IMG/VR virus record: IMGVR_UViG_3300025437_000009
DNA: 64,000 nt
Direction: 5' to 3' (one strand)
Origin: a virus
Taxonomy: Duplodnaviria > Caudoviricetes
Of the stretch, positions 1 to 64,000 are shown piece after piece. Under the pieces are notes generated by a model. It ran no database searches. It saw only the letters and a list, made by a program, of their open reading frames with translations, and had not been told where the DNA came from. The translations under genes and the position numbers were made by a program. Position 1 is the stretch's first letter, and every line of letters starts with the position of its first letter.

Positions 1-2
1 CT

Positions 3-1400
3 TTCTACAATATCTTCAAAGTATTCGCCACCGGGACCTGAGCTACGCATCATAGCAGGATGTTCCCCAAGATCAAATCTACGATTAGCTTCTTGTACTG
101 CGGTTAAGTGTTGATAAACATTATGTCCCATCAATAGTGCATAACTGAAACTATCCCAACTGGTCTTACCCCATTTGCCATTCTTATTCATGTCAGGCAG
201 TACATCATACATGTCAGGGTCTTTAAAGTTTTCTTCGGTGAGTGTAACACCTGCTTTAGGAACACCTGGTTTATAGATACAGATGTCTTTCATAGTTAAT
301 AAATCACTAACAGGTGATTCTTGCCAAACATCATAGATTTTGTCTTGTATTACCCCATCTGACCATTTACGTGTGTCTGTAGCATACTTTTTATCATCTG
401 CTGATGGTGCCATGCGATACGACCATTTGCCGTTGTTAGGGAATGTATTTTCGTGATAAACCTGTCCGTTAGCAGTTGCTAAGAAAGGACTAGCACAGTC
501 AAAACTAATTGTAAAATTAGGATTGACATGACGGCGCACAGCACGTTGAATAACAGTAAGTAGTACTGCCCACTCTAATTTACTTGTACCTAGGAAGTGC
601 ATCCAATCGTGAACGCCTTCTTGTAGTAAGTTATCATAACGTAGGGACACTAAACGACGCAGGACCAAGTGTACATCACACATGTTCTGACCACCCATGG
701 CCCAACCATCAAAGTGCGTATCTGGATATTTCACAGGATCGCAGTAGTCCTTCATAATGTCATACCAGCGATCAGCGTCGGGATGATTACTGCCCTGTAG
801 AACATTTAAGAATCTTGTACCGCCATTCTTAACACCCTTACGATGTTTCATAAAGTATTCGTTATTGTATTTGGTAGCTTCAACTGCTTGCGTTAGTGTG
901 CGAATACCACACTTAGCACTGGCTTCTTTATCGTGGATTACCCAACTTGGGATATCCAAAATCATTCCATAGTCAGCAACACCATCTAACCATTTGAGTA
1001 CAGCATCGCGCTTGGCCTGTGCTTTGGGACAACCTGAGTTGGCTTTCCAATCACCTTCCCATAGGCCTTTACCAATTTGGAACCCACCAGAGTCACCTAA
1101 GATCAGTGTGTTAGGATCTCGATTACGAACCATGTCTTCGCACCAATCTTGTTTATTCAGGTCGAGGTTTGCGTGGCCACCGGAGTAAAGCGACCACTTA
1201 TAAGGAAACAAACCTTTATTAGCATCAAGCCAATTAAGTTGTTCCATATCTGTTAAGCCCTGCGGGAAACGTGCAGGATCTACATAAGGACCATTTATAG
1301 GGTCACGTTGCTTACCTATAAATGTAGCATAGAAACCACTAATAGCCGGAAGAAACACAGCATAGTCGTTTTGTTTAGCGGTTAAGTTGTCTTGCGTCAT
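3..1400 (-). CDS. dpdA: TGT/DpdA-like guanine transglycosylase (partial, runs off the window start; not in ORF track)
   Basis: Hand translation from ATG 1400 (MTQDNLTAKQNDYAVFLPAISG...) stays open to the window edge. TGT-fold motifs occur in order: GDSGGFQ, LNVLQG, GWAMGG, HFLG, SFDCASP, GHN. It sits in the replication operon. Confidence 0.75.
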   Translation of the reverse strand, partial: MTQDNLTAKQNDYAVFLPAISGFYATFIGKQRDPINGPYVDPARFPQGLTDMEQLNWLDANKGLFPYKWSLYSGGHANLDLNKQDWCEDMVRNRDPNTLILGDSGGFQIGKGLWEGDWKANSGCPKAQAKRDAVLKWLDGVADYGMILDIPSWVIHDKEASAKCGIRTLTQAVEATKYNNEYFMKHRKGVKNGGTRFLNVLQGSNHPDADRWYDIMKDYCDPVKYPDTHFDGWAMGGQNMCDVHLVLRRLVSLRYDNLLQEGVHDWMHFLGTSKLEWAVLLTVIQRAVRRHVNPNFTISFDCASPFLATANGQVYHENTFPNNGKWSYRMAPSADDKKYATDTRKWSDGVIQDKIYDVWQESPVSDLLTMKDICIYKPGVPKAGVTLTEENFKDPDMYDVLPDMNKNGKWGKTSWDSFSYALLMGHNVYQHLTAVQEANRRFDLGEHPAMMRSSGPGGEYFEDIVE

Positions 1401-1410
1401 ATTAATAATG

Positions 1411-2043
1411 TTATCCAGCAAAGAAGTTTACTGACTCAATAAGATCATAATCTTTAGTGTAATGCTGTTTGATCTTATTGAGGTATTTAGGGTTGTCTAA
1501 TAATGTAGAAAATATTTTTTTAAATGTTGCACGTCGGGTATCGCCATCTTCTCGATTTTCTGTAGTGTGCTGGTAATTATAACTGGCATATTTGTTTGGT
1601 ATTCCTTGATTTCTAAGGAACTGTTGAAAATATAATCTATAATCCAAATTACAGTAGAAAAAAGTTGTGCGAGTTGGATCAAGTCCTTCTATAAAATATA
1701 TCTGTTTTTCTGTATGGTCATCGAATGTCACTTGATCCATTATTAAATCAAAAAATGCTTGATTAAATTGCGTTGTGTCGATATCTCTATGATACAATGT
1801 AAAATATTCACATACGCCACTTAACCAACGTTCCACGGGATCTCGTAGCACCACCATGGCATGTTTATGATATAAATGATCCCAGTGGTAGTTGTAAAAC
1901 TCCCAGCCGAGATCTTTTAAGTTGGGCTTAGTCCATGAGCTAGCGCATTTGGGAATGTTAACATACATAAGGTCACTATCTGGCTTGCTCATGCAAGTAC
2001 CAAACGTATGACCTTTAGGTTCCCAATGTTGATGAAATAGCAT
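1411..2043 (-). CDS. sulfotransferase family protein (Sulfotransfer_2-like)
   Basis: PAPS-binding motifs IPKCASSW (5'-PSB) and LRDPVERWLSG (3'-PB). Confidence 0.75.
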   Translation of the reverse strand: MLFHQHWEPKGHTFGTCMSKPDSDLMYVNIPKCASSWTKPNLKDLGWEFYNYHWDHLYHKHAMVVLRDPVERWLSGVCEYFTLYHRDIDTTQFNQAFFDLIMDQVTFDDHTEKQIYFIEGLDPTRTTFFYCNLDYRLYFQQFLRNQGIPNKYASYNYQHTTENREDGDTRRATFKKIFSTLLDNPKYLNKIKQHYTKDYDLIESVNFFAG

Positions 2044-2777
2044 TACTTAGTTTGTGCTGGTAACATATAGTGATATACAGCTAGACCAGAGTCTACAGTA
2101 ATACAAGCAACACCTTCATCACTGATCTTAAATGTTTTATCTCCAGGTAAACTCAAAATGCTGTTAACAACTGACACAGGCCAATTTAACTGTTTAGTCA
2201 GTGTACCTGAAGTTGTGGCAAATGTAAATGATCCTGCATGTGACGAATGATCACCAAAGAAAAACTTTAGTTCGCCGTTTTCTGTGCGGCTAGAAAATAC
2301 AGTAGCATCTGAGTGTGCTTGGCTTTGGAATTTAAGTTTTTGAATACTTAGTGCAGTTGGCACTACTTCAACAGCCCACTTAACCTGTTTCATTTTAACA
2401 TTCTTAAGTTGGTCATTGATAACAGCAGTACTCATAAAACGATAATCGTTTTTAAAGTCACCAGATTCGTTTACAAAACTAATACCACTTGGCACATCTG
2501 TACCATCGCTGTCTTTTTGTGTGCTAACAGTAATTTTAGCATTATCCTTATACACTGGCAAGTTAAGAATTGTATTCAAACGATCTAAATTTGGCATACC
2601 AAATACACCGACAAATTCAGCAACAGGTGCTTTAAAGTCAGCATTTAGTACTACGGTTTTAGTAGCTTGGTCAAAGGCATTGATCGAAGTACTGGTTTTA
2701 TCGCCAGTGATCTTGATCATATTAATAACACCCAAGCCATAGGTGTGTTGTACAATATCTTTTAAATAGTCAATCAT
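2043..2777 (-). CDS. probable DNA sliding clamp (gp45/PCNA-like)
   Basis: 244 aa, typical clamp size. Located near PolB, with a clamp loader elsewhere in the window. FGMPNLDRLNTIL resembles the gp45 pattern, and the C-terminal strand is YHYMLP. Confidence 0.55.
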   Translation of the reverse strand: MIDYLKDIVQHTYGLGVINMIKITGDKTSTSINAFDQATKTVVLNADFKAPVAEFVGVFGMPNLDRLNTILNLPVYKDNAKITVSTQKDSDGTDVPSGISFVNESGDFKNDYRFMSTAVINDQLKNVKMKQVKWAVEVVPTALSIQKLKFQSQAHSDATVFSSRTENGELKFFFGDHSSHAGSFTFATTSGTLTKQLNWPVSVVNSILSLPGDKTFKISDEGVACITVDSGLAVYHYMLPAQTK

Positions 2778-2825
2778 TTATATTCTCCATAAGTGTAGTA
2801 AGTTTAAAGTAATATTTAGAAAAAG

Positions 2826-3761
2826 TCAAACGGTAATTCTTTTTATTTCGCCCAATACCTGATGGGCTTTAACTGTTTCAAGTGTGCCGGGTTTGGCAAT
2901 CTCAATCCAGGTAATAGTTTCAAAATCAAATTCTTTAGTGATATTGTAGCCCAGACTTTCGCACAGGGGAATCAATAAAGATTTTGGCATATAGCTTTGA
3001 GCAAAGTTTTCGGCCATACCTGCACCAACGGGCGTATCACCATCATTATAGCTGAACATAAATGTACCACCCGGTCTCAATAGATCAAATACTTGACGCA
3101 GATACAATTTCATAGTATCAAGACTTACATAGTTAAAATAACCCCAACTAAAAATAAAAGCCATTTGACCCTGGGGAAGTGCTGATAGAATATGATTATT
3201 CAGGGGATACTTGCGTAAACGATTTTGATAAGATTCAGGAAATCTATTATTGGTACTGTCTAAAAACTCTGCGTGACGATCTACAATATATAGTGGATCA
3301 GCAGCAACCATGTGTTGTGTCCATTCACCGTCACGGCATCCGATTTCTAATGCAGGATATTTCCAATTGCTGTATAAAAGAATACGTTGCTTGACAATTT
3401 CTTCTACATCGGAACGCACAAAAATTCTGCGACTATTTCTCACATAATCAACAGTACCATAGCGTTCTTCTAGTTCGTAATTGTTAGCAAAAAGAGTGCG
3501 TGTTATACTAGTGATCTCTTGATCGATATCAGCTAGTCGAGCTGTTGCATCATCCACTGGTGCATTGACTTGATCAATTAACTGATCATAAGTGTCTACT
3601 AAACTATCAATATAGTTACTATATTCTTCGCTTAGGACAGGAACCTGAAGTTTGATGTTAGATAGTCGAGATCTTAGGCTAAACAGTTCGTTGACAACTG
3701 AATCTGTTGTTAGATTCTGTTTTAGTGCTTTTCGAAGTAGTACAAGATCGTGTAGATGCAT
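2826..3761 (-). CDS. class I SAM-dependent methyltransferase with N-terminal coiled coil
   Basis: Motifs ALEIGCRDG and LLRPGG. Likely start ATG 3761, just after the PolB stop. Confidence 0.75.
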   Translation of the reverse strand: MHLHDLVLLRKALKQNLTTDSVVNELFSLRSRLSNIKLQVPVLSEEYSNYIDSLVDTYDQLIDQVNAPVDDATARLADIDQEITSITRTLFANNYELEERYGTVDYVRNSRRIFVRSDVEEIVKQRILLYSNWKYPALEIGCRDGEWTQHMVAADPLYIVDRHAEFLDSTNNRFPESYQNRLRKYPLNNHILSALPQGQMAFIFSWGYFNYVSLDTMKLYLRQVFDLLRPGGTFMFSYNDGDTPVGAGMAENFAQSYMPKSLLIPLCESLGYNITKEFDFETITWIEIAKPGTLETVKAHQVLGEIKRITV

Positions 3762-3762
3762 T

Positions 3763-6423
3763 TTATTCGAACGTAAACAAATCGTCAAAGGTTGTTTTAA
3801 TATCTGTACTTTCAGCAATACGCCACTCTAGTACACCCAACAAGTTTTCTACCTTTTGATCTACAATAGTTGATTCCATAGTTGAATCATCAAATGGTAA
3901 CTCTTTAAACCACGCAGGAATATGTGTTTCATCTGTGGGATAGCCTACACTAGTAAGTCCCAGTGGATTATCCTTTAGCTTACATACAATAGTTTTCATA
4001 CCATCAACAATGGCAGTACTATAGTTGTCGCCATGCATCTTTTTAAGACGATTCCAGTTCATTGCAGCACGAACGTGTCCTGGCATGTTAGCTTTGCCTA
4101 GACGTTCTTCTTCTGCCGTATATTTTGTTAAGTTATTAACACGTTTAGGTGTGCCTTTTTCCCAAGCTGGTCGATCAGCAAATTTAAGTTTAAACTCGCG
4201 AACCTTTTCAATAACACTTTCCTGCGTTGCGCCGGTTAATACGTCCATTAACAAATCACTTAAGAAGTCCTGCACTACCTTAGGAGTATCTGAACGCTTA
4301 AGGTCTAAGCCCATGGCCTTCATCTTACCTGGCTTGCCGTGTGTGTCTAAGCGCACACCTTCCATGTCGTAGATTAGTACACCATAGCGTTTCTTCTTGA
4401 TGAATAGTCCCTTTGATGCAACCATTTCACGACCGCCTTTGATGATTGAACCCATCTCTCTAGGGCAATGGCAAGCACGTTCCATAAACCCTGGGAAGCT
4501 ATCATTTACTGAATCGGCAATGGTATCATATAACTGTACACAGATTTCTCTGTTCCACTCCATGCGTCCTGATTCTACTTCCTCTTTGATTTGCGGCCAG
4601 GCTGAGAAATAGACCGAGTCCGTGTCTCCGTATATGACCGCTTTACCCACGTGGTCGTACTCACCGGTGATAGCTTCGTTGACATGCGAGTCCATGTGTT
4701 TGGCAATGATACGACCCGTAAGTGTCGTACTTTGGCCAATGCGCTGGTCAAAGAAGCGACAGCCCGGATTGAGGATCGCCCCGTAAAGCGAGTTGAGGTT
4801 AATTTTTTTGACAAGTTGCCTTTTGTCCCAGAACGCTGTGTCTTCCGGAGTTTCTGCGGCTTTCTTTTTAGCTTGCATTTCTTTTCGTTCAGCATACCAT
4901 CTCTCCAATAATCCAGGAATAATACCTTTCATATCATATTTAAATATTGTTCCGTTAGCACTGAATGTCCAAGGTTGATTACTATCAAATACCAATCGCC
5001 ACACATCTGCGGCTGACATTACATCACTGGAACCATCTTCCCAGTCTATGGTAATCTCTGTGCCTTGGTCCATGTTCATCACTGCTTGATACTCTAAGCT
5101 ACCAAACATGTTTTCCCAAGCATCAGCAAAACTACTACCACTGGCCATCTTTTCCTTGATGTAGTGATCAGTCATTACCGGACGTAACTGTCCTACGATT
5201 GTTTCTGGACCCATGTTAAGAGCACGGATCGCTGATGGGTAGAGCGAGTTGATGTCAATGGCGCCGATGTATTCGTGCATACCTTTTTTGGGATAAGCAA
5301 CATAGGCACCTGCGGCTTGCGTGTTTCCTTGGTCATCTCTAGATCTCCTGTTAGGCACAACCATGTTACGGCTGTGTGCTTCATTAATAATAGCTTGTTC
5401 GGTTACGGCTACAGCACCCATAGTTGTTTGTAGCAATACTGTATTATCATGTGCAAGTTCATTGGCCAAGTCTAAGAAACGTAATTTCTTATCTAGTTTG
5501 GCCAACAACATAGTATCTTGACGATTATAGTCAATGAACTTAGGAAAATCTCGATTGTATAGTTGATCTAGGGTACCATCGTATGCAACCTTAGATCCAA
5601 CTTCTTCATATTCGCCAATAGCGTCTAATGAATAGCTATGGCGTTCTTCATAGGTATACTTACGATACAGTTGCATGTAATCTAAGTGTACCCGACCCAA
5701 CAAATCAAATGTTAAGTTTTCTGCTCCAAAACGTTCGAATGTACGTTGCTTGGGCATCTGTCCCCATAGGCATAGTCTACGTGTGTCATCTTTTGATAGC
5801 ACACGAGTAATACGCATAACGGTATATGGGATATCAAAACCTTCACTATTCCAACCTGACAAAATATCTGCGTCTTGGATTAAGTCTAGGAACGTGTTGA
5901 GCATGTCTTCTTCACGTTCAAACAAGTAACAGTCTGTGAACTGATTGCAAATTTCTTGTGCGGTTTCCCATGAATAGCTCTTAGGCGGAACTACTAAGGT
6001 AACTAACTTATCCATCCAGTCTAGATAAACTGATATGCTAGTAATAGGATTAAATGGATCTTCAGGTTTAGAGTAGCCACGTACTGGATCAAAGTCGACC
6101 TCAATGTCGAAAAAGGCTGTTTGTAGTTTGGGGGAATCTACACCTAAGTAATTTTCTTCTAGACAACGGAAAATGGGATTAATATCTGATTCCCAAAGGC
6201 CTTTACCAGAATTAATACGTAGTTCTTTGTGGAATTCTTTTGAGTTGCGTGTAGCAAAACGTGTTACAGGCGTGTCAAAAATAGTGCGGAACTTACCGCG
6301 AGGGTCATCGTAATAGAATACATAGTTAGCTGGATATTCGCGATATACACGTTCTCCATTTACACGTTCTACTACATGAATGCGATCTTTGTCGCGATCA
6401 AATAATGCGTCAATATAACTCAT
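3763..6423 (-). CDS. polB: family B DNA polymerase (gp43-like)
   Basis: Exo motifs DIEVD, WNSEGFDIPY, YNRQD. Pol motifs DINSLYPS, KINLNSLYG, YGDTDS. Confidence 0.97.
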   Translation of the reverse strand: MSYIDALFDRDKDRIHVVERVNGERVYREYPANYVFYYDDPRGKFRTIFDTPVTRFATRNSKEFHKELRINSGKGLWESDINPIFRCLEENYLGVDSPKLQTAFFDIEVDFDPVRGYSKPEDPFNPITSISVYLDWMDKLVTLVVPPKSYSWETAQEICNQFTDCYLFEREEDMLNTFLDLIQDADILSGWNSEGFDIPYTVMRITRVLSKDDTRRLCLWGQMPKQRTFERFGAENLTFDLLGRVHLDYMQLYRKYTYEERHSYSLDAIGEYEEVGSKVAYDGTLDQLYNRDFPKFIDYNRQDTMLLAKLDKKLRFLDLANELAHDNTVLLQTTMGAVAVTEQAIINEAHSRNMVVPNRRSRDDQGNTQAAGAYVAYPKKGMHEYIGAIDINSLYPSAIRALNMGPETIVGQLRPVMTDHYIKEKMASGSSFADAWENMFGSLEYQAVMNMDQGTEITIDWEDGSSDVMSAADVWRLVFDSNQPWTFSANGTIFKYDMKGIIPGLLERWYAERKEMQAKKKAAETPEDTAFWDKRQLVKKINLNSLYGAILNPGCRFFDQRIGQSTTLTGRIIAKHMDSHVNEAITGEYDHVGKAVIYGDTDSVYFSAWPQIKEEVESGRMEWNREICVQLYDTIADSVNDSFPGFMERACHCPREMGSIIKGGREMVASKGLFIKKKRYGVLIYDMEGVRLDTHGKPGKMKAMGLDLKRSDTPKVVQDFLSDLLMDVLTGATQESVIEKVREFKLKFADRPAWEKGTPKRVNNLTKYTAEEERLGKANMPGHVRAAMNWNRLKKMHGDNYSTAIVDGMKTIVCKLKDNPLGLTSVGYPTDETHIPAWFKELPFDDSTMESTIVDQKVENLLGVLEWRIAESTDIKTTFDDLFTFE

Positions 6424-6427
6424 AAAT

Positions 6428-6497
6428 CTCCAATGTGTAATTTCGAGCTTACACTCACTCTACATGCTGATTAAGTCAGCGACTCTATTAATATTTA
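6428..6497 (-). promoter_or_regulatory. polB leader: TAAATA promoter, two hairpins and GGAG SD
   Basis: TAAATA at 6492-6497. Stems 6466-6470/6476-6480 and 6435-6440/6449-6454 (8-nt loop), the latter 3 nt from the SD at 6428-6431. Confidence 0.55.
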
Positions 6498-6527
6498 CTC
6501 CTAACAGTATAGCAGTTAAATATTAGT

Positions 6528-7184
6528 ATGTCAAACATTTCACGACTCATTTCTTTTGGTTCTAGTCCTATAGCTGGCTTTGATCTTCCTGTGGCAAATT
6601 CATCATTTGCAAATATTATAGCACAACGATTGGGTTTAAGCTACCTTTGTCTTGCTAAAGCAATAGCATCAAATACCAAAATTGTTCGCAAGATTGTAAC
6701 CTATGATGGCTATGCCAACGATGCTGTAATAGTCATGTGGACCAGCGTAAATCGATATGAGTTTAAAACCATGCAAGGCTGGCGCAACTATGCACAAATG
6801 GACGCTGACAAGTCTGGGTCAAATTTTATAAAAGAATGGTTTGCGGGACCAGCTAGTTTAGAATACACAGAACTGTTTACTAGTCTTAAAGAGATTCTGT
6901 TGGCACAACAATTTTTAGAATCTCGATCGATACCTTATGTATTTTTAATTGACAATGATCAAATACCTGCGAGTCGTACTTTTAATTCCGATGATTTGTA
7001 CATCAATAATTTAAAAGGTATGATTAACTGGGATAAGTTTTTGACCTTCGACAATCAAGGATTCATGCCCTGGGCGAGATCTAAAGGATTTGAATTTACA
7101 TCAACCTCAAGTCCCCACCCAAGCACAGATGCACATCAGGCCGCGGCTGAATATGTTCTTGCTAGTGGGAAAGTAACATTCTAG
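6528..7184 (+). CDS. SGNH/GDSL-like hydrolase-fold protein
   Basis: N-terminal LISFGSS and C-terminal HPSTDAH. TAAATA at 6517-6522 lies 5 nt before the ATG (near-leaderless). Confidence 0.5.
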   Translation: MSNISRLISFGSSPIAGFDLPVANSSFANIIAQRLGLSYLCLAKAIASNTKIVRKIVTYDGYANDAVIVMWTSVNRYEFKTMQGWRNYAQMDADKSGSNFIKEWFAGPASLEYTELFTSLKEILLAQQFLESRSIPYVFLIDNDQIPASRTFNSDDLYINNLKGMINWDKFLTFDNQGFMPWARSKGFEFTSTSSPHPSTDAHQAAAEYVLASGKVTF

Positions 7185-7455
7185 CTAGGCCCACGCTGTC
7201 TATAGTTACTAAGAAAGCATAGTTAGCCAGTAGGCCAAAGCTACCGCGTGTATAACAGGTCCAGGCCGCGGCACAACACCCACTGATAAAAATTGAGTAT
7301 AACGGAATAACTGGAACTGTGGGAACAGTAGCAGCAAAAATAATAGCACTGATAACGCTACAGGCCCAGCTGAATAACTCAGCGCAGAAACGCAGGGGAT
7401 ATTCCCGAAAGTCTCTGCGTATATATTCAATAGTTCCGTTAAAGATTTCTATCAA
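7162..7455 (-). CDS. small membrane protein
   Basis: Three hydrophobic segments; coupled to the upstream gene. Confidence 0.6.
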   Translation of the reverse strand: MIEIFNGTIEYIRRDFREYPLRFCAELFSWACSVISAIIFAATVPTVPVIPLYSIFISGCCAAAWTCYTRGSFGLLANYAFLVTIDSVGLARMLLSH

Positions 7456-7712
7456 AGTGTTTTACCTACTGTTTCGAGAATTGTATTCAATTCATCGTGG
7501 TCTTGATTAGTTTCACCTAGCTTAGATTTTTGTGCAATCTTAATAGCTTTTTTAAGAATAGCTGGTTTGATTTCCATTTCTTCAGCAATGGCTTTTACTG
7601 TATCGTTAAGTCCTGCATTAAGGTCTTCAATTTCTTGAAGTACTGCCATACCTTCGTTGATAATTTGAGTTAGTTTTAGTTTTTGCTCATTGCTAAACAT
7701 ACGTGCTGACAT
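7452..7712 (-). CDS. dsDNA-binding protein (T4 DsbA/GapR-like)
   Basis: 86 aa helical protein with AIAEEMEIKPAILKKAIKIA; preceded by an SD and promoter-like elements. Confidence 0.6.
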   Translation of the reverse strand: MSARMFSNEQKLKLTQIINEGMAVLQEIEDLNAGLNDTVKAIAEEMEIKPAILKKAIKIAQKSKLGETNQDHDELNTILETVGKTL

Positions 7713-7785
7713 TGGAATCTCCTTGTTAATTGAATTATTATACAGTATTTAATTGTGTAGAGCAAGAGACTTTTAGAAAAATTGC

Positions 7786-7878
7786 TCACTTTAGAAAGTT
7801 TCGGGCACGACTCCGAAATGGTTCCAGGCCAGCAGCCGGCCACACCGCCGTTACAAGTAACGGGTCCTAAGGGTGTTT
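7786..7878 (-). ncRNA. candidate structured RNA downstream of the nuclease gene
   Basis: GC-rich intergenic tract with stems ACACC/GGTGT, CCGTTAC/GTAACGG, GGCC/GGCC, TTTCGG/CCGAAA. Strand uncertain. Confidence 0.45.
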
Positions 7879-7882
7879 GGTT

Positions 7883-8845
7883 TTATTTTGGTCTTCTTTG
7901 TGTGTAGTCATCCAATGACGAATAAAATTGTGGATCTTTTGCTGTTTGCGGCCAGGTGTTGGTTTTTTGTAAATTACGGTGAGCTGCGTATGAATAAACA
8001 TCCTTTGCAATATTGACATACTGTTGTAAAGTTAAATTGCTTTTTCCTTTGTTAATAATCCAAAGAACCCAAACAACATTTCCTGGTTTATATCCGCCGC
8101 CTGGGTTGATTTGATCAGGACTAGGGCTAGTCCACTCGCCGGCAGCTTTCAAAAACCCTTTTCCTATACTGGCACCAAACGGCAAACCACTGTAAGCACA
8201 ACGTTCCTGCTGTAAGTCGTGAAAAATATACCAGGCTTGCTCGATATCAAATTCTATTCCAGCTTTTTGACGTCCTAACATTCCTTGAATACTTTGTGCC
8301 CAATACTGATGCACGGTACTGTTTGGGTTAAACCCTTTACTTACAATTGATGTAATTTGCTGGTCCCATACCTGTGATGTTGGAATCCTAACAGGTTCCG
8401 TTGCTCCAGGTAACAAACTAGCTACATTTGAAGGGGGCACTTTAGTTGACGCCAACAAAACTTTTTTTAATGTTGAAATATTTCCTAAGACATGTTCGCA
8501 AAGACTTATAAAACTTGCCTGCGGCATATTCATTTTTACTGAATTTACACACCAACGAACAAACTGCACATTGTTGGCGGTATATCCAGCTGCAGGATTG
8601 ATTTGATCGGCACTGATCATGTCCCAGTTGCCGGCTCTCTCAAAACTAAATGGTTTACCTGTTAGAGCACACACTTGGCCTTGTCTTTGGAATATTGCCC
8701 AGGCTTCTTCTAACGACATTTGTGCTTTTTTGCGAAGGGTTGATCGCCAGAAATTTACAAACTGCACGTGTATAGGGTTGTTTGCATCGTACCCAGCAGT
8801 TCTGGCGGTATATGGATTGGCTTCGACAATTTCAAACGTTTTCAT
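7883..8845 (-). CDS. protein with two tandem His-Me/HNH-like nuclease domains
   Basis: Two repeats of CAxxGxPF...SxDQINPxxGYxxxNVxxVxWxxNxxK. N-terminus MKTFEIVEA. Confidence 0.6.
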   Translation of the reverse strand: MKTFEIVEANPYTARTAGYDANNPIHVQFVNFWRSTLRKKAQMSLEEAWAIFQRQGQVCALTGKPFSFERAGNWDMISADQINPAAGYTANNVQFVRWCVNSVKMNMPQASFISLCEHVLGNISTLKKVLLASTKVPPSNVASLLPGATEPVRIPTSQVWDQQITSIVSKGFNPNSTVHQYWAQSIQGMLGRQKAGIEFDIEQAWYIFHDLQQERCAYSGLPFGASIGKGFLKAAGEWTSPSPDQINPGGGYKPGNVVWVLWIINKGKSNLTLQQYVNIAKDVYSYAAHRNLQKTNTWPQTAKDPQFYSSLDDYTQRRPK

Positions 8846-8867
8846 ACTGGTTTCTTATAAATACCTA

Positions 8868-8988
8868 GTGCGGTAACAGTACAGCGTGATGCATCAAAGA
8901 ACCCGAGGATTTCCTGTACTTCCCCTCTGGGCAACAACGAATTGGCAGACGAGCTTTGTAGTGCATCGCCGCACACTTATTTTTTTTT
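8868..8988 (+). ncRNA. candidate pseudoknotted small RNA with its own late promoter
   Basis: TATAAATA at 8856-8863. Stems GTGCGG/CCGCAC, GATGCA/TGCATC, CAAAG/CTTTG, CCC-GAGG/CCTC-GGG, and a 7-bp pseudoknot AGTACAG/CTGTACT. A T-run follows. Confidence 0.55.
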
Positions 8989-9720
8989 ACGCCCTTGGCA
9001 ATGGGCACGTTGACTAAATCCTTTTGGGTGTGAACAATCAATACTGCGTTTGTATTTTTTAGACCATTTTTCATCTAAGACTGATTCATTTTTAGAACGA
9101 CCAGATTTCATATTAGCACACCAATGATACATCTTGGCACGTTCGCCTGAGGCACGTTTGGCTTTGGCACGTAGACTGGTCACACTACCTTTACAGCTGG
9201 CGCCTGCACGTTTGACACGCCCTGGACGACTTTTGCCTTTGACCTTGCCGTCGTGAAAGTTTTCTTTTAAGAATGTATCAGCTAGTCGTTTGCACAATTC
9301 TCGTAGTTTTGCGTTGTCTGTTTCTATGCTATCGTCGTGATCTTGTGTAGGATCTTTATATCCGCAATAGACGTGCTCTATGCCTGCATCAGCAATTATA
9401 TCTTCACAACTTTCGCCAGACCGGTCATTCATTGGACGATTACAAGGACTTAAGGTAGTAACAATTATACATTCTGGAGTAATATCACCGTAAGCATCAA
9501 TGGCTGCACGTTCAGCATGTACATATTTGTCATCAATTTTATAACTAGTACGGCAAACTTTTTGACCTTCGGGACCTAATACACAAGCACCAACCATGCC
9601 ATAATGGTCATTGTCTTTTTCTTGATTGTCAAGAACTAACTCGCATAATTCAGCAAGTATAGCATCTAATTCTTCTCGGGGATCACTAGACGGGGCTGTA
9701 AGGATTTCTTGGATAATCAC
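8977..9720 (-). CDS. zinc-dependent deaminase (RibD/cytidine deaminase fold) fused to basic Cys-containing modules
   Basis: Motifs HAERAA and TTLSPC...C. C-terminal basic modules are separated by ...ESVLDE. Confidence 0.75.
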   Translation of the reverse strand: MIIQEILTAPSSDPREELDAILAELCELVLDNQEKDNDHYGMVGACVLGPEGQKVCRTSYKIDDKYVHAERAAIDAYGDITPECIIVTTLSPCNRPMNDRSGESCEDIIADAGIEHVYCGYKDPTQDHDDSIETDNAKLRELCKRLADTFLKENFHDGKVKGKSRPGRVKRAGASCKGSVTSLRAKAKRASGERAKMYHWCANMKSGRSKNESVLDEKWSKKYKRSIDCSHPKGFSQRAHCQGRKKK

Positions 9721-9766
9721 TATTGTCGCCCTCGGCTTGTTCGGGATAAACTGGATATTCGTTCAT
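9686..9766 (-). CDS. putative 26-aa peptide MNEYPVYPEQAEGDNSDYPRNPYSPV
   Basis: ATG overlaps the upstream stop (ATGA coupling). The 3' part overlaps the deaminase start in another frame. Confidence 0.35.
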   Translation of the reverse strand: MNEYPVYPEQAEGDNSDYPRNPYSPV

Positions 9767-10125
9767 TCTGGATTTTCTTCGCTGTAGTTACGCATGATAA
9801 CACCAGCAGTAGCATTAGCATCATTTTCTTCGTCACTGCCAGTGACTCCAGAATCTGGACCTAATTTGTTTTCTTGATCTTGTTTATAGTGTACTAGTTC
9901 GTGTGCTAGTGTACGGAATACATCTTTTGGGTGACGACCTTTTGACACTAGATAAATTGTTTTTTCTTCTGGTTTGTAAGCACCAAATGTTAGGCCTTCT
10001 GCATCAGGAACCTTAGTAACTACATCAATACGTGGGTGCTCGTCAATACCCAAATGGTCACAGGCAAACTTAACAAAGTTTGGCAATTGACTGTGTATTG
10101 GATCAACTACTTCGAAGATTTTCAT
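9763..10125 (-). CDS. zinc metallopeptidase-like protein
   Basis: RTLAHELVH (HExxH). N-terminus MKIFEV. Confidence 0.65.
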   Translation of the reverse strand: MKIFEVVDPIHSQLPNFVKFACDHLGIDEHPRIDVVTKVPDAEGLTFGAYKPEEKTIYLVSKGRHPKDVFRTLAHELVHYKQDQENKLGPDSGVTGSDEENDANATAGVIMRNYSEENPE

Positions 10126-10526
10126 TTTTTCGTTTTAAGTTGTATAGCACCAACTCGACGTGTTGGACTTGTTTTGTTTACTGTGTCTACTTCATCTGAG
10201 CCGTCTGGTGTAAGTTGTGTGTGATTAGCTTCCCAACCAAATGCTTTAGCAGCTTGATCTAAAATCTTACGCTCGCCTTCACTGTAGGCCACAGCAACAA
10301 GACTTTGTCCATTTGGACCATCTTTTTTTGGCTCGTGTTCATATTTGCCATCTGGTGCACCAGCACCACCTAAGAAGTAAGCAGCAAAACGCCAGGGGTG
10401 ATATGGACTAGAGTTATCTAGCTTATGGTGACTACGCATACCCGGTGTAGCACTTTGATGGCTATCTGGAATACCGTCGTTGTCCTGATCCTTTATATCT
10501 TCGGTGATAATTTCGTTTATTTTCAT
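10122..10526 (-). CDS. hypothetical protein, probable internal head protein
   Basis: Likely start MKINEIITED at ATG 10526. Confidence 0.55.
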   Translation of the reverse strand: MKINEIITEDIKDQDNDGIPDSHQSATPGMRSHHKLDNSSPYHPWRFAAYFLGGAGAPDGKYEHEPKKDGPNGQSLVAVAYSEGERKILDQAAKAFGWEANHTQLTPDGSDEVDTVNKTSPTRRVGAIQLKTKK

Positions 10527-10957
10527 TTTGTAGTAGCCCTTAACATCCATGCATGTTTTTGGAACGCATCCATACGTTCTGCTAGGAAGTTTGAGAAGCC
10601 ATGCTGTCCTTCTGCTTCAGCTAGATCATAAACACGTTTAAGAATTTTAACCATGTTTTCTGCATCTGCTAGCAATTCATCAACCATTGCTATGCCAGGC
10701 ATAACTTCAGTTTCATCTTCAATACGTGTTAGTACACTAAAGCGACTATTGCTACCGGGAGCATAACCGCCTAAGCTACGAATCTTTTCTGCAAATTCAT
10801 CTACTGTACCGTAAACTTCTGAATAGATAGTTTCAAATAGACTATGTAGTTCTTGGAAGTTGATGCCTTCTACGTTCCAATGAAAGAAATGTGCTTTCAA
10901 ATAGAAAGTATATTGACTAGCAAATCCAATCTTAGCGGCTTTGATTAACTGTTCCAT
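10523..10957 (-). CDS. dps: Dps family ferritin-like DNA protection protein
   Basis: HFFHWNVEG, FQELHSLFE, DEFAEKIR ferroxidase signature; C-terminal KHAWML. Confidence 0.93.
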   Translation of the reverse strand: MEQLIKAAKIGFASQYTFYLKAHFFHWNVEGINFQELHSLFETIYSEVYGTVDEFAEKIRSLGGYAPGSNSRFSVLTRIEDETEVMPGIAMVDELLADAENMVKILKRVYDLAEAEGQHGFSNFLAERMDAFQKHAWMLRATTK

Positions 10958-10958
10958 G

Positions 10959-11444
10959 TTATTCCTTGTTTGGTACGCAGTTATTTACACGCACTCCACC
11001 TTTGACTTTGGTCTTAGGTGTGCCAATGTGTTTGCCTGACCAGCACTTAGGATCTAATCGTGTTTTAGTTGCTTTCGCTTCAGTTAATACTTGATTGTAC
11101 CATGTCATGGCATTTTCTAACATAACCATTAGATCCTGCACCGATTCGCAATGCCACTTGCGTAGAGCTTTGTTGATACGGCTGTTTGGATCACGTTTAG
11201 TTTTTGCACCAGCACGATGTTTCTTCATGCCCTTCATTCGAGCACAAAAACTCTTACGACGCTTAGAGGCTTTTGACCCCTTCTTTAACTTGCTAGGTTT
11301 TGTAGTAACGGCAGTCTGTAGTTTAGAGCCAGGATGACTACGGCGATAAGACGCAACACCCTTTTTATTTAGGCCGCCATTTTTGTTTTTGCCTTTACTG
11401 GTTTGCCAGGCTTCAGCTTCTACAACAAAATCTGAACTTTTCAT
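10959..11444 (-). CDS. basic modular protein, probable internal head protein
   Basis: Lys-rich module GGLNKKG...RRKSFCARM and terminal CW...NNCVP module, of a kind seen in T4-like phages. Confidence 0.6.
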   Translation of the reverse strand: MKSSDFVVEAEAWQTSKGKNKNGGLNKKGVASYRRSHPGSKLQTAVTTKPSKLKKGSKASKRRKSFCARMKGMKKHRAGAKTKRDPNSRINKALRKWHCESVQDLMVMLENAMTWYNQVLTEAKATKTRLDPKCWSGKHIGTPKTKVKGGVRVNNCVPNKE

Positions 11445-11445
11445 A

Positions 11446-13500
11446 TTACTTGATGCTTTCTTTTAATTCGTCAACTAAACTATTTAGTTTTTTGCTTTTT
11501 TCGTTCTGTAGCTTAGTCCAGTAGTCGGTGGATTCATCTACATGTTTAGGTTTCTTATGTGCCTTCTTCATAGCAATAGCAATAGCGGCCTGCTGTGCTG
11601 GGCTACCAGCTTCTTTCATAATAGGCATAAGTGTAATTTTATCCGCTTTGGTTTTGTCGCCCTGATTATATAACTTCTTCTTCCAGTTATCGTGGAATTG
11701 ACGAGCTTGTTCATAGTAGTCAAATTGTTTAACAGGTTTACCAGCTAGACAAACAGCATATGGTTCTACTTTTTTAAAGTCTTGATATCCCTCTGCTACA
11801 CCCTGTTTTAATTTGCGTTCATAATCAGCTATAATCTCATTGCGATATTGTGGACTTTGTGCAATAGCACGATTGATATGATCAGGATATACAGGAGTCT
11901 TGGCTTGTCGGTTTACTACTGCATGGTGACGTGGATCTGGATCATCTTCCCATTCGCCATCATCAAAATCATTTTCAAATTTCATATTACCACCAATTGG
12001 ACTTGCGCTATCGTTAGCCATAAAGTCATTACTGTCTTCATCAACACCTGTTAATGCTATCACAGGATCTGCACTTTCTTTAGCCCATTGATCGTGCTCG
12101 CTTGACCAGTCGTTTGTACCATCATACCAACTGTCTTCTTCAAGTCCAACCATTGTATACTTGTTAGCAGGATCTCTAACACCAATCTGCATGCCAGGAT
12201 ATTTGTTTTTGATAGCCTGTGCGTGACGCTGTGCCAACTCTTGTGACTCATGCGACTTAATAGGTACCCAATCTGCTCCTACACGTTTGCATACAGTATG
12301 ATACCCTGCCGCATTAGGTACTGTAAGTCCTCGAATAGCTAGGTCTTTCATGCCGCCTTCTTCTAATTCACCTTGATTGGGATCGGATACAGGTTTAACA
12401 TAAGCGCCTTTGTTGGTAAGATATTCGTGAATAAACTGTAACAAATAACTAGGATTACCAAATAGATTTAACACTAGAGTCTTTTTAGTTTCTGAATCAG
12501 GCATTGCAGATAGGATGTCCATGACACCTTTAATCTGTTTGCGTTTGATTTTGATTGGAATCAAACTGCCCGGAGCTTCAATATCTACTGTATCGTGATT
12601 CGCTACATACGCATTGACAAATTTTTGTAAATTATCATCTGCTACTTGTTTAACAAAAGGAGTTGGGTTAACAGCTTCTGCTACCTTTTGTCCACCCACT
12701 AGACTTAATAAACTAGCCGCTTTTTGTTGTCTTGCTGTACCTAGGTCTTTTACTTTACCTGCACCAGTAGTGGGCTTTGGTTGAACAGTGGGTTGATTAG
12801 CAGCCCAATTAGTAGCTGGTTGTGTTTGATACTGAGCCAATTGTTGTTTTGGACTTACTACTCGTCCTGGTGTTTGTGTCAATTGACTAGCCATCTGACC
12901 TAGTGCAGGACTTGCAGTAGGTTCTTGAGTTGTTTGAGCAGTAGGCTCTTGTGCCGTTTGTTGAGTCTGTTGAGGCTCGGCGGCAGTTGATGATGTTCTT
13001 GGAACAATAAATGTAGGAGCTGTTCTTGTTTGTGCAGGCTTAGTTGAAGCCTTAGGAGTTCCAGTAACTGGATTAAATAAGTCTTTGGGTTTTTGTGTTA
13101 CCTTAGGTTCTTCTCCACGCTCAATATCCTGTGCAGCACGTGCTTGCTCGGGCGGTGTAAGATCCATACCGGCAACTTTTTGTGTAAAGTCTTGGAAACG
13201 ACGTTCTTTGTCTTGTACAAACTTGTTAGTAGAATCGATCTGTTTATATAAATCTTTTTCTTGTTTTTGCAGTTGATCAATTTGTTGTTGCTGTTGTTGA
13301 TTTAACTGATCAGTTTTCCAACTGTGCGCCGCCAGGGCTTCTACATCATTAGCACCGGGATATTCTTTACGTGCAGCATCAATGGCCTTGCGAGTATCTG
13401 CATACTTAGTAGTTTTATAAAGATCTTTATCCTGAGATTTCTTTGCGCTAGCTTTTGCTTCTGCAAAGGTCAATGGATTAACTAAGTCGTACAAATTCAT
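11446..13500 (-). CDS. large modular low-complexity protein, probable internal head polyprotein
   Basis: Coiled coil, Q/T/P-rich linker, and modules separated by VAEA, LEEG, LEED, QGVAEG, KEAG, VDES. Confidence 0.65.
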   Translation of the reverse strand: MNLYDLVNPLTFAEAKASAKKSQDKDLYKTTKYADTRKAIDAARKEYPGANDVEALAAHSWKTDQLNQQQQQQIDQLQKQEKDLYKQIDSTNKFVQDKERRFQDFTQKVAGMDLTPPEQARAAQDIERGEEPKVTQKPKDLFNPVTGTPKASTKPAQTRTAPTFIVPRTSSTAAEPQQTQQTAQEPTAQTTQEPTASPALGQMASQLTQTPGRVVSPKQQLAQYQTQPATNWAANQPTVQPKPTTGAGKVKDLGTARQQKAASLLSLVGGQKVAEAVNPTPFVKQVADDNLQKFVNAYVANHDTVDIEAPGSLIPIKIKRKQIKGVMDILSAMPDSETKKTLVLNLFGNPSYLLQFIHEYLTNKGAYVKPVSDPNQGELEEGGMKDLAIRGLTVPNAAGYHTVCKRVGADWVPIKSHESQELAQRHAQAIKNKYPGMQIGVRDPANKYTMVGLEEDSWYDGTNDWSSEHDQWAKESADPVIALTGVDEDSNDFMANDSASPIGGNMKFENDFDDGEWEDDPDPRHHAVVNRQAKTPVYPDHINRAIAQSPQYRNEIIADYERKLKQGVAEGYQDFKKVEPYAVCLAGKPVKQFDYYEQARQFHDNWKKKLYNQGDKTKADKITLMPIMKEAGSPAQQAAIAIAMKKAHKKPKHVDESTDYWTKLQNEKSKKLNSLVDELKESIK

Positions 13501-14258
13501 TATAGTGTTCCTGCTGATTTCTGTTTAATTTGTTGTAGGTTTTGAATTAACTTGTTAGCATCGGCTGGATTGGCATTTACTAGAGCATCTTCAACACCCT
13601 TGCCAAGAGCACCAACAATCTTCTTACCAGTCTGATCCATACCAGCTCCAGTAGTTGGGTTGACATTAGGATTCTGTGCGTTAGCTACAGCAGTCTTGGC
13701 AGCTTGACTTGCACCAACTCCAGTTTTAATTCCAACTAAATTTTGTAACTTTTGGAATGCTTGACCAGTCTGTGCTGTTTGCTGAGCCAGTTGTCTTTGT
13801 TTAATAGGGTCTTGACCCTGAGGAGGATTATTTGCACCAGCTTCTTTTACTGTTTCTTGTTCTTTTACAAATTGTTCCCATGCGGCCATTAGTTCTTCTT
13901 CTAAGTCACCGTTTATTGGACTGCGACTATCATCAGGACCTGCACCCTGTACATAGTTCATCTCTAGGCCACTTTCTTCCATACCGCCTACACCCATACC
14001 TGGCTTAGGTGGGTTAGGATCAGTACCTTTCCAATAGCCACCAAACTTTGCACCCGATGGATGCTTTTCAGCATCAGCCATAGAACCTTCATCCATGTCG
14101 CCCATGATGTTGTCCCAAAATTCTGCGTGCTCATGTCCCCATTTTTCACAGAACTGATCACGTGTCATGCGCTCGGCATCACGCCACATGGCTTCTTTGG
14201 TCATGCCTTCATCTAAGCGTTTGAATGTCTGCAGAATGTTGTAAAAATTATTATCCAT
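13500..14258 (-). CDS. modular protein, probable internal head protein
   Basis: Linkers LDEG, MDEG, MEES, LEEE, VKEA. Confidence 0.6.
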   Translation of the reverse strand: MDNNFYNILQTFKRLDEGMTKEAMWRDAERMTRDQFCEKWGHEHAEFWDNIMGDMDEGSMADAEKHPSGAKFGGYWKGTDPNPPKPGMGVGGMEESGLEMNYVQGAGPDDSRSPINGDLEEELMAAWEQFVKEQETVKEAGANNPPQGQDPIKQRQLAQQTAQTGQAFQKLQNLVGIKTGVGASQAAKTAVANAQNPNVNPTTGAGMDQTGKKIVGALGKGVEDALVNANPADANKLIQNLQQIKQKSAGTL

Positions 14259-14713
14259 TACTTAGGAGCCTTAATTTTAACAGGACCGCCTTTGGTCATT
14301 TGATTAGTATAGGTCTTTTGACGCTTGATCATTTCGGTAGGCATATTACCCTGCTGAGAAAAACTTACGGCAACACTAGGGCTACCAGTAGCACCAGCAG
14401 TGGCATTTTCATTCAGACTTTCAGTGAACATACGTTCTGCATCTCTAGCATCAAATCCTGGAACTTCTGGTTGATGTCCCATTTCGTGCTGACTTTTTAA
14501 ATAATCAGTAACAGCATCAATCATACCTTTGGCAACAGCAATTTTTTCCTGGCACCATTCTGGGATATCTTCGTTATTTTTTAAACTTTTGGCTAGTTCA
14601 ACTGCATCGCGAACCATAGTATGTAGGTTATTTTTGACCATACCCACTTCGTCACTATACTCGTACTTTTCTGCTGATTCTGCGTATTTGTTAATAAAGT
14701 CTGTAGTTTTCAT
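14258..14713 (-). CDS. hypothetical protein, probable internal head protein
   Basis: N-terminus MKTTDFINKYAES; late TAAATA box at 14735-14740. Confidence 0.6.
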   Translation of the reverse strand: MKTTDFINKYAESAEKYEYSDEVGMVKNNLHTMVRDAVELAKSLKNNEDIPEWCQEKIAVAKGMIDAVTDYLKSQHEMGHQPEVPGFDARDAERMFTESLNENATAGATGSPSVAVSFSQQGNMPTEMIKRQKTYTNQMTKGGPVKIKAPK

Positions 14714-14737
14714 AATATAATTCCGTTGTTAGTGTAT

Positions 14738-15010
14738 TTATTCTGTTGTTGTAAACTCGTTTGCGGAAACAACATCATCTACTGTTATGTTCTTAGTCTG
14801 TATGCTTCCGCTTGAATTTATCTGCTCTACTCGTAACACATGTGATCCGGGCAGTAAATTTACTATAATATTTTCACGCACAAATACTTCGTGAGCTGAC
14901 CAAATAAAATCTCGTTCAGTTAATAAATCACGGTCTACATATATGCGATATGTGGGATTAGATTCTCCTCGACGTGCATATACATCTACGGTGATTTTAT
15001 GTTCGGTCAT
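14738..15010 (-). CDS. hypothetical beta-rich protein
   Basis: ORF track; coupled to the upstream gene; resembles 16045-16500. Confidence 0.55.
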   Translation of the reverse strand: MTEHKITVDVYARRGESNPTYRIYVDRDLLTERDFIWSAHEVFVRENIIVNLLPGSHVLRVEQINSSGSIQTKNITVDDVVSANEFTTTE

Positions 15011-16014
15011 GGGTTAAATGCTAACTTAGCACGTTCTGCTTTAAGTTGCTCAATTCGTTGTTTGAGCTTTTCTTTATATTCTGCAGGTAATTGTTCTGTA
15101 GTAATACGTTGTTTAATTTCGTCAATTAAATTTCCTAAATGCTCGATCTCTCGCATAGTTAAACGATCAACAGCACTGGGCTCTGTTTCTGCTAAATCAA
15201 ATGCTTTAAGGCTTTTTTTAATCTGTCCGGGACGCACATCTTTAGTCAAACTCATTGAATAGCGTGGATCATTGGCCTGTGCTTTACTAGCAACAACACC
15301 TACACCCGCGGCTTCACCAACTGGTTCGGGTTTTCCTACCTTTTGTAGCTGGGCTTTATTTTTTAACTGTGGTGGTTCTACAGATTTTGCTGGCAACAGT
15401 TTATTATCCATAATCTGTTGAGCTTCGTGAGTATAACGTCCGTACAAATCTTTGATTATTTGTTGACGTTGAGCATTATCGGCTTTTGCGTATAAATTTC
15501 TAATGCTAGTAGCACCAGTAATTTTTTGTCCTAGTATTTCAAATTCTTGTACTTTGACAGTTTGAACGTATGCGTGTTTATCTGCACTTTCAACTGAGGT
15601 TTGATCATTGGGTAAGGGTTGTAATTTTTTTGGAGTACCGTCTGATTTTGTTCCGCCATTGAATAAGCCTGGTTTTTCATCTACGTCTTTTTGGCTTACA
15701 GGGAAGATCATAACAGTATGGCTAAGATCATTGATTCCCAGTGCTTTGGCAGCAACATCGGGGTTATAGTTGTTTGATAACTGTAGTATGCGATCAGATG
15801 GAATTCCCAACAAGTTCATGAAATAAACTCGTTCGGAAAGTGTAAAAGGACTGTCTGGGAGTTCTACTTTACCGCTGGTGCCAATATAGACATTTTCACG
15901 TCCGTATGTACCAACTAGGTTGTTGTAGACTGCAGCATGTCCGCGATGGAAGGGCTGGAATCTACCACAAAAAATAACAACAACACGCCGTTCGGCTAAT
16001 TCATTAATAAACAT
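15007..16014 (-). CDS. HxGH nucleotidyltransferase (cytidylyl/NMN adenylyltransferase-like)
   Basis: GRFQPFHRGH motif. N-terminus MFINELAE; TAAATA at 16036-16041. Confidence 0.7.
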   Translation of the reverse strand: MFINELAERRVVVIFCGRFQPFHRGHAAVYNNLVGTYGRENVYIGTSGKVELPDSPFTLSERVYFMNLLGIPSDRILQLSNNYNPDVAAKALGINDLSHTVMIFPVSQKDVDEKPGLFNGGTKSDGTPKKLQPLPNDQTSVESADKHAYVQTVKVQEFEILGQKITGATSIRNLYAKADNAQRQQIIKDLYGRYTHEAQQIMDNKLLPAKSVEPPQLKNKAQLQKVGKPEPVGEAAGVGVVASKAQANDPRYSMSLTKDVRPGQIKKSLKAFDLAETEPSAVDRLTMREIEHLGNLIDEIKQRITTEQLPAEYKEKLKQRIEQLKAERAKLAFNP

Positions 16015-16044
16015 AGTAACAGTTCTCTATTACTATATTTATCT

Positions 16045-16500
16045 TTAAATGTTTTCAAGCAACCATATGTAAAAGGGTGATTCGACCGGTAAGGTCCACG
16101 AGCCGTTCCATCCTAGATCTACACAGTTATCAAGCACAGGCCTGGAGGGATCGTCCCCAACAAATGTGCTTTTTCTCCACGTTAATTCACCTATATCAAT
16201 ATCGTCAATCTCAACGCTATCAATATGTAATAACATGTCTTTGACAATCACAAAATCTTCTTTGGTTTCGTCATCTTTGACCACTTGATCATTGGTTTTA
16301 TTTTCAAATCGAATCGTAAGTTTACAGGGACCTTCATCAACTGAAACATCAAATTCAACAAATTCAACTATGCCCGACTCTTGGGAGATAATACCTTCGG
16401 AGTATTTTGTGTCATTTACTAAGACAGTATACTGGGGTTTTTTATCCCAGTATACGCCCGAAAGACCAATTTTAAAATGAAGATTTTCTGTACTAGACAT
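16045..16500 (-). CDS. hypothetical beta-rich protein
   Basis: ORF track; operon context. Confidence 0.6.
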   Translation of the reverse strand: MSSTENLHFKIGLSGVYWDKKPQYTVLVNDTKYSEGIISQESGIVEFVEFDVSVDEGPCKLTIRFENKTNDQVVKDDETKEDFVIVKDMLLHIDSVEIDDIDIGELTWRKSTFVGDDPSRPVLDNCVDLGWNGSWTLPVESPFYIWLLENI

Positions 16501-16502
16501 TG

Positions 16503-17387
16503 TTATGGTGTTGGTGTTGCTTGTAGTGCTTTTTCCATTTGAGCACCCTGTGCTTTTAGTGTATCTTCAATGATACCCATGCTACCACGCTGACCGATAG
16601 CAATCTTATCTAAGTCACCAGCATATTCGTAATGTCCAACGTGGTTCAACAATACTTTACTGTGTGCCCAAATTTCGCCACCTAGTTCTTGCCAACGACG
16701 GCAGAATAGCCAATCTTCTGACAAATAGTGACCACGTTCGTCGATCTTGCAATCGAAGATTGAGTACATCATTGGCTCGTACTGCTTACCTAGACCTACA
16801 TCGTCTACATATTTGCACTCTGGATGTGCAGCAATTAACTTTTCATATACTGAACGTTTGAATAGTAAGAAGCCTGTGCCCATTGTATCTACTGTAAAGA
16901 TATCGCCTTGAATCTTAGTCTGTGGCATCAAGTTAATAACATAACTTACAGGTAGGGCCTTCTTAGGATACAAGCCACCGATGACTTCTTTATCGTAAGC
17001 CAACATACTTAGAATTGATTCTGGTTGGAAACGAATATCAGCATCAATAAACATGAAGTGAGTGGCCTGTGTGTTAGTCATCATCTTAGCCATTAAATTG
17101 TTACGAGCACGTGTTACTAATGATTCGTTAACCATTGTGTCTAATGACCAATTTAGACCAGCTTGTGCGGCTAGTAATGTAAACCGTAGGAAGCTGGTCA
17201 TTGTTGGTTCTGAAACCATACCACCATAGCATGGGATACCAATGTGCAAGTGAATTTTGCTAAAGTCAAACGGTTGACCTTGACCTTGTGGTTGTGCCAC
17301 TGGAGCAGCGGCTGCTTGTTTTTGTTTTGCGGCTGCTGCTTTGATTAAATTCACAGCATCGGCTTGACTGATTTTCTTATCGCTCAT
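16503..17387 (-). CDS. GT-A fold glycosyltransferase-like protein
   Basis: IGIPCYGG, SLVTRARN, FMFIDADI (DxD), SEDWLFCRRW. Confidence 0.75.
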   Translation of the reverse strand: MSDKKISQADAVNLIKAAAAKQKQAAAAPVAQPQGQGQPFDFSKIHLHIGIPCYGGMVSEPTMTSFLRFTLLAAQAGLNWSLDTMVNESLVTRARNNLMAKMMTNTQATHFMFIDADIRFQPESILSMLAYDKEVIGGLYPKKALPVSYVINLMPQTKIQGDIFTVDTMGTGFLLFKRSVYEKLIAAHPECKYVDDVGLGKQYEPMMYSIFDCKIDERGHYLSEDWLFCRRWQELGGEIWAHSKVLLNHVGHYEYAGDLDKIAIGQRGSMGIIEDTLKAQGAQMEKALQATPTP

Positions 17388-17411
17388 TGATATCTCTCTT
17401 TAGTTAATTGA

Positions 17412-17576
17412 TTAGGCTGATGTTACTTCAACAAGTGTGCCTGCACCTGCTAATTCTTGTACTACTGCTTCTAAACTAGTAATTAGGTCTTCATTTACGG
17501 CTGTACCAGCGGTGTCTGAATCTTTAATTAATTTACTGATTTTAATAACCAGCACATCTTCTTGTAATTTTGCCAT
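17412..17576 (-). CDS. 54-aa hypothetical protein (not in ORF track)
   Basis: MAKLQEDVLVIKISKLIKDS...; GGAG SD and TAAATA at 17603-17608. Confidence 0.7.
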   Translation of the reverse strand: MAKLQEDVLVIKISKLIKDSDTAGTAVNEDLITSLEAVVQELAGAGTLVEVTSA

Positions 17577-17601
17577 CACAGGCTCCTTGAATAATATGCT
17601 A

Positions 17602-18336
17602 TTATTTATCGGCCACTACAACCAGCTCGTGAATATTTGAAACCAAACCTGGAGAAATTAATGCAATAAAAGTAGTGACACTAGGATCATTTGTGTAAAA
17701 ATATCCATTCCACATGTAGCTACTAGATTTGGTTAGCATGGTCAAAAATCCATTGGGTATTTTAACCATTTCTGGCCCAAGAGAATTAAGATAGTTTAGT
17801 ATGCTGTCCTTAACGTCTTTCGAATACTTACCATCACGGAGCACAACTTTATGGCTATAGCCAAGATTCTTTTTGCGTATAATAGCACCAGAATCTAATA
17901 AATTCTTTGAAGTATCATCTTCTGGGCCAGTGATATTTTCAATATAGACGTGGTCTTTGGGACTAAAATATGTATCAATTATAGTTGTTAATTCTTCTTC
18001 GGAATTAGCGTATAGTTGTAGTCGAGGCTCTTCAATTCGCATTTTAATATTAGGTAATCGCTGATGCCTTAAGGCTTTCATACGCTCAAGGAATTCAGGA
18101 TCAGCCTTGTCTATATTTTTTGCTAGTCTTTCTCCCCACCATCCTTTGATATTTACGGATAAGACTCTGCGATGTTCTAATTCATCAACCACTGACCTTT
18201 TACTGTCTACAGCACGACCAGCTGGACAAAATACGATTAATCTATATAGATACCGCCCATAAAACTTTTTAGAAGTATGATCCCGTACAATCTTAGGATT
18301 GTACAGAATCCATTTTGATATATCCATTAGCATCAA
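17602..18336 (-). CDS. hypothetical protein
   Basis: 244-aa ORF overlapping the clpA end; exact start uncertain. Confidence 0.65.
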   Translation of the reverse strand: MMLMDISKWILYNPKIVRDHTSKKFYGRYLYRLIVFCPAGRAVDSKRSVVDELEHRRVLSVNIKGWWGERLAKNIDKADPEFLERMKALRHQRLPNIKMRIEEPRLQLYANSEEELTTIIDTYFSPKDHVYIENITGPEDDTSKNLLDSGAIIRKKNLGYSHKVVLRDGKYSKDVKDSILNYLNSLGPEMVKIPNGFLTMLTKSSSYMWNGYFYTNDPSVTTFIALISPGLVSNIHELVVVADK

Positions 18337-20581
18337 TCATAGGAGTTGCTGGGATAAATTGACCCAGAGCAGTAAATTCAAAAGCATCATCCCGCCAATC
18401 GACTTCAATTACGGTGTGTGCAGGAATAGTGTCGAACAAAATCTTTTTACTTAGTGGTACTTTAATCAAATCGTTAATCTTACGACCTAAAGGACGAGCA
18501 CCCATTTTACTATCGTAGCCAACTTCAGCTAAATGATCTGTTGCTGCTTCAGTTAACCGAATCTTCAGTGATTTTTCACTTAGTAGATCATTCATTTCGT
18601 TAATAAACTTAGCAACAATCTTCTTAATACTGATAGTATCTAACTTATTAAACTTACAAACACCATCTAAACGATTGCGGAACTCTGGTTTAAAGAAGTC
18701 TTTAACTGCTTTGTCATCTTCACCAGACTTTTGTAATTCACGACCAAAGCCAATGTTATTACGTTCGTTATCTGCAGCACCAAGGTTACTGGTAAGAATA
18801 ATAATGGCGTTACGTGCATCTGCTTTTTTACCGTTACTACTTGTAATAGTACCTTCGTCCATTAACTGTAGTAAGATATTCATTACATCCGGGTGTGCTT
18901 TTTCGACTTCGTCAAATAGAACAACACAGTTAGGATTCTTTTCAATGTCGCTGATTAATAATCCGCCACCAAGATTTGAGTCATCATATCCAACATAACC
19001 TGGAGGAGCACCAATTAATTTAGCGGCTGCATGCTTTTCTTGATATTCACTCATATCGTAACGTAGCATCTTCATGCCCATACCTTCGGCCAACAATTTA
19101 GCAAGTTCTGTTTTACCAGTACCAGTTGGTCCCAGGAATAAGAAATTACCAATTGGTTTGTTCATTGATTTTAGTCCAGCACGTGCTACATAAATTTTAT
19201 CCAGGACTGTATCTACTACAGAATCTTGTCCGTATAGTTTAGTTTTGATTGTTTCTTCCAGCCCCACAAGACTTTTAGTTGATTCAGATCCAATTTGTTC
19301 TGCGGGAATCTTAGTAAACTTACTGATAATGTCAACGATATGACTCTTACGCACAGTCCATGCTATGGCATTAATTTTTAATTTAGCTGCGGCTGTGTCA
19401 ATTAAGTCAATGGCTTTGTCTGGTAACTTCTTGTCTGGTTGATAACGAACACTCAAATCAACAGCGGCATCAATAGCTTCATCACTGATTGACCCTTCGT
19501 GGAATGCTTCAAAATATTCTTTAAGGCCATGTAAGATTTCTTTAGCTACTGCGGGAGTTGGTTCCTCGATGGTCATACGTACAAAGCGACGCATAAGGGC
19601 ACGATCTTTTTCAAATGATTGTGTGTATTCTTCCCAAGTGGTTGATGCAATAACTTTAATTTGTCCTTTGGCCAGTGCAGGTTTAATCATATTAGCAAAG
19701 TCTACTGAACTGTTACTAGCTGAACCAGCTCCACGCATTTGATGTGCTTCATCAATAAACAAGATGCACTTGCCTTTGGCCTGTAGTGCACCAATGACAT
19801 CTTTAAACTTTTCTTCAAACTCACCACGATATTTAGATCCAGCAAGCAATGACCCAATATCTAAATTCCATACTGTGTAGTCGCGTAAGTATTCGGGAAC
19901 ACTACCCTCAACAATATTGCGGGCAAGTCCTTCGGCAATAGCTGTTTTACCCACACCGGCATCACCAACCATTAAGATATTACACTTGTTACGTTTGGCC
20001 AAGACCTGTGCTATTTCATCTAGTTCAAATTCACGTCCGACTACTGGATCAATTTTACCGTCTTTGGCCTGCACATTTAAATTTTCACAGTATTCACGTA
20101 GAATATCATCGGCACGTGCATTGGCCGGCAAACGTTTGGCTTTACTTTCTACATAATTTTGATTATAGAATTCAACCAATTGACTGCGTTCTAATCCATA
20201 TTTGATAAAGAAATAACTTGCGTGGCTATTTGCTTCGCTGGCTATACTTAAAAAGATATCAATGACTTGTACATGATTACGTCCACTAAACAGGACCTGT
20301 GTAAATGCACGATTAAAAATTCTTTCAAGACTGTGAGTTTTCTTTGGAATATGATCTGCGTCAGGGGAAACTAGATATGTTTGTTTATTTAAATAATCCT
20401 CGAGGTCTTTAACTAGAGCATCAGCATCTATACCATAGGCCACAAGTAAATCATTAAATGGTTTAAATGTTACAAGTCCGTGTGTTAAGTGTTCTATGGT
20501 AACATATTCGTGGTTATAATTTTTTGCTAGATCAGTTGCACTAGCAATAATAACTTCAATTTCTGGATTGTGTTGGATCAT
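18293..20581 (-). CDS. clpA: ClpA-like AAA+ unfoldase
   Basis: Clp N-domain; two Walker A motifs (GDAGVGKT, GPTGTGKT); FIDEAH; LFDEVEKAHPDV; GARPL. Confidence 0.93.
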   Translation of the reverse strand: MIQHNPEIEVIIASATDLAKNYNHEYVTIEHLTHGLVTFKPFNDLLVAYGIDADALVKDLEDYLNKQTYLVSPDADHIPKKTHSLERIFNRAFTQVLFSGRNHVQVIDIFLSIASEANSHASYFFIKYGLERSQLVEFYNQNYVESKAKRLPANARADDILREYCENLNVQAKDGKIDPVVGREFELDEIAQVLAKRNKCNILMVGDAGVGKTAIAEGLARNIVEGSVPEYLRDYTVWNLDIGSLLAGSKYRGEFEEKFKDVIGALQAKGKCILFIDEAHQMRGAGSASNSSVDFANMIKPALAKGQIKVIASTTWEEYTQSFEKDRALMRRFVRMTIEEPTPAVAKEILHGLKEYFEAFHEGSISDEAIDAAVDLSVRYQPDKKLPDKAIDLIDTAAAKLKINAIAWTVRKSHIVDIISKFTKIPAEQIGSESTKSLVGLEETIKTKLYGQDSVVDTVLDKIYVARAGLKSMNKPIGNFLFLGPTGTGKTELAKLLAEGMGMKMLRYDMSEYQEKHAAAKLIGAPPGYVGYDDSNLGGGLLISDIEKNPNCVVLFDEVEKAHPDVMNILLQLMDEGTITSSNGKKADARNAIIILTSNLGAADNERNNIGFGRELQKSGEDDKAVKDFFKPEFRNRLDGVCKFNKLDTISIKKIVAKFINEMNDLLSEKSLKIRLTEAATDHLAEVGYDSKMGARPLGRKINDLIKVPLSKKILFDTIPAHTVIEVDWRDDAFEFTALGQFIPATPMIDANGYIKMDSVQS

Positions 20582-20589
20582 AAAAATAT

Positions 20590-21450
20590 TTATTGTGGAT
20601 TAGTTAATGAACGAACTATTTCTAATTGTTCTGTAGTAAGGTTTTGTGGTACAGTCAATGCTACTTCAACGTATAAATCTCCTCGACGATCTGAATTTAA
20701 TTCGTATAAACCTTGTTCTGGTAATCTAAATTTTATACCAGGTTGAGTTCCGGCAGGTAAAGTTAATATAAATGTTTTGCTATCTAATCCCACTATGGTA
20801 ATATCACCACCTGCTGTTGCTAGTAAACAGTTTACACTAGCTCGGTGGTATAAGTCAATGCCATTGGTAATAAATCCGTCGGCATTATGTACTTTAAAAT
20901 GAACATAAAGGTCACCTCGAGGTAAAGTATTGAATAAATTATCTCCAAGTCCGGAATATTTAATTTGTGTACCATTGGTCACACCCCTTGGTATTTTAAC
21001 TTCTACTGTTTCACGATGACCGTTAGTAGTCTGTACACTGATAGTTTTTGATTGTTCTTCTAAGGTTGTAACTAGGGGTAATGCAATTTCAATACGCAGG
21101 TCTTTGTTGCGTCTTTGTTGTTGTCTAGCTTGTGCAAAAGGATCTCCGCCAAACCCAAAACCAAAATTTCTAAATATTTCGTCAATGTTGGGATGATTCA
21201 CGCCACCACTGTGCCAACGGAATATCACATTCTCATCACCGACACCACCACCAAAGCCATTACGTTGCATGTCATAGTGTTGACGTTTATTTGGGTCACT
21301 GAGTGTGTCGTATGCTTGTTGTATTTCTTGAAACTTGGCCTTGTCTCCACCCTTGTCAGGATGATGCTGACTAGCTAGTTTTCGATAAGCTCGTTTGATT
21401 TCGTCGGGAGAAGATTTGTCCCCAACCCCTAAAATTTCGTAATAATTCAT
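20590..21450 (-). CDS. dnaJ: DnaJ/CbpA-like co-chaperone
   Basis: J-domain with HPD, G/F-rich region and C-terminal domain; no zinc finger. Confidence 0.92.
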   Translation of the reverse strand: MNYYEILGVGDKSSPDEIKRAYRKLASQHHPDKGGDKAKFQEIQQAYDTLSDPNKRQHYDMQRNGFGGGVGDENVIFRWHSGGVNHPNIDEIFRNFGFGFGGDPFAQARQQQRRNKDLRIEIALPLVTTLEEQSKTISVQTTNGHRETVEVKIPRGVTNGTQIKYSGLGDNLFNTLPRGDLYVHFKVHNADGFITNGIDLYHRASVNCLLATAGGDITIVGLDSKTFILTLPAGTQPGIKFRLPEQGLYELNSDRRGDLYVEVALTVPQNLTTEQLEIVRSLTNPQ

Positions 21451-21456
21451 AGTGCT

Positions 21457-21485
21457 ATTATAAATGAAAAAGCCGGCAGAGTCAA
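21457..21485 (-). promoter_or_regulatory. sigma70-like promoter of dnaJ-clpA
   Basis: TTGACT-17 bp-TATAAT. Confidence 0.75.
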
Positions 21486-21497
21486 CTTACCGGCTAT
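21466..21497 (-). terminator. intrinsic terminator overlapping the promoter -35
   Basis: AGCCGG/CCGGCT stem followed by a T-run on the minus strand. Confidence 0.65.
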
Positions 21498-21515
21498 CAA
21501 ATTGTAGAAAATGGA

Positions 21516-21671
21516 TTATTTCTTTTTCTTGGCAGGTGCAGTTGGTTTATCGTCTGCAACCTTGATTGATGCTTCTGCTTTTTTATGCTTTTTAATTTCT
21601 TTTTTTGGAGTAGCGGCAACTGCTGTAGTAGCGATCATCGCCATGATTAAGATTGATAATAGTTTTTTCAT
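21516..21671 (-). CDS. 51-aa secreted Lys-rich peptide (not in ORF track)
   Basis: MKKLLSILIMAMIATTAVA signal peptide then ATPKKEIKKHKK...; AAGGA SD. Confidence 0.7.
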   Translation of the reverse strand: MKKLLSILIMAMIATTAVAATPKKEIKKHKKAEASIKVADDKPTAPAKKKK

Positions 21672-21682
21672 TTTTAAATTCC

Positions 21683-22357
21683 TTACATTAAAGGTTGTGT
21701 TGTTTGAGGTACAACTTTTTGTCCGCTTGCGTTTAAAGTTGGGGTTGTTGGTGTGGTTGAACCGAAGCCACCTGTAGTCGGTGTAGTTGCGGTACTACCA
21801 AATCCACCTGCACTAGCGCCGCCAAATGAACCTGTGGCTGGTGTTGAACCAAAACCACCTGCGGATGCGCCACCAAAACCACCACTGCTTGCTCCGCCAA
21901 AGCTACCTGAGCTTGCGCCGCCGAAGCCCCCGGTTGATTGGCCGCCAAATCCACCACCCATACCTGAGTTCATACCTCCGCCAAATCCACCACCCATACC
22001 GCCACCCATACCACCACCCATACCACCGGCCATGCCAGCTGGTACACCACTCATGTTAGTAGTGTTAACAGAAATTTGTTCTGTAGCTGTTGGATTAGCT
22101 GCTGTGCCTGCTAGTTTTTCTTGTGTTCGACCAAATGCTGAAATACCTAATACAGCACCCATAGCAATGTGAAATAAGCCAGCACCTTGAAGTGTTAACG
22201 GGTTCCACTGTGTAATAGGTACATGGTTCATACCTTGCCATAAGGCCCATAGTACTGGAAACACCATCATGTCTGCGACGCATATTAACATATACATCCA
22301 GCCCATCATTGGACGCCATAGAGTCTGCATCCAATCTTCTCTTTTATTCTTTGACAT
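21683..22357 (-). CDS. holin-like membrane protein (GTA 3TM type) with Gly/Phe-rich tail
   Basis: WRPMMGWMY and AVLGISAFGRTQEK motifs; GGFGG/GSFGG repeats. Confidence 0.6.
   Translation of the reverse strand: MSKNKREDWMQTLWRPMMGWMYMLICVADMMVFPVLWALWQGMNHVPITQWNPLTLQGAGLFHIAMGAVLGISAFGRTQEKLAGTAANPTATEQISVNTTNMSGVPAGMAGGMGGGMGGGMGGGFGGGMNSGMGGGFGGQSTGGFGGASSGSFGGASSGGFGGASAGGFGSTPATGSFGGASAGGFGSTATTPTTGGFGSTTPTTPTLNASGQKVVPQTTQPLM
21940..22030 (-). repeat. short tandem repeats encoding GGMG/GGFG
   Basis: Repeated CCACCCATACC units on the + strand. Confidence 0.8.
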
Positions 22358-22391
22358 ACCTAGCTCCTTATAATTGATTTTATAAGTGTAT

Positions 22392-22589
22392 TTATGCGTA
22401 AGTGTTAGTATTTTGTGGGGTTAGCTCGTGTGTTACTTGATCTTGGGCATTGTATACTTTAACAGAATGTGCATCAGTTTGATCTTTAGCAAATCCTAAT
22501 GCTTCTTCAAGTTCCTCAAATAAATGATCTGTAAAATGTAGGATGCCATTGATCCAACTGTGTTTTCTTACTTTGTGTGACATACTCAA
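22392..22589 (-). CDS. 65-aa protein, tandem paralog A
   Basis: HKVRKHSWING...TYA; similar to the next ORF. Confidence 0.7.
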   Translation of the reverse strand: MSMSHKVRKHSWINGILHFTDHLFEELEEALGFAKDQTDAHSVKVYNAQDQVTHELTPQNTNTYA

Positions 22590-22592
22590 TCC

Positions 22593-22790
22593 TTAAGCGT
22601 ATGTGTCAGGCGTTTGTCCTGATAAATTGTGTGTAATATTATGTTCGTGATCAAAAACTTTAATACTATCTGCCATTTCGACGCTGTTGGCAAATGTCAG
22701 TGCTTCGGCTTCTGAACCAAAAAATGCATCTTTGACTTCTAAACGACCATTGCGCCAGTGATGTGTTCTCACTCTGTGTACTCGGCTCAT
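22593..22790 (-). CDS. 65-aa protein, tandem paralog B
   Basis: HRVRTHHWRNG...TYA. Confidence 0.7.
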   Translation of the reverse strand: MSRVHRVRTHHWRNGRLEVKDAFFGSEAEALTFANSVEMADSIKVFDHEHNITHNLSGQTPDTYA

Positions 22791-22791
22791 A

Positions 22792-23850
22792 TTATTTTTC
22801 CTTAAATTGCGTAGTCCATATACGCTTTGTTTTATCTGTGTATTTAGTTAAATTACGCTGATTAAACCATACGTTAGTTTGTGGACGTCGATAAGTTCTT
22901 AGTAGGACGTTGGCTATTTGACTGCTTTCTGTGGGGTCGGCCCAACAAAAACGTGTTGCCCAAGGAATTTCATTGCAACCTACAATAGGTACACCTTGAC
23001 TAATCAAATCTGCTGACACAATGTTAAACGTTTCTGAAAAATTACATTGCATACCGATATCCATACTAGCACAGGTTTTTAAGAATTCTTCACGTGGAGC
23101 CCATTCGTGCCCAATTAGCTGATGTCCAGTGTCGGCCAATTGCTGGAAAAATCCACGTAGATTATGTAGCACAGGACTGCCCTGCATTTCAACACGGCCC
23201 GCATTGATATGAAAACGCAACTGTTTACCAATTTTGTTAGCAAACTTTAGTGCCGCTACTGCTTGCACCATATGATTTTTTAAGGGACGTACTGCACCAA
23301 AGCACGCAATGTCTACCCAATACTTGTTGCGATCAAATTCTTTAGTTACATAGTCTTGTGGATAGTAATTTGGAAGATAGAAAATACGACTATCGGTTTC
23401 TGTTTGACCCCATCCTTTTTTAGTACTCAGGTATGTTCTAACTTCGTCAAGCATACGTGGAGCATTTACACCAATATCAATCTGTGGGAAATTGATATAA
23501 TCCCCTAACCAGTCCATGGCCATACCTTCACCAGCCATAAAGGGCATTTCTGAATGCAGTCGAATGATCCATCGAACACCAGGATGTAGTTTGGTTAAGA
23601 CACTAAACTTACTAGGAACTACCCATAGTGCTTCAACAATAACATGTGTTGGTTGATGCTTGGTTACTAGCCTATCAATACAGTTATTATCAATAGCAAC
23701 TTCAATAGTAGTGTCAATACCTAGGTCATTCAACATTTCAACCATAAAGTTGGCAGAATTAAATAGGCCAGTTGACAGGCCTAGGGGAGAATGTTTGACA
23801 GGATTGAAGTCTTCTCGTCTCTTGAGAATAAACAGTATTTTTGTTTTCAT
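22792..23850 (-). CDS. probable GT-B glycosyltransferase-like protein
   Basis: FGAVRPLKNH and SETFNIVSADLISQGVPIV patterns. Likely start MKTKILF; TAAATA at 23872-23877. Confidence 0.55.
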   Translation of the reverse strand: MKTKILFILKRREDFNPVKHSPLGLSTGLFNSANFMVEMLNDLGIDTTIEVAIDNNCIDRLVTKHQPTHVIVEALWVVPSKFSVLTKLHPGVRWIIRLHSEMPFMAGEGMAMDWLGDYINFPQIDIGVNAPRMLDEVRTYLSTKKGWGQTETDSRIFYLPNYYPQDYVTKEFDRNKYWVDIACFGAVRPLKNHMVQAVAALKFANKIGKQLRFHINAGRVEMQGSPVLHNLRGFFQQLADTGHQLIGHEWAPREEFLKTCASMDIGMQCNFSETFNIVSADLISQGVPIVGCNEIPWATRFCWADPTESSQIANVLLRTYRRPQTNVWFNQRNLTKYTDKTKRIWTTQFKEK

Positions 23851-23914
23851 TGAAAATCCACAGTATAACACTATTTATGTTTTACTGTGGATTTAAATGT
23901 TACAGATTGATTTA

Positions 23915-24304
23915 TTATTGTGCTGGAGCGTCAACTACTGGAGCTGGTGCTGGAGAAACAATTTGACTCTGTTGTGTAGCTAAGTCAGCGGCATGAGCAG
24001 CAGCTAATGTCTTATATTTCTCAACGTCAGCTTCGGCAGCGGCACGTGCGGCATTGGCGGCATCAACTGCCGTTTGATGCAGTTCAGCGGCCTTGGTCAA
24101 TGCGTCTTGCAAATCTGCTTTTAGTTTGTTGACTAAATCGTTTGCGGCTAGCGCATCTTCGCGAGCTTGATCAAAAACTGTTTTGACTTCACCCAAAATT
24201 GCGTGTTCGATTTTTTGTACTTCGTTGATAACTGCCGTCTCAACAGTCTTGGCTTTGCTAAATGCTCCTAATAGTGCATCTGCAATTTTCTTTTCAATAC
24301 TCAT
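23915..24304 (-). CDS. Ala-rich coiled-coil protein
   Basis: ORF track; GGAG SD. Confidence 0.65.
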   Translation of the reverse strand: MSIEKKIADALLGAFSKAKTVETAVINEVQKIEHAILGEVKTVFDQAREDALAANDLVNKLKADLQDALTKAAELHQTAVDAANAARAAAEADVEKYKTLAAAHAADLATQQSQIVSPAPAPVVDAPAQ

Positions 24305-24314
24305 TTGATTCTCC

Positions 24315-24572
24315 TTAGATTGCTCCAGCGATCAGTAACAGACCGTTGATGCAAGTATTTAATGTTTCTTTAAACTGCAACTGGCTCATATCCTGGATAA
24401 TTTCCAATTGTCGTTGCACGTCTTTTAGCGTTTCCGCTAGCTCTTGTGGACTTAACTGTCCAGATTGTGCTGCTTGTGTTGCTTGTGCTACATAATTTGC
24501 GGCATTGGCAAAGGTAGGATCACCTGAGTTTACCAGTGCTGCTAATTGGTTGTTGATATCATCTAATGTCAT
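24315..24572 (-). CDS. hypothetical protein
   Basis: ORF track; coupled to neighbours. Confidence 0.6.
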   Translation of the reverse strand: MTLDDINNQLAALVNSGDPTFANAANYVAQATQAAQSGQLSPQELAETLKDVQRQLEIIQDMSQLQFKETLNTCINGLLLIAGAI

Positions 24573-24973
24573 CTTGGTCTATTCCCTAGAACGTGTTGTA
24601 TTGTATCGGCACTATGCTCGATTCCTTCAAACTTCAATTTGCAAAAAAATGGGCTGACTGGCGTACCTGTGTTGTATTGTGTAACTAACCCCTGAGCTAT
24701 TTCGTTTAAGGCTTTAGCAGCTTTAGTACCATCGCCGTTACTAGGTAAGTTTTCACTGTAGGCTTCGAATAACTCAGTCTTTTGTGCCATAGCTACAGCA
24801 TTAGGTTGGCTCATAACAGGATTACCGCATGCTTGAGCATAGTGTCGAGCATCAACACGTATTTCAGATATTAGCAGATATTCGTTAGGATCATACTTGG
24901 TCATAGTCACTGCATCATATACAGCACAACCAGATAAATTCAATACAAATAGGGCTAATATGAGTCTGCGCAT
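24569..24973 (-). CDS. lipoprotein
   Basis: Signal peptide with lipobox LSGC. Confidence 0.7.
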   Translation of the reverse strand: MRRLILALFVLNLSGCAVYDAVTMTKYDPNEYLLISEIRVDARHYAQACGNPVMSQPNAVAMAQKTELFEAYSENLPSNGDGTKAAKALNEIAQGLVTQYNTGTPVSPFFCKLKFEGIEHSADTIQHVLGNRPR

Positions 24974-24974
24974 A

Positions 24975-25532
24975 TCAAAACCAAAGCCAGAGGCCTTGAC
25001 TCATTAATAGTAGGCCTGTGCCGGCAACTAAGAAGCTGGCCCAGAACAGTTCCATACGTACTGCCAAGATACTGGCAGATAGTAGCACGATTGCTAACTG
25101 ATATGCAGTTGACGCATAGCCAATCCAGGGTGATTTCTTTTTAGCTAGGTCGCGTTCTGCTTCTAGTCGTTTAGCGTGTGCATACAAGGCCTTCTTGCCT
25201 TCTTCACCTTCTTCGTAGCTAGCGGCTTTGTCACTAAACTTTTTAGCCAACACAGGATCTTTAACTGTTAATGCAGTTAGTTCATATTGTGTTTGCTTGA
25301 TCGATTTAGCTTGATAAAAGTTCCAAAGATCGTTTGCTTTAATAGTGTTGTTCATTACTGTTGAACTAAGACCGCCACCGATAACTGTGTTGAATGCCAA
25401 CAATGCGGCAAACACGTTGATGACCATACCTGCTTTGTCTTTGATCTTTGCTTCACGTTCTGAACGTGAGCCTGTTAAAGGTTCTTTGCGACCTTTACTA
25501 ATCATGTTTAATACTGAATCAATTAATGCCAT
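24975..25532 (-). CDS. DUF4337-like membrane protein
   Basis: W.FYQAKSIKQ motif and flanking TM helices; likely start MALIDSV. Confidence 0.6.
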   Translation of the reverse strand: MALIDSVLNMISKGRKEPLTGSRSEREAKIKDKAGMVINVFAALLAFNTVIGGGLSSTVMNNTIKANDLWNFYQAKSIKQTQYELTALTVKDPVLAKKFSDKAASYEEGEEGKKALYAHAKRLEAERDLAKKKSPWIGYASTAYQLAIVLLSASILAVRMELFWASFLVAGTGLLLMSQGLWLWF

Positions 25533-25546
25533 CTTCCGCTCCTTTA

Positions 25547-25819
25547 TTATTGTAGGCCTTGCCAAATTTTTTGTTGGGTATTATACCAGTTTTGCCAACC
25601 TTCATACTTTTCTTTGAGTATGTAGTATTGTGTATAGTTTTCGTTTGAATTTTCAATCAAATCGCTTAGGTTTCTCTGCTCAGGCGCTAAGGGAGTTAGC
25701 TCCGGTGCTGGTTGTTGTAAATCTGTAGGTGCTGTAGGCCACTTTGGAATAATCTGTGCTTGATTACTAGCACAGGCCGTGAGTGCAAACATTATACATA
25801 CCAAAATTAATCTTTTCAT
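25547..25819 (-). CDS. o-spanin (Rz1-like lipoprotein)
   Basis: Lipobox LTAC, Pro-rich, follows the i-spanin and endolysin. Confidence 0.65.
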   Translation of the reverse strand: MKRLILVCIMFALTACASNQAQIIPKWPTAPTDLQQPAPELTPLAPEQRNLSDLIENSNENYTQYYILKEKYEGWQNWYNTQQKIWQGLQ

Positions 25820-26289
25820 TTCTTAGTATCCAATATTTTGCTGCCCGAATTTTTTACAGCACGGTTATAATCTTCCCATGCATCGTCGTTAAGTTTTGCA
25901 CAGTCACGATCAATCTTAGCCTTATCTTTTGTGATAATCTGCTTAACACCATATGCTCGTCCGTTCACCAGATGTTCATTTGCAGCTAATGCATCTGCTA
26001 GTTGTTTGCTAGCATCTGCACTTGCTTGTTCGGCTAGCTGAGTTTTCTGTTGAGCTTCTTGCAGGGCCTGCTGTTGAACAGCAATTACTCCAGCACCGCC
26101 ATAAAAGAACACACCCAGAACAAATACTATAAAAGCAACGGGACGTGCTATTAAGGCATACAGTCTAACAGGTGGAATATGGCTAGCAATACCAGCAATG
26201 ATGTAGGTAGCTACACCACCACCGGCCATAACGGGAAATACCCAGGTGGGTATGTTACCTAAGAAGTGATTGACTATTAGTTCAAACAT
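25816..26289 (-). CDS. i-spanin (Rz-like)
   Basis: N-terminal TM helices then a coiled coil; lies between the endolysin and the lipoprotein. Confidence 0.6.
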   Translation of the reverse strand: MFELIVNHFLGNIPTWVFPVMAGGGVATYIIAGIASHIPPVRLYALIARPVAFIVFVLGVFFYGGAGVIAVQQQALQEAQQKTQLAEQASADASKQLADALAANEHLVNGRAYGVKQIITKDKAKIDRDCAKLNDDAWEDYNRAVKNSGSKILDTKK

Positions 26290-26924
26290 TATGATTGTAG
26301 TATCTGTAGGGCTCGTTGGTAGTGAGCAATACGCTCATCTAATCCAAGGAATCCACCGTTAATTTTGTGTGTCATGGTTTTCATGTCACCGGCATCAGCA
26401 ACATCATTTAAACTGTTTGCTTCCCAGAACCAACAAGCTGACTGTACACAACCTTCAAAGGTCAACAAAAACTCGCTGACCTGTTCTGGTGTACTATCGA
26501 TACTTTGTCCAAATGCTGTATAGTTGGCACGACCAGTGAGCTGAATCAAGCCACGACCACAAAAGCGCCATCCGTCTCCACTAGCTTCGTCACCGTTACC
26601 CATGCGATTAGCGTAGATGCGATTAGCAATAGCTTCTTGTTTGTTAGGTTGCGAACAGTATTGTTGAATTTCATCCATACCGCTAAAATGATGACCAAAT
26701 AACTTCATTAGAGTCTCTGGACGATAGTTTAGATTTTCTTGGATTGCTGTATAGCCAGCAGATTCTACTGCTGTCTGACCTAAAAAGGCCGCAACACGTG
26801 CTACAGTACTGATGTCATAGTCAGGTAATACTTTGCATAATGCCTCGTACCAATGAGGTACGTGCTGATTTTGTGGCAAAAATTGCTGTAACTGGTCCTG
26901 AGTAAAATTGAATTGAAACGCCAT
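26289..26924 (-). CDS. glycoside hydrolase family 19 endolysin
   Basis: AAFLGQTAVES, ENLNY, GRGLIQLTGRANY, SACWFW, INGG..GLDER. Confidence 0.9.
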   Translation of the reverse strand: MAFQFNFTQDQLQQFLPQNQHVPHWYEALCKVLPDYDISTVARVAAFLGQTAVESAGYTAIQENLNYRPETLMKLFGHHFSGMDEIQQYCSQPNKQEAIANRIYANRMGNGDEASGDGWRFCGRGLIQLTGRANYTAFGQSIDSTPEQVSEFLLTFEGCVQSACWFWEANSLNDVADAGDMKTMTHKINGGFLGLDERIAHYQRALQILQS

Positions 26925-26987
26925 AGCTAACTCCTTACTTGATGTAAGTATTTAGCAATTTATACTATTTGAGATATTACAACTGTG

Positions 26988-27536
26988 TTAGCGTATGATT
27001 CCAGCCAGATTTCTTAGAGATTCTGTGTAATCATTTTTGGGTGCTTTGGTAGTAACTTCTACACCTGCTACAGCTTTTAGTTTGTCAATGGCTTCTTGAC
27101 CGTATTCTCTCTCGTAGGCTTCTGGAGTTAGGGGAATTAAGTCTTGTAGGGATTCTAGGCTTAAAGCAGTTTCTTTGTGAGCTTTATAGTAACGTACACG
27201 CCAATCTTCAATTTGTTGATCAGTTACATTCATTAGGTCATTCATCAAGCTCATGATATTTTCGGGAGCAGATTTGTCACGATCAAGTTCAACAAACACG
27301 ATATAACTACCGTCTTCCATTTCACCTGAACTGAGGTCGGCATCTAAAACCCAGTCGTAGCCTTTTTCAACAAAACTAACCAGATCAGCAGCTGATTCTT
27401 TGGCACTGAGTTTAAAACTTAGTACAATAACGTCTGAGTCGTCGCCCAGTTTGCTTTTAAATTCATCAACGTGTAATTCAGGGTGAACCAAACGCTTTAG
27501 ATCGCCTAGTTCTAGGCCTTCAAATAACTTATGCAT
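26988..27536 (-). CDS. hypothetical protein
   Basis: Likely start MHKLFEGLE (ATG 27536). Confidence 0.65.
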   Translation of the reverse strand: MHKLFEGLELGDLKRLVHPELHVDEFKSKLGDDSDVIVLSFKLSAKESAADLVSFVEKGYDWVLDADLSSGEMEDGSYIVFVELDRDKSAPENIMSLMNDLMNVTDQQIEDWRVRYYKAHKETALSLESLQDLIPLTPEAYEREYGQEAIDKLKAVAGVEVTTKAPKNDYTESLRNLAGIIR

Positions 27537-28056
27537 TTTGAACATTTTCCTCAGGACCTGACACGTTAGAATTTTCATCTTCACCAGTTTCATATGCTTG
27601 GTCAATATCTTCTAGGTCAACTGTACCACTAGCTAATTCTAAAGCACCCTGCTCAATGTCTTTCATCAGCTTTTTAGGCATAACAATAGTAACTAACCAA
27701 ACTGGTGTTTGAACCATTTTAGGTACTTTAGTTCCTGGTTTAAAATCCTTGGGATCTTTTACTTTTTTTGTGTGCTCAAAAAAGTCTTGTTTGTACTCAA
27801 CATTACAGTCGTATTCGGCTAATCGTGCTGCACCCTTGGGGTTTGGCATTTTTTTGTAGGGCCACATAAATGTGCAGGTCACAAAGTATTTTTCGTAGAT
27901 AGGACCCTCTACAAGTTCACCTTGCTTCCAATGTTCAAAAGCATAAAGATCGAGTTCATCTAAGACACGTTCAAAATCCAGCAGGGTTGAGACTGCTGAA
28001 TCCGTCATGAATATTTCTTTTGTATTGTTTAGTAGGTCTCTAATATTAGCCGGCAT
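27529..28056 (-). CDS. hypothetical protein
   Basis: ORF track; TAAATA at 28065-28070. Confidence 0.7.
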   Translation of the reverse strand: MPANIRDLLNNTKEIFMTDSAVSTLLDFERVLDELDLYAFEHWKQGELVEGPIYEKYFVTCTFMWPYKKMPNPKGAARLAEYDCNVEYKQDFFEHTKKVKDPKDFKPGTKVPKMVQTPVWLVTIVMPKKLMKDIEQGALELASGTVDLEDIDQAYETGEDENSNVSGPEENVQNA

Positions 28057-28077
28057 AGTACAGTTATTTATCTGATA

Positions 28078-29262
28078 TTAGAACTTATAGAATTCGTTAG
28101 CACCGGTACTTTGGTAATTTGCTGTGCCAATTTTATAAAATGGACTTAAAAACCCTACAAATCCCACAGGTTTTCCTAATTCCTTGTTGAAATATTTAAG
28201 GTCTATGTTATCAACTAAGAACGCAAGTCCTGCCTTCCATACATTGTATGCATGGGTATCTTGAAAGTTTGTATAGAACCAGTAGTCCATTTCGTTGTAA
28301 AAACTATTGGTAGGTTTGCTAGTCTGAAATGTAGTATGATCGTAGTCAGGGTATATCAAGGGTTTAATAATTTGTTCAAATGTAGTGCGCTGACTAAAAC
28401 TGTAATTTGGCCAACGTACTAGATGTTGAAGATATTGATTAGACTGTAAATTAAACCAATTTTTAATTAAATGTGCTTGTTTAGCCAGTAGCTCGGGCAG
28501 ATCTGGACTCCAATAAAAATATTCATTGGTAACATTGGTATAATCTCCTACATTGGGATTGGCACTATTGGCCTGTATATCCATGAAATACAAATACCAA
28601 TGGCCATCCTTGATACATATCTTGGGTTTATCAATGCCCCATAATAGACAAATACTTTTGCCTTGATTTAATGTTTCTTTGTGATCGTCTACAGCATCAA
28701 CTGTAAATTTAAAAGGATGTCCGGGCTGGAAATAATCTCTAGTATCATACACCCAACTTTCATCGTGTTTACTATTGAGCATGTCAATGCTGTAATCATG
28801 TACTGTTATTTTTGTACTTGGACTGTGTACAGCAATCCAGTCTAACAAGGGTTTGGCAGCATAGCGCCATTCGCTTAGTGTATTTTCGGGTTTGGTATTA
28901 AAGGGATCATCAGTGACATTCTTTTCACCAGCCTTGGGATAACGAAATACAACTTCATCGAGATGTATGTTGTTCTTGATAAAACTATAAACTACAGTAC
29001 TGCTATCACCACCGCCACTGACCTCGAGACGGATATAATCGTAACGTTCTCTAATCTGTTGAGCACGTATTCGATATAATTCTTGTAGCGGGGTAGACGG
29101 TTCAACAAGCCAGTCGACCTGATCAAACTCTTCTTTATTATAATTCCACTCAGGGAAGATATTTTGTTTAGTAGCTTCAATAAGTGCATCTACTTTATTA
29201 AAATATCTCTGTTCCCCTACTTGATAAAAACCTAACCTGGGATTTTGTTCACGTATAGCCAT
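28078..29262 (-). CDS. PP-loop (adenine nucleotide alpha-hydrolase) family protein
   Basis: LEVSGGGDS, matching the SGGxDS motif near the N-terminus. Confidence 0.65.
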   Translation of the reverse strand: MAIREQNPRLGFYQVGEQRYFNKVDALIEATKQNIFPEWNYNKEEFDQVDWLVEPSTPLQELYRIRAQQIRERYDYIRLEVSGGGDSSTVVYSFIKNNIHLDEVVFRYPKAGEKNVTDDPFNTKPENTLSEWRYAAKPLLDWIAVHSPSTKITVHDYSIDMLNSKHDESWVYDTRDYFQPGHPFKFTVDAVDDHKETLNQGKSICLLWGIDKPKICIKDGHWYLYFMDIQANSANPNVGDYTNVTNEYFYWSPDLPELLAKQAHLIKNWFNLQSNQYLQHLVRWPNYSFSQRTTFEQIIKPLIYPDYDHTTFQTSKPTNSFYNEMDYWFYTNFQDTHAYNVWKAGLAFLVDNIDLKYFNKELGKPVGFVGFLSPFYKIGTANYQSTGANEFYKF

Positions 29263-30173
29263 TACTTGACTGATATCCCGTCGGTCATCTTTTTCCAGAA
29301 ATACTTTGATTCGTTGTAGTATGCAACTGGATTTTCATTTAGCATTTCTCTTGTAGGACTACAAAAATCATCTGCTATAGCTTTTTTAACTAAAGGAGTT
29401 TTTGCGGCTTCCACTAATACTTTGCGCCAGGCTGAATATTTTTCTTCTGATACATTGGTAGGGACAATTAACTGTGCTGGACTTCCCATACGGGCCATAG
29501 CCGGCCCAAACCCTTGATCAAGCAGTAGTGGTTTGTTGTTGATAGAAACAGAACCACCTATGCCTAACACATACATGCGTGACTTGGTACTATTTTCTTT
29601 TTCGTACTGTGTGGTATCGCCAAGAAGGTTAACTGCAAAATCAGTTTGCCCACTCAGTGCAGACATAACTGCTTCACTGGTACTCTTAAATGCAAGAATA
29701 TCTAAATTGGGATATCGTTTGGCAATTTGAATAGCAGTCAAGTGTGTAGTTGTGCCCATACCACTCATACCAATGGTCAATCTTTTGTCGGTGGGTACTT
29801 CTTTCCAGGACTTGTATTTGGATGAACTAATACCGAATGGTCCAAAACACACAGGCATAAGTTCTTGGAAGTTGTCTTGATTGTAACCTGACTCTGGATA
29901 CAAGTTAGAACGAATAAAGAAAGCCGAACTGGTTGCTAAAATAGTATTAGGGGTTTTTGCCACATGAGCTGCTGCAATAGCACCTCCAGCCCCAGGCTTG
30001 TAATCAACAATAAAGTTGTATTTTGACTGTAGCTTGTTAGCCGATTCGGCCAAAGCACGATAGTAGTTAGCGGCAGTATCGCCTGCGGTCCAAGAATAAA
30101 TGATTGTTACGTTTTCAGCCGATGCCGCAGTCAGTGCAAAGGTAGATAGCAAAATTGCTATAATTTTTTTCAT
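29262..30173 (-). CDS. tctC: tripartite tricarboxylate transporter binding protein (Bug/TctC-like)
   Basis: Signal peptide; KPGAGGAIA, G.SGMGTTTHL and ALSGQTD motifs. Confidence 0.8.
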   Translation of the reverse strand: MKKIIAILLSTFALTAASAENVTIIYSWTAGDTAANYYRALAESANKLQSKYNFIVDYKPGAGGAIAAAHVAKTPNTILATSSAFFIRSNLYPESGYNQDNFQELMPVCFGPFGISSSKYKSWKEVPTDKRLTIGMSGMGTTTHLTAIQIAKRYPNLDILAFKSTSEAVMSALSGQTDFAVNLLGDTTQYEKENSTKSRMYVLGIGGSVSINNKPLLLDQGFGPAMARMGSPAQLIVPTNVSEEKYSAWRKVLVEAAKTPLVKKAIADDFCSPTREMLNENPVAYYNESKYFWKKMTDGISVK

Positions 30174-30184
30174 AAAGATTCCTA

Positions 30185-30240
30185 ATTTAGATTATGTAAT
30201 TGTATAAGAAATGTAAGTGTATGTCAACCACACACTTACA
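30185..30240 (-). promoter_or_regulatory. sigma70-like promoter overlapped by a hairpin
   Basis: TTGACA upstream of an AT-rich -10 region; ATGTAAGTGT/ACACTTACAT inverted repeat. Confidence 0.45.
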
Positions 30241-30245
30241 TCAAT

Positions 30246-30734
30246 TTAACTACGTTTGATTTGGTCAATCAAGCCTGGGGTAAAAGTCGGCTCAAACTTT
30301 TCATACACTGACTGGGTTTTGGCTTTCCAATCTGCTCGTTCTTCGGGGGTTAGGTCATGGATATTAACGCCCTCGGCTAATAAACGTTCGCGAGCTTCTT
30401 CACCATCGGCAATAGTTGCTTCGCGTTCTTTACGTCCGGCTTTGATAGCAGCATCTTTGATTACAGCACGTACTTCTGGGCTTAACTGTTGCCAAAAGTC
30501 ATTACGCATAATCATAGTGGTTAAGAATAAACTATGCTTGCTATCAATTACACTTTTAGTAACTTCGTTTTGTCCCAACGGGTAAACACGGCTGTATACA
30601 CCTTCGCCTGCATCACAATCACCTGCTTTGATATGTTCAGCTAGGTCTTCGATTTCACAAACATAAGGTTCATCAACACCCAATGCTTTAAATGTTTCTT
30701 GTGCTACAGGATTACGGTTAGTTCTGATCTTCAT
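30246..30734 (-). CDS. dctP: TRAP solute-binding protein DctP, C-terminal half
   Basis: KIRT, EVTK....H.L, FWQQLSPE.RAVI.DAA motifs. Confidence 0.75.
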   Translation of the reverse strand: MKIRTNRNPVAQETFKALGVDEPYVCEIEDLAEHIKAGDCDAGEGVYSRVYPLGQNEVTKSVIDSKHSLFLTTMIMRNDFWQQLSPEVRAVIKDAAIKAGRKEREATIADGEEARERLLAEGVNIHDLTPEERADWKAKTQSVYEKFEPTFTPGLIDQIKRS

Positions 30735-31197
30735 CAGTTAACCCTTTTAGTGTACTTACTTGTTTGTTGCTCAACACATTGCGGAAACCGCCCGAGTATG
30801 TAAATGCCATGCCACGTACATTTGATTTTTCTGTAATCTTGTCTAACAAGAATTCGCCAACTTCGCCTTCTAACACACGAGTAGCGTGATCATGATCTTC
30901 AAAAATAAATGGCATTTCTAATGCCAACATATCTTGTTCATACTTTTCAGCTAACCAAGTTGTGTACATTTGGCTCATTTCAATCTTACCTTGTTCCATT
31001 AGGTCAAGTAAGTCATGTTTAGTAACTACAACACCATCATTATACTTTTGTGAATACTCAGCCAATGTCATAACTTCTACTTCAATCTTTTCAGCTGTTT
31101 GAGCGGCATTAACAAAGTCTTGGAAATCTTTGGCAGCACGCACAAATAGACTCAATGGTTCGTGAGCAATAACCCAACGAATTTTAGTTGTTTTCAT
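30718..31197 (-). CDS. dctP: TRAP solute-binding protein DctP, N-terminal half (no signal peptide)
   Basis: LEMPFIFEDHDHA and GGFRNV motifs. Likely start ATG 31197; out of frame with the C-terminal half. Confidence 0.75.
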   Translation of the reverse strand: MKTTKIRWVIAHEPLSLFVRAAKDFQDFVNAAQTAEKIEVEVMTLAEYSQKYNDGVVVTKHDLLDLMEQGKIEMSQMYTTWLAEKYEQDMLALEMPFIFEDHDHATRVLEGEVGEFLLDKITEKSNVRGMAFTYSGGFRNVLSNKQVSTLKGLTDEDQN

Positions 31198-31214
31198 TTT
31201 TAATTCCTTTATGT

Positions 31215-31317
31215 ATATGTATTTTGGCTGGCGTTCTACGTGTATCACAGTAGTAAAAGGGTACTTACCCCAGGCGTCTGACGTCAACAAGAGTGTCGGC
31301 GTTGCTACTATTATTTA
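31215..31317 (-). promoter_or_regulatory. late promoter plus structured ~110-nt leader (riboswitch-like candidate)
   Basis: TAAATA at 31312-31317; stems AGTAG/CTACT, CGACA/TGTTG, GGGT/ACCC; three ACGCC copies. Confidence 0.4.
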
Positions 31318-31353
31318 TCCGTGATTAAAATCTATTGTGGATATTGATCCGAC

Positions 31354-31686
31354 TTGCAGTTAAGTCTCGAAGACTATGCCAAACAAAACAATGTCATTAG
31401 ATTCGATGCGGCCTTTTGTCTAGGATCAATCAACTTTGGATCTGTAGAAGATATCGAACATCAAATTGGTCTAGTGGTGCAATTACTAAAAACAAAAAAT
31501 TCGAGAATTTATTGGCGTTGTAATCCCGGCCGTAAAGATCATAAAAATCCAGACTGTGAATCAATTGACTTTTATCCGTGGTCGTTTGACGATCACCATA
31601 GGCTCGCTGAAAAATTTGGTTTTACTGTTAATGAACTTGATTGGGACTCTAATAATAGGATTTATGCAGAATGGGTAAAGAAATAA
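31354..31686 (+). CDS. methyltransferase-like fragment, probably N-terminally truncated
   Basis: FDAAFCLGSINF and YWRCNPG resemble the second half of a class I MTase. No motif I; in-frame TGA just upstream. Confidence 0.4.
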   Translation: MQLSLEDYAKQNNVIRFDAAFCLGSINFGSVEDIEHQIGLVVQLLKTKNSRIYWRCNPGRKDHKNPDCESIDFYPWSFDDHHRLAEKFGFTVNELDWDSNNRIYAEWVKK

Positions 31687-31805
31687 CAACTCAGCATAAT
31701 ATTTAATCCAAATGAGTTGTATATAAACACGCTGTTTATCATCAGGAAACCAGAGCCTAAATACTTGTGTAGGTAGCACGACACTACTACTTCAAGGAGA
31801 CAAGA

Positions 31806-32573
31806 TTGTCTAGACGTCAAAAGAGAGCTTCCGCTCTATTAGTAAACGATAGCAGTATCAGCAGTTTCAGCAGTAACAATACAGTAAGAATGGACTTGTA
31901 TCAAAAAAATTCAAAACCTCAACAACGTCCAATAACACTTCTACCAAAAAGCCTAACACAAGAAACATATATTGATCTATTAACTGATCCTAGCCGCCTG
32001 ATAGTTTTTGCAACAGGTCCAGCAGGTACCGGTAAAACTATGTTGGCCGTACTAGCAGCACTCAAGGCCTTTAGATCGGGTGCATGTGATCGCATTGTGG
32101 TTACCAGACCAGCGGTAGGTGTTGATGACGAAGAGCATGGATTCTTACCTGGTGATTTGAATGAAAAGATGGCTCCGTGGACCCGTCCTATATTTGACAT
32201 CATTGGAGAATACTATCGCCAAAGCGAAATTGTACGTATGCTAGATGAACAACAGATTGAGATATCTCCCCTGGCATATATGAGAGGAAGAACATTTAAA
32301 AACTCGTGGATTATTGCAGACGAAATGCAAAACGCGACACCAAGTCAGATGAAAATGTTACTCACACGATTAGGCGAAGGCTCAAAGATGATTGTTACTG
32401 GCGATACACGTCAGGCAGATCGTAGCGAAGGCGAAAACGGATTATTGGATTTCCAAAATCTAGTAGAAAGCTATAAAAAGTGTAACTACGTTAGTGGTGT
32501 AGAATTTGAACACCGAGACATTCAACGCCATCCTGCGGTACTTGAAATACTTAAGATTTACGGGGAGGTTTGA
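31806..32573 (+). CDS. phoH: PhoH family ATPase
   Basis: GPAGTGKT, GFLPG, AYMRGRTF, DEMQN, RLGEGSKMIVTGD. TTG start with AAGGAG SD; TAAATA at 31758-31763. Confidence 0.95.
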   Translation: MSRRQKRASALLVNDSSISSFSSNNTVRMDLYQKNSKPQQRPITLLPKSLTQETYIDLLTDPSRLIVFATGPAGTGKTMLAVLAALKAFRSGACDRIVVTRPAVGVDDEEHGFLPGDLNEKMAPWTRPIFDIIGEYYRQSEIVRMLDEQQIEISPLAYMRGRTFKNSWIIADEMQNATPSQMKMLLTRLGEGSKMIVTGDTRQADRSEGENGLLDFQNLVESYKKCNYVSGVEFEHRDIQRHPAVLEILKIYGEV

Positions 32574-33154
32574 CCTACGATTATTTCGTAAACTTCCCGC
32601 CAGTTTTTAACTGTACGTACATGGTCATGATAGTGATTCATATTATGACCATGTTCCATGAGTAAGCTATTAAGACCTAGGTCAGCACCTAGTTCAGCAT
32701 TTTCAACTTTATCTTCAATCCACCAACAGCCTGTGTCCCTGTACTGGTATAGTGCAGAGTCTTTTGGTGCACCGGTATCTAAACAAATAATTTTTTGAAA
32801 TACCGTCTTTCCAAACAACTTGCGTAGATTCATTTCACGCAGTTTGACAGCATTAGGTTCTACGCTTACTGATGTGATACAATGGAATACATATCCATGC
32901 TCTTTGTGTAGTTTTTCAACATAGTGCATACTATCACGCAGAGGCGGTAGGAATCCAATGGCAGCACTTTCATTAAACATTTTGATTAACTTAACAATCT
33001 GCGGTCTTGATATACCGTAACGCACACTCATGTCGTAGTTTAGTTCTCCACCTGGAATCAATTCAAAGCCGTGTTGCTCCATCCAAATTTCAAACGCATA
33101 TTCCCAATTAAGCAGGACGCCGTCGGCATCTACTAGTATAACTGATTCTTTCAT
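32558..33154 (-). CDS. HAD-superfamily 5'(3')-nucleotidase-like protein
   Basis: VDADGVL (DxDG) and WIEDK motifs. Confidence 0.75.
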   Translation of the reverse strand: MKESVILVDADGVLLNWEYAFEIWMEQHGFELIPGGELNYDMSVRYGISRPQIVKLIKMFNESAAIGFLPPLRDSMHYVEKLHKEHGYVFHCITSVSVEPNAVKLREMNLRKLFGKTVFQKIICLDTGAPKDSALYQYRDTGCWWIEDKVENAELGADLGLNSLLMEHGHNMNHYHDHVRTVKNWREVYEIIVGQTSP

Positions 33155-33810
33155 AGGACCTTTACATAGTTAAGCACAGTAACACGAGCATTATTTTTAT
33201 ACTCGTCCTCACGGTGATCTTTAATACGAGCTGATATCTTACCTACCTCACAGATCTTGTCTAAGCTACGAGCCCAGTAAAACAACAAATTACCTGCACC
33301 GTCATAGCCATATACTGCCCAGCAATCTAAACTTTTAATATAACGCTTTTCAAGCAAGGTAAAGTCAGTGGTGATTCGATCTCGAGTGTGGCCAACATAG
33401 CGACTGTGGTGTTCATAGCGAGCACTGATTTCTCTGACATGATCTTTGCGTTGATAGTCGTCAGCTAATTTTGGTACCCAAGCAACAATACCAAAATCTC
33501 GTGTTGCAATAGTTTGATTAGAGATTAGATCAACTGCTTGTCCTAAAAAACGATCTGGTGTGCCTTTGAGGCTTTGCATGATTACCGTTTGTTGCAGATA
33601 TTGAACGATGCCTTCGGCTTCTTTGCGATGAAAATCATTTACCACAAACGGAGCTCCGTTACCTTCCAAATAGTTGGTGATCAGCTGACGATTTGGATCC
33701 TGAACCAAATCTCCTCTAACGGGATTACGCAGTATATTGCGACCATTTGACTCATAGGCTGCTATAGAAGCAGACAGTACGTCTAAGGTTGGGTAAGATT
33801 TTGTTTTCAT
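33151..33810 (-). CDS. hypothetical early protein
   Basis: Directly downstream of a sigma70-like promoter; possible OB-fold C-terminus. Confidence 0.65.
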   Translation of the reverse strand: MKTKSYPTLDVLSASIAAYESNGRNILRNPVRGDLVQDPNRQLITNYLEGNGAPFVVNDFHRKEAEGIVQYLQQTVIMQSLKGTPDRFLGQAVDLISNQTIATRDFGIVAWVPKLADDYQRKDHVREISARYEHHSRYVGHTRDRITTDFTLLEKRYIKSLDCWAVYGYDGAGNLLFYWARSLDKICEVGKISARIKDHREDEYKNNARVTVLNYVKVL

Positions 33811-33815
33811 AATAC

Positions 33816-33844
33816 ATTATAGCATTTTGGCAATTTGGGGTCAA
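33816..33844 (-). promoter_or_regulatory. sigma70-like early promoter
   Basis: TTGACC-17 bp-TATAAT. Confidence 0.8.
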
Positions 33845-33862
33845 CCACCCCATAAATACTAG

Positions 33863-34756
33863 ATGATTAATGTATATCAACGTGGTGGGCATACTATGGG
33901 AGATACCCTTATAGCTATGAGCCTTTTCAACAGTTTAAACCAACCAGTAAATTTAACCACTTCACCAGAATCCCTATACAATCGGTGGAAAGATATACTT
34001 AACATCAACGAACAAATTACAATAACTATTGACAACTACTGCCCATTATATCAAAATCCACCTCACCCAAGATTTTTAGAAAGTTTTAAAGTCTTTAATC
34101 AATATATAAAGCCTGATTCGGTTCAGCTATTTGGACAACAGTTTACTACAGGACGTCGTGGCAAACGTGGTGTTGCTGTGCTAATCAACAATGGTGACCA
34201 AATAAAAAATAGTGACTATTTTGAACTAGTAACTACTACTAGAGAATATCCTTATATTAAATTTCATCCTTGGGAATTATACGAAAAAATTTTATTATTA
34301 GTTCAAGCCGCAGGATACGATCCTTACATCATCGACAATAAAAATACATCTGTTGAAAATAAAATTTTTATCCTTAACGAACTTTGCGATTTTGTAATTG
34401 GTTATGAGGGTGGCTTGTGTCACTTAGCACATACTCTACGATTGCCGACTATAATATTGCCTTGGCGTACACGTTTGGATGAAATTAATGTTACAGATTT
34501 TTTGCATCTCGATAAACAAACATATTTTGTTCGAGACACTAGTGAAATTTTTGGATGGTCCCCCGAATACCTAACAAATTTAGTTGACGGGTTATACCAT
34601 GAAGAGGGTTTTAATAATCAATGGATGACGGTTGATTCATTTCCAGATTCTGGACCATTTATTGACTATTATTATACCGGGTCAAGCGACCAATTCAGAC
34701 AACAGTATGAGTGGGTTATACAATACATGGATAAAAAAACACTAGGCGGTTATTAG
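33863..34756 (+). CDS. GT9/heptosyltransferase-like protein
   Basis: GDTLIA start and FVIGYEGGLCHLAHTL pattern; TAAATA at 33853-33858. Confidence 0.45.
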   Translation: MINVYQRGGHTMGDTLIAMSLFNSLNQPVNLTTSPESLYNRWKDILNINEQITITIDNYCPLYQNPPHPRFLESFKVFNQYIKPDSVQLFGQQFTTGRRGKRGVAVLINNGDQIKNSDYFELVTTTREYPYIKFHPWELYEKILLLVQAAGYDPYIIDNKNTSVENKIFILNELCDFVIGYEGGLCHLAHTLRLPTIILPWRTRLDEINVTDFLHLDKQTYFVRDTSEIFGWSPEYLTNLVDGLYHEEGFNNQWMTVDSFPDSGPFIDYYYTGSSDQFRQQYEWVIQYMDKKTLGGY

Positions 34757-34995
34757 CCTTTGAGTTTGGTGTGTACGTATTGATGTAGGGTGTTTAAATA
34801 GGAGGTTTGATTGGCCAATTTAGACTCTACGGCTTCTAAACGGCTACGCAACTGTTGATTTTCTGTTTGAAGTTGCTCTAGTGTTACTTTAGTGTCTTTA
34901 AGAACTTTTTCGTGACTCAAGAGATTGGGACGTGGCGGAGCATTGGGATCCACAGCCCTTTTCTTTTTAGTGCGATACATGTCAAACATACTCAT
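34753..34995 (-). CDS. small coiled-coil protein
   Basis: ORF track. Confidence 0.6.
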   Translation of the reverse strand: MSMFDMYRTKKKRAVDPNAPPRPNLLSHEKVLKDTKVTLEQLQTENQQLRSRLEAVESKLANQTSYLNTLHQYVHTKLKG

Positions 34996-35315
34996 ACGTA
35001 ATATTTATCCTGCGGTAAACTAGGCCATTTAACACATACTGTATCGGTGTCTTCAGTATAGTAACCTTCAGCCCAATCGCCAGGTTCTACTACGCAAACA
35101 TCTCCTGTGCGATATTCTTCACCATTTAAGATCATGCACCCACGAGTGATCAACTGCATTTCAGTGACTATCTTGTGATAGTGTCGAGGATAGATTGTGC
35201 CTGCGGGGTTGGTTTGAAAACACACTTCATAGTCCGGGGTGCGATGTAGAGCTTCGGGAAAGTCGCCTACAAACCAACCGCGAGCACCACTATCACTCAG
35301 CCGGTGTCGCTTCAA
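34992..35315 (-). CDS. cupin-domain protein
   Basis: RHYHKIVTEM...G.M.LNGE cupin motif. Confidence 0.7.
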   Translation of the reverse strand: MKRHRLSDSGARGWFVGDFPEALHRTPDYEVCFQTNPAGTIYPRHYHKIVTEMQLITRGCMILNGEEYRTGDVCVVEPGDWAEGYYTEDTDTVCVKWPSLPQDKYYV

Positions 35316-35667
35316 CTTTAACTTCCTCTGTGGCTTCTTCTTGGGGAATAAACTGCTCTAAGTACGCCATATCCAACTGCGCCATTGTTTGAATAACATA
35401 CTGTGGATAACCTTCTAAGAAATACTTAAACAAGTCATCAAATGTTTTTTCTGTACCGAACTTGTTGTAAACAACTTTCTTTTCGTTGAGGTTTAGAATA
35501 ACACCAGCGTATTGGCGGTCCTTGCTACTCAAACCTTTGGTAAATTCGATACGTTCGTCGTACTGATAGTTATCAGGATTCTTGTTCCATCCTGCTACTT
35601 GTGTTTGTACTCCAGCACGTGGCTTTTGTACATAAAATGCGATAAGATGTATGTCTTTAATTTTCAT
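35293..35667 (-). CDS. hypothetical protein
   Basis: ORF track. Confidence 0.65.
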   Translation of the reverse strand: MKIKDIHLIAFYVQKPRAGVQTQVAGWNKNPDNYQYDERIEFTKGLSSKDRQYAGVILNLNEKKVVYNKFGTEKTFDDLFKYFLEGYPQYVIQTMAQLDMAYLEQFIPQEEATEEVKVEATPAE

Positions 35668-36349
35668 AAATTTCCTTATATTTTTTAATTAAAAATTCTG
35701 AGTATGCTTTATTTCCTTCCGGACCGTGATGCCCGTCCCATCCATATTGACTATAATCTGCTGGCCTGATGTTCAATTTTTGATTGTATGTACCGTAGGT
35801 ATTGTCAAACAAATTGACGATTTCTTTGTGATTGCTAACTTCTAAATAAAAATCATTTACTAAAGGAAGTGGATTATGTTCTAATGGTTTAGAGCAAAAG
35901 TGAAACATAAATTTGCAGTTTGCATATTTAAAAAATCCATACAGGTTTAAAAGGTTAGAAAGAAATTGCGTTTCTTCAAATTCTCTACTGTAGGTTATGA
36001 TGTTTTCTTTAGGTGAATCAATTCCAGAGTGTTTTTTACTTCTCACCCCACGTTCTTTTGGATTGGGATTTTTTTTGTCAGGTGCATTACCTGTTCTAAA
36101 CTCCGAAGCAAAGAAATCACGGCGTTCAAGATGTGTAAATCCCAGCAGGAAAAAAACTTCTGTATTTTTATTTTCAATAGCAAATCGTGTGGCATTACGC
36201 ATAATACCTTCGTTTGATTTTCCAATGTATGCATAATTAACAACAGATGATGCATTTACATGGTCACCGAATAGAGACCAGTAACTGTCTTGAGCTTCTA
36301 CATAATACCAAGGAGTAGTGTAACTGTCCCCGTCAACATACAGAATCAT
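35657..36349 (-). CDS. SGNH/GDSL-like hydrolase-fold protein
   Basis: YVDGDSYT, GKSNEGI and DGHHG motifs. Confidence 0.55.
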   Translation of the reverse strand: MILYVDGDSYTTPWYYVEAQDSYWSLFGDHVNASSVVNYAYIGKSNEGIMRNATRFAIENKNTEVFFLLGFTHLERRDFFASEFRTGNAPDKKNPNPKERGVRSKKHSGIDSPKENIITYSREFEETQFLSNLLNLYGFFKYANCKFMFHFCSKPLEHNPLPLVNDFYLEVSNHKEIVNLFDNTYGTYNQKLNIRPADYSQYGWDGHHGPEGNKAYSEFLIKKYKEIYEN

Positions 36350-37272
36350 TATTGTTCAATCTGTGTTAGTTCTACTAGTGTTGCTGAAAGATTAATTTCT
36401 TGATCTGCTACTAAGGGAATGTTCACAAGGCCCTTGCGTATGGCTAGAATTGCGGCGTCTTGACCTTCTTGTGTTTTTGACCATAGCTCTAAGTTATCAT
36501 ACATCCAGCGGAATACATCATCTGTGGCATCTGTATTTGATTGAGCACAAATTACCTTGCGTGCTTCAACAATCTTACCTGCTTTAAACAAAGCTACAGC
36601 ATCAAGTTTCCAATCCTTGACACCGCGATCATTTTCTCCAGGTTGACTTAACGTTCCTGTGGTTGAGTTTGCTTGTAGCAAGTTCAAACATTTGCGTAGA
36701 TCTGGATATGTTGCTTTGACATACGAGTCTAAAGTATCGAGATCAAACTCTACTGTTTCGGTCACTAAGATAGTTGCTGCACGTGCAGTAAACTCTGTTA
36801 CGTCACTTTTATCAATGTGGAAACCTTGACAACGACTGTGTAGTGCATCCATGATCTTGTGTGGCAGATTACAGGTCAGGATAAAACGTGCAGACTCTTG
36901 ATATGTTTCCATTAGGCCACGCATGATAGCCTGTGCGTTGTGTGTCAGGTAGTCCGCTTCGTCTAGGAGCACCACTTTAAATTTGCCCCACGGCATAGTA
37001 CTAACAAATCCTTCTACACGACTTTTAATAAAATCCACGCCGTTATCACGTGATGCATTGATGTGTAATACATCATATTCTTCAATGGCCAGTTCGTTGA
37101 TTAAGACCTTAGCTAGTGTGGTCTTACCTGTACCCGGTGATCCGCTTAATAAGATATGGGGGATAGCACCATCCCGAATCCAAGCATCTACCTGTTCACG
37201 TTGATTATTATCAGTAAACACATAATCTGCTACTGTCTTAGGGCGATATTTCTCTGTCCAAAGTTCTTTCAT
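36349..37272 (-). CDS. clamp loader ATPase subunit (RFC small/gp44-like)
   Basis: LWTEKYRP, GSPGTGKTT, LDEAD, SRC, DLRK. Confidence 0.93.
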   Translation of the reverse strand: MKELWTEKYRPKTVADYVFTDNNQREQVDAWIRDGAIPHILLSGSPGTGKTTLAKVLINELAIEEYDVLHINASRDNGVDFIKSRVEGFVSTMPWGKFKVVLLDEADYLTHNAQAIMRGLMETYQESARFILTCNLPHKIMDALHSRCQGFHIDKSDVTEFTARAATILVTETVEFDLDTLDSYVKATYPDLRKCLNLLQANSTTGTLSQPGENDRGVKDWKLDAVALFKAGKIVEARKVICAQSNTDATDDVFRWMYDNLELWSKTQEGQDAAILAIRKGLVNIPLVADQEINLSATLVELTQIEQ

Positions 37273-37460
37273 TCTTTTACCTGTTGTATAATTGATTGTG
37301 CTATTGTATTGGCTTTGTCGTCTTGAATCGAGTATTGATGTAACCGATCTGCATCATAACGGATACTTTGACTTAATTCGCATTCTCCAACTTCGGCTTC
37401 GACTAAACGAGCAATGTCATGCAGTTGAATTACTGCATCAACTAGTTTAAGATTTCTCAT
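37269..37460 (-). CDS. hypothetical protein
   Basis: ORF track; coupled to neighbours. Confidence 0.6.
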   Translation of the reverse strand: MRNLKLVDAVIQLHDIARLVEAEVGECELSQSIRYDADRLHQYSIQDDKANTIAQSIIQQVKE

Positions 37461-37597
37461 ACTAGTTCTTCGGCAATACCCAATAACTCTGCACCGGCTA
37501 ATAGGCCAGCTGCCATTTGGAAATCACAGTATGCTAAAAAATAACAAGCGGCAATACGTACTAGACTTTTAATAAGACTAACTTTGAGATGGTTCAT
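37457..37597 (-). CDS. 46-aa hydrophobic protein (not in ORF track)
   Basis: MNHLKVSLIKSLVRIAA...LLGIAEELV; ATGA overlaps on both sides. Confidence 0.65.
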   Translation of the reverse strand: MNHLKVSLIKSLVRIAACYFLAYCDFQMAAGLLAGAELLGIAEELV

Positions 37598-37797
37598 TTT
37601 GTACCTTTGAAAAATTTAATAATATTATTGAAACGTGTTTTGAATGTTGTTGATGATATCGTTGCTGGCACATGCGGACAACGTCCTTGGCGCCAAGTAC
37701 AGGAGTCTGTAATGACCTGGCGACAAATACTGCATTTTGGTGGTTGTTTGATTTTTCCTACTGCTTGAGTAGCTGTACGACTCTGTCCTGTTCCCAT
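37594..37797 (-). CDS. small Cys-containing protein
   Basis: CSIC...C..RQGRCPH. Confidence 0.5.
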   Translation of the reverse strand: MGTGQSRTATQAVGKIKQPPKCSICRQVITDSCTWRQGRCPHVPATISSTTFKTRFNNIIKFFKGTK

Positions 37798-37979
37798 TGT
37801 TCTTCCCCAGTGAATGTTGGCAAACGATTATATTCATCTTCTAGCCAACATTTTAACATATATAATTCTTGTTTACAAGAAGAACTGGTAAAACCGTCAT
37901 TGTATGGGGATTTTATTTCTGCCAAACTTTTCATTATGGCAAATTTGGCAGGATGTAGATTGGGTTTTTCAAATCCCAT
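37758..37979 (-). CDS. hypothetical protein
   Basis: Likely start MGFEKPNL, right after the groES stop. Confidence 0.55.
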   Translation of the reverse strand: MGFEKPNLHPAKFAIMKSLAEIKSPYNDGFTSSSCKQELYMLKCWLEDEYNRLPTFTGEEQWEQDRVVQLLKQ

Positions 37980-37980
37980 A

Positions 37981-38355
37981 TTACCAGCGGTCTTTGGAAT
38001 CGATTTGGGTAGCGTCCGAAACAGTATCATCGCCTGCGGGCTCAACATCAGATACTAGTAGGATATCATTTGGGTCAATACGGCGTAGTGTAAGTTCACC
38101 GGTATCGTCCTCAACTTTGACACCGCGTGTCCAACGACCGTGTGCTACTAGGATCCATTGTCCAACTTGGACATCTTGTTGATCTGGACCAACAGAATAT
38201 ACGTTAGCCCAACGTGGACGGATACCAGCACCACGTCCATCATCGTTTAACAAATAGATACCACTACTTAGTTTACGTTCTTTAAAATTCATGTCTCGTA
38301 CCAGCACATGATCGTTTAGTGCCCGTATAGTTTTGATTTTAATTGAGTCAAGCAT
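37981..38355 (-). CDS. groES: GroES-like co-chaperonin
   Basis: IRALNDHVLV, SSGIYL, V.SVGP...V.VG..IL pattern. Confidence 0.8.
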   Translation of the reverse strand: MLDSIKIKTIRALNDHVLVRDMNFKERKLSSGIYLLNDDGRGAGIRPRWANVYSVGPDQQDVQVGQWILVAHGRWTRGVKVEDDTGELTLRRIDPNDILLVSDVEPAGDDTVSDATQIDSKDRW

Positions 38356-38356
38356 G

Positions 38357-38800
38357 TTAGATTCTTCCTGGACCGTTTGATTTCTTTTGTTCTTTTGGTG
38401 AAGGCATAGGTTCTTGAGTAACTGTAGTGGGTTTAGCCACTGAACTTGCTAGACTACCACGTGCAGCAGGCGTAGCTGGTTCGGTGTCTGTTGCTGTTGG
38501 TGTAACTGGAACTGTTAAATTATTGGATAACTCTGCTAATTTTTGAGCATTACTAGCTTCAATTAAGGCCTGGCGGCGTGCTGTGTTTTCTGGGCTGTTT
38601 GGACTATAACCAGCGTCTGGAACAGAGTAAAGTTGATCCATAATAGCGTTACGGCCTGTAACAACTTGTTTACCTGAACCTAACAAATCGCCTCTAGCAT
38701 TTACTCGCATGTTTCCCACAGCTACCGCGGCTTCGTTGGTCAATTTGACCTTGTCCATATCAATGGCTTTGCCCCGGGCGGTTTTGTATATCTTTGTCAT
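38357..38800 (-). CDS. hypothetical protein
   Basis: ORF track; GGAG SD. Confidence 0.7.
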   Translation of the reverse strand: MTKIYKTARGKAIDMDKVKLTNEAAVAVGNMRVNARGDLLGSGKQVVTGRNAIMDQLYSVPDAGYSPNSPENTARRQALIEASNAQKLAELSNNLTVPVTPTATDTEPATPAARGSLASSVAKPTTVTQEPMPSPKEQKKSNGPGRI

Positions 38801-38812
38801 TTACTTCTCCTG

Positions 38813-39337
38813 TTATTTTAAAAATTCTTCAATTGGAAGATCGTAGTACAATGAATTAATTTTATGTACGCCTAACAAGTATAATACATAACTTGCAACA
38901 CTTGATCCACGGCCTAATCCCCATACTACATTATTTAATCTCATTGTATCTACAAAATATTTTAAATATTTCAAAAGATTAAACAGATCTCGTTCTTGAT
39001 ACAATAGTAGCTCTTTACCAACTCTTTGTAATTCCTCTTCAGTTTTGCACTGATCCAAAATATATTGGGCAATATCTAAAGTTTTGTATTCCTCGGGCAT
39101 GTACCAATCAGCCTGCTGTGCTTGATCAAATAATTCAAGGGATATTTCTTCTTTAGCATCTAAAGGAAGATATTTCTTTAATTTTGGTAAATCAGAAAAC
39201 ATTTTGCCGTGGCTAGCATTATATTCTTCTGGATCATCTACATAAAATAAATTTAGATCCAAGTTGGGATTTTTATACAGTAGGTCGCACAGTTCATCAG
39301 TGTTGCAATGAGCTTGTCCGTATTTGTCGTAATTCAT
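38813..39337 (-). CDS. stand-alone DnaE (Pol III alpha) fragment
   Basis: WGLGRGSSVASYVLYLLGVHKI...EEFL; ends before the catalytic PDxD motif. Confidence 0.75.
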   Translation of the reverse strand: MNYDKYGQAHCNTDELCDLLYKNPNLDLNLFYVDDPEEYNASHGKMFSDLPKLKKYLPLDAKEEISLELFDQAQQADWYMPEEYKTLDIAQYILDQCKTEEELQRVGKELLLYQERDLFNLLKYLKYFVDTMRLNNVVWGLGRGSSVASYVLYLLGVHKINSLYYDLPIEEFLK

Positions 39338-39585
39338 TGAATGTCAATAATGTTCTTAAAGTTCTTAGAATTTTTTTCTATGGTCTGTTGCATGTCCGCC
39401 ATGGCCTTTTGATTACGATTGCTGATTTCTTCCTGATAATCTTGCAATAACATTTGTATTTGACCAACAACGTCTGATCGTCCAAACCGATGAGCTGCAT
39501 TTAACTGCGAGACCAATTTACCATAATTGGTATTGAGTTCGTCTTGTGTTAGTTTAGTTAAGTCTGGCGCTAAAGGATGTCCCAT
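39334..39585 (-). CDS. hypothetical coiled-coil protein
   Basis: ORF track; GGAG SD. Confidence 0.65.
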   Translation of the reverse strand: MGHPLAPDLTKLTQDELNTNYGKLVSQLNAAHRFGRSDVVGQIQMLLQDYQEEISNRNQKAMADMQQTIEKNSKNFKNIIDIQ

Positions 39586-39599
39586 ACATTCTCCAAAAT

Positions 39600-39643
39600 A
39601 AAACTCCTTACATAATTATATAGCAATTTGTGTAAGGAGTCAA
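39600..39643 (-). terminator. hairpin terminator overlapping a sigma70-like promoter
   Basis: ACTCCTTACA/TGTAAGGAGT inverted repeat then T-rich tract; TTGACT and TATAAT-like boxes inside. Confidence 0.55.
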
Positions 39644-39661
39644 TGAGTTTATGGTTTATTA

Positions 39662-40915
39662 TTACCAAGTGGCTATATTTGCCCGTTTCCAATTATTTGG
39701 TCCTAAACAAATATAGATATAATTAGCATCATATGAAATTTGTCCAGTTACACCGCCGGCTGTATGGCTAGATGGCACATAGGTGTTTGCAGTGATTACG
39801 TTGCTGAAAAACTTAACACTTTGGTCATTTTCAATACCAATTGCTTGATTAATTTTATTGGCGCTTTGACCACCGTCATCGGCAGTAAAGAATGCAATGT
39901 TACCGCCCAATCCATAGGCTACATTAGAACCTGTAGCAAAAAAATCAATACTTGCTACCTGTTGGAATACATTACCAGTTCCTGCAGAACCTGTGTAGGC
40001 CAGGCCATTTACATATCCTAGTAAATCACCGGAATGAACTGGTTGTATATAACTAGGAGTAATCAAATTACCACGTGCACCTGTTACAGAGTAACCACCA
40101 ATACTGCCTGTGTCAAACTGTGTATAGGCCACGTTGGCCAATTGAATATTACCAACAGCAACAGAGTTAAAACTACCTAGTGAGCTAACGCTGTCTTGTC
40201 CTTGCTCCAAAGCCATTGCTGTTTGGAATCCTGTACCATAGTTGATCATTAGAGTTGAATTGACTTGATCGTTGTAGTACAGTTTGGGATCACGAAGACT
40301 TGCACGATTACGTGTAACGTCAAAGATTAAATAGTCAGCACCACTATTGATTGAACTTATATCAAAAATGTAATTTCCTGGCGCATCAAAAGTAATTTGT
40401 TGTGTTGCAACATTGTAGCCAGCAATATCAGCAACCGCAATGTCAACGTTTGATGGTAGAGTAATAGTATGGGTTACATTGGTTACAACAATCCACACAC
40501 GCATGACACCGTAACCAACTGCTCCAGTACCTACAGTGGTTGGCCAGTTAATAAAATTTAGTGTAACAGGTCCAGCAGTTGTGATCTTTTGAAAGTTTGC
40601 ACCAGTATTAGATGCAGTACTACCAAAGTCTAAGGTTGCAGTACCATTTACTGCTCCTAAATCCAAATAGCTTTGAGTCCAAGCACTTAACTGTGGACGA
40701 CGGATCTGTGTACCCGCCATATCGTTATTCAAAGTTTGACCGTTAAGCGCAGTAGTTACCAGAGCTTTAGTCTGCAGATCTGAGATTTCATTTTCTGCTG
40801 CTATAAAGTTGTTTTGTATGTTAGTAAAGTTATCACGAAAACCCTGACTGGAATTGTCTTGGCCTGCAATCGGGAATGTTCCGTCTACTGAGTATGGGTT
40901 AATATTTGATGCCAT
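39662..40915 (-). CDS. virion structural protein (tail/baseplate-associated)
   Basis: Beta-rich; N-terminal PIAGQDN..QGFR.NF domain shared with the next gene. Confidence 0.6.
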   Translation of the reverse strand: MASNINPYSVDGTFPIAGQDNSSQGFRDNFTNIQNNFIAAENEISDLQTKALVTTALNGQTLNNDMAGTQIRRPQLSAWTQSYLDLGAVNGTATLDFGSTASNTGANFQKITTAGPVTLNFINWPTTVGTGAVGYGVMRVWIVVTNVTHTITLPSNVDIAVADIAGYNVATQQITFDAPGNYIFDISSINSGADYLIFDVTRNRASLRDPKLYYNDQVNSTLMINYGTGFQTAMALEQGQDSVSSLGSFNSVAVGNIQLANVAYTQFDTGSIGGYSVTGARGNLITPSYIQPVHSGDLLGYVNGLAYTGSAGTGNVFQQVASIDFFATGSNVAYGLGGNIAFFTADDGGQSANKINQAIGIENDQSVKFFSNVITANTYVPSSHTAGGVTGQISYDANYIYICLGPNNWKRANIATW

Positions 40916-40926
40916 TTTTTATCCTG

Positions 40927-41256
40927 TTAACTTATTACCACATTGCCCCAGCGACCTAGGTGTGAAGTATATGCTTGTACGTTGCCGTAGGTAGTATTAT
41001 AAACTAACATACCATTGCCTGGTGATGCAATAGATGATACCTGAGACTGTGTTAGACTAGCTAACTGCACGACAGTTGCAAATACTCCAGTTTGAAGAGT
41101 TGCAACATTGGCCTGAAGGGCTGTGATTTCCGAAGCAGCCTGTGTTAGATTATTTTTTATGTTAGTAAAATTTGTTCTAAAACCCTGTGTGTCATTATCC
41201 TGACCTGCGATTGGGTAGGTAATATCAATGTTTGTTGGATTGATCAGCGATGTCAT
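40927..41256 (-). CDS. small virion protein sharing the N-terminal domain of 39662-40915
   Basis: YPIAGQDNDTQGFRTNFTNIKNN. Confidence 0.6.
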   Translation of the reverse strand: MTSLINPTNIDITYPIAGQDNDTQGFRTNFTNIKNNLTQAASEITALQANVATLQTGVFATVVQLASLTQSQVSSIASPGNGMLVYNTTYGNVQAYTSHLGRWGNVVIS

Positions 41257-44200
41257 TAATTAAATACTCCATATTGTGGGAATTTAACATATTTATCCTC
41301 TGTTCCTGGAGCATAGTAAGTATCTCTATTACTAAAGAATTTAGTAGTGCCGCCATTAAACGTAGTTTTAGCAGATCTTGCAACACTAGAATACTGTAGT
41401 TTATAAACAGTATACGCAGGAACAGTTTGTCCAATAACCAATATTGAATTATAGTATAAAATAGCACTTGCATAGGTACCACCAAACAGCACACGAACAC
41501 GCTGATTGGGTTGTATTTCTTGAACAAAAACTAAATTTATAATATCATTAATAATATCAACTCGCCACACTCCACCTCGTTCATTGACTGCACTAGTACC
41601 CTGAGCCTTTTCTAAATATCCTGGTATAACGGTATATTCATCGAATCCTTCACCATCAAAACCTGCATTGTGTCCAGTGTTTATATTTCCTCCACTGTAG
41701 GCGTCAATATAATTTACCCAACCGTCATATGGGCCACCGTTAATAAAATTTTCTTGTTGTACAAATATCAGAGTATCACCAGACTGGAAATTAGTAATTC
41801 CATCTAAACCGCCATTGGCAATGACATATTCAACAGAACGGCCATTGATTTGATCAAATGGTACTCCGAATATACCGTAGTCAACAGTGGCAGTTATGGT
41901 TCCAATATTTTGATTTGGTAGTGCATCAAATGTAGTTTCTCTACCTAAGATATATCTGTCAGTTGCAGTATCGAAGTTAGTGGTGTAGAAATCATCTAAC
42001 AAGTATCGGTCAACGGTAAATTCAATATTATTAAAATTAATACCAGCGTTACGTAGTCTATAAGCAATCAAATTACTTGCACCTGGATTAGTATAGGCCA
42101 AGACCACTGCTCGAGTATAACCCAGTGGATTGTTAAATGTATTTGCAGTTGATCCAAGTTGGTTACTGGTCATCCATTCTGGTAAACTACTTTGATCATA
42201 ATATCCCACACCTTCAGCTAATCGATCGATCATATTTTGGCTACTGTTGGGGTAAACAATCTTAAAGGTATTACCGGCAGCGTCAACGTAAGGATTAGCA
42301 ATAGTATTAGTTAAATTAATTTCTAGTGCTGGACCATTGCCAGCACTATTCAATTCAGGATCAATGACATCAATGTAGATAACTTCATACTTTACCTGAT
42401 AGTTTTCATCTAGGACCACGGCTGTTTTTATGTCACCAAAATTATAAGTTTTAGTCCAATGATTTTCTACGATTGCGTTAGCATAGGTAGCTAAATCACT
42501 AGGTTTTAATCCTGGTAAGAACAACATGTCAATGCTTTGTTGTATACCAAACCATGGATCTTCAGGTCTGTAAATTAAGCTAGGAACAAAAATTTCTGTA
42601 TTTGATACCACACTATTGAATATTTGTCTTTGATCAAAAGCTGGCATTGCACGTAGATATAAATTGTCGTAGGGTTCTATATCAACAACATCCAGTGTAA
42701 CTTTAAATTCTTTAGTGGAGCTAACAGAACCGTCAGTAGCAGCAACCTGCACAGTAAAATTGTACACACGGTCAATGGTTAATGTATTGTTGTCAAATGT
42801 TGTTGCATAGTCGTCAACACTAAATGCTTCAAAACTTACACGACCTGAAATATCACCGCTAGGCAATAATTCTAATCCCTGTGGTAATCTAATAGGAACA
42901 TAGGCTTTGTCTAATAGTGTGTAGACTAATTCTTTTCCAGCAACGCTAACCGCCTCTACAGCTAATTCGCTTACACTACCATTGACAATAGTACCAAGAT
43001 CACTTGGAGTTATCCAGTTAATTATATTATTAACATCTCCAAGAACGGGTAGGGTGACAAAGTCTGGTGTGCTATAATATGTTTGTCCGTTAACAGTTTT
43101 GCTAACTAACACCCCAAATTGATAGGTTTTATATGCTTCAGTCTGAGTAGACAATTGACCATATATCCAACCTGTGCTAGAATCTAAAGCTAGTCCGGGC
43201 AAGTTTGAAATGGCCACGTTTGCGCTGTTATAACTGTCAAAGCCAACACCACCACGATTTTGATCAATCGGAGTTAAATCTTCAGTCGGGGATCCGTTGG
43301 TACCAGTACCGCCATAATCAAAACCGTTGTCGTAGCCTACAACCTGTGTATCAAAAGTTCCTATACTGTTAAACACTGAATAGGTAAGTGTGGCATTTTG
43401 AAAATCGTAACCATCAAATTTAAACGCATAGTAACTACCAGCACGTCCTGTTGGTAATGTACTGACGTTGGCATTAAGTATTACTGGCAGATAAACGTTA
43501 CCACTGTCAGCAGTTAGATAAGAATTATCAACTGTAGTTTGACTATTGTCTGCACTAAAACTATTACGAGCGGTTACGTTAAGAATGTAATTTTGTAAAT
43601 TATAGTTAACGCCGTCAAACGCTCGAATAGTAAAATTGTAACTAGCAGATTGATTTACCTCAGTGAAATCATATGGTGCTAGGCTGTTGTAATCATATTC
43701 TTGTAACTCAGTACCGGATGCTATGTATTGACTAGCTGTTCCAGTACCAGTACCGGCGCCTGTGGCTGTAAAGATTGTACCTAGATTATTATTTGTCGCA
43801 CCAATTAGAGTAAAATCTGTTGTTCCTACAGTTTGTATCTGATAGTTTATTCCAGTAACAAATTTACCAGCAGGTATCACTATGTTGTATAGAGCTACTG
43901 TACCAGTGCCGGTTCCAGCACCTGTGGCATAAAAAATTTGACCCACTTTATTAATACTTGCACCTACCAAAGTAAAATCTGTAGATCCAAGACTGGTAAT
44001 TTGATATACTACATTGGCAGTTAATGCACCAGCAGTGATAACGCTGACCTGTGCTGAACCATCATAGCCAGCTGGCCCAAATTGCCCAACCAATTGATTT
44101 GGCTGTATGTATCCACTGAGTAAACCTGTAGAACTTAGGGTAATTCCTGGAGGTAAAGATCCAACGTTTGACCAAGTTATACTTACGTTAGGATTTAGTT

Positions 44201-44894
44201 CGTTAACCACTAACTGTTGTTGATAGTAACTTCCATCAAAGAAACTGCCAAGATAACTATTCTTAGGTTGGATGGTTGGTCCATATACGTTTGTGATTGT
44301 TAGACTAAATGCACGATCGCGAACATGTCCTAGGCTGTTTGTAGCACGAATGGTAAATCGAAATGTTTCGGATGTATCAACTGCAATGGAATTTAATAGC
44401 GTCGGAACACCCTGTAGGTATCCTTTGCTAACAACCTGCATACCAGGTGGCAGTTGTCCAGAAATAAAACTAAAGGAAGTTGTGACATTAGCAGAAGTTT
44501 CTGTGACTTCTAGTGGCAATTGATAAAATTCGCCGTTGGGTACTGTTCCTAAAGTTCCGGCCGGAGTCACCCATGCAAAGTCACTATTGACATTGTTGGT
44601 AATAATTATTGAAAATTGTTGATCGGCCGGAGTAGCTCCTGCGGCACTGGTTGCACGCACAACAAAAGTATATGTTTGTGTGGTAAAATATGTATTAGTG
44701 GTTGTTGGAGTTCCGCCGAGTCTACCTTGACTAGATAGTGTTAACCCAGTAGGTAATGATCCGCCGATAACCTGGTAGGTTATAGTGTCACTGGAGTTAT
44801 CTGGGTTATAGGCCAGCAACGCTTCGGTAAACGCGAATCCAACGAATAAATTTGCAAGATTACCCGGTGGAGTTACCCAACTTAATTGTGCCAT
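41256..44894 (-). CDS. large baseplate/tail protein with Ig-like repeats
   Basis: Repeated W.TP.G.LG and LP.GL.L...G...G.P Ig-like units; two GTTDFTLIGA...ATGAGTGTGT repeats. Confidence 0.7.
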   Translation of the reverse strand: MAQLSWVTPPGNLANLFVGFAFTEALLAYNPDNSSDTITYQVIGGSLPTGLTLSSQGRLGGTPTTTNTYFTTQTYTFVVRATSAAGATPADQQFSIIITNNVNSDFAWVTPAGTLGTVPNGEFYQLPLEVTETSANVTTSFSFISGQLPPGMQVVSKGYLQGVPTLLNSIAVDTSETFRFTIRATNSLGHVRDRAFSLTITNVYGPTIQPKNSYLGSFFDGSYYQQQLVVNELNPNVSITWSNVGSLPPGITLSSTGLLSGYIQPNQLVGQFGPAGYDGSAQVSVITAGALTANVVYQITSLGSTDFTLVGASINKVGQIFYATGAGTGTGTVALYNIVIPAGKFVTGINYQIQTVGTTDFTLIGATNNNLGTIFTATGAGTGTGTASQYIASGTELQEYDYNSLAPYDFTEVNQSASYNFTIRAFDGVNYNLQNYILNVTARNSFSADNSQTTVDNSYLTADSGNVYLPVILNANVSTLPTGRAGSYYAFKFDGYDFQNATLTYSVFNSIGTFDTQVVGYDNGFDYGGTGTNGSPTEDLTPIDQNRGGVGFDSYNSANVAISNLPGLALDSSTGWIYGQLSTQTEAYKTYQFGVLVSKTVNGQTYYSTPDFVTLPVLGDVNNIINWITPSDLGTIVNGSVSELAVEAVSVAGKELVYTLLDKAYVPIRLPQGLELLPSGDISGRVSFEAFSVDDYATTFDNNTLTIDRVYNFTVQVAATDGSVSSTKEFKVTLDVVDIEPYDNLYLRAMPAFDQRQIFNSVVSNTEIFVPSLIYRPEDPWFGIQQSIDMLFLPGLKPSDLATYANAIVENHWTKTYNFGDIKTAVVLDENYQVKYEVIYIDVIDPELNSAGNGPALEINLTNTIANPYVDAAGNTFKIVYPNSSQNMIDRLAEGVGYYDQSSLPEWMTSNQLGSTANTFNNPLGYTRAVVLAYTNPGASNLIAYRLRNAGINFNNIEFTVDRYLLDDFYTTNFDTATDRYILGRETTFDALPNQNIGTITATVDYGIFGVPFDQINGRSVEYVIANGGLDGITNFQSGDTLIFVQQENFINGGPYDGWVNYIDAYSGGNINTGHNAGFDGEGFDEYTVIPGYLEKAQGTSAVNERGGVWRVDIINDIINLVFVQEIQPNQRVRVLFGGTYASAILYYNSILVIGQTVPAYTVYKLQYSSVARSAKTTFNGGTTKFFSNRDTYYAPGTEDKYVKFPQYGVFN

Positions 44895-44895
44895 G

Positions 44896-47328
44896 TTATA
44901 GTATTACCGCTTCAATAGTTTTTAGACCATCTGTTAAATCTGTTTCAAGTGCTTTAGCAAACACCGCTGGTCCATAAGTACGATCATTACCTACGCTAGC
45001 AGCATATCCTGGAGCAGTTGATGTAACCAGTAAATCGCCTTTAGTAACTGGTCCAATAACTTGACATGGAACACGTCCGCGTAAAGCCAATGGTAAACCA
45101 CCGTTAGCACCATTCATTAAGTATGCAGGATTTGTAGATATTGCACCAGCTACACGTGTATCGGCAAATGTTGTGGTTACAGTAATTTCTTTGTTGCCGC
45201 CAAATACCACAACAGTACCCGGTGCATATTCTTCGTCACCTAAATAGTTTTCTGCCAAGTCCGCATATTGTGCGTGAACTGCTGTACCATAAATGCTGTT
45301 AAACCAACTTGTACTAGAACCAATATTTTGTGTTACATTTCCAGCTGGGGTAATATTACCAACAGTAATATTTGCTAGAGTCAATGGAGTTGTAGTTGAT
45401 GCGCCACGACCTGTTACTGTAGCTAGGTTACTTGTGGTATTAACTGTAACAGTCTGCCCACTTGCTGTAGTACTGATGTCAGTACCACCAGCTATAGCCA
45501 AAGATTGTGTTAGTAATGCAACACTACCAGTACCCGATGTTCCCGATATACCTAATGATGTAGCAACAGCAACATTAGAAGCACTAAGGATACGACCTTT
45601 ACTGTCAGTAGTAAATGTAGCGATAGATGAGGCATTACCATAAGTTCCAGCAGTAACCCCGGTTGTAACTAAGTTTAATCCAACTGTTCCGCCATTGGGA
45701 ACGTTGGCTGAAATTTCTGTTGTGTTGGCAATACTAGTTGAAACATAAGCAGTTCCATTTGCAAATCTGTAGTTATTGGTATAAACAGATGCCACTGCTA
45801 AGTTGGCTGATGCGCTAACACCTGTAATATTTGGTTGATTGGCAGTTAATATAGTACCCTGTAGATTGGCATTGACCTGGCTGACTGTTAAGTTACCAGC
45901 TGTAATGTTACCAGTAGCATTTAACGTATTAACTGTAACAACACCGGGGGTAGAAATATTACCAGCTGAGATATTTCCTGAACTAGAAATACCACTGTTA
46001 ATTTCCATGCCAGCAGCAATGATATTAGCTGAAGTATAGATATTACCTGTAGTGGTAATGCCAGTATTAATTACTGTACCAGCCGTGACTACAAACGAAG
46101 CATTAACGTTGCCTTGAGTAACGATACCTGAAGTATTAGTGATATAACCAGTACTGTTTAAATTGCCTGCAATGTTTGCACCACCTGAAGTAACGATCAG
46201 TGGAGCACCAGTTACACCGGATCCACTGATAAACACAGCCGCAGCACCAACAGATGTTGAAACCTGTAGTTGATTTAGTGTACCAACTGAAGTAATATTT
46301 GGTTGAGCCGCAGTTTGAACAGTTCCGTATAGAGGACCGACTAAAGCACCTGCGGTTACGTTACCGGCAATACCTGCTCCACCGTAGGATAAGATCAGTG
46401 CACCAGTTGATGTACTTGTACTTACAGTACCGTTGGTAATAATTACCGGAACGTTGAATACGTTACCACCACCGTAGATATTTGAAGCACCTGGAGTATT
46501 AGTTGTTAAGACCTGATAACCACCAGTGTATATTGTTCCTGATACTACAGCATTACCACCAGTATATAAGTCACCTGCAATACCTGTACCACCAGCAACA
46601 GTTAATGCACCAGTTGAAGGACTAGTTGCAGGAGTGGTATTGCTTAAGAAAGCACTACCAAACTGCACATTACCATAAACACCACCAGCAACAATATTGT
46701 TGCCTTTGGTAGCATCGATCGGAGTTATTTTATAGATAAAGTTATTAGTTGTGTATTGGTGACCAAAGAATGTGTAGGTATTGCTGGTATAATCGTTGGT
46801 AATATTTCCAAAAATACCAACGTCTTGTGTATCACCGCCTGGATTAATGTTAGCGTGAATTTCGAATAGTCCAGCTGATGTTGAACTAGTAACCTGTGTA
46901 GTACTAACAGTGGTTTGAACATACAAATTAGCGAAAGGAAATGCTTGGCTACCAAGATTATATACACCACCCACAGTAGGAATAATGCTACCAGCAATGT
47001 ATAAATTGCCATTTAGATTGGTGGTGCCATTGCTGTATAATCCTGTGGCCGCAATCACGTTACCGGCGGTTGAGTTGCCTGTAAAGTTAGATACTGTACC
47101 TGTTGCATTAGCAACAAATAAATTAGCAATATTAGCAAAATTAAGGTTAGTATTGATGCTGACATTGGCGTTTAACCAATCTTGATTGGGGTTTCCTAAC
47201 TGTGTTGAAATGTTAGCAAAATTGCTGTCAACTTTGATAAAAGCAGTACGAATAACGTCGCCTGTGCCATCGTTGGGATTTGTACCAACACCAACCGGGT
47301 TATATTCTGAATTGTTCCAAAATGCCAT
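44896..47328 (-). CDS. tail fiber/baseplate protein
   Basis: N-terminal NDGTGD..R.AF.K (T4 gp9/gp10-like), G/N/T-rich beta repeats, C-terminal YADLAENY...GRVPC domain. Confidence 0.7.
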   Translation of the reverse strand: MAFWNNSEYNPVGVGTNPNDGTGDVIRTAFIKVDSNFANISTQLGNPNQDWLNANVSINTNLNFANIANLFVANATGTVSNFTGNSTAGNVIAATGLYSNGTTNLNGNLYIAGSIIPTVGGVYNLGSQAFPFANLYVQTTVSTTQVTSSTSAGLFEIHANINPGGDTQDVGIFGNITNDYTSNTYTFFGHQYTTNNFIYKITPIDATKGNNIVAGGVYGNVQFGSAFLSNTTPATSPSTGALTVAGGTGIAGDLYTGGNAVVSGTIYTGGYQVLTTNTPGASNIYGGGNVFNVPVIITNGTVSTSTSTGALILSYGGAGIAGNVTAGALVGPLYGTVQTAAQPNITSVGTLNQLQVSTSVGAAAVFISGSGVTGAPLIVTSGGANIAGNLNSTGYITNTSGIVTQGNVNASFVVTAGTVINTGITTTGNIYTSANIIAAGMEINSGISSSGNISAGNISTPGVVTVNTLNATGNITAGNLTVSQVNANLQGTILTANQPNITGVSASANLAVASVYTNNYRFANGTAYVSTSIANTTEISANVPNGGTVGLNLVTTGVTAGTYGNASSIATFTTDSKGRILSASNVAVATSLGISGTSGTGSVALLTQSLAIAGGTDISTTASGQTVTVNTTSNLATVTGRGASTTTPLTLANITVGNITPAGNVTQNIGSSTSWFNSIYGTAVHAQYADLAENYLGDEEYAPGTVVVFGGNKEITVTTTFADTRVAGAISTNPAYLMNGANGGLPLALRGRVPCQVIGPVTKGDLLVTSTAPGYAASVGNDRTYGPAVFAKALETDLTDGLKTIEAVIL

Positions 47329-47336
47329 AGCTTAAT

Positions 47337-47372
47337 AATCCTATATATACGTTATTTATCGTATATAGGATC
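47337..47372 (-). promoter_or_regulatory. late promoter inside an SD-sequestering hairpin
   Basis: ATCCTATATACG/CGTATATATAGGAT stem with TAAATA (47353-47358) in the loop and AGGA in the 3' arm. Confidence 0.65.
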
Positions 47373-47404
47373 TAGCCGGCTTTGTCGGGAATTAAGTGGG
47401 TATA

Positions 47405-47950
47405 TTATAAACGACGATTAACGGCGTCCCAGTCAATGATACGCCAAATGTTGTCTAAATATTTTTCTTTGTTTGCATGATAGTCTAGTGACCAAGCGTG
47501 TTCCCACCAGTCTACTAGTAAGGCTATATCAGTGCGTTTTGCATGATTACGAATTGTTTTAATCTGTCCGGATTTACTGAGATAAATCCAACCAGATCCT
47601 TGAATCTTCATTGCTTCTGTTTTGAAGTTCTTTTTAAAGTCTACAAAGTTTGTGTGATGTCGATTAATAATATCAAGTATAGTGCCACGAGGACGGCTTA
47701 CCCCCGGGTTCTTGAATTGACTAAAGTAGATGCCGTGCAAGTATGCACCTGCTTCGTTGAATCCACGATCACCTTCATGTTTGTTGAAACGATCAACATA
47801 CCCTTTATACAACTTGCCATAGTGATAGTCGATAGTTGCCGAGCTCATCACTGGACTTAAAGCAGTTTTAGAATAGGGCAGTTTAATTTGCTCTAGTGTG
47901 CCTTTTTCTTTTGCTTCTAGGAGGTCTAGTGTTTGTCTTATATCAGTCAT
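47405..47950 (-). CDS. sod: Fe/Mn superoxide dismutase
   Basis: LPY...L.P, YHYGK, LHG, GSGW, DWWEHAW; metal ligands appear intact. Confidence 0.9.
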   Translation of the reverse strand: MTDIRQTLDLLEAKEKGTLEQIKLPYSKTALSPVMSSATIDYHYGKLYKGYVDRFNKHEGDRGFNEAGAYLHGIYFSQFKNPGVSRPRGTILDIINRHHTNFVDFKKNFKTEAMKIQGSGWIYLSKSGQIKTIRNHAKRTDIALLVDWWEHAWSLDYHANKEKYLDNIWRIIDWDAVNRRL

Positions 47951-47954
47951 ACTA

Positions 47955-48173
47955 TTATTTATTGCGGTATACTACACGACCGCGGCTTAGATCATACGTC
48001 GACATTTCAACATCAACTCGATCACCTAATAATATGCGTATATTATTCTGTCTTAACCTACCGCCGATCGTGGCAGTAATTTTGTGTCCATTTTCTAGTA
48101 TTACACGAAACATAGCGTTTGGTAGAACTTCGTCTACTACTCCACTCATTTCAATTATATCGTCTTTAGCCAT
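47955..48173 (-). CDS. infA: translation initiation factor IF-1
   Basis: [29 protein letters not shown]...[18 protein letters not shown]. Confidence 0.95.
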
Positions 48174-48223
48174 CCCAACCTTCAAAATATTTCATATATT
48201 ATCTCCCTTACCGAGTATACTAT

Positions 48224-48958
48224 TTATTGGCGCTCGATGTCTTCTTCTGTACAATCATAACCCCACTGTATTTCTACAAGTTTACAAGGTTCACTAAAGG
48301 GATTAGTCAGTTGGTGCCATTCTTGGCGTGCTACAAAGTAACTACCGTGTACTCCTAAGGTAGTTGAGCCTGTGGGATTGATCACACGACACATGCCCTC
48401 GGTTACTTTCCAATATTCTGAACGATATTTGTGACGTTGCATACTCAGACTCTTGCCTGGTTCTACTACCAATTCTTTGACTTTGGTTCTCGGTAATTCA
48501 TATAACACTCGATAATATCCCCATGGTCTTTGAGTTTTTGGAGATTTCCATTCGTCCAGTATCCAACTGCTTGAATTGGCTTTATTTTCCCCACCAACAC
48601 CAAATGCAAACTCTACACCATCAATTGACATTTCAGGAATATTATCTGGTGTACGATCACCCCCATTGGCAAATATGATGTCTGCTTGGGGGAATTTAGC
48701 CCTGGCTCGATTGATTGCGTCTATAGCAGTACCATCGTCGTCGTTGAACTCTAAGACCCAGTCAACCATTTTTAGATTTTTTACAATAGTCAATCGTTCA
48801 TTGAATGGCATAAACGCTCGGCCCTTTTTGCGTTCTAACCAAGCGTCTGAGTTTAGCCCAACAACTAGCTGATTGCCCAATCGTTTAGCAGCATCAAAGT
48901 ATGCTATATGCCCTGAATGTATGGGATCAAATCCGCCGGTTACTATTACAATTTTCAT
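48224..48958 (-). CDS. sugar nucleotidyltransferase (HxGH) fused to a mannose-6-P isomerase type II cupin
   Basis: TGGFDPIHSGH, FANGGDR, RPWG, LSMQRH.YRSEYW. Confidence 0.85.
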   Translation of the reverse strand: MKIVIVTGGFDPIHSGHIAYFDAAKRLGNQLVVGLNSDAWLERKKGRAFMPFNERLTIVKNLKMVDWVLEFNDDDGTAIDAINRARAKFPQADIIFANGGDRTPDNIPEMSIDGVEFAFGVGGENKANSSSWILDEWKSPKTQRPWGYYRVLYELPRTKVKELVVEPGKSLSMQRHKYRSEYWKVTEGMCRVINPTGSTTLGVHGSYFVARQEWHQLTNPFSEPCKLVEIQWGYDCTEEDIERQ

Positions 48959-49344
48959 CTACGCATTTTACTAATATCAACAGCTTCTTCGTCTGAGAAA
49001 ATAGGCACAGCATTTGACTTGTGCATGGTACCGATGCCTTTGACTTTAGTACCAGTATACTCTTGATTGGGTGCAGTAGTACAGGCTACCCAGCCAGTGT
49101 CTCTAGACTCAATATAAGGAGTTTCACGTCCTGCGGGTATCTTAACTGCGACAGTAAGTGGAGGAGCCTTCATCGCACGACTGCGTTTCTTAGTGTCTTG
49201 TTCTACACCCATTGCCTTGAGCTTTTCTCGCCACATAGTGTCTAGCATTTCAGCCTTGCGTTTGGCTTCTGAACTAGCCCATTTCTTAGGTCCACGTTTT
49301 TTGCCGGTGGTACTGAGCCACGGTCCTTCTAAGTGCATTGTCAT
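48955..49344 (-). CDS. hypothetical basic protein
   Basis: Ends GTMHKSNAVPIF; promoter at 49351-49379. Confidence 0.7.
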   Translation of the reverse strand: MTMHLEGPWLSTTGKKRGPKKWASSEAKRKAEMLDTMWREKLKAMGVEQDTKKRSRAMKAPPLTVAVKIPAGRETPYIESRDTGWVACTTAPNQEYTGTKVKGIGTMHKSNAVPIFSDEEAVDISKMRR

Positions 49345-49368
49345 AAGTGTATTATAGCTTATTTAGAA

Positions 49369-49719
49369 TTATTTGCCAACCTGTTTTGGTTGCCAGTCGG
49401 TTTTGGCACAAATAATGTGGTTAGTGGGAAGGAAAAACATATGGGTCGGGAATCGACTTTTTAAACTGTTGATAATCTCTTCGTCTGTACTACCTTGCCC
49501 GAGAAACTTGTTATTATCCATATCATACCAATAATACGTATCTCGATCTTTTTCTACACGCACACGGTGTATAATTGAATCAAGGTGTTTGGTTAGTTTA
49601 ATAGCAAGTTCATCATTGGTTTTTTTGAACGCCGCTTCTACAGCAGTAAAAACTGTAATAATGGCCCAAGTACAAATGACCCAACCTATTAACAAACCGG
49701 TATCTTCAAATAACATATT
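49369..49719 (-). CDS. membrane-anchored hypothetical protein
   Basis: Likely start MLFEDTG; one TM helix. Confidence 0.55.
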   Translation of the reverse strand, partial: NMLFEDTGLLIGWVICTWAIITVFTAVEAAFKKTNDELAIKLTKHLDSIIHRVRVEKDRDTYYWYDMDNNKFLGQGSTDEEIINSLKSRFPTHMFFLPTNHIICAKTDWQPKQVGK

Positions 49720-50374
49720 AATCCCAAAGTGTACGAAAATATTTACCAAAAAGACGCAATCCATTCTCGATGCGTTTATTATGCGCTTCTAAACCTGCTC
49801 GATCTACTTTTAACTTTTTAAAACCCTTCATAAAGTCTTTTTCTTTTTCACTTTCGGTGTGATCAAAGAACTGATCTTCTCCATCAGATTTGTCAGCTAG
49901 TTGCTCAAATGTCCATATTAATTCATTGAGTACCCAATTGAAACGCATTTCAGCATGGTTATCCCAATCCCATGAATTAGTTAGTCCTTTGCGAGCACCG
50001 GGAGCATAACTACGCATTTCTTTAGGTACATCCTTGTTGTCAATCCAACCATATCCGTGCTTTTGCTTTTGTAGCTTTTTAAGCATAGGCAAGATAATCA
50101 GTGCTAGTGTATGATCCATTGACCAAACATCATACGGATCAATGTGAACATACTCTATACGCTTCTTTTTACTTTGAATCCATTCGCAAACTCGGGTTAG
50201 CCAACTATCGTTACCATCCTTGTCGTTGGCCAACCATGTACCAAAGTCGTGTACCCATTCTGGCTTATCCTCGATGCCGTACTCATCCTTGACGGGCTTA
50301 ACCCAAAAGCAAAGTAATTCTGCTATTTGGTAAGGCCCAATCCAAGATGTGTATTTTCCTAGGTACACCTTCAT
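49718..50374 (-). CDS. hypothetical protein
   Basis: ORF track; ends GL.LFGKYF..LWD. Confidence 0.7.
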   Translation of the reverse strand: MKVYLGKYTSWIGPYQIAELLCFWVKPVKDEYGIEDKPEWVHDFGTWLANDKDGNDSWLTRVCEWIQSKKKRIEYVHIDPYDVWSMDHTLALIILPMLKKLQKQKHGYGWIDNKDVPKEMRSYAPGARKGLTNSWDWDNHAEMRFNWVLNELIWTFEQLADKSDGEDQFFDHTESEKEKDFMKGFKKLKVDRAGLEAHNKRIENGLRLFGKYFRTLWD

Positions 50375-50619
50375 TATTTTTTAACAGTTTCTTGTAACTT
50401 TTTGACGTAGCCTAATTGTGCTACACGAATGTCATACATTGTTTTGAGCAATAGTGCCATAAAACTTACAGCAATTACTGTACAAATACCCTCGACTACT
50501 TGTCGTTCACTGTAGATATTACTGAGATATTCTAATGTGAGACGCATTAAAGCGCCGATGGCTAGTGCTGATACTACAAAACCTGCTATTTCTAAACCTG
50601 CTTTTAATTTAACGTTCAT
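50374..50619 (-). CDS. small two-TM membrane protein
   Basis: Two hydrophobic segments; AAGGA SD. Confidence 0.65.
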   Translation of the reverse strand: MNVKLKAGLEIAGFVVSALAIGALMRLTLEYLSNIYSERQVVEGICTVIAVSFMALLLKTMYDIRVAQLGYVKKLQETVKK

Positions 50620-50665
50620 AATATATCCTTATTTTCCGAAGTTATTAATAATTTACTACAGTTAT

Positions 50666-50694
50666 ATTATAGCATTTTGGCAATTATTGGTCAA
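50666..50694 (-). promoter_or_regulatory. sigma70-like early promoter
   Basis: TTGACC-17 bp-TATAAT; spacer nearly identical to 33816-33844. Confidence 0.8.
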
Positions 50695-50929
50695 CCCATT
50701 GCTCGCACTTCATACGTGCTGTAGGCTCCCATTCTTCGTTAAACAATACATATTCACCTTGACTTCCCAGATCTCCATCTTCACGCATAATTCGGCTAAT
50801 TTCGGGAAAGTAGTTAAGGAACGCTTGACCAAATCGATAGTCTGGTGCCTTAAGCCGAACCCACATCAGGTGTTTAAGAAACTCTTCGTACTGCTCTTTA
50901 GAAATTTTATATTGGTTTGGATTTGTCAT
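50684..50929 (-). CDS. hypothetical protein
   Basis: Likely start MTNPNQY; YRFGQAFLN motif. Confidence 0.55.
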   Translation of the reverse strand: MTNPNQYKISKEQYEEFLKHLMWVRLKAPDYRFGQAFLNYFPEISRIMREDGDLGSQGEYVLFNEEWEPTARMKCEQWVDQ

Positions 50930-51144
50930 AGGTATGTTAGTTGGAACCAAGTGGCATCGGCTGGGTTTTTAAAAGCAAATATGGTTTTGTGATCGACGTG
51001 TTCATTCATTTCCCACTCAAATCCACCTTGTATAAACTTATAGGTAAAATCCTCGTGTATAGTTAAACGCTCACGCAGACTTTGAACTATTTCAAGAGTT
51101 TCAGTCACGGTAGTAGACTCTAATATAACTTCGGTCATAACCAA
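50926..51144 (-). CDS. small protein, F..E.DA..F.L family
   Basis: C-terminal FAFKNPADATWFQL. Confidence 0.65.
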   Translation of the reverse strand: MVMTEVILESTTVTETLEIVQSLRERLTIHEDFTYKFIQGGFEWEMNEHVDHKTIFAFKNPADATWFQLTYL

Positions 51145-51374
51145 CGTAATCTAAAATGTGTAGCATCTGACGGATTTCTAAATCTAAAGCTGAATCCTTC
51201 GGTGCTTTCGTAACCATGTATGTGATATTCTCCACCAGGTGCAGTTTCCAACCACTCTAAAATTTGGTTAATAGGAAGTCGGGACCCAACACGCATAATA
51301 TCTTCCCATAAGACTATGACTTCGGTCCAATCCTCTGGTGGAGGCCACATTTCTTCTGATGTGATGTGTCTCAT
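51135..51374 (-). CDS. small protein, F..E.DA..F.L family
   Basis: C-terminal FRFRNPSDATHFRLRW. Confidence 0.7.
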   Translation of the reverse strand: MRHITSEEMWPPPEDWTEVIVLWEDIMRVGSRLPINQILEWLETAPGGEYHIHGYESTEGFSFRFRNPSDATHFRLRWL

Positions 51375-51619
51375 TTAAACTTTAGGGTAAATGCTGTTGC
51401 ATCCGATTCTTCAATGAACCAAAATGCTGCTACATGATCATAATTGTAGTCAATATCCGATGTATCTACTAATTCTGACCATACTAAACTTAGATCATTG
51501 TTCCAGCACCATGTACGCATCTGTTTGAAATGAAAAGCAGGGTCACCTATGTGTACGCAATGACAACGTTCAAGTATCGAATCGGGTGGTCTTGGTATGG
51601 TATAGTTATTTACGTGCAT
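51371..51619 (-). CDS. small protein, F..E.DA..F.L family
   Basis: C-terminal FWFIEESDATAFTLKF. Confidence 0.7.
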   Translation of the reverse strand: MHVNNYTIPRPPDSILERCHCVHIGDPAFHFKQMRTWCWNNDLSLVWSELVDTSDIDYNYDHVAAFWFIEESDATAFTLKFK

Positions 51620-51837
51620 TATTCACGGCCATCTAATTTATCTATAGTTGATTTAGCATACCAACCTATATGTCCTTCTGGGTCCATGCGTTGTATATCA
51701 TCTAATGCTGTCCGCATAATTTCACGTTCATCTTCTAATTGATAAACACGATTGCGTAGATTACTAGCATCTACCCAAGATATTAACATAGATATAAACT
51801 TAGCAACAAGCACACTCCAGTTGATCACGGTTGCCAC
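51619..51837 (-). CDS. small membrane-anchored coiled-coil protein
   Basis: ORF track. Confidence 0.55.
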   Translation of the reverse strand: MATVINWSVLVAKFISMLISWVDASNLRNRVYQLEDEREIMRTALDDIQRMDPEGHIGWYAKSTIDKLDGRE

Positions 51838-52088
51838 TTCAAGTAGTCAAACTCATCACCGTAGACCCAGTACCCGCCACCCGGGCTGGGTACAAATCTA
51901 CGATACACCATATCGCCTGGTTTATACCAACGCTCGTTAATCTGTTTGGGAAATATCTTTAGACGATACGGTTCCCAGGGATTATTTTTAGGTAGGTCAT
52001 CAAACGCAACACTTTTGATTTTCCTGCCAGGATGACTGTTAGCCGCTACTTTAAACGCTGGTTTCATTTTAGGTAATACTGCGGCCAT
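51825..52088 (-). CDS. hypothetical protein
   Basis: ORF track. Confidence 0.6.
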   Translation of the reverse strand: MAAVLPKMKPAFKVAANSHPGRKIKSVAFDDLPKNNPWEPYRLKIFPKQINERWYKPGDMVYRRFVPSPGGGYWVYGDEFDYLKWQP

Positions 52089-52321
52089 TATTTAAACCTC
52101 AATCTAAACATTATAGCATCTTGTTCATTAGTAAACCAATAACAATCTTCATGTGGGCCTTCTACAACTACAGCCATAGCAATGTCTGGAAAGTCTCGCC
52201 ACCAAGCGGCTCCCCATTCACCTATATTTTGATTCAGCCAAGGTTCACACTCGGTATAGTGACTGTAGGTCTTTACTGGAACTGATAGTTGCGGTCCGCG
52301 TTCTACAGCCATTATCCCCAC
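52088..52321 (-). CDS. small protein, F..E.DA..F.L family
   Basis: C-terminal YWFTNEQDAIMFRLRF. Confidence 0.7.
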   Translation of the reverse strand: MGIMAVERGPQLSVPVKTYSHYTECEPWLNQNIGEWGAAWWRDFPDIAMAVVVEGPHEDCYWFTNEQDAIMFRLRFK

Positions 52322-52617
52322 CTCAACAAAAACATAGTACGATCTTCTTCAGTATTAAAATGTACCACCATACCCTTTTGTGTTATGGCGCCATTGCTGT
52401 CCTCAATCCATTGATCTATTTCTCGTTGATTTAAATGCCAAAAGGCATAGTCTTCGATGATCAACAATAAATCCTTGTCAATGGGAGATGTGGCTACAAT
52501 AAACCGACCACCTGTCTGCACTTGTATCACGCCGTTAAGAAATGTAAGTTCTTGACCATTATGTTCTACTGTAACTTGGTCAAGAGTTGGAGTTAGTTGC
52601 TTGCGGTTTTTTTTCAT
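52312..52617 (-). CDS. small protein, F..E.DA..F.L family
   Basis: C-terminal VHFNTEEDRTMFLLRW. Confidence 0.7.
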   Translation of the reverse strand: MKKNRKQLTPTLDQVTVEHNGQELTFLNGVIQVQTGGRFIVATSPIDKDLLLIIEDYAFWHLNQREIDQWIEDSNGAITQKGMVVHFNTEEDRTMFLLRWG

Positions 52618-52957
52618 AAATCACTGTTACACGGTTAAGTGCTTGTCTTTCGGTATTATGTCTAGTCTGTACATAGATTTGTCCATCGGGATAATCATAA
52701 GTCAGCATCCAGTTAAAATAACGTTGGTCGTACATTTGGCGCTCTTTATACATTACAGTTTCTACTAGGTTGGGTAGAGTTCGTTCTACGCTAGGATATG
52801 TACCTTCAGGACGTTTGATACGCTCGATTAAAATTTCTTCTTGCAATTCTCGATATGATAAAGGTTCTACTTCAATCTCTGTAAATAAAGGATTCTTACG
52901 CTCTTTATTCAAAAACGCAATCATATCTTTGTCCCGCATAATAACTGTACGCTTCAT
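52580..52957 (-). CDS. hypothetical protein
   Basis: Likely start MKRTVIM, coupled to the upstream stop. Confidence 0.6.
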   Translation of the reverse strand: MKRTVIMRDKDMIAFLNKERKNPLFTEIEVEPLSYRELQEEILIERIKRPEGTYPSVERTLPNLVETVMYKERQMYDQRYFNWMLTYDYPDGQIYVQTRHNTERQALNRVTVIYEKKPQATNSNS

Positions 52958-53232
52958 AGTGATTCTACATCCTTGCAAATTAATTTGAGCCATACCAGCT
53001 CTTGCTCGTCAACTCGACCCCACGAGGTATCGGTAACGGGTCCTTTAATTAATGTAACACCATTGGCATTTTCCAACCATACTCTAGTACTATTTTTAAC
53101 TGCTTCGTCGTGCCAGACCGGATTGAACATATCAGTCTTACCCGGATGCACGTCAAACTGTGCTAGGTACCGGCAGTTAGTACGTCCAAACATTTTAACA
53201 TCTCTATTAAGTTCGTAATAGTAGTTGATCAC
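52954..53232 (-). CDS. hypothetical protein
   Basis: ORF track; ends ELVWLKL. Confidence 0.6.
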   Translation of the reverse strand: MINYYYELNRDVKMFGRTNCRYLAQFDVHPGKTDMFNPVWHDEAVKNSTRVWLENANGVTLIKGPVTDTSWGRVDEQELVWLKLICKDVESL

Positions 53233-53483
53233 TCTTTAATACCTAAATACTTTAAGTTATAATATGTAAGTGCTTCGCCTTCTAGGGGTGCATAAATGCG
53301 TATCTTAAATCCCCAAGTGTTGGGATCTGAGTCACAGAAAAATACCAAATCATTACATTTAGATTTGAGCCATTTGGCTTCTTCTGACTGTTCCCATTCG
53401 TAGATGGGAAAGGCCGCATACAGGTACGGATCTTCGCAATCGCTCATGGCAATTTCTTTAACTAAAGTTCCTCTACTACCCAT
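53229..53483 (-). CDS. small protein, divergent member of the same family
   Basis: C-terminal IYAPLEGEALTYYNLKY. Confidence 0.6.
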   Translation of the reverse strand: MGSRGTLVKEIAMSDCEDPYLYAAFPIYEWEQSEEAKWLKSKCNDLVFFCDSDPNTWGFKIRIYAPLEGEALTYYNLKYLGIKE

Positions 53484-53730
53484 TGATCATTCTCCCAACA
53501 AACTCTACTGCATAGTCTTCATTGTAACGACGCACACCGCCAGTTTTTAATTGAAACATAAGCGCATCCTGTTCATCATTAAACGTAAAGTCCATCCAAT
53601 TTTCTGTAGGATGAAAACTTACCTTTTCTCCGGGCAAGCCATAGGTTTCCACAGTCCATGCAAGTAGTTCGTTCCAAGCATCGCCGTGATTGTATTCATC
53701 AGTCCAAGGTACTCTAATTGTTATCGTCAT
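53476..53730 (-). CDS. small protein, F..E.DA..F.L family
   Basis: DFTFNDEQDALMFQLK. Confidence 0.7.
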   Translation of the reverse strand: MTITIRVPWTDEYNHGDAWNELLAWTVETYGLPGEKVSFHPTENWMDFTFNDEQDALMFQLKTGGVRRYNEDYAVEFVGRMING

Positions 53731-53938
53731 TCTTTGCCTTTAACATGCGCCAAGCAAGTGGATCTCTACGTTCCCAACAACCAAAAAACTTTTTCTTTTT
53801 CTTACTATATCTAAGCCAGATGTACCAACGATCTAAACTTAATGTAAAGCCAATGCTACCAGTATCTTTATAATGATAAATGGATAGTCCAGGCTTAATG
53901 TTTTCGCCCTCGTTACGCCACTGTATCATTGTATCCAC
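53714..53938 (-). CDS. hypothetical protein
   Basis: ORF track. Confidence 0.55.
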   Translation of the reverse strand: MDTMIQWRNEGENIKPGLSIYHYKDTGSIGFTLSLDRWYIWLRYSKKKKKFFGCWERRDPLAWRMLKAKNDDNN

Positions 53939-54126
53939 CTTAGTCTGAATAGTGTTTCACTTTCTGCGTCGGGTAAATAGAACCTCCAATGATAACTGGG
54001 GAAGTCGGTCATGAAGTTCCATTTATCCGAGTCAAAATGTCTGTGACACCATCGTATAATTCGCTCAATCTGTGTTGGGGTTAGATTAGTTGTATTAAGT
54101 ACTACGCAATTTGATTTAGATTCCAT
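53926..54126 (-). CDS. small protein, F..E.DA..F.L family
   Basis: C-terminal RFYLPDAESETLFRLRW; first gene after the promoter at 54132-54160. Confidence 0.7.
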   Translation of the reverse strand: MESKSNCVVLNTTNLTPTQIERIIRWCHRHFDSDKWNFMTDFPSYHWRFYLPDAESETLFRLRWIQ

Positions 54127-54131
54127 ACACT

Positions 54132-54160
54132 ATTATAGCATATTGGCAATTATTTGTCAG
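54132..54160 (-). promoter_or_regulatory. sigma70-like early promoter
   Basis: CTGACA-17 bp-TATAAT with spacer AATAATTGCCAATATGC. Confidence 0.7.
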
Positions 54161-54557
54161 TATGTTTGAGTGTCGCCCACATTTGCTTTTGTTCCAAAAA
54201 TTTTAGTTCAAGTTCTCGGTAACGGTCAGCACAGGCCTTGAGTTCGTCAAACTCCTGCTCCAATACAGCGTTTCTTTTGATTCGTGTGGGGATCATTAGT
54301 TCGTCTCGGATGGTCTGCATGGTTTCTCGGAGACTTAGACCATCAAGTTCAATATCTTGTTCGGATATTTTGACTTTTGGTTGCTTGTCATAGTAAGGAG
54401 TTGCAGTGGTTGTCCAAATTGGGTTTGCTCCAGTTGCAGTAGTATAAACTAATCCGCTACCATTTCCTCCCGTTATGGTCACGTTACCGTAACTTGACCC
54501 GGCCAAGCCTGCAGCAGTGACCGGAATTGTAGTTTTGTATGTTGGTGTTTTGGCCAT
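54150..54557 (-). CDS. hypothetical protein
   Basis: T/G-rich N-terminus and coiled-coil C-terminus. Confidence 0.65.
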   Translation of the reverse strand: MAKTPTYKTTIPVTAAGLAGSSYGNVTITGGNGSGLVYTTATGANPIWTTTATPYYDKQPKVKISEQDIELDGLSLRETMQTIRDELMIPTRIKRNAVLEQEFDELKACADRYRELELKFLEQKQMWATLKHTDK

Positions 54558-54559
54558 AA

Positions 54560-54592
54560 AAAATCCTTATACGGTTAAGTATAAGGACTTTT
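54560..54592 (-). terminator. hairpin terminator overlapping a promoter
   Basis: TCCTTATAC/GTATAAGGA stem then TTTTT on the minus strand; TTGACA at 54601-54606. Confidence 0.55.
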
Positions 54593-54609
54593 CATGGTGT
54601 TGTCAATCG

Positions 54610-54715
54610 TTAGCTATTCAAAACTTTTGCCACACTATTCATTACTGATGCAATACGACCAATGTCACGCAAGTTTTCTACTGTGTAGCCTTCTTGCTTG
54701 AGTGTGTCAATGAGC
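54610..54715 (-). pseudogene. ahpD: orphaned duplicate of the ahpD 3' end
   Basis: Translates DTLKQEGYTVENLRDIGRIASVMNSVAKVLNS*, 26/32 identical to the intact AhpD C-terminus; no start codon. Confidence 0.9.
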
Positions 54716-55559
54716 CTTCCGCCACACCTTGCTCTACGCTTTCTTTCACTCCGAGTTTATCAATGATATACTTGCAACTTGATGCAGAAGTATTGATGAA
54801 ACCCATGAACATTGGCCTATCATCTTTCATCATTGGCATTATATTTTTAACAAAAGATCGTGCAGTTTCTTGGGTATAATTTGGAGGAAGTCCAACATAA
54901 TTGGCTAAAGCAGTCGATGCTTTGTATGATTTATTTGAATACTCCTCTAACATATTCATAAAACCATCATCTCTCGGTTGAGTATTTTTGAATACTCCTT
55001 TTGCCATTTCAAAAGTTCCAAAGCATTCCGCAGTAATTTTTGCCATTTCTCTGTAATCAGAATCGGCGACCGCTTGCTTAGCCGCACCTAATCCGATTGC
55101 GCCAACAGCCGCCGCACCCAAGCCTTTCAAAAATCCTCTACGGTCAATTTCATCTAACTGTGCTTCCGCCACACCTTGCTGTCCTTGGACAGGGCTGTCT
55201 CTAAGTGCATCTCGATAAAACTCTTTGAAATCTTGTGCCAATTCTCTTGCTGACCACGCCCAAGTTTGACTGTCCCAATCGTCTGTCATCTCAGCTTCAA
55301 GTTTAGTACTCGGGTCTCGACCACGACTAAACCCTATACGAACAGTATGTTCAATTTGTTTATTAACCAACTTTGCAAATAGTTTGCCATTGGGATTTGG
55401 ATTAATTGTTACTTTATATCCGTGTTTTTCAGCAAACTGTATCGTTGGCTGTAAGAACTGGATTTTAGGATCAACAACACCAGCTTGGGCTGGAATATCT
55501 TCCGCCACCGGAGTCTGTGCGGTTTCTATTAAGTTAATGTAATCTCTAAGTGTTTTCAT
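54678..55559 (-). CDS. modular probable internal head protein with an internal Tat signal peptide
   Basis: Start MKTLRDYINLIE after TAAATA (55567-55572); QGVAEAQLDEIDRRGFLKGLGAAAVGAIGLGAAKQAVA; ends QGVAEG plus a tail borrowed from the ahpD remnant. Confidence 0.8.
   Translation of the reverse strand: MKTLRDYINLIETAQTPVAEDIPAQAGVVDPKIQFLQPTIQFAEKHGYKVTINPNPNGKLFAKLVNKQIEHTVRIGFSRGRDPSTKLEAEMTDDWDSQTWAWSARELAQDFKEFYRDALRDSPVQGQQGVAEAQLDEIDRRGFLKGLGAAAVGAIGLGAAKQAVADSDYREMAKITAECFGTFEMAKGVFKNTQPRDDGFMNMLEEYSNKSYKASTALANYVGLPPNYTQETARSFVKNIMPMMKDDRPMFMGFINTSASSCKYIIDKLGVKESVEQGVAEGSLTHSSKKATQ
54716..55180. repeat. 18-bp perfect direct repeat CTTCCGCCACACCTTGCT
   Basis: Copies at 54716-54733 and 55163-55180; 10-bp core again at 55499-55508. 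Confidence 0.9.
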
Positions 55560-55633
55560 AATGTAGTATTTATTCCTTGTTCTTACAGTTATCGCCGTGC
55601 CAACATAAGATCGATCTCTCATAGAAATATTTA

Positions 55634-56149
55634 TCAACTATTCAACACCTTTGCTACACTATTCATTACTGCCGCTATTCTGCCGATGTCTCTCAACTGC
55701 TCAACAGTATACCCCATCTTTTTTAATCCATTATAATGGGCCGAGACACAGAACTTGCATTTTCCAACAATGCTTGCGGCAAGGCTATATGCCTCAAATC
55801 GTTCTTTAGTCGTACCACCGTGGGTTGTGATTGCGTTCATTCTGAGTTGAGCCGGAAGACCTTTAAGGTTAGCATCTTCTGCCATCTCTACATATGGATA
55901 CCAAGTGTTGTTCATCGACATCAAAGATGCGGCAGTGAGTGCGGCATCTCGCTCTTGTGAGTTTTCCATAGAACTTTGAATAAAGGTAACTAATTTCCCG
56001 TTACCTGTGCTCATTGCGGCGGCCAGCGCACAACCTTCTGCTTCCTCAACTGCTAGAGTACTACGCTTAATAACAGCGTCCAAGTTCAACTTAGTGTCCT
56101 TGGCGTACTCAGGCAGACCTTCTTTAAGTTGATCTACCCAGGCAGTCAT
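55634..56149 (-). CDS. ahpD: alkyl hydroperoxide reductase AhpD
   Basis: LPEYAKD.KLNL, MSMNN.WY, GKCKFCVSAH (CxxC); TAATG coupling to ahpC. Confidence 0.92.
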   Translation of the reverse strand: MTAWVDQLKEGLPEYAKDTKLNLDAVIKRSTLAVEEAEGCALAAAMSTGNGKLVTFIQSSMENSQERDAALTAASLMSMNNTWYPYVEMAEDANLKGLPAQLRMNAITTHGGTTKERFEAYSLAASIVGKCKFCVSAHYNGLKKMGYTVEQLRDIGRIAAVMNSVAKVLNS

Positions 56150-56688
56150 TATAAAGTCTCTCCGCCAACTGTACGGTTGCAAGCACATAGTTCGCCAGTT
56201 TGAAGTGCGTCAAGAATACGCAAAGTTTCTTCAGGGCTACGACCTACGTCCAAGTTGTTTACAGTAACGTGTTGGATTGTGTTGTCTGGATCAACAATGA
56301 ATGTAGCGCGAAGTGCCGCACCAGCTGGAGCATAGAATACGCCCAACTGCTCTGCCAAGCTCAACTCACCACGCTGTGTATCAGCAAATTGGTTGTGCTT
56401 GATGTTGATCAAGTCTGGATGGCTCTTCTGCCATGCGATCTTACAGAACTCATTGTCTGTTGAACCTGTTAGCAATACTGCGTCACGGTCTTCAAAGTCT
56501 TGATTCAATTTGTCGTATGCTACGATTTCTGTAGGACATACAAATGTAAAGTCCTTAGGGTAGAATACGATTACTTTCCATTTACCTTCAAAAGAAGTTT
56601 CATCAATGTTGAAGAAAGCATCTTCTGGTTGGCCTGGCTTAACGCCTGTTACTACAAAGTGTTCTAATTTATCACCGATTGTTTTCAT
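56149..56688 (-). CDS. ahpC: 2-Cys peroxiredoxin AhpC
   Basis: FYPKDFTFVCPTE, RATFIVDP, GRSPEETLRILDALQTGELCAC. Confidence 0.95.
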   Translation of the reverse strand: MKTIGDKLEHFVVTGVKPGQPEDAFFNIDETSFEGKWKVIVFYPKDFTFVCPTEIVAYDKLNQDFEDRDAVLLTGSTDNEFCKIAWQKSHPDLINIKHNQFADTQRGELSLAEQLGVFYAPAGAALRATFIVDPDNTIQHVTVNNLDVGRSPEETLRILDALQTGELCACNRTVGGETL

Positions 56689-56715
56689 TTTGATTTCCTT
56701 TAAGTTAATATGAAA

Positions 56716-57366
56716 TTACTTTTGTGAATTGCAGTTATAGCAAATCACTTCTAAATTGTCTTCTACGTTATTGTAGATGTCGTTGTCCCATTGTGTTACA
56801 GTTAACGGTGCTGGACGACCTTGCCATTCTGTAATACCGCAGGTTTCACATTTATGACCACGCTTTTGGATAATATAATCTTGGATATAGTCCGGAACAG
56901 TTTTCCAGTTATATACACTACAATCGCTCATCCATTCTTCAATTCTTTTTTCACTAAGTAATTTTTTTCTATGATTTTGCTGGCACTGATTGTTACAATA
57001 TTTGCTTTGATACGATCCGCCTCTTACAGGATTTTCTCTGTTACAGAATAAACAGTTGAATATAATTTGTCTAGAATTTAACATGTCAATTGCGTTATGA
57101 GATAATCCTTCTCCGCCTGGAGTTTTATTGTGTAATATTCCTGTATTGTTATTTTTTCTTCCATACTCGGCTATTAATTGTTTTTCTAAATTAAACGCTT
57201 CGTCTTCGCTTAAGTTATCTTTATAGAATACAATTCTATTTTTGTCCTCCGGTGGATGAACACTTCTTCCATAACATCTTGTAGCTCGACCGTTGCGACC
57301 TTTGCCGATATAGTACGGAGTACCATCTTCTCTTAAATACCCGTAAACGTAAAAATCATTAATCAT
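56716..57366 (-). CDS. free-standing homing-type endonuclease: GIY-YIG-like domain plus degenerate HNH
   Basis: FYVYGY...PYYIGKG...R; CLFC...CNNQC zinc motif; CETC...NN..DNLEVICYNCNS lacking the canonical His residues. Confidence 0.7.
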   Translation of the reverse strand: MINDFYVYGYLREDGTPYYIGKGRNGRATRCYGRSVHPPEDKNRIVFYKDNLSEDEAFNLEKQLIAEYGRKNNNTGILHNKTPGGEGLSHNAIDMLNSRQIIFNCLFCNRENPVRGGSYQSKYCNNQCQQNHRKKLLSEKRIEEWMSDCSVYNWKTVPDYIQDYIIQKRGHKCETCGITEWQGRPAPLTVTQWDNDIYNNVEDNLEVICYNCNSQK

Positions 57367-57506
57367 TTTGATTAGCCATTTAATATTTTAAAACCAACTC
57401 TTATTTTTTGTGATGCTTTTAAAGCACTCTTATTTTTACTTATTGCTTTATAGCAACCAATTATATACGTAGATAATGGTTTTGTCAAAGATTTTGGTAA
57501 AACTGA

Positions 57507-58340
57507 TTAAAGTTCTATGTTGAACTCATCGGCACGGAATTGATCAGCACGTTCTTCGTAGAGATAGTAGCCCCGTGGGTTACATATCACACGAGTGTTG
57601 CCAATCATATAGTCAAACATAGTATGAGTATGTCCGTGAGTCCATAATATGATCTGTGAGTGATCTAATATAAAATTGCTTAGGTCACTGGCATAAGCGC
57701 CATTGGTCAATCGGTCACTCTGATACTGAGGAGCGATACTAGCCATGCTCGGTGCATGATGAGTTACTACTACATATTTTTTAGTAGGATCGTTTTCTAC
57801 TACAGATCTAATATAAGACAATGAACGATAGTGTGTTTCCACAGTTTTCTCTGGAGTAAGTCTGTGATAGACATTCTTAACTTCATTAAACATAGTGATC
57901 TGACGATAGTCGTTCATCATTGAACGCATCTGGTACATAGTAAGATCATCCATCTTGTTCATGTCAGTCCATAAGGTAGCACCAACAAACACTACGTCAT
58001 CGATAGTGTGTGTTTGATCCTCGAGCAGGGTAACATTCTCAGGCAAGTTAGCGGCAATATGTGCATAGGTTTTTTGAAATTGAAAACCATAGTGTTCGTG
58101 ATTGCCCATGACCATAACAACTTCGCGATATTTTTTACACTCTTCATTAAAGAAACGTGCATAACGATCGGGACGTTTGAGTGGATCTTCTTTGGGTAGC
58201 AGGACCATGTCTGGGTTATACATGTCTTGTTTTAGATGACGTGCTTCGCAGATATCGCCAGACAGAATTAGTACGTCACCGCCGGGTAAGGTAAGGTCAG
58301 CAAAATCGAGGTGGAGGTCAGAAATGACATTAATTTTCAT
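57507..58340 (-). CDS. calcineurin-like metallophosphoesterase
   Basis: SDLH, GDI, GNHE, THHAP, HGHTH, NPRGY. Confidence 0.9.
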   Translation of the reverse strand: MKINVISDLHLDFADLTLPGGDVLILSGDICEARHLKQDMYNPDMVLLPKEDPLKRPDRYARFFNEECKKYREVVMVMGNHEHYGFQFQKTYAHIAANLPENVTLLEDQTHTIDDVVFVGATLWTDMNKMDDLTMYQMRSMMNDYRQITMFNEVKNVYHRLTPEKTVETHYRSLSYIRSVVENDPTKKYVVVTHHAPSMASIAPQYQSDRLTNGAYASDLSNFILDHSQIILWTHGHTHTMFDYMIGNTRVICNPRGYYLYEERADQFRADEFNIEL

Positions 58341-58364
58341 ATAGTAATTATACTACAGAATAAA

Positions 58365-58733
58365 TTACCAGTCAATGAATCTTTTTTGGCTGACTAGCCA
58401 ACCGATGCTATTTATGTCCGATTCAATTTCTTCGGTCACATAGCTTTCTTCTACAAATCCAGTGAAATCAGTACCAGAGAATCCAGTACCCGAACAATAC
58501 CAATCTATATAACTGTCATCTTCTCGAATTTCGGCAATCAAAGTAGCCGCATAACTCCAGGAACAGTCCCAATGAATATTTGATAAAATACCCCAAACAT
58601 CCTTGGGTTGGTATTGATTGTTGCATAATGCCGCATAGAAATTTTGAGCATAGATTTCTTGCTTGCGGATTTTGGTTATGATCCAATCCGTACTTCTAAC
58701 ATCACGTTCTAAGTTATAAACCTTGCGTGGCAT
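58365..58733 (-). CDS. hypothetical protein, paralog of 61038-61415
   Basis: YAQNFYAALCN...CSW...YIDWYCSG; likely start MPRKVY. Confidence 0.7.
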   Translation of the reverse strand: MPRKVYNLERDVRSTDWIITKIRKQEIYAQNFYAALCNNQYQPKDVWGILSNIHWDCSWSYAATLIAEIREDDSYIDWYCSGTGFSGTDFTGFVEESYVTEEIESDINSIGWLVSQKRFIDW

Positions 58734-58756
58734 TAATATATTTAATGCCCCCAAAG

Positions 58757-58783
58757 AAAAAGCACCGCGAACGGTGCTTTTTT
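58757..58783. terminator. bidirectional intrinsic terminator
   Basis: AAAAAGCACCG-CGAA-CGGTGCTTTTTT. Confidence 0.9.
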
Positions 58784-58804
58784 GACAGTTTTGTTACAGT
58801 AGTA

Positions 58805-59110
58805 TTACTCTACAGAAACTAAACCTTTAGCGATTGCAGCATAAGCAATCTGAACCATACGACGGCTAGCTTCACCATATGTATACTCAGTTACTTTAAC
58901 ACCGTTGCCAGCAAGGCGTTGGTTGCCGTAGATAGCAAAACCAGCATGACGAATTTCGCTGATAGTAGCAGTTGGGTTCTTGATACCAAAACGCTTGGCG
59001 ATTTGAGCAGCGCTCAATGTTTCACGTTCACGTACTAATGCGTTGAACAATTTACCCTGTTTAGTTTTTGGATCAAACTTCTTGAATTTTACTGAAATAG
59101 TTTTAGACAT
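58805..59110 (-). CDS. winged-helix/HTH DNA-binding protein
   Basis: LSAAQIAKRFGIKNPTATISEIR..G; GGAG SD; sigma70-like promoter at about 59158-59187. Confidence 0.6.
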   Translation of the reverse strand: MSKTISVKFKKFDPKTKQGKLFNALVRERETLSAAQIAKRFGIKNPTATISEIRHAGFAIYGNQRLAGNGVKVTEYTYGEASRRMVQIAYAAIAKGLVSVE

Positions 59111-59246
59111 TATGTCTCCTTTTTAAATTTAAAAGCTGTTTACTAACAGCGTGATGTTATTATGCACTAACATTCGGACATGTGCAAGTATTATTTTAGC
59201 CAAAAACTTATAAATAAGTATATCATTTATCCAAAAGGAAAATAGT

Positions 59247-59471
59247 ATGGCAAATAACATTTACAAACAAGGTGTACCAGCAGCTACTGGAGTACCTACA
59301 GCAGGTAGTTTAGGAACTCAAGGTGTAGCCGCTACTGCCGCTAGTTACCAAAATATCTATGGCCCAAACGGTGTACCAGCTACAACCGGTAAAGCAACAT
59401 ATTTAGGTGCAAACGGTGCTAATGGTACAACTGTAACTAAAGCCCCAGCTAAAAACACTCCACAGAGCTAA
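59247..59471 (+). CDS. A/T/G-rich small late protein
   Basis: TATAAATA at 59209-59216; AAGGA SD; NIYKQGVP and GVPATTGKATY. Confidence 0.7.
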   Translation: MANNIYKQGVPAATGVPTAGSLGTQGVAATAASYQNIYGPNGVPATTGKATYLGANGANGTTVTKAPAKNTPQS

Positions 59472-59474
59472 TGT

Positions 59475-59708
59475 ATGGCTACTAATACAACAGTTACAAA
59501 CACTATCTATAAAGCAGGTAGTGCAAAAGAAGTGGTTGTTCCCGCGGCAAAGGTTGTTGTTACAGCACCGGCAGTAGTTCCAGCTAGTACTGTTAGAGCC
59601 CTTCCCGGTTCTACAACTACTACACCAGCTCAGGTTGCAGTTACCGCAAACAAAGGTACTATCTATAAGATGGGTGTACCACCTGTTGCAGGTAAAGCAA
59701 AGTACTAG
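59475..59708 (+). CDS. T/V/A-rich small late protein
   Basis: TIYKAG and TIYKMGVPPVAGKAKY. Confidence 0.65.
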   Translation: MATNTTVTNTIYKAGSAKEVVVPAAKVVVTAPAVVPASTVRALPGSTTTTPAQVAVTANKGTIYKMGVPPVAGKAKY

Positions 59709-59711
59709 TAT

Positions 59712-60041
59712 ATGACATACCCTGGGCAAGGCACTCCCAGTCCTGCAATTGGTGTACCGAACCTAGTTCCTACACCAGTTGGCCCAGCGGTAGGTGTTGC
59801 TAATCGTACTCCACAGTATACACCACCACCCGTAGTTGCTCAAACTCATTCATCTGGACTACAGGCTTCTGTTCCAGCAGTGGGACAAGCAAAGCATAAT
59901 CCAAATCCCTACAACAACGCAGATCCAGCGATAGGTATTCCTAAGCATACACCAATACAAACTCCATTGGGTGTCAATCCGCATTTTGAAACACCTACAC
60001 AGGATTGGTCTTGGGACTATGGCAACGGTGGTGGTTATTAA
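59712..60041 (+). CDS. Pro-rich small late protein
   Basis: Same operon; AIGVP/AVGV/AIGIP repeats; aromatic C-terminus. Confidence 0.6.
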   Translation: MTYPGQGTPSPAIGVPNLVPTPVGPAVGVANRTPQYTPPPVVAQTHSSGLQASVPAVGQAKHNPNPYNNADPAIGIPKHTPIQTPLGVNPHFETPTQDWSWDYGNGGGY

Positions 60042-60628
60042 ACTCCACGACCCAGTATAGTTCCATACACCGGTTGTTCTTCAGTATACAGTACTTTAAA
60101 TCCTCGATCCAACAGATATGGCACAACTGCTCCACTCTTACCCGAGTAGTGTCCCCACCATTTGTTGAACCAGGTATCATCACAAACTACCAAACAGCGT
60201 TCAGCCATGTGTGGTAGGGCTAGAATCATCTGCGACAAATGAGCACGTTGGCTATTAACATTATTCATTTCTAATCCTAATGTTGCATAACGACTCTGTT
60301 GCTCTAAGATGAAATCTGGAGTTTTATCTGGATGCCAATCCCAATCGAAATTATCTAAATATAAAAAATCAATCGGTCGCATACTGTAGATACGTTGTCG
60401 TAGATAGTTTTCGCCAGTTGAGTTAATAATTTCAACATTGGGAAGGTCGAAACCTCGAACAAAATCGCAGTTAAGGGGATCTACATCAACGGTGATTAAA
60501 TGATCACACCAACCGGAAAGGATTTTGGTACTGCCGTCATCACCATTTCGGCTAGTACCAATTTCAACAAATTCACCGCGATTGATTTGATCTAGATACT
60601 GCTCAGCTTCTAGAAATACACGACCCAT
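60038..60628 (-). CDS. SAM methyltransferase-like protein
   Basis: FVEIGT, ITVDVD, IDFLYLD, VCDDT. Confidence 0.6.
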   Translation of the reverse strand: MGRVFLEAEQYLDQINRGEFVEIGTSRNGDDGSTKILSGWCDHLITVDVDPLNCDFVRGFDLPNVEIINSTGENYLRQRIYSMRPIDFLYLDNFDWDWHPDKTPDFILEQQSRYATLGLEMNNVNSQRAHLSQMILALPHMAERCLVVCDDTWFNKWWGHYSGKSGAVVPYLLDRGFKVLYTEEQPVYGTILGRGV

Positions 60629-60795
60629 TACTCTTTGTCACCACCGCGATTACGGCTGGTCTTCATACGACTATTGACCGCTTCAGCCAAGGCAAAACCA
60701 CGAATATATTCGCGACGTTGTTTTTTATCGGTCATTGTTGCAGCTACTCGTTTGACTGATTTTGATACTTTTACTGCACGTGGATCGTATGCCAT
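60628..60795 (-). CDS. small basic protein
   Basis: Likely start MAYDPRAVK with AAGGA SD. Confidence 0.6.
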   Translation of the reverse strand: MAYDPRAVKVSKSVKRVAATMTDKKQRREYIRGFALAEAVNSRMKTSRNRGGDKE

Positions 60796-60796
60796 T

Positions 60797-61033
60797 TTAT
60801 TTTCCTTTAAGTTGGTCCAACACCAATTGTTTACTGCGTTCAATATCTTCTTCGGCTTCGGCTTTGACTAACCTAGGCCCTAGAATGTTAATTATATCAA
60901 GTATAGCACGATTTCCTTCTTCGGTCAAATGACAATATTCATGTCCAATCGTTGAGTGATAAAAGTACTGTCTATCCTTAATAATTTCTTTAATACTACC
61001 AACAATCATTTTTTCAACATCGCGTCTTAACAT
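60797..61033 (-). CDS. hypothetical protein
   Basis: Likely start MLRRDVEK. Confidence 0.55.
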   Translation of the reverse strand: MLRRDVEKMIVGSIKEIIKDRQYFYHSTIGHEYCHLTEEGNRAILDIINILGPRLVKAEAEEDIERSKQLVLDQLKGK

Positions 61034-61037
61034 TCGA

Positions 61038-61415
61038 TTAATCCTTTTCTTTAGGCCATGGACTTGGATGCCAACCCAGAGTCGCAAAATCTTCACGTAT
61101 TTCATCTGTAACGGTCCCTTCCGGAACATATCCTTTATTTCTATCAGCGTCACCATTTCCTAATCCATCTCCTATACCACTACAATACCACGACATATAA
61201 TCGCCACCTTCCGCTTCAAAGTTGGCTACAATACCCCCGGCACTACGCCAACTACACGACCACCACTCATCTTTGAGTATGGGCATAACATCAAGTGGTT
61301 GCCAACGCATATTGCATAATGCTGAATAGACATTCTGTGCGTAGGTTTTACTTGCCCTTACCTTTTCCAAAAACCAAGGACAGTTAGAAAGCTCGTCTGC
61401 AAGATCACGATCCAT
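61038..61415 (-). CDS. hypothetical protein, paralog of 58365-58733
   Basis: YAQNVYSALCN...SCSWR...YMSWYCSG. Confidence 0.7.
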   Translation of the reverse strand: MDRDLADELSNCPWFLEKVRASKTYAQNVYSALCNMRWQPLDVMPILKDEWWSCSWRSAGGIVANFEAEGGDYMSWYCSGIGDGLGNGDADRNKGYVPEGTVTDEIREDFATLGWHPSPWPKEKD

Positions 61416-62726
61416 TTAAATCTTTTCGCCTGGCTCAAATCCACGGAATCCTTTGAAACGTGGGAATCTTAAACTGTACGATCCGTCTTGGTTTTGCGTA
61501 ACTGCGTCTGCACGTACTTCCACAATATTACCGATAAGGTTATCCCTACTGGCCCAATAAGTAATGCGATTATCATCTGTAAGTCCTGATCCGACATTAG
61601 TACGAATGAGTTTACCATCATCTGTTCCTTCTACAATTAATGCACCGAGACGTCCTAGATTTTTACCAGTACCTTCTTCGGTGCCTACTACGGTTAGTGA
61701 TACTTCAATATATGGCTTTTGCTTTAACCAAGCAGTGGTACGCTTACACTCGTATGGTGCTTCAGGATCTTTGATCATGATACCTTCGTAGCCGCCTGTG
61801 ATAGCGTCTGCATTGATACGACCAAAACGACGGCGTCCGCCCTGCGAATCTAAATCAACAAGCTCTTGTCCCAATACTGTGACATTGGGCATATGATCAG
61901 CTATGGGATCAAACCAAATTTTAAGTGCATTACTGCGTTCACGTTGTGGAATTGGACTGTACCCTGCTTGAAAATCTTTTAGTGTAAGAATATCGAATAA
62001 ATTAAGAACTGCATCTTTGGCCGCTACATCACTCTTACGATGTACTTGTTTCATTAAGTCTTGAAAACTACTTGACATTACTTCGCCATCAAATACCATT
62101 GGCTCACGTAGGAGTTTGGCATGTTTGACAAACTGCTGTTTGATGTGCTCGAAGTTTACTAGTTCCTTGCCATTACGACTATACTGATCAACATGCCCAC
62201 TTGGATAGACGATAGTAATAACACGTACTCCATCCAGTTTAACTTCAATAAGTTTCCGTCCGGAGACTTTGCTTTCATGATTAGCACCATCGTGAGCAAG
62301 TTGGCAACTAAAAACAGGTATAACATAAGTTCCATTAATTTTCTCCACTTGTTTATTGATAGTTTTTTCGCTGACACCACAGCGTAGATCTTTAATAAGA
62401 ATACGACGATACCATTGATTCCATTCTTGTTCTCGGGCATTCATACGCATATGGTTCACTGCGGTAAGTGCGGCATTACCAGTTAATTGACGACCGGATA
62501 ATTGTTCGGCAGTCCTCCAAAACGTATCAGGATTTAAACCTTTCCCATCGCCCGACTTTTCTTCAACCTGTCGAATGCCATAGGTAATCATTGGATCCAG
62601 TGCAGCACGACATCCACGAAAGAATTCAGCATTGCCAGCATCAGCTTCGCGTTTAACTACTGATTCTTTAAACAAGCGACTGTTATCGCTTTCAAGTTCA
62701 GCTATGACTTCCCAAGGTTTCAACAT
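61416..62726 (-). CDS. lig: ATP-dependent DNA ligase
   Basis: EVKLDGVR (KxDG), FDGE, EGIMIKD, WLKQK, RFPRF. Confidence 0.95.
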   Translation of the reverse strand: MLKPWEVIAELESDNSRLFKESVVKREADAGNAEFFRGCRAALDPMITYGIRQVEEKSGDGKGLNPDTFWRTAEQLSGRQLTGNAALTAVNHMRMNAREQEWNQWYRRILIKDLRCGVSEKTINKQVEKINGTYVIPVFSCQLAHDGANHESKVSGRKLIEVKLDGVRVITIVYPSGHVDQYSRNGKELVNFEHIKQQFVKHAKLLREPMVFDGEVMSSSFQDLMKQVHRKSDVAAKDAVLNLFDILTLKDFQAGYSPIPQRERSNALKIWFDPIADHMPNVTVLGQELVDLDSQGGRRRFGRINADAITGGYEGIMIKDPEAPYECKRTTAWLKQKPYIEVSLTVVGTEEGTGKNLGRLGALIVEGTDDGKLIRTNVGSGLTDDNRITYWASRDNLIGNIVEVRADAVTQNQDGSYSLRFPRFKGFRGFEPGEKI

Positions 62727-62749
62727 TCTGCTCCTATCTAATATTATAC

Positions 62750-62778
62750 ATTATAGCATTAACACAGTTTTGGGTCAA
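62750..62778 (-). promoter_or_regulatory. sigma70-like promoter of ligase
   Basis: TTGACC-17 bp-TATAAT. Confidence 0.75.
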
Positions 62779-63403
62779 CCTTATGGGGTTCTAGTCCTTG
62801 GTCTTCGACCCCTTCTTTATACCAGCTTGTTAATTCTTCTTCGTTTTCACGTTCATATTCAGCCATAGTTTCTGAAATACCATATGCGTCATCTAATTCC
62901 TGTGGCAACTGCTGTTGAACATCTCCAGAATCCAAGCCCGACAAATCATAGTAATCGTCATAGCCATCTTCAAAGATACCAGCAAAAGCACAGCCAGGTT
63001 CATAGTAGGTAGCATAGACAGTAAAGCCTAGATCAATGAGCTTTTCATAGGCCGCAATGGGTGGCGACCAAGCAGAGTCAAAGTAAACAACTAAATCATG
63101 ATCGGACCACGTGTTGATACCTTGACCGTTGCCTATGTCCCACTTTGTACCCCATTCATTAATGCACCAGTCATACCAAGATTCATATCCGTGCTTTTCT
63201 TTGTTAGCCTGTTTGAGTGCATCAACTGCTTGCTGTTTATCAGGATCACTGTAATGAGTAGTGGCTTCTTCGTTGAGCAAGTCTGGGGGCACCGGAATAA
63301 ACTCTTGTAGGAAATTACCGTCGGCAAAGGCGTCTTTAGCACGAGCAATCATAGTAGGATCTTCGTGTGTTATAGTTAATGTATTACCACACCAGTTAGG
63401 CAT
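62759..63403 (-). CDS. DUF1281/Api92-like protein
   Basis: MPNWC.N.L, WYDWC..EWGTKWD, FDSAWSPP. Confidence 0.75.
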   Translation of the reverse strand: MPNWCGNTLTITHEDPTMIARAKDAFADGNFLQEFIPVPPDLLNEEATTHYSDPDKQQAVDALKQANKEKHGYESWYDWCINEWGTKWDIGNGQGINTWSDHDLVVYFDSAWSPPIAAYEKLIDLGFTVYATYYEPGCAFAGIFEDGYDDYYDLSGLDSGDVQQQLPQELDDAYGISETMAEYERENEEELTSWYKEGVEDQGLEPHKVDPKLC

Positions 63404-63764
63404 AAGAGTTTCCTTTCAATTGATTCCACATATACTTCTGTTCGCATTCTTTGTAATAAGCACCGCGAGCCTCTTTGTTTACACACCAGTCAGCCACAGC
63501 TTTATAACTACCTTGACATTCACGTGGCGCACACTCACGAATCCACATGGCCAAACCCCAGAAACTTTGTTTATTAGCAGAGTCCGCATTGTATAAAGCA
63601 CGTTCAAAGTCATAGGCAAACATAGCCTCCAAGTGCCCGCCAGGCGGCAAGCCATCAAACAAGAAACGATTTAGTGCGTCGGTGGTTTGCTCAGAGAAAC
63701 GCATACCCATGTATCGGAGATTGTCGTATACTTCTCTTTCAATGTTAAGTCTAATACGTTCCAT
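63396..63764 (-). CDS. hypothetical protein
   Basis: GLPPGG...A..A.D...A...AD..N pattern. Confidence 0.65.
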   Translation of the reverse strand: MERIRLNIEREVYDNLRYMGMRFSEQTTDALNRFLFDGLPPGGHLEAMFAYDFERALYNADSANKQSFWGLAMWIRECAPRECQGSYKAVADWCVNKEARGAYYKECEQKYMWNQLKGNSYA

Positions 63765-64000
63765 TATGCCGGTACCTTTGCTAGTTCTTCGTGTAAAGGT
63801 TTAAACTCACCTTTTCGATCTGCAACATACCAAACACCGTAATCATACAAATAAAAGTATTCGCTGGCGCAACCTGCATAATGATCTACAAACTCCTCTT
63901 CGCTACCAAACGATTTAAACGGAGCATCTTCGCCTCGGTCACGTTGATAAAAAGTACATTGAGTAGCTGCACCATCGGGCAAGTATTCTGCACGAGCACC
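63764..64000 (-). CDS. hypothetical protein (partial, starts beyond the window)
   Basis: Frame is open to the window end (GARAEYLPDG...EYFYLYD..VWYV). Confidence 0.6.
   Translation of the reverse strand, partial: GARAEYLPDGAATQCTFYQRDRGEDAPFKSFGSEEEFVDHYAGCASEYFYLYDYGVWYVADRKGEFKPLHEELAKVPA

What the first reader, a model, noticed from the sequence alone, without database searches (positions are those of the whole stretch)
55060..55185. Hidden twin-arginine (Tat) signal peptide behind a predicted head-protease site
Seen: mid-protein QGVAEAQLDE-IDRRGFLKGLGAAAVGAIGLGAAKQAVA-DS has the Tat consensus RRxFLK, a hydrophobic h-region and an AxA cleavage site. It starts right after the 18-bp repeat. 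Established: T4 gp21 cleaves head proteins after Glu, and Tat needs an N-terminal signal. Inference: capsid maturation would unmask the signal, so an injected folded domain could be re-exported by host Tat to the periplasm. A possible role is superinfection exclusion or envelope remodelling without new translation.
Basis: partly seen in the sequence, partly recalled or inferred. Interest (0 to 1): 0.75.

Follow-up and report, generated by a model that had tools for sequence, protein, structure and literature searches.

The report
Buried Tat export signal in phage protein
An uncultured giant freshwater phage carries a genuine bacterial Tat export signal in the middle of a modular protein, just after protease-type cut sites, and dozens of related phage proteins keep the same layout, which suggests (untested) that cutting frees a cargo domain that the host then exports to its periplasm.

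Summary
Observation confirmed. Residues 138-165 of the 293-aa product of window 55559..54678 (-) pass NCBIfam's Tat-signal model (21.4 bits, cut-off 16.7). Pfam's model falls short (19.8 against 22.7).

It is not a one-off. 43 of 79 related metagenome proteins and 27 ORFs on giant-phage contigs carry the same unit, L-x-E-[IV]-D-RRGFLKG-x-GAAA. RR sits 12 residues after a QGVAE linker and usually more than 40 residues from the start. The unit is conserved as protein across synonymous codons. Different domains follow it, including TonB-C and an M48 peptidase. Here it is a confident four-helix bundle, whose stand-alone homologs carry Sec signals.

The protein starts with a T4-like capsid-targeting leader (MKTLRDYINLIE). 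Its junctions match T4 gp21 cut sites, and relatives encode a gp21-type protease. A near-identical contig lacks the Tat module, so it is a 447-bp in-frame cassette.

Reading partly supported. Cleavage, packaging and Tat export are all inferred. "Tat needs an N-terminal signal" is not strictly true, because FecR-type substrates use internal signals. That gives a serious rival without any capsid step.

The scan has noted the same layout on other phage genomes. I found no paper describing it.

The parts
54678..55559 (-). Gene for the 293-aa modular protein (P0001). The layout is leader, linker, N-module, linker, Tat signal, four-helix cargo, linker, short tail.
   Evidence: ORF and translation. 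Homologs P0002, P0005, P0026 and P0069 start at the same MKT, while the sequence upstream is not conserved.
55567..55574 (-). AATAAATA, a T4-late-promoter-like octamer 7 nt before the ATG. No Shine-Dalgarno sequence lies at working distance, so the start is possibly leaderless.
   Evidence: Seven hits in the window (six genes) show .ATAAATA followed by 4-8 nt and ATG. No sigma-70-like promoter lies upstream. This is suggestive only.
55524..55559 (-). Leader MKTLRDYINLIE (residues 1-12). It resembles a capsid-targeting sequence and ends in L-I-E.
   Evidence: T4 ipII and ipIII start MKTYQEFIAE, ipI starts MKTFKEF, and gp21 has LLIE followed by T. Most family proteins start M-[KR]-x-x-[DE]-[FLI].
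55500..55514 (-). Degenerate first linker TPVAE (residues 16-20).
   Evidence: It aligns with QGVAE of the homologs. The region is disordered in the model.
55179..55499 (-). N-module (about residues 21-127), the module most widely shared in the family. The predicted layout is helix, four strands, helix.
   Evidence: Alignment A3 has 19 sequences at 54-95% identity (one at 39%), found at varied positions in other proteins. The model has mean pLDDT 58.
55163..55180 (-). 18-bp repeat, copy 1, coding QQGVAE(A). This is the linker, with a candidate cut after E132 (V-A-E then A).
   Evidence: Exact repeat. The linker DNA is nearly invariant across contigs. T4 cuts I-A-E followed by A.
55149..55157 (-). 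L135-D136-E137, a candidate T4-type L-x-E cut site 2 residues before RR.
   Evidence: L at -5 is kept in 41 of 45 units and E at -3 in 42 of 45, with synonymous codon variety.
55065..55148 (-). Tat signal peptide (I138-A165). It has RRGFLKG at 55142-55122, a 15-residue uncharged h-region, and A-V-A at 55073-55065 as a signal peptidase I site.
   Evidence: TIGR01409 scores 21.4 bits against a cut-off of 16.7, over the full profile. A-x-A lies within +12..+36 of RR in 39 of 45 units. The stretch has low pLDDT, as a signal peptide should.
54734..55064 (-). Cargo domain (D166 to about E276), a four-helix bundle with two conserved Cys.
   Evidence: AlphaFold pLDDT is 86-96 over the bundle. P0013 is 53% identical. 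Stand-alone homologs of 121-123 aa carry Sec-type signals that align with the Tat signal.
54716..54733 (-). 18-bp repeat, copy 2, coding (E)QGVAE(G). This is the linker after the cargo, with a candidate cut after E281.
54681..54715 (-). Short C-terminal tail after the linker (residues 282-293). The stop codon lies at 54678-54680.
   Evidence: Translation. DNA homology with the relative L068 resumes at 54708.

Best explanation
The stretch encodes a working twin-arginine (Tat) export signal. It heads a swappable cargo module inside a leader-bearing, polyprotein-type phage protein.

**Proposed course**
1. The gene is expressed late.
2. The T4-like N-terminal leader takes the chain into the prohead.
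3. The T4-type, Glu-specific prohead protease cuts in the disordered junctions. The candidate sites are after LIE12, VAE20, VAE132 and/or LDE137, and VAE281.
4. The released 16-kDa piece now begins 3-8 residues before RR.
5. It enters the next host cell with the DNA and refolds.
6. Host TatABC exports it, and signal peptidase I trims it after A-V-A165.
7. A disulfide-capable four-helix-bundle protein ends up in the periplasm of a Gram-negative host, before any phage gene is expressed.

**Shown**
- The signal and its family-wide conservation.
- Its fixed place behind the junction.
- The modular cassette nature of the Tat module.
- The match of the leader and junctions to T4 sites.
- The presence of the protease in related phages.

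**Inferred**
- Packaging, cleavage, injection and export.
- What the cargo does in the periplasm.
For: **The signal**
- TIGR01409 scores above its cut-off over the whole profile.
- The unit L-[ED]-E-[IV]-D-RRGFL[KR]G-x-GAAA occurs 45 times in 43 of 79 relatives. RR lies exactly 12 residues after the Q of QGVAE and more than 40 residues from the start in 33 of 45 units. A-x-A follows in 39 of 45.
- On viral contigs RR is internal in 18 of 22 ORFs with a complete 5' end.
- There is protein-level selection: 28 DNA versions show synonymous variety but an invariant RRGFLKG.

**Periplasmic cargo**
- TonB_C/TolA_C and Peptidase_M48 domains follow the unit in other members.
- The window's cargo has stand-alone homologs with Sec signals and a conserved Cys pair.

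**Need for cleavage**
- P0019 and P0079 carry two Tat units in one chain.
- Chains such as P0013 and P0054 join a Tat module to the very basic DUF6321 module.

**Protease fit**
- T4 sites read from NC_000866 are FIAE/A, LIAE/A, LLIE/T, GLIE/A, LLRE/S and FLTE/A.
- The capsid-protein site in relatives aligns to T4's as YLRE/N, YLTE/T and LLAE/S.
- An S77 protease was found in 4 of 7 related contigs searched (G001; 3 of 5).
- The junctions are disordered in the models.

**Packaging**
- The leader is MKT-L-R-D-Y against T4's MKT-Y-Q-E-F.
- The leader is shared by most family members and by about 6 other genes of the window.
- There is a late-promoter-like start.
- The family's mini-modules occur in S-SCSM1 gp029, annotated as a virion protein in a record whose virion proteins were determined by mass spectrometry (PMC9602691).
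- T4 capsid-targeted fusions are delivered into the next cell and refold there (PMC9026906).
Against: - No virion, cleavage or export data exist for this clade. No cultured phage has the unit.
- The window itself does not contain the protease gene, and no whole genome is held.
- One 99%-complete 343-kb contig with a QGVAE-Tat protein shows no Pfam-detectable gp23 or S77.
- The linker is conserved as DNA (CAA GGT GTG GCG GAA GGC). That points to recombination and does not need a protease.
- Internal Tat signals can work uncleaved, as in FecR.
- Pfam's Tat model is below threshold.
- V at P3 is not a documented gp21 preference. I saw L or I in T4.
- The late-promoter reading is a motif match only.
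- The S-SCSM1 virion protein lacks both the leader and the QGVAE linkers.
Confidence: 0.4

Rival explanations
1. Export takes place in the producing cell, with no capsid step. The chain is made in the infected cell and the internal Tat signal is used there. This could happen in two ways. In the first, the signal is used directly by loop insertion, as in class V Tat substrates such as FecR. The leader and N-module stay in the cytoplasm and signal peptidase I frees the bundle into the periplasm. In the second, a non-capsid protease cuts first. On this reading the QGVAE linkers are mainly recombination joints and flexible spacers.
For: - Internal uncleaved Tat signals behind folded cytoplasmic domains are established (PMC13673990).
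- The linker is constrained as DNA rather than as protein.
- Module swapping occurs exactly at the linker.
- An A-x-A site after the h-region would release the cargo without any upstream cut.
- There is no direct evidence of packaging.
Against: - Two Tat units in one chain (P0019, P0079) cannot both face the right way without cleavage.
- Basic DUF6321 modules, which usually occur without any Tat unit, would be dragged across the membrane.
- The invariant acidic L-x-E-[IV]-D before RR is kept across synonymous changes and has no role in this model.
- Even the shortest members put the T4-like leader in front of the Tat signal (P0055, P0056; L056).
- The phage uses ordinary N-terminal Sec and lipoprotein signals for other exported proteins.
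Confidence: 0.3
2. Internal translation start. The GTG (or ATG) codon inside the linker acts as a second start. The Tat precursor would then be made on its own as M-A-E-A-Q-L-D-E-I-D-R-R..., with a normal N-terminal signal.
For: - The linker's Val codon is GTG in 13 and ATG in 2 of 15 linkers that precede Tat units. It is never a non-start Val codon there.
- In the window an AAGGA lies 9 nt upstream of it.
- Such a product would have RR at residues 11-12.
Against: - A core Shine-Dalgarno sequence lies 4-18 nt upstream in only 1 of 15 units, whereas the window's genes use strong ones.
- GTA occurs at the same codon in 4 of 19 linkers overall.
- There is no in-frame ATG between M91 and RR in the window.
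- The same linker joins many modules that have no signal.
Confidence: 0.08
3. Relic. The Tat signal came along when a cassette from a once free-standing exported protein was recombined into the gene. It has no function at its internal position.
For: - The Tat module is a 447-bp in-frame cassette between 18-bp repeats, and it is absent from a relative that is 92-98% identical.
- Stand-alone homologs of the cargo with their own signals exist.
Against: - Most copies are internal: 33 of 45 units, and 18 of 22 on viral contigs.
- The same signal heads unrelated cargo domains.
- RRGFLKG is invariant as protein across 28 DNA versions with synonymous changes.
- The A-x-A site is retained in 39 of 45 units.
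Confidence: 0.07

Closest known systems
T4 internal proteins IPI, IPII, IPIII and Alt: capsid-targeting sequence plus gp21 processing
   Same: - A short N-terminal leader, MKT followed by hydrophobic, x, acidic and aromatic residues, ending in [LI]-x-E.
- Glu-specific junctions.
- A hypervariable, swappable cargo.
- A T4-type gp23 capsid protein and S77 protease in related contigs.
   Different: - Several modules sit in one chain, joined by a DNA-conserved QGVAE linker.
- The cargo carries its own Tat signal, which is not reported for any T4 internal protein.
- Packaging is not shown here.
Ordinary cleavable N-terminal Tat signal peptides (TIGR01409 / PF10518, class I substrates)
   Same: - An RRxFLK core.
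- A weakly hydrophobic Gly/Ala h-region of 15 residues.
- An A-x-A site.
- A full-length match above NCBIfam's cut-off.
   Different: - RR lies at residue 140 of the primary product.
- The n-region is acidic and conserved (L-x-E-[IV]-D), with D rather than S or T before RR.
Class V Tat substrates: FecR-type internal, uncleaved Tat signal behind a folded cytoplasmic domain (PMC13673990)
   Same: An N-terminal domain, then an internal twin-arginine signal, then a folded C-terminal domain destined for the periplasm.
   Different: - Here the signal looks cleavable, with an A-V-A site and a short h-region.
- It recurs as a portable unit before unrelated cargos.
- It can occur twice in one chain, and it is flanked by protease-type sites.
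Bipartite thylakoid-lumen presequences (my own knowledge, not tested here)
   Same: Two targeting signals lie in series. Removal of the first by a processing peptidase leaves a Tat signal at the new N-terminus.
   Different: - The first signal would target a phage prohead, not an organelle.
- The peptidase would be a capsid maturation protease.
Head and inner-body proteins of phiKZ, 201phi2-1 and SPN3US, cut many times after Glu (PMC5694885, PMC9026906)
   Same: Giant-phage head proteins are processed at short x-x-E motifs, with redundant sites, and ejected into the host.
   Different: - Those motifs are S/A/G-x-E or A-x-E.
- No export signals are reported on the fragments.
- There is no conserved linker DNA.

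Membership tests
Tat signal peptide (TIGR01409 / PF10518) | Profile match above the curated cut-off | tested here: met
   TIGR01409 scores 21.4-22.8 bits against a cut-off of 16.7, over profile positions 1-29. Pfam PF10518 scores 19.8 against 22.7 and is not met.
Tat signal peptide (TIGR01409 / PF10518) | Twin-arginine core (S/T)-R-R-x-F-L-K, an uncharged h-region, and an A-x-A c-region | tested here: met
   The sequence reads D-R-R-G-F-L-K, then 15 uncharged residues, then A-V-A followed by D. D replaces S or T at -1.
Tat signal peptide (TIGR01409 / PF10518) | Location at the N-terminus of the translated protein | tested here: not met
   RR lies at residues 140-141 of 293. The feature would be met only after a cut at E132 or E137.
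Tat signal peptide (TIGR01409 / PF10518) | Export that depends on TatABC and on the RR pair | not testable with these tools
   The host is unknown. No phage TatA or TatC was found in 5 related contigs.
T4-type internal head protein with capsid-targeting sequence | N-terminal leader of about 10-12 residues like MKTYQEFIAE, ending in [LI]-x-E | tested here: met
   MKTLRDYINLIE compared with T4 ipII, ipIII and ipI read from NC_000866.
T4-type internal head protein with capsid-targeting sequence | gp21-type (Peptidase_S77) prohead protease and gp23 capsid protein in the same phage | tested here: inconclusive
   Neither lies in the window and no whole genome is held. Both are present in related contigs G001, G003, G006 and G007. 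Neither was detected in G002 or G004 (fragments) or in G005, which is 99% complete.
T4-type internal head protein with capsid-targeting sequence | Presence in the virion and removal of the leader | not testable with these tools
   The only evidence is indirect. S-SCSM1 gp029, which shares family mini-modules, is annotated as a virion protein (PMC9602691).
Class V (FecR-type) Tat substrate | Internal Tat signal that stays uncleaved as a membrane anchor behind a folded N-terminal domain | tested here: inconclusive
   The N-module model has mean pLDDT 58. The h-region has only 15 uncharged residues and an A-x-A site, so it looks cleavable. This is a prediction only.
Giant-phage head proteins cut after Glu (phiKZ / SPN3US type) | S/A/G-x-E or A-x-E motif at the junction | tested here: inconclusive
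   The window has V-A-E and L-D-E. The family consensus G-S-L-E-E also contains S-L-E.

The most novel reading that the evidence does not exclude
A lineage of giant aquatic phages loads its capsids with leader-tagged polyproteins built from in-frame cassettes. The head protease chops them at a universal junction. Some of the released pieces carry a now-exposed Tat signal. Pre-made phage proteins injected with the DNA would then be re-routed by the host's own Tat machinery into the periplasm within moments of infection. This would be a two-step address system, capsid first and periplasm second, and a delivery route for virion effectors that has not been described.
Probability: 0.35. Interest if true: 0.9.

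Novelty: new variant of a known kind. Interest (0 to 1): 0.75.

Why it matters
Known virion-delivered phage proteins act in the cytoplasm or form the entry channel. A Tat address on packaged cargo would mean that phages can place ready-made proteins in the periplasm of a newly infected cell without any gene expression. Such proteins could be TonB/TolA-like domains, peptidases or helical bundles.

That would bear on superinfection exclusion, envelope takeover and early counter-defence. It would add a proteolytically unmasked class to the known kinds of Tat substrate.

It would also explain why these phages build polyproteins: one capsid leader brings in many cargos.

Finally, the linker, Tat unit and cassette design is a natural template for phage-based delivery of proteins to the periplasm in laboratory strains.

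Tried and rejected
- **Cultured phages.** tblastn of the whole protein and of a consensus linker-plus-Tat unit against 50,697 phage records found nothing. The tail-fibre DNA found nothing either.
- **PHROGs.** No family matched.
- **Cargo homologs.** A word-based search with the cargo alone found nothing.
- **Cargo fold.** Foldseek against PDB had no match at E 0.001 or better. AFDB clusters gave only weak generic bundles (lipoprotein, copper-binding bundle, LprI-N). The Atlas gave nothing usable. VIA-align wide gave a top Z of 7.0, which is ordinary for helical bundles. No specific function can be named. A Spackle-like role is only my speculation and was not among the matches.
- **Joint fold of both modules.** MAFFT misaligned the partial homologs, so the modules were folded apart.
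- **Phage TatA or TatC.** None was found in 5 related contigs.
- **Internal start.** Considered and judged unlikely.
- **Literature.** Searches for QGVAE, and for Tat with polyprotein, phage or virion, found nothing relevant.
- **Complex prediction.** Not used. A signal peptide with a stand-in TatC, or a protease with its substrate, is the kind of pair the tool advises against.
- **Sequencing-run tools.** Not used, because reads cannot show protein cleavage.

Full report
**What is there**

The stretch lies in a minus-strand gene, window 55559..54678, whose product has 293 residues. The start is the ATG of MKTLRDY. Close homologs begin at that point, and what lies upstream is not conserved.

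The window belongs to an uncultured giant phage with T4-type core genes. Its DNA polymerase is 52% identical to that of Sinorhizobium phage Phosso and 48% identical to that of Agrobacterium phage Atu_ph07. No whole genome is held.

The quoted peptide is present exactly as written.
- The linker Q128-G-V-A-E132 is followed by A-Q-L-D-E137.
- Then comes I-D-R140-R-G-F-L-K-G and 15 uncharged residues.
- Then comes A163-V-A165, followed by D-S.

NCBIfam's Tat-signal model TIGR01409 matches residues 138-165 over its whole length, at 21.4 bits against a cut-off of 16.7. Pfam's shorter model stays below threshold at 19.8 against 22.7. This is the only RR.FL[KR] match in all six frames of the window.

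**Anatomy of the protein**

Alignment with relatives shows that the chain is a string of units.
- A 12-residue leader.
- A degenerate linker, TPVAE, which reads QGVAE in homologs.
- An N-module of about 107 residues.
- A QGVAE linker.
- The Tat signal.
- A cargo domain of about 110 residues.
- A second QGVAE linker and a 12-residue tail.

The two full linkers are coded by an exact 18-bp repeat.

AlphaFold gives the cargo as a confident four-helix bundle, with pLDDT 86-96. The signal and both junctions come out with low confidence, as disordered segments would. The N-module model is mediocre (mean pLDDT 58).

**It is a family-wide design, not an accident**

Exhaustive and word-based protein searches found about 80 relatives in metagenomes. 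These are modular proteins of 100 to more than 1200 residues. The same modules occur in different orders, joined by [EQ]-Q-G-V-A-E-G linkers. There are 138 linkers in 61 proteins.

Forty-three of the 79 proteins carry the unit L-[ED]-E-[IV]-D-R-R-G-F-L-[KR]-G-x-G-A-A-A, 45 times in all.
- RR lies exactly 12 residues after the Q of the linker.
- It lies more than 40 residues from the N-terminus in 33 of 45 cases.
- An A-x-A motif follows in 39 of 45.

A scan of IMG/VR with an alignment of the unit gave 32 loci on viral contigs of up to 524 kb. Of 22 ORFs with a complete 5' end, 18 have RR beyond residue 40, in one case at residue 661.

In 28 distinct DNA versions RRGFLKG never changes as protein, while its codons vary synonymously. 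R is CGT or CGC, the second R is AGA, CGA or CGC, and L uses four codons. The signal is therefore under protein-level selection.

The linker behaves differently. It is nearly invariant as DNA, CAA GGT GTG GCG GAA GGC, in a genome of about 40% G+C. That points to a role as a recombination joint as well.

**The Tat module is a cassette**

A metagenome contig, L068, is 92-98% identical to the window across the same ahpC-ahpD locus. It has the same leader and N-module. Homology breaks at the end of the 18-bp linker and resumes 8 nt after the window's second linker copy. L068 carries an unrelated 185-bp module just after its only linker copy. The Tat signal, its cargo and one linker copy (447 bp) therefore form an in-frame insertion between direct repeats.

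**Where the cargo is meant to go**

Different domains follow the unit in other members.
- TonB_C/TolA_C follows it in P0022 and P0061.
- Peptidase_M48 follows it in P0068.

TonB_C and TolA_C are domains of the periplasm of Gram-negative bacteria.

The window's cargo has a 53% identical copy in P0013, also behind an internal ELDEIDRRGFLKGLG. It also has stand-alone homologs of 121-123 residues, whose ordinary Sec-type signal peptides align with the Tat signal. Two Cys are conserved in four of five sequences. This fits an extracytoplasmic protein.

Fold searches gave only generic helical bundles, so the function of the cargo is open.

**Evidence for cutting**

Two family proteins, P0019 and P0079, carry two Tat units in one chain. 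Several join a Tat module to the very basic DUF6321 module, which mostly occurs in chains without any Tat unit. Neither arrangement makes topological sense unless the chain is cut.

The residues before RR are conserved beyond anything Tat is known to need. L at -5 is kept in 41 of 45 units and E at -3 in 42 of 45, across synonymous changes.

Read from the T4 genome, gp21 sites are FIAE/A (IPII, IPIII), LIAE/A (gp22), LLIE/T (gp21), GLIE/A (gp67), LLRE/S (gp24) and FLTE/A (gp23). That T4 and giant-phage prohead proteases cut after Glu at short motifs, often at redundant sites, is stated in PMC5694885 and PMC9026906.

The window protein offers NLIE12/T, PVAE20/D, GVAE132/A, LDE137/I and GVAE281/G.

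Related contigs G001, G003, G006 and G007 encode a gp23-type capsid protein and a Peptidase_S77 protease. In an alignment with T4 gp23, their capsid proteins have YLRE/N, YLTE/T and LLAE/S at the position of T4's maturation site.

**Evidence for packaging**

The leader MKT-L-R-D-Y-I matches the T4 capsid-targeting sequence MKT-Y-Q-E-F-I in register. According to PMC9026906, the first 10 residues of IPIII suffice for packaging. Targeting depends mainly on residues 4 and 7, and processing depends on residues 8 and 10.

Most complete family members start M-[KR]-x-x-[DE]-[FLI]. This includes the shortest ones, where the leader directly precedes the Tat signal (P0055: MKAYEFLTESQLDEIDRRGFLKG). Several other genes of the window start the same way, clustered at 7.9-14.7 kb.

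An AATAAATA octamer sits 7 nt before the ATG. This arrangement recurs before five other genes of the window.

Mini-modules of the family (DUF6321 and two Cys-containing modules) occur in T4-like cyanophages, in a gene of the structural region. In S-SCSM1 that protein, gp029, is annotated as a virion protein. The virion proteins of that phage were determined by mass spectrometry of CsCl-purified particles (PMC9602691). That protein has neither the leader nor the QGVAE linkers, so the link is indirect.

**The main rival**

A current review lists two exceptions (PMC13673990).
- Class IV substrates have internal signals in polytopic proteins.
- Class V substrates, with FecR as the example, have an internal uncleaved signal behind a folded cytoplasmic domain.

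The window protein could therefore be exported in the producing cell without any capsid step, with signal peptidase freeing the cargo. I give this 0.30, against 0.40 for the capsid-unmasking model.

Against the rival stand the double-signal chains, the conserved L-x-E, the leader on even the shortest members, and the phage's use of plain Sec or lipoprotein signals elsewhere.

An internal start at the linker's GTG is unlikely. That codon is the only in-frame start-type codon between M91 and RR. A core Shine-Dalgarno sequence precedes it in 1 of 15 units, although the window's genes use strong ones. The same codon is GTA in 4 of 19 linkers overall.

A functionless relic is unlikely, given the protein-level conservation.

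**Known or new**

No cultured phage has the unit, and three literature searches found no description of it.

The scan's own earlier notes record the same layout in other marine and freshwater giant phages, and in Omnitrophota giant proteins. I treated those notes as leads, not as evidence.

The parts are known: the Tat signal, the capsid-targeting leader and the Glu-specific head protease. Their combination would be a new variant. It would be a proteolytically unmasked Tat substrate delivered by a virion, working like the bipartite presequences of thylakoid-lumen proteins (my own knowledge).

**Verdict**

Noticed in passing
window 54708-55180 compared with L068:3482-3693: A contig that is 92-98% identical has the same gene without the Tat module. 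The Tat signal, cargo and one linker copy (447 bp) lie between the two 18-bp repeats. The relative has a different 185-bp module after its single linker. This is in-frame cassette exchange at the linker.
   Followed up: yes
window 54614-54690 and 55638-55714: The last 26 or so codons of ahpD occur twice, at 75% DNA identity. The orphan copy lies just past the gene's stop, in another frame. The relative L068 has the same arrangement, so the leader-bearing gene is an older insertion into the 3' end of ahpD.
   Followed up: partly
linkers in window, L001-L013, L031-L062 and G001: The QGVAE(G) linker is almost invariant as DNA (CAA GGT GTG GCG GAA GGC) across many contigs of a genome with about 40% G+C. 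The adjacent Tat unit varies synonymously. The linker seems to be selected as DNA (recombination joint) as well as, or instead of, as protein.
   Followed up: partly
window 7883-14713 (-): A cluster of genes next to the DNA polymerase have products that start with the same T4-like leader: MKTTDFI, MNLYDLV, MKSSDFV, MKINEII, MKIFEVV and MKTFEIV. The cluster includes a 684-aa modular protein with a QGVAE linker (P0080) and a DUF6321 protein. It is syntenic with the locus of P0013 in L001. It may be this phage's variable internal-protein region.
   Followed up: partly
window 47405-47950 (-): An Fe/Mn superoxide dismutase has an N-terminal extension MTDIRQTLDLLE followed by AKE, and AATAAATA 5 nt before its ATG. 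It may be another leader-tagged, possibly packaged, protein.
   Followed up: partly
window 55574, 47963, 35009, 28072, 20594 (-) and 33851 (+): The pattern .ATAAATA followed by 4-8 nt and ATG, with no Shine-Dalgarno sequence, precedes six genes. These look like T4-late-type promoters driving leaderless or nearly leaderless mRNAs.
   Followed up: partly
L067:1309-2862 (Synechococcus phage S-SCSM1 gp029) and L066:2446-3261 (P-SSM2): T4-like cyanophages carry, in their structural gene block, a basic modular protein. It is built from the same mini-modules (DUF6321 and two Cys-containing modules) as the freshwater polyproteins, but without QGVAE linkers, the leader or Tat units.
   Followed up: partly
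G005 (IMGVR_UViG_3300032268_000986, 342,865 bp), locus L040: A 99%-complete giant-phage contig has a 633-aa QGVAE-linked protein with an internal Tat unit. It shows no Pfam-detectable gp23 or S77 protease, so the design may cross phage lineages.
   Followed up: no
P0043 (5271 aa, metagenome): A giant protein matched the query in 12 separate stretches and contains QGVAE-type linkers. It was not examined.
   Followed up: no
window 54564-54606: A strong sigma-70-like promoter (TTGACA, 17 nt, TATACT; 11 of 12 matches) on the minus strand, together with a 9-bp hairpin, sits between this gene and the next one (54557..54150). The downstream gene is therefore probably transcribed separately.
   Followed up: no
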